Assembly (NCBI GenBank): GCA_907165135.1
Contig: OU015568.1
Location: forward strand, 2,046,001-2,110,000
DNA: 64,000 nt
Direction: 5' to 3'
DNA from: Oikopleura dioica
Taxonomy: Eukaryota > Animalia > Chordata
In this document: piece after piece, positions 1 to 64,000 of the stretch
Numbering within the stretch: position 1 is the first letter of the stretch
Layout of the letters: the number at the start of each line of letters is the position of its first letter
Notes under the pieces: generated by a model
The model's database searches: none
Told to the model about the DNA's origin: nothing
The model's input: the letters and a program-made list of their open reading frames with translations, nothing else
Translations under genes and position numbers: made by a program

Positions 1-105
1 GTAATCACTGTACATATTATACCCTGTATAATAAAAAGATAGCAATTGAATAGTCATGCTTTATTGTTCATGAAGAAAATAAGCATCATTAAAAGCGCGA
101 TTAAT

Positions 106-513
106 TTACTTCTTGACGCAGGAAATCTTTCCAGGCTTTCGCTTCCAGCCCTTGTTGGACTTGCACTTGACAACTCCGTCGGACCAGGGTCTGTTCTGCT
201 TATCGGAGAATTGTTGGAAGCCTTTGTTGCATTGGAGCTTGCACTTTCGGCCCTTGCCTTTTTTGGTACCGTCATCGTTCAAGTTTCGCTGGCACTTCCA
301 CTTGCCATTTTCAACAGCTGGAATTTTCTGACCCTTGCACATTCCTAGAAAAATTAAACGCTAATCTTATAAAGAAAACTTACCTGGTCCTTTCTCGTCG
401 ACATCGAGAGCTCTCCAAGTTTTGCCATCCTCCGATTGTTGACCCTGATCGTCAAAATAGACGTCGACGAGCTGAGCTGACAAAGCACCGAAAAAAAGTC
501 CCAAAAGCTTCAT
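106..513 (-). CDS. Small secreted protein with one sushi/CCP-like Cys domain (2 exons: 513-384, 344-106)
   Basis: Exon 1 reads MKLLGLFFGALSAQ... (signal peptide), followed by a 39-nt GT-AG intron (345-383). Exon 2 reads GMCKGQKIPAVENGKWKC...CKLQCNKGF...VKCKSNKGW...ISCVKK, with sushi-like Cys/Trp spacing. Confidence 0.7.
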
Positions 514-834
514 TTTTTCAAAAGACTCTGATTCGAACCGCCGACCGAATCGTTTTTATGCGCGTGAGATAAGATAGACCGCCAGCTGTGGTAAGATTAA
601 TTCAGAGAAACGAATTCATGTCACATGAGTATAAACAGGCTTGATTTAAGGTTTATCTTTGGGATTTAGAAAATATTCTCAGCATTTTTCAATCATTTGA
701 CTTATCGACTAAGTCTTAGTATAAAGTCGCCAGTTTAGTCTTGTTGCAAGCAATCTTTTCTATCAAGAACCGTTAAATGGAGCTTTCAAGCCAAGTTAGG
801 ATTTCGAGTTCAGAACCTTTGTTTTTCAAAAGTC

Positions 835-906
835 CTCCCGAACCGGGAATCGAACCCGGGCCGCCGGAGTGAGAATCTGGAATCCTAACCCCTAGACCAT
901 TCGGGA
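835..906 (-). tRNA. tRNA-Glu (anticodon CTC)
   Basis: Reverse complement is TCCCGAATGGTCTAGGGGTTAGGATTCCAGATTCTCACTCCGGCGGCCCGGGTTCGATTCCCGGTTCGGGAG (72 nt). It has A/B boxes, a 7-bp acceptor stem and a downstream TTTT. There is one A.C mismatch in the anticodon stem. Confidence 0.95.
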
Positions 907-1873
907 CTTGTCTAACGACCTCAAGATAGTACCCACGCCCGAAGTTGTACTGGGAGTCTTTCAGTTACACCATAGATAATTATTTGGTCGACAGACAATC
1001 GAAGGTTTTCCAACTCAGACTCAACGACCGTCACAAACAAATAAGACTCCAGTTCAATGAATTCATTCTGAATCAGAATTTCTGATATCTTGTTTCGATC
1101 TTGTTGACAAACCATGGATCGACTAACGCTGGCTTTGGAATATCAAAATGTCAATCATGTTCATCACTCCTGAAATCCGCCAAAGGTTCAACTCACCTCC
1201 CTCTAAGCTTCAACTTTTAGCTTTATTTCAAATACCAAGCTGAGTCAGAAGAGAAAGCATCGCTTACTGAGCATGAAAGTTAACTTATTTCGTTTCATAT
1301 TTAGAAACATCGCGGGAGCTGTTTATCAATAAACCGAGGTCGCATAAACAACGCTCGGGAGTGCTATGAAATTTTCGGTTTTATGCTCGTGATTAATATT
1401 TGTCCTTGGGGTTTGATTTCAACTTGATTCACTGATCAGTCACTGATCATCAGTGATCAATGATCATTCTGGATCATCGCAACATAGAATTAGAAAGAAA
1501 AAAGAATTCATGAAATTTTTCAAAGAGAAATTTTATTGAAGCTCTCTTTTTCTATAATTGAATATTATTCTATGAGCGTAAATAAAATTATTATTTTTCA
1601 ACACGAGGAATTGAATTTTTCTAATGCCTCTTTCTGTCTAAATTTCGAATATCCGCGTGATTGATGTATTGGCATTAGGCCCTTTGTCGGTTTCTATAGA
1701 AGCACTGACTCTAGGATAACCGCGCAAACGCAGAAACCGTGTGGTTTTGACCCTGCGTCACAAGCGATCAGCTATCCGGAAGCAACCGATAATATATTTT
1801 GATGCGTGTCGGCCAGCTACTTATATCCAGCATCCGGTTGGAAAAAATTTAAAGAGAAATCAAATATAAAATA

Positions 1874-3527
1874 ATGAAAATAAATTGTGAAACTTTACTA
1901 CTTTTTCTTTGGCAGAAAATACAGGTATGATCGTACGAAAACTCCGCGCATATTAACCCTTTTATAGGGTAATCGAATTGAGTGGAAATTCGAAGGACCC
2001 GGGTTGAACGAGCAAGTCAATTTACCTGTAAGATATTTTTACGGGATACCTACTCAGAATGGAACGATTTTTTCTGATTTTGATCCTTCGGGTGAGTTTT
2101 TTTAAATCTTTACTCTTCTTCAAGAAGATGTAACCAACTGACAATAATTTATCTGTGAGATGAATTGTTCATCAAATTATAATTCGTTCAATCATTTTTA
2201 ATTCTTTATTCGAACACTTTTTTAGATATTTCGTTCAAAATAATCGATGAAAAATCAGGCAAACGAGCTCGAGCAAGAACAGACTTTGGAGTAACTCACG
2301 ATGGCCGCGTTCTCTTCCGATATAAAGTCATCTCCCCCTTTCTAACTTCGTCGACCCTCAAACTTCAATACCGAAACTCGCCAATCTTTGAAAAAACCTT
2401 CAAAAACCTTCTCTCGGAGTCCTGTTCCTGCCCAAAGTCTAGAGATGAATTCAAAAACTCTTTCCAATGCGAAGAGTTCAAGCATTTAACATCTTCATTC
2501 AACCGGTTGAAGAGCAAAAAAATCACAAAAGAGACCATCGCCAATCATTCTTCAAAAACCTTCGCCGACGACAGCGTTGTCCATTACATCATCAAGAACA
2601 ACAGACTTTATTCAAAGACCCTTTCTCCCAACCTAGATTTCAAGCGCTTCTCGGACGGCATCATTCTTTCCCTCCTCCGAAAAGTCAGGCTTCCAGACAT
2701 CGAATTCTTCTTCAACGTAGGTGACTGGCCCCTGTCTACAGATTTCCCGATCTTTTCTTGGTGTGGAAGCGATTCAACGAGCGATATCGTCGTTCCAACC
2801 TGGGATCAGATCAAAACAACGCTTCTTTCCATGTCAAAAATAAACGTTGACATCCTAACCATGCAGCTCAACGGGCCTAAATGGAAGCAAAAGGTCCCAA
2901 AAGGCTTTTTCCGGGGAAGAGATTCCTCAAAAGAAAGAATAAGGGTATCCTCTCTGAACAACACTTCAATAGACGCTGGAATAACCAGCTTTCAATTCCA
3001 TTCCCAAGGGGAAGATAAGAAGGTCCCGATCGTCCCAATGACCGATTTTGGCAACTTCAAATTTCAACTGCTGTTGGACGGGACTGTAGCTCCCTACAGA
3101 GCGCCCTACATCTTCCAAACAAACTCTTTAATCTTCAAACAGAAATCAAAATATGCTGAGTGGTGGTACCCATATTTGAGAAAGGACATCGATTTCGTTG
3201 AAGTAGACGAGAAAACTGAAAACATAGAAGAGAAAATACAATGGGCCCTGGAAAACGACGAAATTGCTGAGTGGATTGCTCAGAATGGATTCGACTTGAC
3301 AAGGGACCTTTTGAAGCCGGAAAATGTTTACTGTCATTATTTACAAGCATTTGAACAGTACAGGTACGCTTAAATTATACTTTTCTTTTTTCTAATGAGA
3401 AAATTCTAGCGAGTTGATGGATTTCGACCCTACCGTAACCGAAGACTTCGAACTTATCGACAAAGATCCAGAAATAACTGTATCAACCTGTAATTGCGAG
3501 ATGCATGAGAGTCATGATGAGTTGTGA
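1874..3527 (+). CDS. POGLUT2/3: Protein O-glucosyltransferase 2/3 (KDELC)-like, GT90/CAP10 family, multi-exon
   Basis: N-terminal GPGLNEQVNLPVRYFY; catalytic region LPDIEFFFNVGDWP...PIFSWCGS...DIVVPTWD...FFRGRDSS...YCHYLQ. The last exon ends HDEL-stop (ER retention). AATAAA follows. Confidence 0.9.
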
Positions 3528-4319
3528 ACACTAGAATTTCTAATTTACTGCACAAAAGTTGAATAAAAACAAACAACAAGTTATTATTCGTCAAATTTAT
3601 TGAGAAATCTTTTTCTGGCAAAATCGACAAAGTTTATAATACAGTGTGCTTGTGGGTTTGTGTTCGTAAAGTTCGTTACTGTTACGCGATATTAAAGCAG
3701 TATTAAATTGAATAAGGGAATTGTTAGATAAGATTAAATTAAAGTAAATGTATAAACTTGGTGATAAAGACTTGGAGGAAGAATACTGATTGGAAAGTGA
3801 CTAGGAAAGAAACTAAAAATAAAGAACTTAACTTTTGTTTTTGTCTTTTTTGAATTGGCTTGTTTTGTTAGATCTGATAAGAATTGGTGATGATTTCGCA
3901 TTCAGTGAGTGTTTGGCGACTCGGAAAGGAGTCTAGGCAGTGGGGTTTTTTCATTGACTGCATTTTTGTTACAAAGGGTTGAATTCCAGAGGGCAAAAAT
4001 CCTCAGAGAAGTCCGAACTAAAGCAGGGCTATTTTGAAAAAGTGAACGAAAGTAAATAGCCCCAGCGCAGCGCTAGAAAAAAGATAAATTGAAGCATTCT
4101 TGTTCGTTTTTAAAACTGAAAATTGCAGTTATCAACAAAACGCTCCCCGATAACAGTATATACAGTTAAAATTTATAAAAGTTTAAGCAGGTGCGCAACT
4201 ATAACTTTAACTCTTTTGTTAGGATGTCTGCGTTAATACTTATTTTGCTTCTTTCGATATTTAAAGTGTTTCGAGGTGAAGGAAGTTGGTGAGAGTCATG
4301 TTAAAAGAAAGGACCACTG

Positions 4320-5991
4320 CTACTGGAAGGAAGACATGTGCGAGGGCAGATTGGGGTCCAGATGCGGTGCGGCGGAATGGGATGGGTACGATCCCAGAGA
4401 GGCAACAGAAGCAGGAGGGTTCAGGACCGAGCCGGGGCCGAACTCGCTGTAGGGGATCTTGTTGGGCGGCACCTGAAATATCAGTTAAGAATTGCAAGAA
4501 AAATTGGACGATCGGCGCCACTTTTACGGGACCGACAATCTTAAAGCATGTTTACTTGATTCCAGTACTCACCATATTATCACTCGAAGAAGTGCCGTTA
4601 GCAGGTTGATTAGGAATTTGCGAAAAGTCGGGTTGCGAGCCAGTTGGCGGCACTGGCTGACTCGGTAATTGCGATTGAGGCAGTCCCATCGAGCTTGGAT
4701 CGGCCCCGTCCGGCCTTCTCTTGAGGCAGGCTGCTTTTGGGTTGAGATTGCGGTCGCGCACTTGATGCTCCAGATTCATGATCACGTTTACTGCGTGTTG
4801 TAGAATAGATAGTTTTGTCTAAAAGCGGGTTGTTAGAGACAGCAGTTATTCTAAAAGGACAGAAGTCGGTCTAATTGGATTTTTCTTTCGAATAATTTTG
4901 ACGGGTAACAGAAGCCTATTAGAATAATCAAGAACGAGCAAGTACGGTCCTTCCCTGTGAAAACCCAGTAAGTAACTTAGAACAATCGGATAATAGGAAT
5001 TCGAACGGATCTGAAAGCGAGTTCCCAAAACTAACCCCGTAAAGCAAAAAAGGAACTTGATGATTACCTGAGGCTTATCATTTTTGAGATGCATTTGAGT
5101 CATCCTGCCGAGCTCCTTGAAGGCTTCGTTGATATCCCTCACGCGTAACCTTTCACGAGCATTATTGGCGACTCGTCTCTGCCTCTCACGCTCCTCTCGT
5201 TCGGCTGGCGTCAGCATTGACAGATCTTCTTCTTTTTCTTGCTTTGCTGGGAGCATGTGTCCGCCTTCAAAAGCTTTTTAAAAAAAATATCATCAATAAA
5301 GCAAAAAAGGACTTCAAAAACAAGACAATTTATCAGTCAGGTGACTATTCTCTTACCTTTTTCATAAGGACTAGGCCTGGATTTCTCCTTTTTCTTCTTC
5401 GTTTCCGCCTTCCCAAGATTTGGCGCTTCAGGAACCTGCCCTGGATAGCCGCCCATTTGCGCCCAAGGATTCGGATACCCTGAAAGAAAAACACAATCAA
5501 TAGACGGAAGAGGGGGTTTGAAATCCTACCAGGAAGTCCCATGCCAGGCGTTTGAGGTCGAACGCCCGGCAAGCCTCCTTGAAGCGCGTTCAGTCCAGCC
5601 AGGGGGTTGAAATCTTGACCCCATGGATATTGCATCCCGCCATTTTGATCCCCCGGTATACTCTATAAAAATCAATAACACTAAGAATATTAATTGACTA
5701 AAAGTAAACACTGGCTCAACATGAAGGAATAAGCTGGTCTTCCTGTGTAGTAACCTGAGTCAGGATCCTGAAAGAGCTTCAATGAAAAGCTGCTCGTTCA
5801 GGGGTTGATTCAGGTATTAACACAGGTTACCGAACCTAGATCGCGGTAAACGATGTCTACTCTCTTAGCTGTACCTGTGGCAAGTATGGATTTCCAGCAG
5901 CAAGTCCTGTTGCCCATTGATTCGCAGCTGCAGCGGCCGCGGCTGCCGCATGATTCGGATCATTCGCTGGATCTGCTGCGTGATCTGCCAT
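4320..5991 (-). CDS. TCF12: Class I bHLH E-protein (TCF3/TCF4/TCF12/daughterless family), about 6 exons
   Basis: [42 protein letters not shown] joins across GT-AG intron 4819-5074 to [35 protein letters not shown]. Upstream exons are traceable to [11 protein letters not shown] at 5991. Vertebrate paralogue assignment is not resolvable. Confidence 0.92.
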
Positions 5992-6277
5992 CTTTTGTTT
6001 CTCTCTTCAATTTTCAATCGTCTCTCAATCCAGAATTTCTCAGTTTCGATTCTTGTTTTTACACCGCGGGATGAAGAGGCGCTAAATATGTTGTTATTTA
6101 GAGCTGTTTGTACTAAATCTGCGTCAGGTGCAGAAATCCTGATGCGCCGCGGGATGCGCCCAAGTGTGAACAAATATGTAGGAAACTTCACGCGCCGCTG
6201 CTTTTCTTGAGCAGCATCCCCTTAATAAGGCGATAATTACCTTTCCAAGTGGAACTAGCAAAATGCTTCTTCTATTC

Positions 6278-6867
6278 AGACGAATTTCAATAAGGATTTC
6301 TGAGTGAAATTCTAACCCCCCTTTTTTATTGGCTCATTGGAAAGAGCGTAAAAAGTTATCCTCGATTCGCCCAAAAGGATGAAATTTCCCCGAAATGACG
6401 TCATGGCACGTGACCAAAGTTCCAAAAGTACCAAAACTTTGGACGCTCCGCATTTTCGATCCACTTTAGCTATCAGGGCGTGCGATAGTGGAAAATGATC
6501 GTTGCAACGAGAGCTATGCGTGCATCTAGGTTTAATCCCTTCAAAAATTTTTTCAACCCTTTTCATAATTTCATAATTTCAATTTTTTGAAAAAATTTTG
6601 GAGGGATGAAACCTAGATGCACGCATAGCTCTCGTTGCGACGATCATTTTCCACTATCGCACGCCCTGATAGCTAAAGTGGGTCGAAAATGCGGAGCGTC
6701 CAAAGTTTTGGTACTTTTGGAACTTTGGTCACGTGCCATGACGTCATTTCGGGGGAAATTTCATCCTTTTTTGGGCGAATCTAGGATAACTTTTTACGCT
6801 CTTTCCAATGAGCCAATAAAAAAGGGGGGTAAGAATTTCACTCAGAAATCCTTATTGAAATTCGTCT
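6278..6867. repeat. Long inverted repeat (about 280-bp arms, about 30-bp spacer), foldback/MITE-like
   Basis: 6278-6556 is the reverse complement of 6587-6867 with a few substitutions and indels. This produces the mirror ORFs 6312-6566(-) and 6606-6959(+). No clear TSD. Confidence 0.95.
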
Positions 6868-9634
6868 CAAATGTGGTTCTCTTGTTTGTTCTCTTCCTCG
6901 ATTCTAGTTGTTGGTTCTTTTCTTGTTTGTTGTTTCTCGATGACGATCAGCTTCTCTAACTACAGTGAGTTCTTACTGTAACGTTTTCTGAAAAAAGCAG
7001 CGGTTAAAATTGGTATTTACTATTTTGAAAAAGAAAGGCGCCTTTTTGTAAGACAGCGGGGCGCGTTGCGAACAGAGAGTGGAATATCTAGACACCTTGG
7101 CGCCAGAAAATCACCCTAAGGGTGAATCAAAGTGAATTTTCACGCACCACCACCCACGCAGGGATAGTGCTGGTGTGGTGCAGCAGCGCTTATAATAATG
7201 GGTGCGCACTCGCATTTCGTTTTTTTTTTCTGGTGGAGGTGTGAGTTGTGCGCCAGCACGCGTAGCGAAATTGGTGTTTGATGACTAGCAAATTACCACA
7301 CAGAATTTTCGGAAGGAATTGGTACACAGATGGTTATGGAATGCAAAGATAATAATTTAATTATTATTTAATCAAGGCAAAGTAACAGAAAGAAGTATAG
7401 AAACTAAACACTATTTTTACAAAAGAGTTGATCAAAAATGTATGCATGGGGCCATTTTTATATCAAATTGTTACGATTGATTTTGTAAGAAAAGAAGAAT
7501 TTTCACGATAATTGGATTATTGATGTTTAAAAAACCTTTAATTTGAAACTGTTTTCCGATAAGCAAGAATCTGACAGTGATAAAAAGACTGATTCAACAC
7601 TTATATAGACGTACTTATATTCTAGTAAAGGCAATTTTGCACGAATATCTTCGCGAGGATAAAATTATCGTGGCCGTCAAGTTTTCAAAATTATCCCGCG
7701 AATTACACCGCGCTTGTTTTTCTTGGAGCATCAAGAATAATAAATCATCTCTCGGCGCACGAGCCAGACCTTTCCTGGAATTTAATTCAAAATCTCCTCG
7801 CTCTTTTTCTTTCTCGAATTTCAAAACTTTCACGCTTTTTTGACGGGCTTTTGAATTTCTCTCAATTTAAATTTCCTTTCATAATTATTCATAACTCGCT
7901 ATGGACTTACACGCGAGCGGTCGTATATGAATAGAGCGGTAGATAGAGCGTAGAATCAATAAAAAATTAACTCGATTTACGTCTCCCCTTGTTTGAATAG
8001 CTCTACGAAGGGAGGTCGGCTTCGCCATCTGTCAAATTCAAATCTGTCAGTTTAACACTCAAACCGTCACTTTTTCGTTGTGAATTTGAGGAACCTGGCT
8101 TAGCTACAAGAAACTACCATTTTTAACATTCAAATTGACAGCCAAAAAATCATAAAATCTTGAAGATAAATTCCACAATGACTCATTGAGCTCATTGTCA
8201 ATGAGCTTGACGCCCTTAATTTTCAGTTTTTTTCTTGAAACTCAATTTTGAGAACTCAGAACTGGCAATTTAGAAATATGGCTCAAGTAAGTTTACCCGA
8301 GGAAAGTGTGTAAAAGAAGATAAAGTAAACATCGTTGATATTTCCGCTGGCACTTAGGGCCCGCGATACCCCTTTTTTTTATCAGCAGTCCTTGGGTCAA
8401 GTAGCCCGTGTTCACCCGTGTCAAATTTGCCCGATTTGCGGCCGGATGATTTTGGAAGCAAAAAATTACAGCTCTCCAAAATCGGCAAGATTAGCAGTCA
8501 TTCTTATCAAATCGGAGGGCTCTGGCACACTTGACCGCGTCGGAAAAAACATGATCATCGGCTATTAGCCTGTTTCCTGTGGCCATTCGTTCTCTTGGCC
8601 GGAAGCTGAGAAGCGTGAAATCGCCTAGCCTAAGGATCGTTCAACAGATATATATAATTTCCGGAAATTCAATTTTCACACGCGAAAGTCAAAATTTGAA
8701 GAATTACATAACCTTCACTTTTGATACTGAAAACAAAGTTATTCTTCGATGCAGCAGGTGCACGGGCCAGCTATTCTCTGTGAAAAAGAAAGCTTCGTTC
8801 TGGGGCCATTTGCTGAGTGGTGCTAAGCCAGCTTTCACTAGCAGGTTCGCCCAGCGAGATAGTGAAAATCTCCCTCGGCCTTAGTGTTACTCCTCATATT
8901 TATAACCCCAACTACCACTGTTTATCGCGGCTCGCCTACAGGAAGGGGTCATTATGAGACTACCTTTTTAGTCTGACCTCGGAACCTGACTCAGGTTTTT
9001 CGCACATGTTGTTGAACACAGGTTTTAGTCAAATGTTCGGGCAAAAGTAAACATTGTCAATCTTAATTTCATTATTCAAAAATTACTTGATTTTCAGCGA
9101 TAAAAAGGTTAAACATAAGATAATTAAATAAAAATGAATTAGAATAAAATTATGATAATAAAATGGTTGTTACAAGCATCTTCTTTGTTGAAGTCTTCTA
9201 CGAATTCCTTTTCTTTTCAGTAAATCTCTATTTTTCAAAAATGAGGGATTAGTTAAGTCGGATCTTCAAGAAAAAAGTTGCGTCCGGTTTTTGGGATTTT
9301 GAAAAATCGTCTCGGCGAGCGGGGAGATGCGCCCACCGACGCATTATGACGGCTGGGCCAATCAGCTGGCGTCTGGCGCAAGACACCCGTCGAGCGCGAA
9401 TCGATTCAGAAAATGCAGCTCTCAGCATTTTCACCCCACCGGGCGCGCTTGGCTTTGCCCCGGGGATGAGCCGCCTTCTGAGCCCTTTCTCTTTATTTCC
9501 TCGTTGATTTCAGCATCAAATATATTCAAAATTTGATGGGTAATTCAAATTTAATGCAGATAAGTAGTTTAAGACGGACATGAACAAAAAATTTGTTTAT
9601 TAAGAATTTCATGAAGAAAATAAGCAAGGAGTTC

Positions 9635-10260
9635 TCAAGCGCCGAAGTAATCAGTAATAAAGTCGTCGAAGTCGAAGGATTTCATGTCAATGTTCAGCGC
9701 ATCAACAGGTGCTTTTCGCTTCTCCACTCCTGGTTTAGCTAATTTTGCCAAGTCTGAATGCAGTAAAGTTTGTTTAAAAACCTTGAACGAAAAAATAAAG
9801 ACCTGGGAGTATCCAAAAAGGCGAGGCAAAAGCACAGCTAGCGACGTATCCAAAAACTTTCATTCTCGAATTGAACTGGCGAGAAAGTCTGCTGCTCGGT
9901 TTTTATGCAGGCGCGAAAATCTGTTGGGCTCATTATACTCAATCAAAACCCTCATTTCATCCGGGATCAGATCCTTCTGACGCGCGGGGAATCGGGAAAT
10001 GATCAATTATCTTCCTGGAACACGGTAGTTATCCTCTCGTAAGAATTTGAGACAACTGGTTTAAAGTGAACTTTAATTTCTTGCCAATAGATCCCCATTT
10101 TTGTGACAAATATCGCCAAGTCAATGATGAAATCAACAAGGAGAACCTTTTTTCGGAAGAAAATAATTTTTTGATAGTTTTAAACGATGAATTCCTGCTT
10201 GACATTTAACCCTTCCGGATGATGCAATACGCGTACTGTGAAACTTATTGACACGCCTCC
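9635..10260 (-). CDS. Possible lineage-specific gene (fragmentary)
   Basis: Open segments such as QKDLIPDEMRVLIEYNEPNRFSRLHK and the terminal ORF ...KRKAPVDALNIDMKSFDFDDFITDYFGA-stop. No recognisable domain. Confidence 0.3.
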
Positions 10261-10368
10261 AATTGATATTTATTCACAGAAATCATTCTCTTAAAATTCT
10301 CTTTAAAAACCGGTTCCCTGGTCAAAGAGCACCAGTCTTTGCTAAAGAGCCAGAGAAAATTGCAAAAA

Positions 10369-11969
10369 ATGAGGCATATTTCAAATGTTTTTGCCGGATT
10401 TGGCCTCGTCGCTTCTCAATCAAATGATTGCCCGTGAGTTTTTCAAGAGAAAAATGAGAGTTTCGAAACCATTATTTTTCAGAAATCAAGACGCTTACGA
10501 TGCTTGCCAAGCTCACAACAGCGGAGTTTTCGAAGATTGCATCGCATCATGCGAAGACAGCCGATGCCAGGCAATTTGTCTAGAGAACAATCAACTTGCA
10601 ATGGACGACTGTCCATGCTCAACCAATTGCCCGAACGGATGTGATGGCTGTCAGAGCACTTTCTGCGGTGCTTGCGACAATCCACAAGCTAATGACGTCA
10701 ACTATCAAGTCTGCGTTGACAAGAACTCCGGTTTCCTGGATTTTTGCTTGAAGCAGTGTTCTAATGATCCGACTTGTCACAGAACTTGCTACGATGAGTA
10801 TGAGTCCAATCTTGAGGACTGCCCTTGCATGAAAAACTGCCCTAATGGATGTCCTTGCGAAGACTCAACAAAGGCAAGGTTTTCGTCATTTTCAATAGTA
10901 ATTTTTTTTTCGTAGTGTGAGCGATATCTTCAAGTGATCAGCGATCTGGAGCTTGATCGAGTCAACTATTTGATTGGAAGCGAAGGTGATTTCCTTGAAC
11001 AACGATATTACTCGACTCCGGAGCCTCGAGTTGGTTCAAACGGATATCTTTACAAAGCTGGTCATGCCATGCTCAAGGGTCAGCTCTACCTTTTCGGCGG
11101 CGACTACGACTTTCGACGGGTGAGGTTAATTTTCTGAAAGGTTTTAAACATTAAAGGTGAGCATTCTGGCTGGATGCGAATTTGTCGATTTCGATTACAA
11201 GCTGCTCACCAATTTTGACGCGTACTTCGGCTCTGTTGCTGTCCAAAATGATTCAGAAGGTAGCTTCTTACCCTATCATCTTTTGTTCGAGTTTTTAGTC
11301 TATCTTTGCTTCCGAAACAATCCGTCCAAGACTTGCGAGGTGTTCAACGGCTCTAGCTCTCGAATTGAAGCAAGAGAGACGAATGTTGGTCACTATCGAG
11401 GTGCACTTGGAATGTATGAAAATCAACCTATTGCTGTCGGCGCTTGGTCCGCGACAGAAGGGATGAAAGTTGAAATTCTCGGCGAAGCCGCTTGGGAGCT
11501 CGTGCAGGACCATCCAGAGTAAAAAGATTCATGGAAAAGAAATATTTTCAGCAAAAATTCAGAACACACTACAGTGCTGGAGTGGTGACAGTACCAGAAG
11601 GAATTCTCTCCGTGGGTGGATACAGTTACGAAACCAACGCTGCGATGAGGGACGTCTATCTCTTCAGCAATCTTGAATGGTCACGTGTTGGAGAACTCAA
11701 TTTTGCAACTCGGTACAACACAGTTTACGCTCTTGGCAATAAGATTTTCTCAATCGCCGGAAATCAGTAAGTAAACGGCAGTTTCTTGTTTCTTAGATTT
11801 TGTTTTTAGGAGTCCTTACCAGTCGGAAAAGTTCACTTGGGATGAAGGCTCCATTTCGGACCAAGAAATGGTAATGGGCCATGGTCGGCAGTTCACAAGA
11901 CCAGTGGTTTGGGAATCAGAGCCTGGCCAGTGTGAAGATTCCTGCGAAAATTTCTGTTTTGCTCCTTGA
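10369..11969 (+). CDS. Secreted Cys-rich + kelch/beta-propeller-like protein (paralogue 1)
   Basis: Signal MRHISNVFAGFGLVAS..DCP|GTGAG, two CxxxC..CPCxxNCPNGC modules, then kelch-like blades (GQLYLFGGDYD, ALGMYENQPIAVG, ILSVGGY). Ends FCFAP-stop. Confidence 0.8.
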
Positions 11970-12633
11970 GATTTCTCATAGAAATTAAAAATCTGTCTAA
12001 AATTCCAGATTGGATGTTGTCCAAGATAGCTTGTTTTCTTGCTTACCTTATTATGAGAAACTTATTTTTAACTCGAAAAGTTAATTAAAATGCAGAGGGC
12101 GTGTTATGAGTTGAACCGTCACTGGAACGTGCCCCTCTTGAATCTTCACATTCCGACATAAGAAGAAGGGAAGCGCCAAATTCATCCCACGAGTGGAGCA
12201 TATCGAATTTTGAATAAAAGTAAAGCACCTTTATTCTGATTTGATTTGACGTAAGTTTTGACCTGAATATTCAAATTAAAGTCAAGATGGTCGAAAATTT
12301 TCCTTCGATAAAAAAAGGTGGCTAAAGAAGCACATACGAATAGTCATTTTTACCAAGATCTGGCAAATATCTTATTATTATTGGCAATAAGAGATCAAAA
12401 CAAAATTAAAATAGCTCAATTATTTTTTCGTTTGATCGGGCAACAACGTTAATTTTTATAAAACGTTTTTCAAAACGAAATGTTTCTTATCACAAAGGGA
12501 TCGAGACATGTTTTCTCATAATATTGAAAGCTAAGCTGATCGCCGCGTTTGTTTTCAAAATTCCTTTCGCTTTCCGATACGGACGCTCCCTACCGTAGAA
12601 CCCTACGTATTCCATATTCGAGGTAAAATTTAA

Positions 12634-13265
12634 GGGGGAGGTCGACGAGAATCGGGATTTCCGTGACCAAAAATGCGGAGAAACCCGATTAGATAGAAAA
12701 ATTCTGACTTTTTAGATTAAAAGAAAAGGGTTTGAAAAATTAACCGGCGAAAAGCAGAAAAAAAATTTTTTAGAAAAATTTTTCAAAAATTAGGGTTGAA
12801 GTGGGGGTGTCTCGTGACCAAAAAATCTCGAAAACCGAGTTTTTTTTTCTTCATCAAATATAATTTATAAATAGTTTAGACCCTTAAAAATTAACCGGCG
12901 GTCAAAAAATTAAGGGTTACTATCATAAAAAATTTTTTCTTATTGATTAAAAATATTCGATTTTCGTCAAAATCGACATTTTTACCCATTTTTTCATGGA
13001 AATTTCTACAAAAATCACAAAGACTCGGATTTTTCTTAAAATTATTAGTCAGAAATCATTTTAAAACAATGCCTAGTGCATACTAATCAGTTTCAGATAG
13101 TTTTTCGACGAAATCAACAACTAATAATTTTCAAGAAATTTCAAGTTCGAGACTTAAAATCGAAAATTTTACATTAAAAAGTTAACAAATCGAGAAAAAG
13201 CTAGGGACCAAAAATATAATCAGAATTTTGAAAAGACAAAAAAAATTTTCTCGACGACCTCCCCC
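12634..13265. mobile_element. Non-autonomous DNA transposon (MITE, 632 bp), TTAA TSD, GG..CC termini (Kolobok-type)
   Basis: ttaa|GGGGGAGGTCGACGAGA ... TCTCGACGACCTCCCCC|ttaa: 17-bp TIRs with one mismatch and TTAA on both sides. AT-rich non-coding interior with short internal repeats. Confidence 0.85.
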
Positions 13266-13767
13266 TTAAGGCTTCCTTTGCTTACCGGGTAAGCCTTACC
13301 CCATGACCGATTTCAAATCGGATTTTTCCATTTCAAATCGGCGATTTTTCAAGCAAAACTTTTTGAAACTCGCAAAGAAAATTTAAATTTCACTTCAAAA
13401 TATTCAAGCCCCTTACCCCTAAATACTCTCTGATACCGAATACAGTGACAGGATGGACGGAATCTATGGCTCGAATGAGAACTACGAAAATGAATTTACT
13501 GATCATTTCATCATCACGTATTTTTATTGTTGAAAACATAAGCTTTGAGAACATCAGACCCACGTGGGTAAAGCACTCGCAAGGCATCTGAGCACCGGAA
13601 TGAGTACACCACCAACACGAGGGCGCTGGCCGCGCCCCGCCACCATTTTAACTAGCAACTTCCAGAGCTCCTTTGCTTGCGGCACTTTGACGGGTGCTTC
13701 ATAAGGAGTGTACCACACGGAATCCTTATCATTCATTCTGAGAGTTAAGAAATTACTTGACTCCAGA

Positions 13768-16700
13768 ATGGTGAAAGAGATTCTCTCCTATTTCCTTGCT
13801 TTTTCTTGGGTCGGCCTGGCGCGGGCCGATTTCCAATTCATCGACTTTTGGGAAGCTTCAGACGAGTACGCGGCAGAGATATTTTCGACGCTCAATGTGG
13901 GAAGTAAGAAGTTCGCGAGTTCCTTCCAAAATCGCTACAACCGAGCCAAATTGGCCGCCAAGTTCTACCAAGACAGCGGTCCCTGTGACTCTGGCTTCAC
14001 CAACCCATCGTATGAGCCCGTAGAGATGAAGATTTTCGACCCACGAGCGGCGATGAGTACCAACTTGCGGAATTTTGCCGACATGCTCGATTCTTGGATC
14101 AACTCGTACGCTTGTCTCGCCTCAAGAGACCGTGTTGCTGGTAAGCAGATCCGAGTTCCTCAGCGATCTGTTAAAGACATTCGCAAGATGTCAAAGCGAG
14201 ACGAATTTCAGGCACTGGTGGAATTTTTTAACAAAAATCTAATATCTGAAAGTGTTTTTGAATACAAAGAGATGTAAGAATAATGAAAAAATGTCAAAAA
14301 AATTAGTAAAGATACCTTATTTTTAGCGAATCGGATTTTTTCCGAAAACAATTTTTACGATAACTTATCACAGATGCGCATCATCGCTCCACATTTTTGG
14401 GGCCGCAAAGAGGGTTTTCCACTTTCCTAGTCGCACTGGGTGTTAAAAGTTTCATGCTTTCACCTGAATCGCTCTCGGAGTGAGAAACTGCTGCTATTTC
14501 TGTTTACGCAGGATTCAATATGAAATGAGGATATCTAGGGGAAATCACTAATAATTAAGCTTTTTCTAGCTTAGTAGGGTGGGACTATAATACAGATTTA
14601 GAAATTCTAAATTAGAATCCCCAAAAGCTAGGGGTCATTTTGACTATTGATAGTGGGGGGTCAACTCGTACCCTGAGGGCATTTAGGCACCTCTGAAGTC
14701 CCAAAATCTGGCCAACTTCGGAAATTTGAATTTTTGAACGCCCAGACCGCCCCTTTAGAGCCAGCAACTATGCTAGAATTGTAGCCCAGGCTCTGACGGT
14801 CATTTTGAGATATAGAAAAGTACTGAGACCCGGGGGTTCCTGAGGAGCTAGAGGCTCTTGAAGTTCGGGAACTCGACAAAAATTGAGTACTTTTTCACAA
14901 AAAGTACACAAAGTGTTTTGACCAAAGAGAATATACTGTCATGAATAGTTTTCACCTTAACTCAAGGAAGAGGAGTTTGCGTACCACATCTCACCAACAA
15001 CGATGGACTACGATGAAGCGTTGGCTTACTGCTATCTTCGCGGAAGTTGGCTTGCAGAACCAGCTGGTGATAAAAATCGCTTCGGTGCGATGAAGAGTGC
15101 ACTCGATAATCAGTGGTATTGGTTCCACGGTGACGATTCGTGCACTGCCGTTTCTGGTACAGGCGAAGTCGTCGATGAAAATTGCAACTCACAGTTTCCG
15201 GCGGTCTGCGAAACTGGCCAATTTACTGACAAGTGCTATCCTGCTGAATACAAGTGGTGTACTGCTTGGGGAGATCCTCATTTCACGACTTTCGACGGAG
15301 AGTTTCACCATCTCCAACCTCGATGCGAATATGTCATGGCCAAAGTCGATACTGATGAATACCCAAATGTGCCAAAATTTAATATCATCGGTGATTTTGC
15401 TCCTGTTGAGCCTGGTTCATCCCTGACTTACACACAAGGCTTCACGTTTGAATTTCCTGGGCAGGATCAATCGCCGGATGAGATTCCGAGATACGTCATT
15501 TCTGTTGAAAGAGATGACCGAAGAACATCTGGCATCCGAAGAAGCATTCTTGAAGATCGTCTGACCGGCGATTCATACGATTCATCTTTCGGAAACAATG
15601 ATTTCGACTTGTATATTTCAGATACGGTTGTTGTAATAATCACTTGGTTTGAGGTCTACGTAAAATATACAGCCTCTGCAGCATGGAACGGAAGAAATTA
15701 TAAACTTCAGATCAGGGTTCCTGATTGTTACGCTCATAATATCAATGGACTTTGCGGGAACTACGACGGTGAAAAATACGTTGAATTTACATCTGGAACC
15801 TCTGGTTCTCTCACCAGGGATCTCGACAATTGGAGGACAACTCAGGAAAATCTTTACGCATGGGCTGATCAGTTTCAAGTTCCTGACGAGCTTTGCCATC
15901 GTATCTTTGACCTTAACTGTGCGGTTGATATCAATCATGCTATCACTGCTTGCCAAGCACTTGATCCTGACAATTCCGAATCTATTTTCGAGCCCTGCAG
16001 TGGCGATAAAGGCGATGCGTTCTTCAGCTGCGTTACAGAAAAATGTGATAGATCAGACGAATGCCTAGCATTTGAATCGTTCGCGAAAGAGTGCATTAAT
16101 GCTTTGGAACCAGAAGAAAGAGAACCAATCTGCGACTGGGCGAATGAACTGGGATGTTCTACAGCTTGTGGGGCTAATGCTGTTTTCGAAGGATGTGCCG
16201 ACACGTGCGCTGCAACAAGAACATGCAGAAATCGTCATCAGAGTGATTTCGAGCGATGTGGTGCAAACACTGAGATCGATAGCATGTGCGTTTGCGAACC
16301 AGGATTCATACTCGATGGAGAGGACTGTATTCCTGAAGAAAACTGCGGTTGCACAGAAAATGGCTACTACTACGCCCTCGGTTCGGTGTTTCAAAAGCCA
16401 AATCGTTGGTATCCAGAAGAGAACTGCGAATGCACAACTTCAGGAATTGTCTGTACGCCGACCCCATGTGATCAAATGCAAAAAGGACACTGCAAGATTC
16501 ACAGCGACCCTTGGATAACAACTTTCGACAAGACATATTACGCATTCCATGGCAGCTGCAGATACAATCTCGTTAAGGCTGATGATACTGAAGATCGACC
16601 TGGGTTCTCTATTGATATCAGTAACAGAGGCAGTAGCAGATGGACAAGTAGAAGTGGATCACATTCTGGAACTGTTGTGGACCAAATCTGGCTAGAAGCA

Positions 16701-19700
16701 CATTCAAGCGACTACGTATTTGGAAACCAGAAAAGATACTTCTTTCATTTCAACAATAGAGATAATTCAGCAGATTATATGCAAACAGAACTAGATATCA
16801 CCCTGGTTGATCGTTTAACTGAGCGGACGTATTTTAATACTGATTTTTCAAATGATGATATCAGCTTAGAAATCACATTGAGCGATTATGCTCATACAGC
16901 TGGATTTAATCTTCAAGTGCACTCGAATGGTCTTCAGATCAAATATAAGTACTACTATTGGTGGATGGACGTATATGTTCCAAGTTGCTACAAGGAGTCA
17001 GTTTCAGGTCTCTGCGGTGATTGGGACGGCAACTCTGATTTTTCGTTGTCTCGAGACTACCAAAACGATCCAGACGAGTTTGGCGAACGATTCATGACTG
17101 CACGAATTTCTGACGAATGTACCCACGGTCGATTTTTCGAGCCTTGTGAAGATTTAGAGCCGGCGGAATTCACTGCAGCGATTGAGAGATGTGATTCTCT
17201 TGAAGATGGAACAGATCAAGCCGAGGTTTTCAGAACATGTGACTTCGTCAGCGATAAGCAGGGATACTTCGATCGTTGTCTCTGGAATAGCTGTCTCGAC
17301 CTTGCTTGTGGATCTATCCAGAATTTTGCTGAAGAATGTCTTCTCAGAAAAACGGAAGGCACTGCAGATTTCAATGAAATTTGTAACTGGCCTCAAGTGA
17401 CGAGCTGCACCGAAGAATGCTCAGGAGGACAAGTTTTCAAGGGATGTACAAATTCTTGCAAGGAAGCAAGAACATGCGATGATGTTGTCAACGGAGTCTC
17501 AGATGCTGATCGCTGTGGATCAGAACGTTCAATCTATCCTATGTGCGGTTGTCCTGATGGACAAGTCATGCACAATGGAGAGTGCATCAACGAAGAAGCT
17601 TGTCCTCGTGATTGCGTTTCAACAGGAACAAGCTATTGCACAGCATATGGTGATCCTCACTATAGAATGTTCGACGGCGATACCCACCATTTCCAGGGTG
17701 CTTGCAAATATAGGCTTGTTAAATCATCCGGCGACGACGAGTTTAGAAACATGCCAGCATTTAATATTGATGTTGATCAAAGACGATGCGGAGCCGATAG
17801 TAACGCAGTTTCCTGCGTACAAGGAATGACGTTTGAGTTCCCTGGAAAGAATCAATTCCGATCTGAGACTCCAAGATACTTTTTTACAGTTGATCGGTTC
17901 TCTTACATTTTTGAAGATCGCCATACTGGACAGTCTTACGAAAATGGTTTCGTTAATGATGACGTCACCTTTGAAAAAAGAGGGTCTACTGCTTATGTGC
18001 GAACATGGTTCGAGGCAGAAACTTCCTACACTCCCTATAGCAGGTGGGCAACGCTACGTGTGACTCTACCAGATTGCTACATGAACCACGTTGATGGTCT
18101 CTGTGGAAATTGGAATAATCAAACGTTCGATGAGTTCAATGAGAGTGCAGGTATATGGAAGAGTGAGGGTCAATGGCGAGTTCATCAAGAAGAGCTCGTG
18201 GAATGGGCAAACGATTTTGCGGAGCCTGATCCAAGATGCCGAGAAATTCATGATTTTGAATGCGATGACATCGATGAGGTAACAGATCTCTGCGCTGAAC
18301 TTGACAAAAACATTCCTGGTGGCGTTTTCCATGAATGCACCGCTCCTCGAGATGCTGCTTATATGTCCTGTATGATTGACACCTGCATCTCACGTGATGC
18401 ACGATGCAGTACGCTTCAAAATTATGCAAGAGAATGCTTGAACACGATTCCCTTTCACCTACGACCAAATATCTGCTCATGGGCATCTGACACAGGTTGT
18501 GAGCTTGAATGCGGAGACAACAGTAGCTTCCTTGGCTGCGCAAACACATGTGATGCCCAGCGAACATGCAGAAACCGTCATTTGTCAAGCGAAGAACGAT
18601 GTGGATCATCCGTGGACAATATTGAAAGCATGTGCGCTTGTGATCCTGGCTATATTCTTGACGACGGAGGATGCGTCTTGGAAGAAAACTGCGGATGCAC
18701 TTGGGACTACAATAATCAATACTACCCACAAGGCACAACCTTTTCAAACAACGATGAAACTTGTGAATGCACAACTTCAGGAGTTGTGTGCACGCCAATT
18801 CCATGTGATCGAATGCAGAGGGGACATTGTGAAGTTATGAGCGATCCTTGGATTACAACTTTCGACAATACATATTATGCATTCCATGGCAGCTGCAGAT
18901 ACAATCTCGTTAAGGCTGATGATACTGAAGATCGAGCTGGGTTTTCTATTGATATCAGTAACAGAGGCAGTAGCAGATGGACAGATAGAAGTGGATCACA
19001 CTCTGGAACTGTTGTGGACCAAATCTGGCTAGAAGCACATTCTAGCGACTACGTATTTGGAAACCAGAAGAGATACTCCTTTCATTTCAACAATAGAGAT
19101 AACTCAGCGAATTACATGCAAACAGCACTAGATATCACCCTGGTAGATCGTTTAACTGGGCAGACTTATTTCAACACCGATTTTTCAAATGATGATATCA
19201 GCTTAAAAATAACGGTGAGCAATAATGCTCATACAGCCGGATTCAATCTCCAAGTGCACTCGAATGGTCTTGAAATCAACTATAAATATTACTATTGGTG
19301 GATGGATGTATATATTTCAAGATGCTACAAGGATTCAGTTTCTGGCCTCTGCGGTGATTGGGACGGCAATTCTGATATTTTGATGTCTCGAGACTACGAA
19401 AACGATCCAGACGAATTCGGCGAACGATTCATGACTGCACGAATTTCTGACGAATGTACCCACGGTCGATTTTTCGAGCCTTGTGAAGATTTAGAGCCGG
19501 CGGAATTCACTGCAGCTATTGAGAGATGTGATTCTCTTGAAGATGGAACAGATCAAGCCGATGTGTTCAGAACATGTGACTTCGTCAGCGATAAGCAGGG
19601 ATACTACGATCGTTGTCTCTGGAATAGCTGTCTTGACCTTGCTTGTGGATCTATCCAGAATTTTGCTGAAGAATGTCTTCTCAGAAAAACGGAAGGCACT

Positions 19701-22700
19701 GCAGATTTTAATGAAATTTGTAACTGGCCCCAAGTGACAAGCTGCACTGAAGAATGCTCAGGAGGACAAGTTTTCAAGGGATGCACAAATTCTTGTAAGG
19801 AAGAGAGAACATGCGATGATGTTGTCAACGGAATCTCAGATGTTGATCGCTGTGGATCGGAACGTTCTATCTATCCTATGTGCGGTTGTCCTGATGGACA
19901 AGTCATGCATAATGGAGAATGCATCAACGAAGAGGCTTGTCCTCGTGATTGTGTTTCAACAGGAACAAGCTATTGCACAGCATATGGTGATCCTCACTAC
20001 AGGATGTTCGACGGCGATACCCACCATTTCCAGGGTGCTTGCAAATATAGGCTTGTTAAATCATCCGGCGACGACGAGTTTAGAAACATGCCAGCATTTA
20101 ATATTGATGTTGATCAAAGACGATGCGGAGATGATAGTAACGCAGTTTCCTGCGTACAAGGAATGACGTTTGAGTTCCCGGGAAGGAACCAACTCCGATC
20201 TGAGACCCCAAGATATTTTTTTACAGTTGATGGTTCCTCTTTCCTTTTTGAAGATCGCCAAACAGGACAGTCTTACGAAAATGGTTTCGTTAATGATGAC
20301 GTCACCTTTGAAAAAAGAGGGTCTACTGCTTATGTACGAACATGGTTCGAGGCAGAAACTTCCTACACTCCCTATAGCAGGTGGGCAACGCTACGTGTGA
20401 CTCTTCCGGATTGCTACATGAACCACGTTGATGGTCTCTGTGGAAATTGGAATAATCAATCGTTCGATGAGTTCAATGAGAGTGCAGGTATATGGAAGAG
20501 TGAGGGTCAATGGCGAGTTCATCAAGAAGAGCTCGTTGAATGGGCAAACGATTTTGCGGAGCCTGATCCAAGATGCCGAGAAATTCATGATTTTGAATGC
20601 GATGACATCGATGAGGTAACAGATCTCTGCGCAGAACTTGACAAGAACATTCCTGGTGGCGTTTTCCATGAATGTACCGCTCCTCGAGATGCTGCTTATA
20701 TGTCCTGCATGATTGACACCTGCATCTCACGTGATGCACGATGCAATACGCTTCAAAATTATGCAAGAGAATGCTTGAACACGATTCCGTCTCACCTTCG
20801 ACCAAATATCTGCTCATGGGCATCTGACACAGGTTGTGAGCGTGAATGTGGAGACAACAGCAGTTTCCTTGGCTGCGCAAACACATGTGATGCCCAGCGA
20901 ACGTGCAGAAACCGTCATTTGTCAAGCGAAGAACGATGTGGATCATCCGTTGACAATATTGAAAGCATGTGCGCTTGTAATCCTGGCTATATTCTTGACG
21001 ACGGAGGATGCGTCTTGGAAGAAAACTGCGGATGCACTTGGGACTACAACAATCAGTACTACCCACAAGGCAGAACCTTCTCAAATAACGATGAAACTTG
21101 TGAATGCACAACTTCAGGAGTTGTGTGCACGCCAATTCCATGTGATCGAATGCAGAAGGGACATTGTGAAGTTATGAGCGATCCTTGGATAACAACTTTC
21201 GACGATACATATTATGCTTTCCATGGCAGCTGCAGATACAATCTCGTTAAGGCTGATGATACTGAAGATCGACCTGGTTTTTCTATTGATATCAGTAACA
21301 GAGGCAGTAGCAGATGGACAGATAGAAGTGGATCACATTCTGGAACTGTTGTGGACCAAATCTGGCTAGAAGCACATTCAAGCGACTACGTATTTGGAAA
21401 CCAGAAGAGATACTCCTTTCATTTCAACAATAGAGATAACTCAGCGAATTACATGCAAACAGCACTAGACATCACCCTGGTAGATCGTTTAACTGGGCAG
21501 ACGTACTTCAACACCGATTTTTCAAATGATGATATCAGCTTAAAAATAACGGTGAGCAATAATGCTCATACAGCCGGATTCAATCTCCAAGTGCACTCGA
21601 ATGGTCTTGAAATCAACTATAAATATTACTATTGGTGGATGGATGTATATATTTCAAGTTGCTACAAGGATTCAGTTTCTGGCCTCTGCGGTGATTGGGA
21701 CGGCAATTCTGATATTTTGATGTCTCGAGATTACCAAAACGATCCAGACGAATTCGGCGAACGATTCATGACTGCACGAATTTCTGACGAATGTACCCAC
21801 GGTCGATTTTTCGAGCCTTGTGAAGATTTAGAGCCGGCGGAATTCACTGCAGCAATTGAGCGATGCGATTCTCTTGAAGATGGAACAGATCAAGCCGAGG
21901 TTTTCAGAACATGTGACTTCGTCAGCGATAAGCAGGGATACTACGATCGCTGTCTCTGGAATAGCTGTCTCGACCTTGCTTGTGGATCTATCCAGAATTT
22001 TGCTGAAGAATGTCTTCTCAGAAAAACGGAAGGCACTGCAGATTTTAATGAAATTTGTAACTGGCCACAAGTGACAAGTTGCACTGAAGAGTGTTCAGGA
22101 GGACAGATTTTCAAGGGATGCACAAATTCTTGCAAGGAAGAGAGAACATGCGATGATGTTGTCAACGGAATCTCAGATGCTGATCGCTGTGGATCAGAAC
22201 GTTCTATCTATCCTATGTGCGGTTGTCCTGATGGACAAGTCATGCATAATGGAGAATGCATCAACGAAGAGTCTTGTCCTCGTGATTGCGTTTCGACGGG
22301 AACTGGCTCTTGCAAAGCATCTGGTGATCCTCACTACACAATGTTCGACGGCGACACCCACCATTTCCAGGGCTCATGCAAATACAGCTTCGTAAAATCA
22401 TCCGGGGACGAAGACTTTAGAAACATGCCAGCATTTAATATTGATGTTGATCAAAGACGATGCGGAGAAGACAGTCGGGCGGTTTCCTGTATTTATGGAA
22501 TGACATTCGAATTTCCTGGAGAGAACCAGCATCGATCTGAAACTCCAAGATATTTTTTGACAATTGATGGTTTTTCTTTTGTATTCGAAGATCGCCAAAC
22601 TGGGGAGTCTTACGAAAATGGCTTTTCTAATGATGATGTAACATTTGAAAAAATTGGTCGTTCTGCAAAAGTTAGAACATGGTTTGAAGCAGAAACTCTC

Positions 22701-25700
22701 TACACCCCATATCATCAATCCTACTGGGGAATATATGCGACTCTTGAAGTGACACTACCAAATTGCTATATGAATCACGTGGATGGTCTCTGCGGCAATT
22801 GGAATGGAGAACAATTCGATCAATTCCACCGAATTGGAGGTGATTGGCTTGGAGCTTCATGGCGCGCTCATCAAGAGGAGCTTGTTGAATGGGCAAATGA
22901 CTTCGCTGAGCCTGATCCAAGATGTCGGGAAGTTCACGATTTCGAGTGCGATGATATCGAAGAAGTCACAGATCTATGCCATGAGCTAGATAAAAACATT
23001 CCTGGTGGTGTTTTCCATGAGTGCACAGCTCCAAAGGATGCTGCTTACCTGTCTTGTCTCATTGACACATGCATCTCACGTGATGCACGATGCAATACCC
23101 TTCAAAATTATGCAAGAGAATGCTTGAACACGATTCCATCTCACCTTCGACCAAATATCTGCTCATGGGCATCTGACACGGGCTGTGAACTTGAATGCGG
23201 AGACAACAGTAGCTTCCTTGGCTGCGCAAACACATGTGATGCCCAGCGAACGTGCAGAAACCGTCATTTGTCAAGCGAAGAACGATGTGGATCATCCGTT
23301 GGCAATATTGAAAGCATGTGCGCTTGTGATCCTGGCTATATTCTTGACGACGGAGGATGCGTCTTGGAAGAAAACTGCGGATGCACTTGGGACTTCAATA
23401 ATCAGTACTACCCACAAGGCAGGACCTTCTCAAACAACGATGAGACTTGTGAATGCACAGCTGACGGCATAGTCTGTGCACCGATTCCTTGCGAAAACCG
23501 ACCAACAGCGTATTGCAGATCCCATAATGATCCGTTCATTTACACCTTTGATGAGTACGAGTATTTCTTCCATGGCATCTGTCGATACAACCTTGCAAGC
23601 GCCCCTGATACAGTAGAATTGCCTGGATTCAATGTCGATTCCAAAAACAGAAAAACATTCTACGGTGCATCGTCTGGTACCGTTACTGATCAGCTTTGGT
23701 TCGATTTCCATGGAGCTGACTACGTTTTTGGCGATTCAAAACGATACTCTCTAACAATTAAAAATTTGGATACATCAATTTACTGGACAAATGCTCATTT
23801 CGAAATCACCCTTACTGACCATCGTACAGGAGAAAATATTATCGATAGAATTTCTTCTTCGACTCGAAATTCTTTCACGTCGTCTGACTATGAAATTACT
23901 GTGAAACAGACGCGTTGGAATTCGAATATTTTTTATGACACTGTCGAAATTCGAATAGCTAATGGAGTTTCAGTTGAGTTCAGCACTAAATCTTTCTCTG
24001 CTTATGTCCGTGTCAACAGCTGCTTCAAGAACATAATGACCGGTCTTTGCGGAAATTACAACGATAATAACTCCGATGAACGTCTTTTGTCAACTGAATA
24101 TGACGACGATAGTAACGCCGTAGGAGAACGATTCCGAACTGACAGCGATGAAACCTGCTCACACGGAGAACTTCTCAAGCCCTGCGAAGATCTTCTCGAA
24201 GAATCTGATCAAGCTGCTGTCGATGCTGCTGAAGATCGATGTGACATTGTGAACCCAAGGCCGAACGATTATTTAAACAGAGGCTTTTTCAATGGATGCG
24301 AGTTCCTTGGAAGTAGAATGCCAACTTATGAAGCTTGCCTCTTCCATAGTTGTCTGGATCCTGAAATGCACTGCGGAATCATTGAAGACTATGCATCTCA
24401 ATGCCTGGCAAGAAAAGTTGCTGGGACAGCTGACTACCAAAGAATTTGCGAGTGGGCTTCTGTCACTGGCTGTGCTCAAGAATGTCCAGCATTAGAGGTA
24501 ATGATAGTCACTTTAGGCTTTTTAGAAGTTAAAAAAATATGATTTGAAATCATTGATTTCGTTAATATGTTTTATTTCAGAGCGGTCTTGGAGAAAGCCC
24601 AATAAGAGCAGAAGATCCTTACAAGATTAGTCTCGAGGTCTTCTGCACTGGTGAACGAGCTGATGCAATGACAGGAATGGCCTCGTATTTGCGACAAGAT
24701 GGAAGCCAAAAGAATGGTTACTACTTCGGTGTTGGTGGAGTCAACAATAAACTACAAATTTTCGTCTGGATGTAAGTCATATTTGAAATTCATTATTTAA
24801 CACAAAATCAAGGGAGAATCCAGATTTCGAAAAAGAAACTGGTTGGGAGCTTCTTACAGACTTCGGCGATGATTGGTGGGAGTTAACACGAAACCCAACA
24901 TACCTCTTCCTTTGCGAAGCAGACTCCTGGAATTCCATTGTTTTGACACAAGAATACGAGCAATCTCAGAAAAAGTGGGTGAAAACGCTGAACATCAATG
25001 GCGTTGACCGATACAGAATAACAACCGATCTTCCAAATCAAGGCACACTTACTGGTTACAGTACCATTCTCGGTCGAGAAGAAAGAAGCGATCTTATGAG
25101 AAACCTGAAGATCGAGAGGCTCTCAAAGAAAGAAATCACCGCTCATGTTTTCAAGGGCTGTACAAACGCATGCTTCGAGCAGCAGACATGCGAAGATGTA
25201 GCCAGAGGAATCAGCAGAGAACAGCGTTGCGCTGCTACTGCCAACAGAGTAGAAGGCATGTGTGGATGTCCTGATGGGTTCTTGTTTGAAGATGGAGTCT
25301 GCGTTGCGGAAAGCTCATGCGGATGCATCAACAACGACGGAAACTATGTTGAGCTTGGCACAGTTGAAGGAGGATGCACTTGTACTTCGACTGGATACGA
25401 ATGCGAACCAGAACCATGCCCATGTGAAGAGTTTGATTCATGCATCGACTTTATTTGCGAAGATGCCCAGTCATTTTTCGTTCCCGAGGATGGAATAATC
25501 GGAGAATTCACTGCCACTCGAAACTTTGAGCTTAGCTATGAATTCAACTGTGGAGCTATGGAAGCAAATTCTACTTACGTTGGGCCCCATATTTATGCTA
25601 CAGGGGAGTTCCCAAGATCATTCAATGAAGGAGATGATCCGACAAAGCCTACCGAGGAGAAGAGAAAAAAGAAAAGAAAAGCAAGGTTCGCTGGATCACC

Positions 25701-26772
25701 ACAATATTGGTATATTGGCTGGACTGATGCAATCGAAGAAGACTCATTAATTTCGTCAACTGTGTAAGTAAAGCTAGAATAAATTGATAATTCCATTATC
25801 ACTTTGACAACAAAAAATATAAGTTAAAATTATATTTAAGATTTGATGGAGGTAAAACCTATCATGGGTTTGCTTTTTTCTTCGATCTCGGATATTGCGA
25901 CGAAGAAAATTTCAATACAATGAAGTATACTCAGAATTTCGATGAAGAAGATGGGACATACACACAAAATTTTTATTTCAACGGAGAGTTAAAAGAAACA
26001 AAAGTGTATTCCGAAAACGAATTTACCCCGTATGAAGGAGATCTCACTGTTTCGCTTCTTCCTCGAGGCTACGACTATTTCCAGCGTTGGCCTGGCACCA
26101 TCAAGAATTTCTATATTCGTGAGACCAATCCGGTATGTTAAAGATTGTTAGAGGAAATTTCGAGATGCTAATAATCTATTTAAGAATCGAATTGTTCTTG
26201 TCAACAATGAACCAATTGCTCCAGCAGAAGACACAATGATCGCAACACTGACTTCATCTGCCTATTACACAGCAGAAATGGAGATTTTCTGCGCTACTGA
26301 CAGTTTGCCACTCGACGGGGGCTTGTTCGGCTACAAGTCTATCTTGGCCGTTACATCTGGAACTGATTACGGTGAACTTGGAAGTCGAGTCTTCACAGTG
26401 TGGAGAAACTCGGGCAACAACCTTCTTTGGTTCGCAAATCCGATCGGAAAATCAAGAGATCATATTGCGACGCCTGCGTGTGACGCCGGTCAATATAACC
26501 ATTGGAAACTCGTCGTCAGAGCTGATGATACAGATGCTTCAATTACTGTGGCCGAACTTTTCAAAGACGGTGTTCTTATTGCGACCAAAACCGGTCCAAA
26601 GGTTGATTTTAATTTAGATTCAATAGATTAAAATTATTTCTAGAGTGACACAATCGGCGATGGAGAAGAACTTCAGGTTTGGGCTGGTAACGGATGGCCT
26701 GACTTCCCCAGAAGCGGCTATGGTATTGGATCTACGTACCTGATCAAGAATGTCATTTTCAACAGACAATGA
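13768..26772 (+). CDS. Giant secreted protein (~4000 aa): signal + N-terminal domain + C-type lectin-like + 8 VWD-C8-TIL units + 3 LamG-like domains (FCGBP/zonadhesin/mucin-like; candidate house or mucus structural protein)
   Basis: The 3179-aa ORF 15003-24542 has alternating GDPH and SDPW/NDPF VWD starts, C8 and TIL Cys patterns. The signal exon at 13768 (MVKEILSYFLAFSWVGLARA) links in frame via the donor at 14274 and the exon at about 14327-14413 to the exon starting near 14967. Downstream exons end ...KNVIFNRQ-stop at 26772. The 5' linkage is less certain than the core. Confidence 0.85.
16440..23450 (+). repeat. Intragenic tandem repeat, unit 2337 nt (779 aa), about 3 highly similar copies
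   Basis: GGTGATCCTCAC occurs at 17649, 19986 and 22323 (exact 2337 spacing). Spurious overlapping ORFs also repeat at 2337 offsets (17154/19491/21828). Confidence 0.97.
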
Positions 26773-27018
26773 CTCAATGAAGATATTTACCTTGTTTGAC
26801 ACAAAAGTCAAGCAAATTTCTTATCACTAAACTTATCCCTTTGATTCAAAGCCTTGCCTTGTGTTTTCAATAAATATAATGTTAAATAATTACTGCTCTG
26901 TTTCATCAATTGCCTACATAAAAATGATAAAAATGTTCTTAAAGAACTGCATTATCAGTAAAACTTAAATAGTTTTTATTTTGAGTGTTTTCTTTAATAA
27001 AAATAAGCTTATCTTTAT

Positions 27019-28591
<1,573 letters not shown>

Positions 28592-28732
28592 TTTGTTTTG
28601 CAATGAAAATCGCTTATTAGTACAGGAAATAATGAGCTTCGAAAGTTGTTTGCAAAGGGATGGGCATTATGAATCAGAATTCATCCGATCCTTTAGTTTA
28701 ATTTTAATCATGGGGTCAGTAAAAATTCAAAA

Positions 28733-30222
28733 TTATTTGAGGCAGTACATATCAGATGTAAAGAAGAGAACTGGCATGTAGTTATAATTTTCATGATCTC
28801 CGATGTGCTCCACATCTGATATTGTTTCTAGCGACTCGTCAATGAAATCAATTCGCTGGAGCGGGTACTGCTTTACATCGTCAACAACGGCTCCAGCTCC
28901 GGGGAAAACGAAAATAGAGGAGTCGATTATCATCGTTGACGGGTGAGAAACGGCCTAGATGTTGATGAAAATTTTCAAAAAACTTTTTACCATTTTCAAC
29001 TCTCCAAATGATTCCCATTTGTCAGCTCCATTCACTTTTTTCAAGATCCAAAGTCCAGGTTGAAATTCTTTGTTTGACTTTCCGCCGACAAGAAGCATCG
29101 AACCATTCGGCAAGCCGATCAAACTATGGCCTGCAATTTTCCTAAAAATAGAGAAGTAGTCAAATCTTGATGAATTCCTACTTTGGATGATCAACGATTT
29201 GTCTCCAGCCTTCGGGAGTGTAGGTTTCCGTCTTTCCTTTTCCTTCCTTGTGCCAGCCGCCCATTGTCGTTGGCTGACCGTAGTACATTCCCAAGGCACC
29301 ATGAAGATGAGGTAAATTGGTAGAATGGGTTTGGACTGCCTTCTTCCCATCGAAAAGCTCGCAACTGTCATAATTGGCATGTTCCTCAAAGCAAATTAGC
29401 GCTTGAAAAGATTTGTTACTGGTAGTGAGGAATTTTACTGTACCTTTTGTTCCATCATCAAGAGAAATAGCTGCTGCTCCGGATGAGTAATTTGAATTGA
29501 GTCGAGCTGAAACTTCGACGAAACTGCAGTCGGACAAGTAGGCAATCTTTGAAATTGAAATGAATTAGGGTATTTTGGATGAACCTTTCTATTGTCGAAT
29601 TCTCCGCCGAAGATGTAGACGACATTCTGGATCATTGCCGTAACTGATCGTCTAGTATACTTTTTGTGGTCGCCCTGAAAAGCGGCCTCGTAAAGAGCTG
29701 AAGTCGTATTTCCAGAGTACAAATAGCTCTCGGACATTTTCGGCATAATGACATAGAGGTAGGGCGGTGGAAGGGTTGGCGCAACCGTTGTTGTTATTTC
29801 AACCGTTGTTGTAGCAATCTGTTAATTTGTTTTATAAATCATCTAGTCGATCAAGAATAACCTCTTCCGTTGTGACGATTGGGCAGATCGGGTTGTCACA
29901 GCCAGCGCATCCGGCAGGACAGTCAGCACCACAGGGACACGCATCGTTGCACTCTTGAAAGAACAATTGACGATGAACTTTTTCATTTTCTTACCGTCAT
30001 ATTGTCGCTGACAAATTGACAGACAGTAGTCAGTTTCGCAAAGCAGTCGGCAATAATTGTACTCGACTCTACAGATGCCCATGCATTCCTGCATCAATTC
30101 TTGATCCCTAAATTTTCATCGCTCTCTTTGTTATCATCGAATACTCACGGGCATGCTCGCTCAGAGTGCTGGTGCAATCCAATGGCATTGGCGGCTGTTA
30201 GAAAAATAGCCGATAATAACAT
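28733..30222 (-). CDS. Secreted Cys-rich + kelch-like protein (paralogue 2)
   Basis: Signal MLLSAIFLTAANA..RACP|GTGAG, a Cys-rich module, then VYIFGGEFD, GALGMYYGQPTTMGG, GHSLIGLPNGSMLLVGG. Ends PVLFFTSDMYCLK-stop. Confidence 0.8.
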
Positions 30223-30279
30223 TGCTTGTCAAATTTGTCAGAAGTATGTCAGAAAGTGAACGTTTTTCAGCAGAATTTT

Positions 30280-31075
30280 GATGAGAAAATGACAGATGAA
30301 GAATAAGTTCAAATTCTTAGCATTGTCAGCCGGCTTTGGCGTGCATTTTCAATTGTATCTCGTCGAATACCGTTCTCAATGAGAACTTCTCATAATAAGT
30401 GGCTGCTGATAGGATATTCTGAACACGTGGCTATAGAAGGGTCGAGTAAATATTTAGATACAGTGATGTGGGTCATTTGGTTAGCTATAAAAGAAGGGGC
30501 TAACGAATAAGACTCAGTTCGAGTGAGAAGGATGTTCTTTTCAATGATTTTATTTGTCTTAAAAATGAATCAGGCAAATGCAAGATTATACGACTTTCAA
30601 AACGATGACATGGAAAAGTTCTTCGAAGGAATAGCCGATCACAAGAAAGGGTCAATTTTAAATTGACAATTTATCATTATAACTAATCAATGATCCGTAA
30701 TTGTTGATAAGTCTGATAGTTGTAAATACAATTGTATCAAAATCTATTTAGATTTTGACCTCGAGAAAAGGAAACGTACAAAAACCATCTTGGAAAACAT
30801 GAGGTTGGAGGAGAAAACGCATCTCTCTGGAATCATTCCCTTCGACGAACAGCTGCGATCTCCAAACTCCTATCCCTTCAGAAAGATCAGACCCTTCGCG
30901 ACTATATAAAGATGCGAAATGAAGAAAAAATCCGCCTAAGACTTGTTAAATGTTTGTCCGTAAAATCAAATCATTGTGGAGAAACTTTGGATGAGCACAT
31001 CAAACATTTGAAAAATGGTCGATAAGAGTACGACGAAAAATCTTGCATGGAAAGACGACTGCAGAATTTCTGAAT
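30280..31075 (+). pseudogene. Possible decayed coding region
   Basis: Long protein-like frames (VQILSIVSRLWRAFSIV...WLLIGYSEHVAIEG..., MRLEEKTHLSGIIPF...) are interrupted by TAA stops and an apparent frameshift. No family recognised. Confidence 0.25.
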
Positions 31076-33231
31076 ATTACTTTTTTACAAAAAAATAAAT
31101 GAAACAAGCAGCTTGACTCAAACTACCTATACTTGATAAATTATTGACGCCAATTGGATCTCCGAATTACATTTCGTGTCCTCTTTCTTTCCAGAAACTA
31201 AATAAATAATTTGGCCGCGCTGTTCTCCAGATGATCAAGTCAACCTGGCGGGTCATAAATTCGAAGTGGCATTGCCCGCAGGTGGCGCCTAATGGACCAC
31301 CTACGATGCATTATCCAATTAAAATGACGCATCGACTTTCAGTCGGAGGCCAGCGCGATGACGTCATTTTACAGGGCGGGCCACTGTCACTTTTATCCGC
31401 TAAATTGAAAAATGCACTTTTTTGCCAATACTTGTTCAATAAAAAACGAGAAAAAGAGAGACTAAGAAGGGAGATAAAACGAAAGAAGAAAAGAAGAGAA
31501 AAAAAAAAGAAATATCAGAACAGAAATGATCGTTTCTAAGAAAAATAACCGCCGCCTCTATCTACTAAGTTTAAAATTAAATTGTTAGATAAGAAACCCT
31601 TTCTCCTGGATCAATCAAAATAGGAATAAGAAGGAGCGACCAGGAGCGTAAAAATTTGTCGCAAACATAATAATTTCAAATATTTGCCCAGGGACAAGAA
31701 GAATCTTTCAACTTTTCACCAATCGCTGCAAATTCCTTTTCTTCAAGAGAAAATATCGAAGCTTGTGACTTGGCGTAAATCGGGCTTAGCAGGAGGGGAT
31801 CATAAACTTTCATAATCCGAAAATTCAAAATTGTCAATTTCCAATTCGTTGGTTCAAAAGCGATGATTCACGAGATATTTGCTTATCTGTGCTTTTGAAA
31901 GGAGCCCTCTTGAGTCTTGACCAGGGCTTATTCACGAATTTAAAAACGGTGATTGAAAAACGCTAGTCAGAGAAAATTGACGATTTCAGATTTGACCCTA
32001 AAGATAGATACTCTTCCTTGTTTTTTTTTCTAAGAGAAATAATAGAAGACGGAGTCCTGTATTGAATTTTAAATGCAATGAAAATCCAAGACCCCTAAAT
32101 CATGTGATTATGACTATTGAATAAATGAGCCGAGATTGGATTAAAAATTCAAGCGCCGAGCCTGTCCTTTTGTCAAAACTTCCGTCTTTTCAGCGACATG
32201 TCTCAATTGTCAGCAATTATTGCTTCAGACAATGAGGGATATTAGCTTTCTAGTGCTCGAAATATCATGAATAGAATTTCAACGGCTAATTTAGAGACGA
32301 AAATATCTTTCTGAAGATTTGAATTGTCAGAATTTTGCCTGAAACTGGCCATTGATTGTCCCTTATAAGACAAGAAAAAAAATCTAAGACGCGGCTTTTC
32401 GCCCTTTTGCCAAGCCACAGGATATCTATCCTAATGCCACAGTATTTACCAAACAGTGCGTGTCAGAACTTTTATCAAGGAAGGCGGTAGCGCTCAGGTA
32501 GTTTTACCCGGGGCCGAATTTACGGCCGATTCTGATGAAGGGGCCTTCCATCAAATTGTGCCTCGGGGCCACTGCGTCCCGCTAAAAGTGCATCTGCCGC
32601 GGCGATGCGATTTTACACCGCCGCCTCGTAGTAGAGCGTCAATATAAAACTAGTATCCTGTTTTGGGGATTATTTTCTTGTTTCAAGAGAAATGAAATTT
32701 TACAACGAAAACTTCTGTTTCCTCGCCATCTCTCTTTCCATTTTTTGAAATAAGGAGCACTTTGATATCAATATTATAAATTAATCAATTAATTAATAAT
32801 TTTATAAATCTTGGATCATCTTTTATCGCAATTTACTTTACGGTCAGAATAAACAAAAATTTGCTGGTTTGTTAAGGGGTTATTTCAGGTGAAAAGTGGT
32901 TCAAACCGGTTCATTATTATTTATTCAAAAAAAGAATTATTTTTTGTATTTACAATATTTACAATACCATACTGTCAATATGAGTATTTTCTCTTCAATC
33001 GACATTCTCTCGTATATTTTCAAAATTGTATTGTCGAACAAAAAGCCGCACGCGGCTTCTTTTACCTGGTTCTACCTTTACATTCTTTCGTTTATCTTCA
33101 TTTCTGACAGCTTGTTTTATCTTCATGTAATCTTCTTGTAGCATGGAATACTAAAAACATGTTCCAGTTCAGAGATTTGACGAAAAACAAAGACTCGAGA
33201 TCGGCGCATTTCAACAGAAAAAAACTACAAA

Positions 33232-35075
33232 ATGTTTCTTTTCGGTCTAGCCGCAGTTTTGACTTCCGTAGCCGCTGGTGGTAAAGCCGAACTTTCCTTC
33301 CCGAACAAAGTCGACCAGGGCGACCAAATAACGATCAAATGCGACTGGAGCGGCTTTGGACCTGAAGCAAAAGGTTTGTTCTTTGAAAATTTTCTTTCCC
33401 GTTGTAACCAGGCTTTATGCATGGCTTGCGGCTTCTTTTTATCGGTTTATAAAGATAGATTTGATAAACCTGAAACTTTTTGTAGAATCTTCCGACAGTT
33501 GTGACCTCAACTGCCAGCGCGTTAATTTGATACAGGGTAAAACACACCAAAAACTCGTCACCGAAAAATTCACACAAATTTTCTCCCTATCTGTGAGTAG
33601 GGCTCGGCAACTTGTATACATGGCTTTCAAACTGTATATTTTAATTTTCAAAAGCCGCGCAGCGGCTCAAATAGAAACGAAGCGGCTTCGCCAGAGTTAA
33701 ATCATTTGTCTTTAGACAAGTTTATTAGGCTAAAACGGGTCAGGTTTTCTTCAAAGGTTGTCGAGTTCAGACTCCTGGGCATCGAAAATGCTCTGATTAA
33801 TTGATTCTTTCATTTCATCCTTTTTTGTTTACATCAATTCATTGATTCATCTTGCTTTCGTTAGTGATTCCGTAATTCGTGAAATTTACCTTCGTCTGTT
33901 GTTGGTATGTCCCTTTATTAACCCTTTTCTTCTCAGTGAAAATCACGAAGAAAACCGACATGATCTACAGATCGAGTGTCAACGGCGCCGAAGCGGTAAT
34001 TTGAAAGCAGAAAATGCTGATTTGAAAACGAGTGACACGAAATTTAGATGAATGGCTGGGAGATTCAGAATAACGCCGGCTCCGATGCGGCGATTACAAA
34101 AGTGGCGCAGTTGGAGGACTCACACGAATACAATTGCATCGTTGATGATGATAAAGGAAAGGGGTTGAAAGATTTTCGGACTCTCTTTTAGATATTTTTG
34201 GCAAGAAGGCGCAAAAGCTCTATTGAAATTTCGTTTTTCGACCTCTCAAAAGATAATTTCGCCATGGCCACAAAAGCCCTTCTCGTCCGAGTGATCCCCT
34301 CAGCCCCTGTTATCATCGCTCCCAGCGGTAAGAAACAATCTTTTTTCTTCAAAATTTCCTCATGACGATCGAAAGAAGCTCAAATTTTTCTTCAGACAAG
34401 AAGTTGATCATCGAAGAAGCTGGAGAAATCACCTGTATGTCGGCCATTGCCAGTCCTGAGCCAGTTTACACTTGGTACAAGAATGACCCAGCTACTGGAC
34501 AGGTAAATATGTGGTCACTTGGGCGCCTGTGTTGATAATAGAATCAGATAAAGACGGGTCTCTAAAACAATAATTCAGTCGATACAATTGCCTGTCGACG
34601 CCAGAACTTCCGAGCAATTCGCCCAATCTTCCTTCACTGTTGACGAAAATAAGGTCAAATTCCTGACAGTCACCGAAGCGGACGAAGGTGAATACTTTTG
34701 CGTTGCGAAAAATGAAGTCGGAGAAACTCGAGGAGCGCCAGAATACATCTCAGTCGGTATGTTCTTCCCCCTTTCTCGTTTTCTTCACTACATGCTGTTT
34801 TTGTAGGATCGGTGAGCGTGGCAAGCGTTGTAGGAATCGTCTTCGCAGTGATCTTTGGCGTCGCCTGTCTTGGAGTCATTGCTTTTATCGTTTATAAGAA
34901 GATGTCAGGTAATAGACTTTTTCTATTAAAAAAAATGATCACGATTCCAATAGACGATGAATACGACGAAGAGCACGACGCATTCGACGACGACGCAAAC
35001 GACGTCCAAATCGGCGAGGCCTACGCTCCATACGATCACAAATCGAGCCGGCAAGACTTCTCCCACGTCGTATAG
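33232..35075 (+). CDS. Ig-superfamily type I membrane protein, JAM/CTX-like (2 Ig domains, TM, short tail)
   Basis: Signal MFLFGLAAVLTSVAAG; ITIKCDW; ITCMSAIASPEPVYTWYKN; DEGEYFCVAKNEVG; TM VASVVGIVFAVIFGVACLGVIAFIVY. The C-terminus FSHVV resembles a PDZ-binding motif. Confidence 0.8.
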
Positions 35076-35668
35076 ACAGTTATGAAAACACAAGCCTGCC
35101 TGTTCCAGCGAAAACACACACAAAACTGCCTCTACCTCAAACAAACTAAATCAACCAAAAAAAGAACGTACTAACTCTGAAAAATCTAGACTCGCAATCA
35201 AATTTTCAAATTTCAAAAATGCAATTTTTATTCAAATTCAATTTCAATCTCAATCAGCCTTTTTTTTGGATCACCATGGACTAACTTTCAAAACAAAAGA
35301 CAATTATGTTAAAATATCTTTCTGTAAAACACTCTTCTCTGATATCATAATTTATGATCTTATCTATTATTCTCTGACTGTATATAGACGCGACTTCTAC
35401 TTGAATAAAGCTTTTCGAAAGAAAAAAAGTCTTCAAATTTCAAAGTGGCTTGGAAATTTCTCAATATGGCATTCCAGCTGTCTTTCATAGAGTTTTTCGC
35501 AGTGACACCCTTAGTTACTCAGCAAGTGAATGAATGATTAAAGATAATGTATTGATGTCCTCTTCGAATTCTCTCTGAAACTTAGTCCTTTTCTGAAGAA
35601 TCTTTGAGGACGCCCTTACGCTCAAACAGCGCTAGAATCACTAGAACAGACTCGAGGTCGCTCGTCAG

Positions 35669-35750
35669 GACTGGATGGCCGAGCGGTCTAAGGCGTTGGA
35701 TTAAGGCTCCAATCTCTTCGGGGGCGTGGGTTCGAATCCCACTTCAGTCA
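35669..35750 (+). tRNA. tRNA-Leu (anticodon AAG)
   Basis: GACTGGATGGCCGAGCGGTCTAAGGCGTTGGATTAAGGCTCCAATCTCTTCGGGGGCGTGGGTTCGAATCCCACTTCAGTCA (82 nt). It has a long variable arm, the stem TTGGA/TCCAA, and a TTTT terminator downstream. Confidence 0.97.
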
Positions 35751-35926
35751 AACTTTTGATTTTTTCAATATCGAACATGCTTGTTTTCTTCAAATCTAGA
35801 TGATGAACTTTGACTTTCACATTCAATTATACTTGAGCATAAATGGAGCATGAATAATTTCGATACATTTGTTCGGAGAGAGGTTTATTCTATCTTGCTA
35901 ACATCAAAGCCCATTTCAAGGAGAAA

Positions 35927-36182
35927 ATGAAGTTCTTCAGTACACTCATTATTCTTTTTGCTGTCTTCAACGCGCTAAGAGCTAGAGAGATGCTGGACGA
36001 CTATCTAAGGAACTGCTCTTGAGGAAAAATCGCCTCTTAGGCTTCGAAAGTGAGCATTGTTGAGTGATAAAATGGCCCGACGGGAGAACTACCAGATTTA
36101 TTGGTTGAATTCGTTGAGAAATGGTCCGATGGTTGAGTACGTCAAGACTTACTACGGACACAAGCTCCCTTCGACTATTTGA
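35927..36182 (+). pseudogene. Small secreted peptide family copy 1 (frame-disrupted)
   Basis: MKFFSTLIILFAVFNALRAREMLDDYLRN is followed by TGA at 36020. The family motif NYQIYWLNSLRNGPMVEYVKTYY lies downstream in another frame. Confidence 0.6.
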
Positions 36183-36337
36183 TAATTTGAATAAATTTGC
36201 GTTTGCAAAAGTTGACTTGTCGGTAAAAATTGATTGAGCAGTTTTATGAATCCGATTTGAATCCGATTCGAGCCCCATTTGAATATTAAAATGGCGGTAA
36301 AAGTGATTGACTCTTTCTCCTTTCGGTTTAATCGAAA

Positions 36338-36622
36338 ATGATCATATTTTCCTTCCTGACGCTTCTTTTCTTACCCGTCAACGCTGGAGAAAGTGCTAAA
36401 GAGATGCTTCAAGACTACCTCAGGAATTTTGCCTTGCAAAAGAGCTTCTATTCTAGTATTTTAAGAGCTCCATGTTTAGCGAAAAAAAGTTATAGAGAAG
36501 ATATTCTTAACAACTACCAAGATCATTTTTTGTCATCTCTCCAGCATGGTCCGATGGTTGACTATGTCAAAACCTATTACAGTCATCGACTTCCTTGGGG
36601 AATGAAAAATCCACTTCAATAA
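36338..36622 (+). CDS. Small secreted peptide family copy 2
   Basis: Signal + AKEMLQDYLR ... NYQDHFLSSLQHGPMVDYVKTYY; open 94-aa ORF. Confidence 0.75.
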   Translation: MIIFSFLTLLFLPVNAGESAKEMLQDYLRNFALQKSFYSSILRAPCLAKKSYREDILNNYQDHFLSSLQHGPMVDYVKTYYSHRLPWGMKNPLQ

Positions 36623-36767
36623 GTTTACGTCATTCAGTCAGCTCTCCAAATAAATAATTATGAAAAAATATGGCTTGTCTGCAACGAAAATTAATGCCAA
36701 GTTTTCCGAAGGCAAAAACGCAAAATCTGCTTAAGAAAAGCGGACTTAAAAAGTGAACTCACAAACC

Positions 36768-37180
36768 ATGCAGATGAGGATTCTGATCATTTTTATTGTT
36801 GCATTACATGGGCATCCTCCTGGATTTCATCCAGAGGGAGACCATGCTAAGGAATCCTTGCGTGAATTTTTCAGGTATTTTCTTATGACAATAATGAGGT
36901 CTTTTTGAACATTTTCTTTATAGAAAACCCGAAATATATGAAGCAAAGGAGTCACTAGAAGATCTTATCAGGTAATGAAATAATCTCGTTATAAGTTTCA
37001 ATCTTTTATAGGCGTCGAAAAGAAGAGGATAATAATGGTCTTAGACGAACTATGAAAATTATTATGAGGGAAAAAATCCGACGAAAACTTATAGGGAAAT
37101 TGGTTTTACTAAGCCAAATGCATATCAAAAATAATCCCTACATGGCTGAGTACGTTAAACTTCATGAATTTCACCATTGA
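36768..37180 (+). CDS. Small secreted peptide family copy 3 (3 exons)
   Basis: MQMRILIIFIVALHG..AKESLREFFR|KPEIYEAKESLEDLIR|RRK...NNPYMAEYVKLHEFHH-stop, with two in-frame GT-AG introns. Confidence 0.7.
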
Positions 37181-37393
37181 TCAAATAAAAAAGAAAACAG
37201 AGGGAGATGAAAATCATTTTTAATTAAATATTCAACATGTGACAGAGCCGATATAGAATCTTCTCTACGGTTTGATCATCAAACTTCGATGATATACCGG
37301 GTGGCATGAACTTGATTGAATTAAAATCTTGCTCAATATTTAAATCGACAGTATAACTCGACAATCTCGCTTGAAAATCTACCGTATTCGAAA

Positions 37394-37678
37394 ATGATCA
37401 TTCTTAAACTTAATATCCTGGCATTCTTTTTCTTTGCCGTTCATACTGACTCTGAACCCCTAATCGATGAGTACAAAGCTAAAGAAATCTTGATGAGTAT
37501 CTCAGGAAGTGCTTCAGAGCTATAATTTAGTTTCGAAAAAACTCAAAATTCAGCAAGTTCAAGATACAAAAAGGAGTCCAAAAAATATTTTCTATTCTTT
37601 TTGGCATCAATGAACAATGGTCCGATGGTAGAATATGTCAAAACATACTACGATTTCAATCCAAAATTGGACACTTAA
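37394..37678 (+). CDS. Small secreted peptide family copy 4
   Basis: MIILKLNILAFFFFAVHT..PLIDEYKAKEILMSI... VQKYFLFFLASMNNGPMVEYVKTYYDFNPKLDT-stop. It needs a ~35-nt intron (GC-AG 37519-37553 restores the frame). Confidence 0.7.
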
Positions 37679-38242
37679 AATTTGATGCTTCGAAATAAAT
37701 AACTGAACTAAAATTATTCAATTTGCAGAAACTGGTCAGACAGGAGGTCATAAATACTCAAAAGTTGCTGTCATAAAGGAAGCCTCTCGAGCAGATGCTC
37801 AGAGGGTTCAAGGTCCAGACATCCCCTCGAGCTCGGCCTCGACAATCTCCTTCAAAATTGCTCAATTAATTTCCTTCCGAAAGAAACAGACAAAGAGAAA
37901 CAAGCAAAGGAGAGCAAGATTTGATTTCAAAAAAACAAATTTATTTAAAAAATAAACACCCGTGTCAAAATCGTTAAATGAAAGGGTTTAAAAGATTACA
38001 GCGAGCTTTGTCTGACCTTGTTCGTATCTGGGTAAAATGCCAAATCATACGAGGTGATAAGGCAGGGGAGATGATCCCACGCTGCGCTGAGTCAAGGGAA
38101 GCAGAATTTTTAACAGTGGAAGTCCTTTTTTTGAGAGATTCGAGTGAATAAAGGAAGGAATGTATGTTCTAGTCATAAGTAAAATCATCCAAAAGAAGTA
38201 ACCTAAAATCTTGAAATCAATAAGAGTCAAAAGAAACCAAAA

Positions 38243-39154
38243 ATGGTGAAATATTCAGAAGTTCCGATGGGCGACAAATCCGACCTTGATCGTCTGACAG
38301 ACGGCCAGGAAGGCAGAGAAATCATCATCGTCGCAACTTGGCTCCGGCCGACGAAGCTTATCGGACTTATCGACCTCTTTCTAGCCCTTATTTGCTACTT
38401 GGTCGCAGAAATTTTACGGTATCGCTTCCTTCTCAAAACTTGACGATCACTTATTCTACAAGATCCTGGGTACACCCTATCTCCGACGATCAAAGAGACT
38501 TCTACTACCAAGGCCTTTGGCAAATTTGCTCTGTTCCAGACCAGCTCTTAAATCAATGCACCGTTGACCCAGAATCTTGTGAAGAAATCGAAGCTGAATG
38601 CGCAACATACAACTCTGGTAGAAATTGAAATCCCTAAATCATCCTCAATCTGTTCTCAGCATACGGACTTTGGACAAGAATAATCTTCACGCTTTGTTTC
38701 TTGGTTTCATTCGTCTCTTTCATCGCTGGAATCATTGCGTACTCGAATAGAGAGCGAAGAGATTGGTACAAATACCTCGGGTTCGAACAATTCTAGAGGC
38801 AACTTTCAATGTTTACTTTTTCAGGTGGATTTTGGTCGTGACATCTTTGTTTGTGCTCATTTCCCTGACGATTTTCCCGTCCGGTTTTATCCGAAATTTC
38901 CCATTTTACACAAAATGGTTCTTTGGCCTTGGCTACGGATTTGGCTGGGCAGCTCTTTGCCTCACGGTTCTCAATTCTTTTGTTTTTCTTTCGTTATACT
39001 TTTGCTTTCTAGCTTCTTGCTGGCGTTCTTTTCATCCTTGGCCACGGTCAAAACAAGAAGAAACGATTCGTCGCAGAGAAACGCATTCGAATTTGAAAAG
39101 AATCAAGAAGAAAAAACTCGACTCGTTTTCTGCGAAAATATATATTTGCGATAA
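38243..39154 (+). CDS. PMP22/claudin-superfamily tetraspan, PERP/TMEM47-like
   Basis: SW...YYQGLWQIC claudin-type first loop, several TM segments, and GYGFGWAA in TM4. The 3' end is approximate. Confidence 0.75.
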
Positions 39155-39193
39155 TTCCATATGTACACCGTACAAGGCATGTCTTTTTCTTCA

Positions 39194-40548
39194 TTATTTC
39201 TTTGAAGGGTCGAATTCTTCTTTTTGCGGAATCTTTGGCTTTATCGCATTTGCTTTTTCCGTCGTTTCGCTAAAATGGTTCTGATAAAAAAAGTCGAGAA
39301 AGGGCGTTTTTACTTGATTTCTTTGTTGATATCAGCATTGACAATCATCAAATTGATTGTATCGTACGCTTCTTTCAAAGAATCAGCATCGCTTTGCGAG
39401 AACTCGACCGATTTTATGTATTCGTTCCAGATTGTCTAGAGGAGTCAAAAAAATTATCAGCGTTTAAATGTTACCTTGACGAATTCAAGACGTTTTTCCT
39501 CAAGAGCTCTGAGTTTTTCAACCGCTTCTTTGACTTTCTGGCAGACTTCTGGGTGCTGAGCTGGAAGTGCTGCTAGAGCGGCTTCGTATTCTTCCAGTTT
39601 CGCATCTCGAGCAGCCTCTTTAGTGGCTTGTTCTTGGACAAGTTGTTGCATTTTTGCGAGTCAGGTGCATATTTTGCCTTTCCAGCGACGACTTCTGATT
39701 CTGCAAGAATGGCGCTTTTGCAGAGGCTAAAAATTTTAAGCTAGGGAAAGGATTTCACAAATAAGAGTACCTATGATATTCATTCTTCAAAGTTGTGACC
39801 TTGTGAATGCTTTCGTTCCAGGGACCAGTCGCGTCTTGAAGCATCTTTTCGAGCTCTTCTCCTTCCTAAAGAATTGTTTTACTTTTTCACCCCCTTGAAT
39901 ATTTCAGATTGAACCTTTGTTCCAGAAGATAGAAGACCCTTCGAATGATAATTAAGCGCTTTCCATTCTGTGACTTTTGCAGCATTAGTCTGCAGATTCG
40001 CCTGTCGTCGTTTATGGATAGTCGCTTGTGCATCGGCTTCCGTCGTCAAAGCTCTTAAATCAACTCTAGGATGTCTAGGACTCGCCCTGACTACCTGAAA
40101 ACTTTCGCGAGCTCCTCATTCGTCCCTGGGTGTTTGGCCATATTTGAGTTCCACTGATTTTCCCATGATTTCAATCTCTTTGCATAATCAGCTTCGATTT
40201 CTGCTCTTGTGTTCAAGAATTTAATGAGTCCGTCGACGAATTTCTCCGCATTGTCAACTCGTTGGGCGATTTGCTTTGATGCGTTGGGGTGATATGGGTT
40301 AAGTTCTTTAGGTTTTTCGGGTTCAGGTGCTTTTTTGGTTGATTTTGCTTTTGGATCTTCCACATTCTGAAATAAATTTCAAAATTTTTTCGAAAGAGGA
40401 GGTGGCTCGAATCGACAAAAATTGCCATAATTTTTTCGAAAATCTTGGTCGAATTCCAGACCAATCAGATTTCGGCATTCGGTCGGCAGGCCAATCAGAT
40501 TTCAGGAAAAATCTTACAGACCTCTACTTTCGAATTATTGCATCCCAT
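39194..40548 (-). CDS. F-BAR (FCH) protein, PACSIN-like, no SH3 seen
   Basis: RVDNAEKFVDGLIKFLNTRAEIEADYAKRLKSW and ..EKLRALEEKRLEFVK match PACSIN F-BAR helices. The first exon MGCNNSKVE (40548-40522) splices in phase 0 to the exon at 40366. Confidence 0.75.
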
Positions 40549-40823
40549 TGTACCGCGCTTTCTCTATCAATTCCTGCTCTTCAAGTATATCTGGTCTTTT
40601 TGTCAGAATAATCTGCCTGTATAAACGCCTGCGTTTCCATGGTGTCTCCTTCTGCAAATAGAATAAATATCAGCATCAAGCATTTCGAATTCATTATTTG
40701 ATAAAGTCCTTATCAAAACAGTCTCCTTGTTTAGACTCTGTTAATAACTGATGCTTGATTGAGCTACTGTAACCTTAAAAAGTCATGATTATTTATTGAG
40801 ATCATCGATCAAAGAGGTTTCTT

Positions 40824-43800
40824 TCAAACAGATACGAAAAACTTTCTATCATAGCACCAGTAGGCGTAAATTGTCCAAAGAAAAGGTCCCATGAATGCCA
40901 TTAGCATTTCTTCGCTGTGGCTCTGGTACTTAGGGTTCCAGGTGAAGGGGATACGATAGCCAGCGATGATGTGAAGCAGATAGATGAGGATTGAGTTCAT
41001 TCCGACAAAATAGCATGGCGCTCCGTCCCACCAGTCTCTAACATCTAGAATAAGCAGATGAAGCAGTGTTTTCTATGACAAAATTACCAATAATGAAGTA
41101 AAGGAAGGCCAAAAGCAGGAATGCCATGCTAGAAAGCACGAAAACAAACGAAACACTCCACAAATTCTTATTTATCGGAACAATCGCTTCAGCAATTTTT
41201 CCATACCTTAAGAAAATAAAAAAATTTTTCGATAAAAATGAACCTCTCGTCATATTCAAGACCAATTGTAGCGAGCAGCATCCCCGCGATTCCGTAGACA
41301 AAAGCGAGTCCAAGAAGATGAATAATAATCTTTTTCGGCTCCTTGAATATATCGAAGCATTTTCCTGCCTGGAGACCAAGATACACCATGAAAATAGAAG
41401 TCAATGTCCCAAGAATGCCTTCGGGATCGTAAGGAATGCCATTCGGCTCGTCATCGAAGCGGTAGTAAACGTTATAAGCAGTCGGCCAGTTGTATAAGTG
41501 CTTTTCCCCGAGAAGTTTTCTGTCGATGTACCCAGCTGCGCCGCCAATGCAATCATAGTATTTGCCATTCTCGGACAAACCTCCAGGACCAGTATACCCA
41601 GTTGGACAGTTTGGGACAGGAAGCAAATAGGTGACGGAAAGAAAGGTGCCGAGAATGCACCAGTTGATCAGATGTTCGGGGAAATAGAGCTTTGAGCAGG
41701 TAAAAGAAGTTTTTTTCAAATAGTTTTTTGATAAAAAATGAAATCAAAATTTCTTTAACCCATCCCTTGAATTGTCCAAAGGTAGTTGTTGGTTCCTCAT
41801 CTGGATGAACAATCACCAATAAATGAATAATCGCAACGACGAAGTACGAGAACCCAATCCTCTGCAAAACCCCCGGAAATCGAAAGTACTCCCAGGACTC
41901 ATTCCCGCCAATGGTGATCATTCCCAACCCAATGAGTTTGACAGATCGGACGAGAATTTCATAGCTGATTTCTGTCTTGGAAACGCCTCGTTTAATCCTT
42001 GATAGAAGCGCGATTCGGATCGAGACGCCGGACATGAACAAAAACCAAGGCATGACCAAGTCAGCGAGAGTGAGTCCGTTCCAGGGTACATGTTCCATGA
42101 ACCAGTATTCTTAGGCTTACCGGACTTAATTTCGGCCCATTTTTCTAACTTAGTTGGAGGGTCATAAGATACAGTTTTAGAAAGCCCAGAAACTGGGCTT
42201 TCATTTGGGCACCATATAAAGGGGTTTGGGTTATGCCCGCAAGGCAATCCATGGGACCTGAAAGTTCTAAACCGCCTTCGAAAAATAGTTTTAAGTGTTC
42301 TAGTGCCAATTTTGGAACTTTAGGTCCCATGAATTGGCTTGCGGGCATGATCCAGACCCCTTATATGGTGCCCAAATGAAAGCCCAGTTTCTGGGCTTCT
42401 TAAAACTGTATCATATGACCCTCCAACTAAGTTAGAAAAATGGGCCGAAATTTAGTCCGGTAAGCCTAAGTATTCTCCACCGCCATAGTTGACGAATATC
42501 ATGATGATCAACGACAACCCTCTCAAAGTATCCAAAGACTTGTACCGCTTCTTTTTCGCTGGCGCGGGAGCTGGTGTAGGCGCGACTTTTTCTTCCTCAG
42601 TTTTTTCATTGTTTTCATTATCGGCATATGGATTTTGAGCATCTTCACTGATTTCTTCGGCAGAAGTTGCTCTTCGTCGACGGATGTTGTACCAAATGAG
42701 ATAGATTGAAAATGGGATGAAGACAACAAGGACTTTTTTTGTCTTTTTATTTTCAGTGACTCGAGTACTCTGTTATTCACCTCTATCAGATATTTATAGC
42801 GCTTGAGTTGTGGGCTTACAGCACTAAATGTAAAGTGCGAAATTCATACTTGAATCGTTGTTCTGTAATAAATCATAAATTGGCTTCCAAGAGCGCACCA
42901 AGTATAAAAAGATGATCGCGTCAAATTTTGATATCCAACTCGAGATGAAATTAGTACTTCTCTATTTCCTAGCGGTTACTTTTTCAGTTCGACTGATCGG
43001 GCGGCCAAATGCTTATGTTTTGAACCTGTTCTACAACGAGTGCATTCAAGCGTCAAACCATCACCAACAGATCCCGCTTGATGATTTTGAAACATTGGAA
43101 TCGATCGAGAACTTTTGTAGGTCTCTCTTCTTGAATTACAAGTTGAGAAAGTAAAGCATTTATCTGCCAAAAAAAATATATTTTTAAAAACCTTACTGCC
43201 ATGATTCCTGAATATTATGCTCGTTGAACTTCAACGGAAGCCATGAATAACAGCCGTTTTCAGCATTTGTCTTGAGAGGTTCGGACACTTGACTAGACTG
43301 ACATTCCTACATTATGTAGGGGCTCAAAAGTGATCATCGAGTATAAAATGAGAGTTGACCGTCGTGTCGGTATCAGTTTCAATCGCAAAATGAAACCTCT
43401 ACTTGCCTTTTTGTGCTTTTTTCCTTTTGTCCTTTCGATGGGACTCAAAGATCAACCAAGTGTTTACGAAATGAGCTCGTTTTACAACGATTGCATTCGA
43501 AGAGCAAAACACCAGCAACAAATCTCACTTGAAGATTTTACTCTGGAAGACATCGAGAATCTTTGTGGCGCTGTTTTCGCGACATATTTTAATGACAACC
43601 CAAAAAGGTTCATTATTTTCCAAAAATAATTATTATTGGTTTCTTTAGCCTGCCGGAACTTATGGACGACTTTGACAACACATTTCATCATGAACGCGAT
43701 TCGACCATTGATTTTGGATTCATGGGAAATTTTCTCAAATAAAGATATCAAAAACATAAAATTATAAAGACATTCCTAGAGTGTAAACTGGATAAAGATA

Positions 43801-44226
43801 GACGGCCGGGCTTCTTCCCTCTTTCCATTGCCGGATCTTCTCCTTCCCATCTTTTTCGAAAACGTACCAACCACCTTCTTTGAAGCTAATGAACCCTGTC
43901 TTGAAATCTGGTTTCGTTTCGTCATCGTATTCCATATCCACCACGCTTTCGTCGGCCATAGCGAATCTCACAGGCCAGCGCATGTCCATTTCTGCCTCCA
44001 TTGGAGCAGTTAAATCCGTTCCGTTTTCGTCAGAAGGATCGAACTTTAGCTCCGACCAGAGGCATTTGTAGCACTCTCGTTGGTGGTAGAAAATTTTTTT
44101 GCCCTCCAAATCAGCTTTTTCGATAAAGATCCAAGACGTGTCCATAAGTACTCTTCTTCCATTAAGAGTTTCTTTGAACGCCAAAGCATTGGGAAGAGAG
44201 ATGAAAAATATGATAAAATTCAGCAT
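40824..44226 (-). CDS. HGSNAT: Heparan-alpha-glucosaminide N-acetyltransferase (coding exon interrupted by a MITE)
   Basis: Luminal ECYKCLWSEL, RYKSLDTLRGLSLIIMIFVNYGGGEY, WNGLTLADLVMPWFLFMSG, RFPGVLQRI, PNCPTGYTGPGG, DPEGILGTLTS. Ends RKFFVSV-stop. Confidence 0.95.
42112..42468. mobile_element. hAT-like MITE (357 bp) with 8-bp TSD inside an HGSNAT coding exon
   Basis: AGTATTCT (42104-42111) | TAGGCTTACCGG ... CCGGTAAGCCTA | AGTATTCT (42469-42476). The arms are near-perfect inverted repeats over most of the element. Confidence 0.95.
42945..43154 (+). CDS. Small secreted 2-Cys protein A, nested antisense in an HGSNAT intron
   Basis: TATAAAA at 42903, signal MKLVLLYFLAVTFS, then FYNECIQ..QQIPLDDFETLESIENFC. 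Clear paralogue of the next gene. A short second exon is possible. Confidence 0.7.
   Translation: MKLVLLYFLAVTFSVRLIGRPNAYVLNLFYNECIQASNHHQQIPLDDFETLESIENFCRSLFLNYKLRK
43390..43742 (+). CDS. Small secreted 2-Cys protein B, nested antisense in an HGSNAT intron (2 exons)
   Basis: TATAAAA near 43341, signal MKPLLAFLCFFPFVLS, then FYNDCIR..QQISLEDFTLEDIENLC. A GT-AG intron leads to SLPELMDDFD...GNFLK-stop with overlapping AATAAA. Confidence 0.75.
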
Positions 44227-45605
44227 GGTTGAACTTCTCTACTTGAAATTCCGTAAACATGGGAGTCGTGTTTGATGACATCGGCAAATATTGACTTGAG
44301 AACTGCAAGTGGTATTTTCTGTATTTATTGAATTTCAAGCATTAGCAGTTAAGAATTGTTAGGCTTTCGAATGAGATTTTATCATCTTAAAATATCTTCA
44401 GCGATTTTGTAAATAAGGGTCTCATTATGTTAATCAAGCTCCTTTATGAACAGCTGTGGACTTTTTTTTTTCATAGAATGATGCTTCTGATTGATTGAAA
44501 AATTCCCGAAAAGTGAAAAAAGCCACAACTTCGTGGTTGGAAACCTTGCGCCGAAAACCACCACCAGCTGCGGCGCCCCCTCTTTGTTCCTTTTGAAACG
44601 AAGCAGTTTTTTTGCTACTCCACGTTTGCCAAAATTAAAAGATCCTCAAAATAGTCCTCGAGATCGTAATTACGAAATTGAACGGTAATCGCTTCCGTGT
44701 TCGCAAAAATAATTGGCGCCACTGAATCCAATCAACGCGGCACCAGGCGCCGGGTCACAAATCAGCCCCGAGCACAATCAGCTCCACCAACTCAGCACTA
44801 AATTTAACCAAAAAATATAACTACACCTTGACTTTGCGCCACCGCAAAATCAACCGCTAGCGGAAAAACATCATCATAATCAGTTAACTTTAGCTATTCA
44901 CGACGATTTTTTATTGAAAATAGAAAAATATGCAAAATCCAATTACTATACAAAAAAAGTAAAAAGGAAAAATTTTTATCTGAAAGGCGGAACACTAAAT
45001 TATAAAGTAATATTTAATTAAAAAATAATTTTTTAACATAAAATATTAAATTATCAAAAAAAAATAATTTGCTAAAATCGGAAAGCTTGGTTCAATTTTA
45101 ACTAAATAAAATATAATAAATAATATAATAATCATATAATAATATAAATTTTAAAAGGATGATCAGTTAAAGAATTGATCAAGAGAAAATTGCTTTTGAT
45201 TTTGAATAATTGATGATATTTTTTTTTGAAAAATGAAATTTTTCACCGAAGCAAACCACTTATGCAAATCACAAAATCTGCTGAGTGGTAAAGTCAAGTT
45301 CAAGTCTCAAGGGCGCCGCAGGGTGCCCAGCTTCTTATCGGTGTGCCGGGTGCTCCGGTCTGTGTTTTGCGTTGTATTTTCGAGTGGAAGTTATTCGGTG
45401 GAGGCACCACAACGACACGCACCACCACCGCGGAAAAACGAGCCAGTTGTCAGTCAGGTAGAGAAAGATTCACCGCAAAGCCCAGAAACACGACGAGATA
45501 GAAAACGCGGATAGAAATTAAATCACTTAACTCCGGTTTTCAGCACAGAAACAGTCACAGCCAGAGAATACTCAGAACACGAAGAGACTTTCACACTTGT
45601 AGATT

Positions 45606-46756
45606 ATGAGTTGGACAGGATATATCACCGGAGAAGGACAGGGTTTCCGAATTCTTTTCAATAAAGAATATTTTTTGTCGTTTTATTTACATAAAAATTG
45701 TCATCTTTAAGGAAAATTCGTCTTATTAAAACCTTAAAATAATGAAATTGAAGGCTTCTGATAAGCTAGAATTTTTCGGTCATTACTCTTTTTGAATTTT
45801 TATTTTTTAAATAGCCTTTATGATCGTTGAAATTTCTGAAAAGGTAAAAAATACTCATAATTTTTGAAAAAATAAGGGCACTTACGCCCATTTTTGTTTT
45901 GAGATTTTCGTGAACCCTATAAAAAGGAGGACTTTTGGCACAGTACAACCGAATCGCCTGTGCCGGTATTTTCGGCAAGAATGGATCAACCTATGCTCAG
46001 GCTGGCATGGACCATGTCCAGACAAATTACACCGAGATCCTTTCCCTTGCCGCTCTTTTCACTGATCCAGCTTCAGGGTAAGATTCATTGCTTTATGAAA
46101 TTCGGGATGGGTTGGGGCCCTCCTCAACACGTAGGGCAGTGTTTTGAGAAAAGCAGGGCCCGCCCGGTTGGTGGAGCACGTTTTGTTTGGCAGTACGTGA
46201 CCAGAAAGGGCGGAACATGGTAATCGGTGACGTCAATTCGACTCAAGAAGAGATTATCCGGAAGCCACGGCCCAAGGCCCGCGCTTGTCCAAACCCCCTT
46301 TCGGGGTCATTGTATAATGAAATCGAATACTGAATCCGATCCTGGGCGGGTCGCAGTGTACGCAAAATTCACGAGGGTCAGATTTTGACTCAAAAATACA
46401 TTGATGAGATCATTAATCTGATCTTTTATTTTCGAACTCTAACCCAAACCGAAATTTTTCTTAGCTATTTATGGTCTTAAAAATCGATGTCTGCTTTTGG
46501 TATTTTTTTTTTTAATTTTATTTTTTTTAGATTCTCGTCTGGAATTGAATTCAACGGCAAGTCATTCGCTCTCCTTCGAGTTGAAGACAAAATCCTGCAC
46601 GCGAAAGGAAAGGGAGAAGGAGCCATGTACCCAATGACCGTCCAAATGACGCAGCAGGCTATGGTCATCGCAATCGGACATCACGACGCCTTCGCTGGCT
46701 CCGTTTCCGCTGCTGTTGGTAAAATCGCCGACTATTTAGAAGATAACGGATTCTAA
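45606..46756 (+). CDS. PFN: Profilin (3 exons)
   Basis: MSWTGYITG..; IACAGIFGKNGSTYA; GFSSGIEFNGKSFALLR..; AMVIAIG...VGKIADYLEDNGF-stop. Confidence 0.9.
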
Positions 46757-47240
46757 GAAGTCATCAGGTTCATGATTCTTATTTTCTTGTTCTAGTTATA
46801 AATTATTCTAGTGCTTTGGCCAACATTTAAATTTTCACAATTTCGTCTTTCCAAATTTGAAATCAGCAATAGCATTTTTATGGTCAAAATAAATGTTTTT
46901 TTTTACCAGCGAAGTCTTTCTTTTGAACATTTGAACCATTTACCCAATTAGCTCTGCGAGCAAACGTAATAAGTCCCACCATTATTTTAAAAAACTTTCT
47001 CTCTGTTAATTTTATCCTCCTGTTTAAAGAGTTCCTCCTTATTAAAATTTTATTCCCGGACAATTATAAAGCTGTCCGATGTCCACTTAGTCAATCTTTA
47101 TCTGTCGATTGTGTTTATTTTTACAATTATACTCGTGCAAGTGTCTTTTAATCCTTCAAACTTGCTGCCCAACAAATGAAAAATCATAAAAAATTTGAAA
47201 TAAAAATTAAAAAATAAACCCTTTGGCCTTTTTTATTAAT

Positions 47241-48646
47241 TCAGATCATCCGACAAAACTCATCAGTTACTTCAAAAATAACAGGATTGTAAAAGTGCTC
47301 TCCGTGACTGCCGATTTCGGTAACATTTTCGATCTCTTCTTCTTTATCGAGATCGATTCTTTGAATTGGATACTGGTACTCCCATGCGATTTCTGTATCT
47401 CCTCGTCCGCCAAAAATGTAGACAGAGGAGTCGATTGATAAAACAGAACCATAGGCAACGCTCTAAATAGATTTTATTGACTTTCTCCATAAATTCATTG
47501 ATTAACTGACCTTTTGTAAATCTCCAACGAGACTCCACTCTTCTGAGTTTAGCAGCCAAATATCCGTAACATAATCATCTGTTTGTCTTTTGTACCCTCC
47601 GACCATCATCAATGCTCCACTCGGCAAGCCAATCAAGTTATGCGCATGGATATTGCTTAAATTAAAAACTAAGTAATATTTGGAAAACTTTTGGTGCCTT
47701 GGGTGATCAGATTGTCGAATCCAACTGCCGTCCTCTGCCAACGATTCAACCTTACTGTATCCATCAGTAGAAGAGCTGCTAACAGTCGTTGGTCTGCCAT
47801 GGTAATAACCAAGAGATCCGTGTCGATGACCAAATGTTGTAGAGGAAACGGAATTGACTGCAGAGCCTGTGAAAAGATTGCACTTGTTCTCAGAGTTTGT
47901 TCCAAAGCATATGAGTACTATAATCAAAATGAGTCACGGAAAACTGCAATGAATTAACCGTGGTCGTCGTTGATGGCTGTCAAAGCCGCAGTACCAACGT
48001 AGGCTTCTATACTCAGCCTCATATGAAGCTCTTTGAACTCACATCCATCCAATTGAGCAACCTTAAACGGTTTTGGACTTCAGAATTTTTGTAGCTTTAC
48101 CTTTTTTCTGTCAGAATCGCCGCCAAAAATGAATAATTGGTCACTAAAAATCGCATTTGCTGACCATTTTGCATAGTCATCAGAAGGAGCAGACAAGGAA
48201 TATCCTGGATTTATTAATTTGCCATCACCAGAAATACTGTACGCTTTGCTGAGATACTCTGGAATGACCATAATTTGATGATCAGCTGGAGATTTTTCGG
48301 TGCAAAGTGGATTGTCGCAGTTTTTGCAACCTTCTGGACAACCAACTTCACAGGGGCAAAAGTCATTGCAATCTTCAAATGGCCCATTTGAAATGGGAAA
48401 ATAAACAAACTTGTTCAAAATACCTTGGAAGTTCAAAAGACATAAATTCTGGCATGATGAAGATTCACATTCTTCAGTACAATCGATGTATGAAAGCCGA
48501 CATTGCGAGAGACAGAAATCATTCAATTCAAAATCACTAAAATAGAATAGAATTTAAAACTTAGAATCATCCTTACGGGCAAGTTTCCTCAGCTCGATCT
48601 GGAAAAACTGAAACAAAAAAGATATCAAAAATATTCGAAAGAGCAT
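47241..48646 (-). CDS. Secreted Cys-rich + kelch-like protein (paralogue 3; 1-bp frameshift in exon 1 homopolymer)
   Basis: ..EETCP|GTAAG, CPCEVGCPEGCKNC, QLFIFGGDSD, GSLGYYHGRPTTV, HNLIGLPSGALMMVGG. Ends VIFEVTDEFCRMI-stop. Confidence 0.8.
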
Positions 48647-49227
48647 TTTCTCTGAGGCGATTCTCCGGATGTCTTTATTAATTTGGCACTTGATCTCTTC
48701 TGCGCTTGATGATATTTGCGTTGATGTAAAAGGTACATAAATTATTATCGTTTTGGCGAAAAATCAAGACAAGGTAGAAAAATTTCATTTCAGGCATCAT
48801 TGTCCTTCGTTAAATGTTTTTGCGAAATTATGGATGACTCAATTAAATCATTCTAGGTGAATTTATTTAGGAAACGTTTACATGACAATTTTTTTATTGT
48901 AAAAGCTGGTGATCCCAGAATTGACAAAAAGTCGACGGAAAGCTGACATTTTCTCAACAGAATAGGCATCAGAATGTTTTGAAGCCTCATCAGGAAAGAG
49001 GAGTTTTTAGGTGAACTTTCGCGCTCGCACTAAAAATATTAGCAAAAATTATTTGTTATTCATTAACTGGATTTCATCCTTATTCACATTGCCGTCGCCG
49101 TTGATGATAACAATTTTGGCGCTCGAGTTTTCAGAGCTGCCCTGAGAGAATGGCATTCTTAATTATAGAAACGTTAATAAATAATCAATAACAATTAGTA
49201 ATAAAATCAATCAAGAGCAGAATGAAC

Positions 49228-49430
49228 CGTAGTATGGAAAAATATTTCGGTAAGCTCAGTCCTAGCTAGTGTTAGGGGGGTTCCAAGGGGGCGAAGCCCC
49301 CTGGGTTAGGTGTTTGGGTTAGGAACTAAGTACTTATATTTAAGGGGGGTCCCGGTTAGGTTTTAGGGAAAAACTAAAAGTCTCTTTCAAAGAGGCCCCC
49401 TACTTTACCGAAATATTTATCCCAACTACC
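49228..49430. mobile_element. MITE (203 bp), imperfect ~26-bp TIRs, 8-bp TSD GAATGAAC (Merlin- or hAT-type)
   Basis: GAATGAAC (49220-27) | CGTAGTATGGAAAAATATTTCGGTAA ... TTACCGAAATATTTATCCCAACTACC | GAATGAAC (49431-38). Confidence 0.8.
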
Positions 49431-49458
49431 GAATGAACTTGCTTCGTAAAAATCGAGC

Positions 49459-50206
49459 TCATTTTTTTGCGTGCTCGGCAAATTTGTAGTAATCATGATA
49501 GTAAACGAAATTCTGGATGTTTTTCGGGAGCTTCTTTTTGCAGCATTTTTCGAACAGAACCTTCATAAAATGTTGACAATTTCTGTTCGACCAGCTATAA
49601 AAGATCTAATACTGAAATCATAAATATTTATTACTCATAGTTTTCGTGTGTCCAAGTTTTTTGCATCTCGACGAACGTGTCATAAAAGAGTTCCTTCAAT
49701 TTCTTCCTTTCTTCTGGGTCGTCTGGCAATTTTGCAACTTTATGAAGAGCTAGAAATAAGATTGAGAAATAATATTTTCGTTTGATTTCTTACGGTATTC
49801 GTACCATTCCCTGAAATCCCGATTTTTTCGAACATCTTATGATCATTAATTTCAATTTAATTTCTTACTCATACCGATTTTCACCATTTCTGCACCATTA
49901 TCATTATAATAATATTTAATCGGATAAATGATCAGAGCAACGTGAGTATTCCAGTCACTGCGCGAGAAAAAGGCTCCGATATGAGCGAACCAATTGGTGA
50001 TCCACTCTTCAGTCATCTAAATATTTTTAAGTATCTGTCAAATGATAATATAAGTAAAATAAGATTACGAAAATATAGTCGTCAAGCTCATCGGCATATT
50101 TCTTGATATGATATTTTTTCTGTATTTCTCGTTTGCTTTCCCCGCTTGATGAAGACATTTTAATGAATAATTTCCGCCTTCTAAGGAGATTATATAGGTA
50201 GGTCCC
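49459..50206 (-). CDS. Putative permuted papain-like (PPPDE/LRAT-type NlpC/P60) protein
   Basis: Spliced reading gives ..DWNTHVALII.. (His motif) and ..ENY|DWSNRNCQHFMKVLF (Y-x-x-x-x-x-NCxHF motif). The 5' end is uncertain (an ATG at 50016 is also possible). Confidence 0.55.
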
Positions 50207-50597
50207 CATTATGATTTGCTTGCCGGACAAATAAAAGAGTTCATTAAAAGCAAAGGCACTTCCCCGGAAGAAATGATCGGTCGGAACAAAAACTGTTGAC
50301 CTGTCAAAAAACTTGACAGGTAAGATAAGAAAAAGGAAGTACTGTCAAATATTCCAAAAAGACCCTGTTGCTTTACTCAGTTTCGGCTCACTTCTTTGAT
50401 GATGCTTATGAGATGCTTATGACCCCAAAAGTCATGGTGCATAAGCATTCGGAAGGAGATTTTAAATCATTATCTTTCCAAATAGTCAGTTCTTGACTTG
50501 CTATAATTGACCTGTTTTGTTATCAAAGAAAACTACGCTATTTATCATACAAATTTAATTGATTGGAGAGACGTTAACAGGACAATTATTTTTCTTC

Positions 50598-51815
50598 TCA
50601 AATCGGATGATCCCAGAAGTGACGAAAAAGTCGACAGAATCCGGCCATCTTGGTATTGACGCGCGGACCATATTTCTCTACCAAAAAAGTTGAACAAATA
50701 AGTATTATTTGACCTACAGTGACATCGCAAGAAAGAATATTCGGATGATAATGGCGATTGAGATGAAGATGATTTTTTAAGCTGCATTTGTTGTCGATCT
50801 CTCTCCAGAAAAACGCCTTGCATCTTCGATCTTCCATGCATTTGTCAAAGCATTGAAAGGGGTCTTCGGTCTTGAGTCTCTTAAAACTAAGAAGAACGAG
50901 ATCTTATTCTGAAATAATAACCGTTCCGAACCTCAATCCGGGGATAACGATGTTATGCTGAAAATGGTAGAGCTGAAGGCTCTCCCGTCGTAAATCGATG
51001 AATACTCCCATTTTGTTCGGAATCGTCTGTATTGCTTGATTCTCTGGAAAGTTGAAAAGATCACATCGCGCTTTTTCTGGTTCAAGAAATCACTTTTAAT
51101 AAGAAAAAATCCACTGAACCACTGAACCGTTTCCCGAGTAAAAGCCTCTCAGAACTGAAATCGCGTTGCATCCCTCCTTTCTCTCGCACAAAAGTTTACA
51201 TTCCTTCGGATCCAAGAATCGCTGATTCACGTGATTTTCAAAGGCAAGATCAATCGGAATGATAAAGGAAAAGTTCCAGAAAGCCGCTTGCATCAGCGAA
51301 TTTCGCACGCTTCGATCTGTGTAGTCGAATTGTAGGGCTTTGTCGTTTGTATGAATTGCTGGGTAAGTATCTTCAATAATCGTTGCCACTGGAACAGGAA
51401 CAAGATCCATTGAGGCTCTGAATTCTTCGTCGTGGTAGTCTGCTTCGTACTCTGACGAATAGCTCGATTGAAGTGAAGAATCTCCAGATGATTCATCGAT
51501 TTCTAGAGCTCCTTTTTCTTCAAGCTGCGACTCAATTGTGCCAAGGATTTCCATGATCCTACTGTCGATTTCTTCCATATTGAAAGGAGCTACCGTCAGA
51601 AGAAGAGTGTCGTCGTTAGGGACTTCGAATTCTTGCTCATATGATGGCTGAGTGTGAGCGCTTGCAGTAGGAAAATCTGTAGGTGAGCTTTTGACGTAAT
51701 AAACCAAAATATCTTATAATACTTTTCGTATTTGTTTATGATCATAAGACTTACAGACAGAAGCAAAGACAAGAACAAAGCCACATATCGACGCTGAAAC
51801 TAAAATGCTCTTCAT
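50598..51815 (-). CDS. Secreted protein with acidic/Ser-rich spacer and two PAN/apple domains
   Basis: Signal MKSILVSASICGFVLVFAS; ECKLLCERKEGCNAISV...C and QCFDKCMEDRRCKAFFW..NKCSLK..SC Cys patterns. Confidence 0.7.
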
Positions 51816-52677
51816 GGTGCTTTATTTCACGAGAAAACTCAGTAGGTTGAGCAATTCAGAAGGGTTCATTTTCTTCTCTGTGCAAAGCCCCTAGCTGTTG
51901 CCCACAGAAAATAGCAGAAGGGAACCGTTCTAATCTCATCTGTCAAATAAACTATCCAGTCCCGCAAATTTGCACCTTTTTCTTTCTTTGACCAAAGGTC
52001 GATCTTTGAAAATAGGCAAATATAACAACATTCAAAGAAACTATAATTTTATTAAAATGATAAGCTTTATATATTTATTCTAGATAACAGACATCGGAAG
52101 AAAAGCAAGACGCCCTATTTCTCGTAGACAGCTGTAGCAAATTGGCAAAACTTAAATATGAACTAATAATTCTATAGACTGAAGACCAAAGAAATACAGT
52201 TACTTGTAGATTCGTCCTTTCGCGAAGATAATTTTGACATTGACAGTAGTACACCTGACCTTTTCCCTCGCGCTAATCTGGCTAGTATCAAGTGTTAGAT
52301 TTTTTCATTCCTGGACCAAGCCCTTTTCTCATAGACAAAAGTCGAAAACCACAAAATTAAAATTTAAAGAGAGAAAAATTTCATTCTTTATAGCTGGAAG
52401 TTAGGGTCAGGCCTCGAGGTCAACTCAATTGTTTTATTCTTGAAGGTTGAATTGCACTCGTCCCGGCCCGAGCTTTCAGTTGTCCTCGACGTTCAAATAA
52501 ATGATGAGTTTTACAAAGCAAATGGGATAATTGCGGGTCTTTGTCATAAAAGAAAAGTCAATCTTTGAATACGAAAGTTATGCTCTCTTTGAATGACTTT
52601 CCGCCGGCGGCGCGGTCAAGGCCGAGATGAGCTACTTCCCTGAGCATTATTTTTACACAGAGCATTTGGGAGAATAA

Positions 52678-54735
52678 ATGGCGATTCTTGATGCGTTGAC
52701 GCAAAGTTCAATCGCTATTCTTGTGCTTACTGCTATTGGCTTCAGGTAGAAACAGTAAAAAAGAATCGAAGAAATAAATGGATATTTAGCTATTTTTCTC
52801 CAAAAAAGAATTGTTTGAGTAAAGGATTTGGTTTGAATAAATAATTATTTTAACTGATAAGAGGCAAGGGTATATTTTTTGTTACGCCATTATTTTATCA
52901 ATAAGAATAATCAGAAGAAAAGGCCACGCACCTTAATTTCTCAAGCATTTATTGTCTTTACATTCAACCAATTTAAAGAAAAAGAAAAATCAAGGAGAGA
53001 TGCTGGAGAAAATCTTCAACGAAGCTATCTGATCTGCTATGGTTTGGCAGTGCTTGGGGATTGGCTTCAAGGACCATATGTTTATCGACTTTATATGGTC
53101 CATGGCTTAGGAAACGGTTTGTTTTTAGATGGAAATACAAGCATGTCTGACAGACATAAACAAATCGAAACCAGCTGAACACGAGATTCACAATCTCTTT
53201 GTCTGTGGCTTCTTTTCTGCCTGCGTTTTGGGTCCGTTCATGGGCGTGATTTGGGACAAATGCGGTCGCCTCTGTGGCATTCGCGTCTACGGACTCATGT
53301 ACGCTGCCTCGTGTTTTCTGACCGCGCACGGCAAGTCTTTTCCCGCCTTGATTCTAGGACGCATTCTCGGGGGAACTTCGACGGCAATTCTCTTCTCTGT
53401 CTTTGAGGCTTGGTTGGTTTCGCAGTCGGGCAAGATTGGATTGTCAGGAGATGCGCTTGGGAATATTTTTACGAAGCAGACGGTTGTTAACTCCCTCATT
53501 GCTGTTTCAAGGAAAGTTTTTTATAAGACCTAGAATCATTGATTTCAAAAATATTTTTGTTTTTTATAAACCATAAGCTCATAAAAATAATTTTCTTTTT
53601 ATAATTTAAACAGTTTATGACATCGGAATAATCGATTTATCCAGTACTTAAAGTAAGCAAAATGCTCTAGTTTGCTTGGAAGCACTCATAGTTGAATAAC
53701 ATTAACATTCGAAAAAAACTTTGAAAGTGGTCTTGTAGCCCAAAGTCTCGCAGACAGCATATCTGTCGAATCCGTTTTCGACCTTGCAGCTCTCGTCTGC
53801 CTCGCAGTGGCCATCTTTGCCGGAAACATTTTGAAAGAGGAGAATTTCGGGCAAAGTGAAAGTGTTCTGACAAGGTTTCCAAAGACATACTCATTTTTTT
53901 TCCTCGACAAAAATTTGAACCCTTGTCGACTTTTCTGACTTTTGGGAAACCTGAACAAAGAGCGGCTTCAGCAATGCGATGGGAACGATAATGAGCTCTT
54001 GGCCAATTTGCGCAGTTGGTCTCGTTCAATCACTTTTGAAGGAGCAATGTACGCTTTTGTTCTCATGTGGACTCCTGCTCTATCTATCGAAGGTGACGAT
54101 ATTCCCCACGGCCTGATCTTTTCTGCGCTCATGCTGGCAATGCTCAACGGGTCCTTGATGAAAGACAGATTCAACCCAAGACTCGAAGTTGTTCTTGGAT
54201 GCTCAGGAACAGGGATGAAAGATCGCAGCAGCTGATATTCGATGAAGATTTGAATATTTTCATCCCTCAATAAGCATTCGCATTGACGTCCGTTTCTGTT
54301 TTGAAAGTGATTTCTGTTCGCTTCGGTGCTTTTCTGACGTTTGAAAGCTGCGTCGGTGCGTTTTGGCCTCTCATGGCTGGATTGAGGTCCAAACTTGTGC
54401 CCGAGGATTCGAGATGTGCTGTTCTTTCACTTTTCAGGTTCAGTTTTGATACTTTATTCATTTTATGACATTTATTATTGGTATACAAAGGGAAGTCGCT
54501 GAGCTTATAATCGATGATCACTAAGAGTAGTCGACCGAACGATATATTTAAAATTCACGACTCAGAAATTTTAACAACTATTATGGTTTTCAATATTGTT
54601 TTCAGAGTACCGTTGAATCTTATCGTTATTTGGCTCCTGAGCTCGTCCCTAGAATTGGAAATGATCTTCGCTCTTTGCGGTGGCTTCCTTCTTATTACTG
54701 TACTTATTCTTGTAAGCATCCGCCCAAGACTTTGA
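52678..54735 (+). CDS. MFSD5: MFS molybdate-anion transporter MFSD5-like
   Basis: GDWLQGPYVYRLY, GRILGGTSTAILFSVFEAW, EENFG, QSLFEGAMYAFVLMWTPAL (across a 1-bp indel), FRVPLN. It has three GA-AG introns. Confidence 0.92.
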
Positions 54736-54852
54736 ACAACTTTTTACACTGCCAGAATTATTGCCAAATAAATTATTTGGTTTATTTGATACAATAAATC
54801 AAGATATCCTCATTATTTTATCTGGTAAAGATTTTTGGCAAGAAGACGAGAA

Positions 54853-55560
54853 TCAATGCAGGAACTCATTCAACCCAAAAATAAAAGAACAGAAATACGC
54901 GGCAGAATATGCGACAGAATACCGAATAAATGCATGTAAAATCAAATCACCGACATCGTAAGAAGGGATCACTGTCTTTTGTTCGCGAGGCCGCGTCATT
55001 GAAGATTCATTATCCAGGCGGTATAAAACGCGCTTATCTTCCCAAACAGTACACATTTTGTATCAAGAGATCAAAAACGAATAAAAAACTAAAAAAATGA
55101 TGCTCTTTTTTATTTCAAGTTTTGTTGCTCTCGCTTCAGGAAAATGTTCAAAAAGATTCGTCTTTTTTAAAAATTTTACTCAGTTTTTGAACGAAAAATG
55201 AAGGTTATTCTGTCTTTGACAAAAGACAGGCGAGCAAATCTTGGGAAGTAGCACAGTGCAAACACGATATTTTCTTCTGCAAGACTGTAAGTTATCTTCC
55301 CTGAAGAATTATGGACGATTTTTGGTCTTCGAAAAAGCAGTTCGATTTTCATGAAAAAGTTTTTAGTGCAAAACGTTTGGAATCAACCCTTACTCGCCTG
55401 ATTTTGTGACTCGAAGCCCACCAAAAGGTCTTGATGGTTCTTCTATCTTCGCGGTAAACTCTTATTTATTTCTTCTCCCCTTCATTTTCTTCAGGAACTT
55501 TGCGAGAAAAAACGTCCATGCTGCCAACTTGACGATTCTTTCACATTCTAAGATATCAAA
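54853..55560 (-). CDS. Possible unknown gene (fragmentary exons)
   Basis: Several open segments bounded by splice-like sites (e.g. SLAEENIVFALCYFPRF; terminal ORF 54853-55056). No domain recognised. Confidence 0.25.
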
Positions 55561-56187
55561 ACTGTTACTTGTCCATGTCACCTTTATTTATTGAATGTCC
55601 CAAAGCTAGAATAAAGTACAAAATTTGACCGATTGGAAGTTCACAAGAAAAAAAACAGGCGTGAGAAAAGAATCGGTCCTGGCTAGGGCACTTTATCAAT
55701 CAATGGTTCGGGAAATAAGGGGCTCCGATTTCTTGCTTGGTGAAGAACAGGGGTGTTATAAAAGGGATGAGGGCAGAAAAATGTTTATTTTAGGCAGTGA
55801 ATATTTTTGAAGGTAAGATAGGAATTTTACCAGAGAATAATTTCGGTTTTTGCTTTCAAAAAAGAGCGATTTTCCTTTGTTTTCCAGACAGCAAATACCA
55901 ATAAACAGACCCCCTTATCTTTTCCGCATTCCATCTGATTAGCGTGGCTTCCTCTGATTACGACTTTCCACCCATAAATCCATCAAGCACCCACCGCGCC
56001 TTCCATCTCCCATAAACAAATGCAATCACGTGTGAAGAATCAAAGATTCCCTCATCCCTTCTAAATCATCGCACATAAATTCGCGATCAGAAGCTCAACG
56101 AGCCGTGAATTTATCCCCCTAAAAGCCGCCAACTTTTCCCTTTCGCTGTCAGAATAGCATTTTCTAGCGTCAAAAAAACAAAAAAGG

Positions 56188-57878
56188 ATGAAGACTATCG
56201 CGATTTTCGGAACAATTTCTCAAGCAGCCCTTGTGCGAAACTATGCTCATTACGACGATGAGACCTGGAGAGCACCCATCTACGAGAGTAAGTAGCGACC
56301 ATAAGAGATGTTTTTGAAGGATTTTTCGGTAAATTTCTCTTTAAATTATCATTGACTTCTATTATTAATCATATACTGTATATGATATGAATCGTTAATT
56401 GACATCAGAAGATAAATGAGTTCGTTTTTATTGCAGGCTTAACGTTTTCGGAACAGAAATTCCATCATCAGAGCCGGTTGCTTGAAAACTTGACGATCTT
56501 TTAGCAAAGGAGAAACTGACCTTTTCTTGTAGAAGAGTGAACTGATCAATATTCCGAATAATAACTTGATCCCTAGCCACATTCTAGAGAAAATAATGTA
56601 ACTCGAACTATTTTTATAATCTCAGAGGCTCCAATTGCCTTCAAAACTATAATATAAATAATAATAATAATAATATAAAAATAGTTCGGGTTACATTATT
56701 TTCTCTAGAATGTGGCTAGGGATCAAGTTATTATTCGGAATATTGATCAGTTCACTCTTCTACAAGAAAAGGTCAGTTTCTCCTTTGCTAAAAGATCGTC
56801 AAGTTTTCAAGCAACCGGCTCTGATGATGGAATTTCTGTTCCGAAAACGTTAAGCCTGCAATAAAAACGAACTCATGTATATGATATACATACGTTTCTG
56901 AACTTTCATCGCTTATCTAATTACAAGTCTAAGATATTTCCGTACTTATTCAATCATTCAATAATTAATTTAAAATTTAGGCTTCCTGCCCGACCCCTGG
57001 TCTGACAAACCCTGCTACGACTACATCCATTCCGTCCACCCATCAAAATGGCTGAACGACGGACTCTTCCTTCCCGATTGCACCGCTGATGGTCTCTACC
57101 ACCCTACTCAATGCAACTTCCAGAACCATCGGTAAACTAAACATCCTACAAAAGAAAGTAATCATCGAATTCAGCTGCTGGTGCGTCGAACCCGACGGTC
57201 AAAAAATCGCGAATTCCGAGATTCCCCTCTGGCGGGTTATTCGCGAGCCGGAAACGGCAAAATGCATCCATCGCTTCAGGTAGAAAAACTGTTCAAAAAC
57301 CTCTTCATAATCTTTATTTAGGGAATTCCTGAACGGAAAGGGTCGTTTCCCAGTGAACAACATCATCGAAAAATCAACAACGACAACCGAAGAGCCAGCA
57401 ACTTCAACTTTCAATCCCAAGTGGGCCGAAACGACTTATTCGGTGCAGACAGAAGCTACTACTGCTCTGACAGATTCATTTACATCTACTGAAGCTGGTG
57501 AGTCATTCTCTTTTACCTTATTATTCAACTCTTCTTTTAGCCACAATTATTATGGAGGACTCCGATCCCGTAACTACTCCTGCCGAATCAACCACATTTT
57601 CAAACACCGCTGTTCCGTCGCTCCCAACCACCACTGAAGAATTCCTCCAGATCGAGCTCTTCCCAATTCTGAACCTTGAATCTTCGGAGACTGAAGATAG
57701 CCAGCTCGTGACTCTGACTGGCCCTGGAATCTTCGCAGCGCCGAAAGAAGAGGATTTTGTCAAATTCTCGAGCTCCAACTTTGCCGTCGCGATGATGAAA
57801 GCACCTGAGGAGGAGATTCTCCTGATCGAAGAAGGATCTGGCGCGACTGAGGTTCATCTCGAAGGCTCTGGAGAATAA
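56188..57878 (+). CDS. Secreted thyroglobulin type-1 domain protein with Thr/Glu-rich tail
   Basis: MKTIAIFG..; PC...FLPDCTADGLYHPTQC..|CWCVEPDG (Tg1 QC/CWCV signature); the acidic tail ends in an EGSGE motif (EEGSG, a possible GAG attachment site). Confidence 0.8.
56416..56876. repeat. Near-perfect palindrome (about 200-bp arms, about 55-bp spacer with (AAT)n) in intron 1 of the Tg1 gene
   Basis: 56416-56618 is the reverse complement of about 56674-56876. I saw only one mismatch by eye. Confidence 0.95.
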
Positions 57879-58041
57879 GGCAACACGATTCTGCTACGTA
57901 ATTATCCGATATTCTTTCACGCTCGTTTTTTTGCTCTTGTCTGTAAAAATAAATGCTAAATAAAGAAAAACACAAAAATATCGCTAGAATGTCAATATTT
58001 TCTTAGTCAATTATGAGTTCTCAGGTAGTTTTACAAAGAAA

Positions 58042-58902
58042 ATGTCGAGGAAGGAATATTCCTCAGAGTATGACTCAGAGTACTATTATTCTGAATCTGA
58101 TTACGATTTGTCGGAGTCGAATCAGTCCAAAAGCGAATATGAGTACGAATACGAGTATTCGGGCGCGTCAGAATCTGCGCCTCTGCCAAGAGCAGGAGAA
58201 CTCACGAAGGTTGGCGTAGATCAAAATTTTGATAAAATTGACAGTTGAATATTCAGAAAAGTAAGCACGTGAGTCCACAAATTCAGCGAAAAGTTGACTT
58301 GTGGGAAGACAGGATCGCAAGAGAAGGTCCTGAAGCAATCATAGCGCCTCTTCAGGAAGAGATTTTTACTTCTGAATGATTGATTTTGTTTTCATGAACT
58401 ATGAATCTCGCGAAGCTTGAGAAACATCAGCTGCCGAAGATAACAAAAGCTCAATCCCCACGATGCTCTTATCGCAGTCCTCGATTCAGACGAGTCCTTC
58501 CTGTCGAGACATGCAGGTCGACAACATACAGATATTACGTAACCGATGCTTTCTGTTCAATTTGCAATCCAACAATCCTTCGCCAGATCATCAGAAGACT
58601 CCAGAAAAGATGGATTCTTACTCTCGGTAATCAATATTATTGGTCTAACAGTCCCTTATGACTCAGGATATTTTCTGTCATTGCTCGTTTTGTCTTCATT
58701 CCCAACTTGCGCTACAAGCAGGCGTAGAGTTTATCACAATGCTGGCTCGAAACTAGACTGGCCATTCGAAACACTTCTACTGTATGTCTGGACGACTGAC
58801 TGGTTCGCTCCGACTGGGATCATCAACGACTGCACGGAAGTCTACACATTCTCGTTAGGTGCTCTTTTGACCCTTGCTTTTGGAACGCTTATCTTTCTAT
58901 AA
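58042..58902 (+). CDS. Unknown protein: Tyr/Glu/Ser-rich N-terminus, Cys/Arg-rich middle, hydrophobic C-terminus (may be two genes)
   Basis: ORFs 58042-58248, 58401-58661 and 58546-58902 are bounded by plausible splice sites. No family recognised. Confidence 0.4.
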
Positions 58903-59163
58903 ATCATTTTTGACCAATAAATTAATTTTTCATCAATTCATCAACTTTTTTAAACCTCCCTCTCCACTTCCTCTTTCCACTTATTTTCTCAACTTTACGC
59001 CCCCTTCGATCTCAACCCAATATCTTAATAATGATTATCCATTGCGTACGTAAAGTCGCCCCACCACGGGAAGAATGGAATCCGAAGCCTTTCCATTTTC
59101 GGGCAGCGGATTTTCTTGCCGCTTCGTCAGCTGCTAATTACCCGGGCATCTAAATAATCGGAC

Positions 59164-59469
59164 TCACAAGATCAAGCCATCATGTGAAGTTCTCTCAAAA
59201 TAGAACATCCTTCTCGAAGGATCATCAGGAGTGAATGCCCGAATAATTGTTCGTAAGAGTTCAATTCTCGGGTGATTATTGGATGGTACTCTTATCTTTA
59301 TTTTCTGTATCAAGCAGGACCCTAATTGAACTCTTGTTTTCTCTAAAGAGAAATACCTTTGACCCACCAGGTTACTTCCATATATGATCAAGATGCTCAG
59401 ACTCAGAGTCAAGAATCTAGACTTCATAGTTTTTCTGGCATATTTATTTTTGCGACAAAGTTCAAACAT
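59164..59469 (-). CDS. Possible first exon of a type II membrane protein
   Basis: Basic N-terminus + hydrophobic FLTLSLSILIIYG; the ORF ends at a GTGAG donor. Downstream exons were not resolved. Confidence 0.3.
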   Translation of the reverse strand: MFELCRKNKYARKTMKSRFLTLSLSILIIYGSNLVGQRYFSLEKTRVQLGSCLIQKIKIRVPSNNHPRIELLRTIIRAFTPDDPSRRMFYFERTSHDGLIL

Positions 59470-60236
59470 TAGCTACCAGACAGGAGGAAAACACTCCTAG
59501 TGACTGAAAATTTCATATTTCTGCCAAGCTACTAAAAATAGGCCTTCTTTGAGCACATAGTAACCGGCTTATGAGTACAGTATTTTCTTTAACTACTTGT
59601 GTGGTCGGTTTTTTAGACATAACAAAGAGTCATGGAAATAAACTGTCGTTAACATGTTCAAATTTCCGTAACAACACAAATAAGTTTTGATTAGACATTG
59701 TCTTGGTTCATAGTAGTCCTCAATTTGTATAGCCAATTATAATATTATGTTGTTAGGATTTCGAATCTCAACTCCTTATTGAAATTGGCCTTGATAAAAA
59801 ATCAAAATACCGGCCTAAGGGGTTGTCACACCGGTGTATCTTCATCATGCTCTTATTTTCATGCTTTCCAAATATCTAACTCGAAAACATCAATAGCAAA
59901 TTTAATGTCAAGCCGGTACGGCTTCTGTTGATTTCCTGCCCTCTGGGCCCTCGCCCCTTGTCATCAGAAAACGTTTTTTACTTCAAAAACTACCTGTTCG
60001 TGCTGAGAAGTTGTGACATTGGTTGTCTGACGGAACGAACCAGGATGGAGAACCGTGCGGTTGACAGGTTTAACGACGTGGCAGGTGGAAAAATGGCTCT
60101 AACAGCTGATAACTGGGACACTGAAGGTGACGCTCAAGACTTAAAAATGGAAGAAAATTGATTTTAAAGGGGGCTGAAGGTTGCATTTGAACCTGAGCAT
60201 GAACGAATAGAAAGTTAATGACCTTTTACACAACTT

Positions 60237-62191
60237 TTATGAAGAGTAATTAAGGGTATCTCCCCAGAAAAACCTGATTTTGAGCCATTGAAAAACGACA
60301 ATTTTTGATAAGAAAGACCGAGCCCGATTTGAACAAGAGAAAGAGACATAAGTTCGGGCCTTGTTTTCAACGTCCAGCGGAAAAAGATAGATAGCGCCCT
60401 TAAGAAAAAAGCTCGCATTTAACAAGAGCAACAAGTTGTTGCGAGTCACCACTTGCCACTCACTACGACAGTCCACGGCTTCGTGCCGTCCAAACCCGCG
60501 TTTTTTTATTTTTCCTTTGGACTCACGCTTTTTTTTCGCAGAGCGAAGGAAGGCTCGGGAAAAGTAGAAGAAAGAGAGTAGAGAATCTCGTAAACACCAC
60601 AGATCTGTAGAAGCAGATTTGAAAGAAGAACGAAAAGAAAAAAACAAGAAGAATAACAAGATGATGGGACAGATTGTCTCACGATTTTGGTTTTTCCTTC
60701 TGGGTTCAATTGTTCTAAGGTAAGCGACTTGTTCTTTGAATCAATTCTGCTAACAAAAATTCGAAGAAAAAAGAAAGTTAGATATTTCTAAGAGCTTAAT
60801 AAGGGAATTAAAGGACTAAATGAATAATAATCAAGGTCACAAATCATTTTCCCTACATAAAAATTATAGTCACCGAAGTTTTGGGTCCCCAACGATACAT
60901 TTTTAATCGATTACCTTGTTCCTCTCGTTGCATTTTACAGCAAAATTTCCATAAAAAACACAGCTCGTATTCTAGAATTATATATTCTACGAATATCAGC
61001 ATTGATTGAGCCTTTATTCTCAGACTAAGTGTGGGGTTACCTTAGTAAGACTGTCTGATTCTTTGAGACGTATCTGCGGAAGAAAGTTATTAGTCTTCTT
61101 CTCAATAGAAACTGTGCATCCTCAAATTAATTTCTATAAAAAGACGATTCTCCACGTCATGTCCCCGTCTTTCTTCGTCCATCGAAAGACACGGGGGATG
61201 AAGACGAGAGTTCCTGAGTCTGACTGTCTTCACGTGAAATCGTCTCCTAATCGGAATCACGAGAATCTCGTTATCCGCAATTTGTCTGGAGCAATTTTCG
61301 GTGTCCGAGGTGGAAATTTGAGGGCACGAGAAAAGTTCGTTGACCTCTTTAATTTGCTCAATTAGTGAATTTTCGTGTTTTCTTGGGTTCATTTGGCACA
61401 AAGTTCGGGTTTAAATTTCAAGACACAATGATCTTTCGAAAATAAAAGGTCCTTTATTAAGGGTATCACTACCCTTAAAAGCCTTTAACCGACAAAAACA
61501 TGAATGATGTTCGTAATAATGAGTAAAATAAGAACGGCACTTAAAAAGTCCAAAATACGTCAAATTCATGATATAATCCAGCTTCCACCTGTTTATTGCT
61601 CCAATAATAACGCAATGATAGCGCAAACAGACCTAATCTTGACCTAAGAATTGAGAATTTGTCGCGTAAACTCGTCAATAAGGGTACCATGTTCAAAAGT
61701 CACTTTTTTCAAACTCGAAAACATCATCTTCTGTTGCGCTAACATCCAGAACCAAGGGCTATCGTTTGACTTATTTTGAGAAGGTGTTAACTGATTTTAC
61801 GCAAATCAAGCTAGGACACCCTTAACTCGTTTTCAGTGGAGTTCAAGGTGACTGTCAAGAAGCCCCCGAAAGCCGGCGCAATCTGGAGATACTGTTCATC
61901 AACAGCTGGAGCCACTTTTACTGCAAGATTCCGCACGATGGGAGGCTGCACAACAGGACAATTTCTCGATCTCCTTTACCAGCGACCATACATTCAGAGA
62001 AGCAAAAAGAATGTCTCGAAAATTTCAACGAAAACAATCCCGTCATAAAGAGGGTCTTCCGACCGGGTAAGAAATAAGGCAATTTCTGAGGCTAAGAAAA
62101 TTTTTTCTAGTGCAAGAGTGCATCCGAGCGCAGCAAAAAGAAAGCAACACTCGAAGAAAAACCGATTGTTTTTCGGATCGAAGTCCGTCAA
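60237..62191 (-). CDS. Candidate highly divergent FGF-like (beta-trefoil) secreted protein
   Basis: Ordered minus-strand segments VRNLAVKV..QYLQIAP / ILVIP..TVRLRNSR..CLSMDE / DCRSEW.V..NN..LL.ASF..IYLFPLD....R.FL, preceded by a hydrophobic leader. Similarity judged by eye; the start codon and one junction are unresolved. Confidence 0.4.
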
Positions 62192-63032
62192 GCCTCACTC
62201 CAGAGCTTCGAAAACTTATGATGTCCCTCGTGAATGTTTCTCACAAGTGCTGGTAACCGTTAATTTAGTGTTTCAAAGTGATTGACATAATTTTAAGTGA
62301 ATACTTCCCAAAGGAATCCTACACTGTTGCAAAGAGGGAGCAATTCATAAGGTAAGCAAAACTGGATAGCTGGCATTTTGCTAACTCAGAGAGATAAGTC
62401 TCCATTATCGGTCAGACGGACACATTTCGCGAGAGCTTTTTTTTACGTTGGTCGGTCAGTATCTATCTTAGATATTTCTTTAGCCGACGAAAAAACAGAT
62501 TCAGCGTCTGTATGAAGCGAAGATTCGACTTTCTCCTCAATCAGTTCAACCAAAAATACGACGTCACCAAGCAACTTGATTCCCTAAAGCTAGTAAACAA
62601 CCCTTAATTAGCGAAGGTTTCTTTGTTCCTCATTTTCTTGATCATCGAATTTAAATTTACAAGGTTCTCTCTCTCTTTTGCTTCCAATCGTTATTACGGT
62701 ATTATATGTATTCCGCGAAAAATTCTCTATTGATATAAAAGGTTATCTTCTCCCAGTTGTCAGTTCGATTTTAAATCTACGGATCTTCCTATCTTTATTT
62801 AATTAATGAAAATCACTTGCAGAAAAAACTGATCCTGTATGCTACACCTTGATTTTAACACACTGTGTCCCCATGAAGAAAAAATAAACAAAAAAAATCT
62901 GAATTTGTGATTGGATTACATTTATTACAAATATATTAATTTCTAGCAAAGCAAACTTCCGGTTCAAGTATCAGTTTTCAATAAGGAGAATGTACAGTTA
63001 ATTTCCTTCACTCTTCAAGCCTCAGCCGCAAT

Positions 63033-63530
63033 TTAATTAAGCATACTTTCCATCAAGTCGTAGAAATTGTAGTCCAAATCGAGGTCGATCTATAAAAAAT
63101 CGTTATTTTTTGGTCGAAAAATGAGTTTTCACGAAAAAAAAAATTTAATCAAAAAACGGACTTACCGGTACGATTTGCTCGCAGACGCCCAAATTGTCCG
63201 GCAGATCATTATTTCTGACGCATTCCAAGTCCTCTCGGCACATGTCCAATCCTGGGTTGACGCTCGGGTTGCAGATATCGCCTTCCTGTAGCTCGCAAAC
63301 GCGGGTGCAAAACATCACATCCCACACTCGTCCAAATTCACAGTCGCGCTTCTGGAAGTACTCGGATCTTCCGTTGAACCTTTCTGATGGTTCCCACTGA
63401 AATAAAAATGTTAAAATCAAGTCGAAAATGCGACTGAGGTTAAAGGAAGTTATAAGGGAAAAGTCGGCTAGACGGAGGGAAATCATAAAGGAAACAATTA
63501 CTGTAATAAAAACAAGCCTAAAAGACCTGT
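63033..63530 (-). CDS. Small protein with IGFBP N-terminal (IB)/neuroparsin-like Cys domain
   Basis: DCEFGRVWDVMFCTRVCELQEGDIC...MCREDLEC......GVC, then a GTAAG donor and the last exon IDLDLDYNFYDLMESMLN-stop. The 5' end is uncertain. Confidence 0.55.
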
Positions 63531-64000
63531 TTTCAGGTCTTTTCGAGTTGAAATCAGAACAAAAACGGACTTTTTGAACCCTCTTTATTTAATTGGTTTT
63601 GATTTCTAATGAAAAATATGCAAATTTGATTGTCAATTTTAGTAAAACTGTACCTGTGAGTCTCCAGTCATCAAAATCTGATCATTGAGAACATCGCATT
63701 GAGTGACCATTCTTCGCTGCAAGTAGTGTCCTTTCACTGTTATCATCATAAAATTGAGTGCTAGCTGGCTTATCATCATCATCGTTTTTTCTTCTTTCCA
63801 GTCGTTACTGTCGTTACTGTAACTGTTGCTGACCACTAGAGGTAGTGAATCGTTTGTAGTAGTTACTGTAGTTTGCTTTTAGTCTGCTTGCTTTTCGTGC
63901 TGATTTCTATCTAAAGAAAAAGCTTTGTTGTTTTGTTTGGTTGTTTTTCCTTCTCGGTAAAACTCTTGGATCTACTGACAAGTTCGGGCAAACCTGCCCT

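Follow-up and report, generated by a model that had tools for sequence, protein, structure and literature searches.

Does a transposable element that has landed in the coding sequence of a chordate gene behave as a newborn intron, or does it simply break the gene? The question is raised by a 357-bp palindromic MITE that interrupts exon 2 of HGSNAT (heparan-alpha-glucosaminide N-acetyltransferase, a lysosomal enzyme) in the OKI2018_I69 assembly of Oikopleura dioica. All positions refer to the window, by which we mean the whole stretch of 64,000 nucleotides of OU015568.1 that was analysed. Compared over 33 kb and over 20 kb, the window and OU015568.1 (assembly GCA_907165135.1) differ by 0 mismatches, and position 1 corresponds to 2,046,001 of the record. 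The first-pass annotation of this DNA, made from the letters alone, had proposed either an intron gain caught in the act by an Introner-like mechanism or a null allele.

Structure and Termini of the Element

The element is an almost full-length palindrome, with inverted arms of 120 nt at 94% followed by a further 53 nt at 81%. Its terminal repeats agree at 12/12 positions, and the two copies of the 8-bp target-site duplication that flank it are identical (8/8). The features are as follows.

42112-42468 (OU015568.1:2,088,112-2,088,468, PAR scaffold of OKI2018_I69): MITE, 357 bp, palindromic
42112-42123, plus strand: left terminal inverted repeat, TAGGCTTACCGG
42457-42468, minus strand: right terminal inverted repeat, TAGGCTTACCGG
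42104-42111: target-site duplication copy AGTATTCT, downstream in the gene sense, with the sense AG at 42111-42110
42469-42476: target-site duplication copy AGTATTCT, upstream in the gene sense

For a 12-mer terminal-repeat pair, 0.06 chance matches are expected in the window. A scan for 8-bp direct repeats around terminal repeats of at least 11/12 returned two places, the HGSNAT site and an artefact lying within another palindrome, and the same scan on shuffled sequences returned 0 in each of 10. The generic features of a MITE are all present, namely a length below 800 bp, terminal repeats, a duplication and the lack of a transposase ORF, the longest ORF being 67 aa. As sense-strand RNA, the element is predicted to fold into a single hairpin of ~170 bp (MFE -276.3 kcal/mol, z -29.4). 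A known RNA family in this hairpin was considered and rejected, the Rfam matches being sub-threshold and miRNA-like only (mir-559 with 31.5 bits vs a gathering score of 95).

The terminal motif of hAT elements is 5'-YARNG and their target consensus is nTnnnnAn. The MITE shares the 8-bp duplication of this group. Its terminus TAGGC agrees with YARNG at the first four positions, with C instead of G at the fifth, and the duplication (AGAATACT / AGTATTCT) departs from nTnnnnAn, since on either strand its second position is G and its seventh is C. The element may be called hAT-like only, by its 8-bp duplication and TAG terminus, as it departs from both the YARNG and the nTnnnnAn consensus. It is best explained as a copy of a non-autonomous cut-and-paste DNA transposon, hairpin-shaped, that recently entered HGSNAT exon 2.

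The Interrupted HGSNAT Gene

The host gene is an HGSNAT orthologue on the minus strand, and the MITE lies within the NYGGGEYW motif of exon 2. The boundaries of the five-exon model below were derived from frame and homology, and those of intron 1 from frame and the conserved acceptor of a sister allele.

43776-44226, minus strand: exon 1, signal peptide and luminal N-terminus
42733-43775, minus strand: intron 1, 1043 nt, GA-AG (CTAG/GAATGT ... AAAAAAG/TCC), with a purine-rich 3' end
41760-42732, minus strand: whole of exon 2, MITE-interrupted
42477-42732, minus strand: upstream part of exon 2 (exon 2a), first transmembrane helix, linker and RYKSLDTLRG...FVNYGG
41760-42103, minus strand: downstream part of exon 2, WFMEHVPWNGLTLADLV...
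41244-41689, minus strand: exon 3
41088-41206, minus strand: exon 4
40827-41044, minus strand: exon 5, then the stop codon (exons 3-5 span 40824-41689)
42452-42454, minus strand: first in-frame stop, TAA, if the MITE is retained; the product ends ...NYGGGEYLGLPD at 243 aa

The three short introns are 37-70 nt long and of the GT-AG class, with a poor donor consensus past the GT (GTTAAA, GTTCAT and GTAATT). It is noted that intron 1 contains two small antisense ORFs, 42945-43154 and 43390-43629; in look-ups, neither was on record as a called gene.

When the 365 nt of the element plus one duplication are taken out, the reading ...IFVNYGGGEYWFMEHVPWNG... is restored within a 614-aa open frame that has one terminal stop. 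The hallmark motifs of the family are all kept (RxKSLDxxRG, FVNYGGG, PWNGLTxADLVxPWF, PGVLQR, GPGG, GGAAGYIDR, DPEGILG, PINKNLWSxSF and GMNSI), and the restored product aligns over its whole length with full-length homologues. Within the HGSNAT / DUF1624-DUF5009 acyltransferase family, its 614 aa compare with 568-601 aa in cnidarian and other homologues. Among 98 family representatives (33-55% identity), the length of the VN-x-GGG-x-Y stretch is constant, and each of its three glycines is at least 90% conserved. The uninterrupted sister allele P0002 scores 29.6 bits against Pfam HGSNAT_cat (cut-off 22) and 26.9 bits against DUF5009 (cut-off 25); the window piece, the downstream part of exon 2, on its own gives 23.8 bits for DUF5009, slightly below the cut-off of 25. 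Neither a word-index search nor a full HMMER search returned an annotated full-length O. dioica orthologue, the matches being metagenomic exon ORFs only.

With the element retained, the frame would read ...NYGGGEY-LGLPD and end after 243 residues, with the loss of the whole transmembrane catalytic part. What the first-pass annotation had said of the insertion itself stands: a MITE with a target-site duplication in a conserved HGSNAT coding exon, 365 added nucleotides bringing a frameshift and stops when left unspliced (the TAA at 42454-42452), and a gene otherwise intact, as judged by homology and the 614-aa frame.

In contrast to the rest of the family, the gene is MITE-interrupted on the present haplotype and annotated in GenBank as two genes. 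The HGSNAT locus (40824-44226, OU015568.1:2,086,824-2,090,226) is modelled as two fragments because the MITE insertion breaks the gene: a 154-aa gene, which is the exon 1 ORF, and a 337-aa gene, which begins at the ATG at 42098, six bases beyond the duplication. Exon 2a (42732-42477) and the MITE are in no GenBank model. The 337-aa model is 37 residues shorter than the five-exon model counted from the same ATG, and at least one annotated intron therefore differs from ours. The split shows that gene prediction failed to span the GA-AG intron and the MITE; it is silent on splicing. Elsewhere in the window, a single ORF of 3179 codons (15003-24542) is part of OKI2018_I69.PAR.g8984 (3984 aa; VWD, TIL and C8 domains), which is 56% identical to oikosin 30c and has a 79% paralogue on chr1.

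An Empty Site in the Same Lineage

The insertion is independently proven by X1, a DNA run with the same species label, since one of its contigs (867 nt) joins 42103 to 42469 and skips exactly 365 nt. At the empty-site junction 8 letters fit either side, and one AGTATTCT copy is kept. The ancestral reading that the first-pass annotation had obtained by removing the element plus one duplication is thus carried by a real allele. The depth of the empty-site contig is 152, compared to 143-155 for neighbouring single-copy contigs. X1 can be assigned to the window's lineage because further contigs match the window with 0 differences, whereas a Tara Oceans relative is only ~80% identical in HGSNAT exon 2. 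The sister lineage to which this relative belongs is represented by six metagenomic alleles (87% identical at the amino-acid level), and FVNYGGGEYWFMEHVAWNG is uninterrupted in 6/6 of them. The insertion is recent and polymorphic in the Okinawa lineage: the MITE is on the haplotype picked for the OKI2018_I69 reference and is missing from other chromosomes of that lineage.

Two haplotypes are seen in X1 at 43976-44273, with 0 and 15 differences and depths of 68 and 90, and at 41964-43195 only a diverged MITE-free haplotype is seen, at a depth of 152. X1 therefore comes either from one heterozygous animal or from pooled animals among which the MITE haplotype is rare, if it occurs at all. SNPs of X1 within the exon include those at 42512, 42525 and 42563.

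Other Copies of the Element

Word depth over the MITE in X1 is 3600-6900 vs ~150 in the flanks, which suggests a family of ~25-45 copies. By the same depth, the family is multicopy and probably active. The termini of the MITE are confirmed by X1 contigs of other copies, since contigs with unrelated flanks lose their match at 42112 and 42468. Seven X1 contigs of other copies stay alike to 42473, five bases beyond the terminal repeat, and three end at 42468; the likeness out to 42473 could be due to AT-rich flanks, to a target preference or to a subfamily with a longer terminus. Within the 64-kb window there is no second copy, and nothing was found when metagenomes were scanned with a 32-nt core of the MITE or with both terminal repeats separated by a gap of 318-348 nt.

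Two further hairpin elements were seen in the window. A 596-bp two-tier element at 6275-6870, with arms of 102 nt (97%) and 171 nt (96%), lies between annotated genes, and its sequence is not related to that of the HGSNAT MITE. At 56412-56880, a 469-bp element with 207-nt arms that are 99% complementary lies in AT-rich DNA, and no clear duplication was found around it. Inside it, the motif CAGGCTTAACG is similar to the terminus of the HGSNAT MITE, TAGGCTTACCG.

Candidate Splice Sites

Removal of the MITE from the transcript by splicing would draw on a cluster of donors at the upstream end of the element in the gene sense.

42464-42483, minus strand: in-frame donor cluster, first intron bases GC at 42483, GT at 42480, GA at 42477, AA at 42474 and GC at 42465

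The GC, GT and GA donors at 42483, 42480 and 42477 fall in the GGC-GGT-GGA run, and the GC donor at 42465 sits inside the terminal repeat. The only nearby in-frame acceptor is CCTAAG/ (AG at 42111-42110), whose AG comes from the target site and not from the MITE. The first-pass annotation had described this acceptor and the in-frame GA, GT and AA donors as they are found here, and two GC-AG options are now added (-3 aa and +3 aa). Its suggestion of an Introner-like mechanism is not supported, since an element that takes its acceptor AG from the target site is no adapted introner. Use of an in-frame G*-AG pair would alter the protein by -3, -2, -1 or +3 residues, and such pairs are expected by chance beside a GGN-GGN-GGN run. 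Every G*-AG product breaks an invariant feature, because the 98 family representatives lack length variation at VN-x-GGG-x-Y.

Exact removal of the element plus one duplication can be placed in nine registers, which begin and end AG..TA, GA..AA, AA..AG, AT..GA, TA..AA, AC..AT, CT..TA, TT..AC and TA..CT. By direct enumeration, none of the nine is G*-AG, and the sole AG-ending register starts with AA. The MITE plus its duplication does not provide a donor and an acceptor for precise, frame-keeping removal. Two other modes of splicing were considered and rejected. U12-type AT-AC splicing of the MITE is ruled out by the register enumeration. For AG-AC or AG-AT splicing of the Fritillaria type, the exon sequence that precedes the element is indeed ...GAATACT, but AG..AC and AG..AT are not among the exact registers.

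The sense-strand ends of the MITE read TTAG/GC at the 5' end and CCG/GTAAGC at the 3' end, acceptor-like and then donor-like. Judged by these motifs, the order of the ends is the reverse of what an intron needs and the opposite of an introner. In O. dioica, GA donors have the context AG/GAA (PMC7072748), with which CTAG/GAATGT of intron 1 agrees; the GA donor at the MITE, TG/GAG, is unlike it. The acceptor at the MITE lies within the predicted stem of ~170 bp and has no pyrimidine tract, and intron 1 also appears to be without one. Non-GT introns make up 11-12% in O. dioica (PMC8008620).

RNA reads were sought on 40700-44300 at 90% likeness in three oligo-dT runs of 2026 (X11-X13, which maybe come from a diverged cryptic lineage), with 0 reads found. 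The 18 older RNA runs listed contained about none of the words of the HGSNAT gene. That 0 reads fall over 3.6 kb may be most simply explained by an origin of X11-X13 in another cryptic lineage.

Null Allele or Newborn Intron

The MITE copy is probably a recent null or hypomorphic insertion allele, more than a harmless new intron. The sequence leans to this reading because no exact register is G*-AG, the length of the motif is invariant in the 98 representatives, and the context of the GA donor is off. Most transcripts of the MITE allele would retain the element, and their product would stop at 243 residues, short of the transmembrane catalytic domain. Any splicing at the weak G*-AG sites nearby would yield a protein whose NYGGG motif is altered. 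The allele would in either case be a null or a strong hypomorph, kept as a recessive polymorphism and not as an established intron. Counting against the null reading is intron 1 itself, apparently a GA-AG intron with a purine-rich 3' end, so that weak sites may suffice in this gene.

The main rival is a nascent transposon-born intron, which we regard as possible, if unlikely. A permissive U2 spliceosome would join the target-site AG (42111-42110) to the GT (42480), the GA (42477) or a GC donor, giving an in-frame mRNA that lacks 1-3 glycines or carries 3 extra residues, with an enzyme that works well enough to make the allele almost neutral. It is in keeping with this proposal that the GT, GA and GC donors are all in frame with one acceptor, and that the predicted hairpin brings donor and acceptor side by side. 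Non-canonical G*-AG introns are moreover common in O. dioica (PMC8008620, PMC7072748), the real HGSNAT introns manage with a poor donor consensus past the GT, and in the larvacean Fritillaria borealis the U2 spliceosome excises MITE-derived introns (Henriet 2019, summarised in PMC11282704). However, the products would change a motif that does not vary in length in 98 homologues, the TG/GAG context is unlike AG/GAA (PMC7072748), the acceptor is buried in the ~170-bp stem with no pyrimidine tract, and the in-frame G*-AG pairs are due by chance beside GGN-GGN-GGN. The MITE allele is also absent among the X1 contigs listed, where the empty site is at full single-copy depth.

A perfect NYGGGEYW would be regained only if the element were removed exactly at its duplication, either by an AA-AG splice (42474...42110) or by structure-guided excision at the base of the hairpin. 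We consider this very improbable. We know of no structure-guided pathway of intron excision in animals, and the intron classes reported for O. dioica are G*-AG, with AA-AG not among them. The AA-AG register is nevertheless the sole exact one that ends in AG, and its exon side ends AG/; the stem sets the duplication copies adjacent to each other, with pairing at 6/8 positions, and structure-dependent excision of MITE-like introns has been described in euglenids (PMC11282704). A further point against this explanation is that the resulting empty-site mRNA would be indistinguishable from transcripts of the empty allele. Least probable of all is a non-germline origin, whether the insertion was created by the assembly or arose, somatically or in culture, in the one male that was sequenced. 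The assembly was made from one individual with its haplotypes merged (PMC8008620), and among the X1 contigs listed none links the HGSNAT flank to the MITE. De Bruijn contigs break at repeats, however, so a missing bridging contig says little, and the perfect 8-bp duplication with intact terminal repeats is the signature of real transposition. On a wider view, a segregating newborn chordate intron, in which a hairpin MITE is removed via weak G*-AG sites or by stem-aided exact excision, and which would be one of many such exon insertions in the Okinawa genome, seems to us unlikely.

With a null or hypomorphic allele as the preferred reading, the locus as yet presents an ordinary and well-documented case of transposon insertion polymorphism, in which a conserved gene of a reference assembly is disrupted. 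If carriers splice the MITE out, its presence or absence at a site whose empty state is known would become a natural experiment on the birth of an animal intron. It would also test whether the relaxed splice rules of larvaceans serve to render MITE insertions harmless, an idea put forward for Fritillaria borealis. With a cultured species, a small locus and a known ancestral state, such a test would be cheap.

Comparison with Known Systems

In the Ds and Ds1 alleles of the maize genes wx and adh1, studied by Wessler and colleagues, exon insertions are reportedly spliced out imprecisely and in part. The HGSNAT insertion is similar in that a non-autonomous hAT-type element with an 8-bp duplication lies in a coding exon, and several donor and acceptor pairs in or near its termini could remove most of the element, with leaky and slightly altered products. 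In contrast to maize, the present host is a chordate whose spliceosome is permissive for G*-AG introns; the element forms a nearly perfect hairpin, and its splicing is hypothetical.

Introners of Micromonas, Aureococcus and dinoflagellates (Huff 2016; Gozashti 2022, PMC9860276) likewise consist of DNA transposons in exons, with one splice site taken from the duplicated target. These have one good splice site, placed at the correct end, and their removal is precise, whereas the HGSNAT MITE has none there and its exact removal would be AA-AG. PMC9860276 makes no mention of Oikopleura or tunicates, and a literature search found no paper on MITE-born introns in O. dioica.

A further close precedent is Fritillaria borealis, like O. 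dioica a larvacean without a U12 spliceosome. According to PMC11282704 and PMC13326754, which summarise Henriet 2019, its MITE introns are fixed and run into the thousands. Most of them are AG-AC or AG-AT after an exonic TAC, and they have been tied to duplicated U2AF subunits. The likeness extends to terminal repeats, duplications and lineage-specific positions in coding sequence. The Oikopleura copy differs in being polymorphic and in having no AG-AC or AG-AT register, and the splicing reported for O. dioica is G*-AG. If the newborn-intron reading were true, transposon-driven intron gain would be ongoing in Oikopleura as it once was in Fritillaria.
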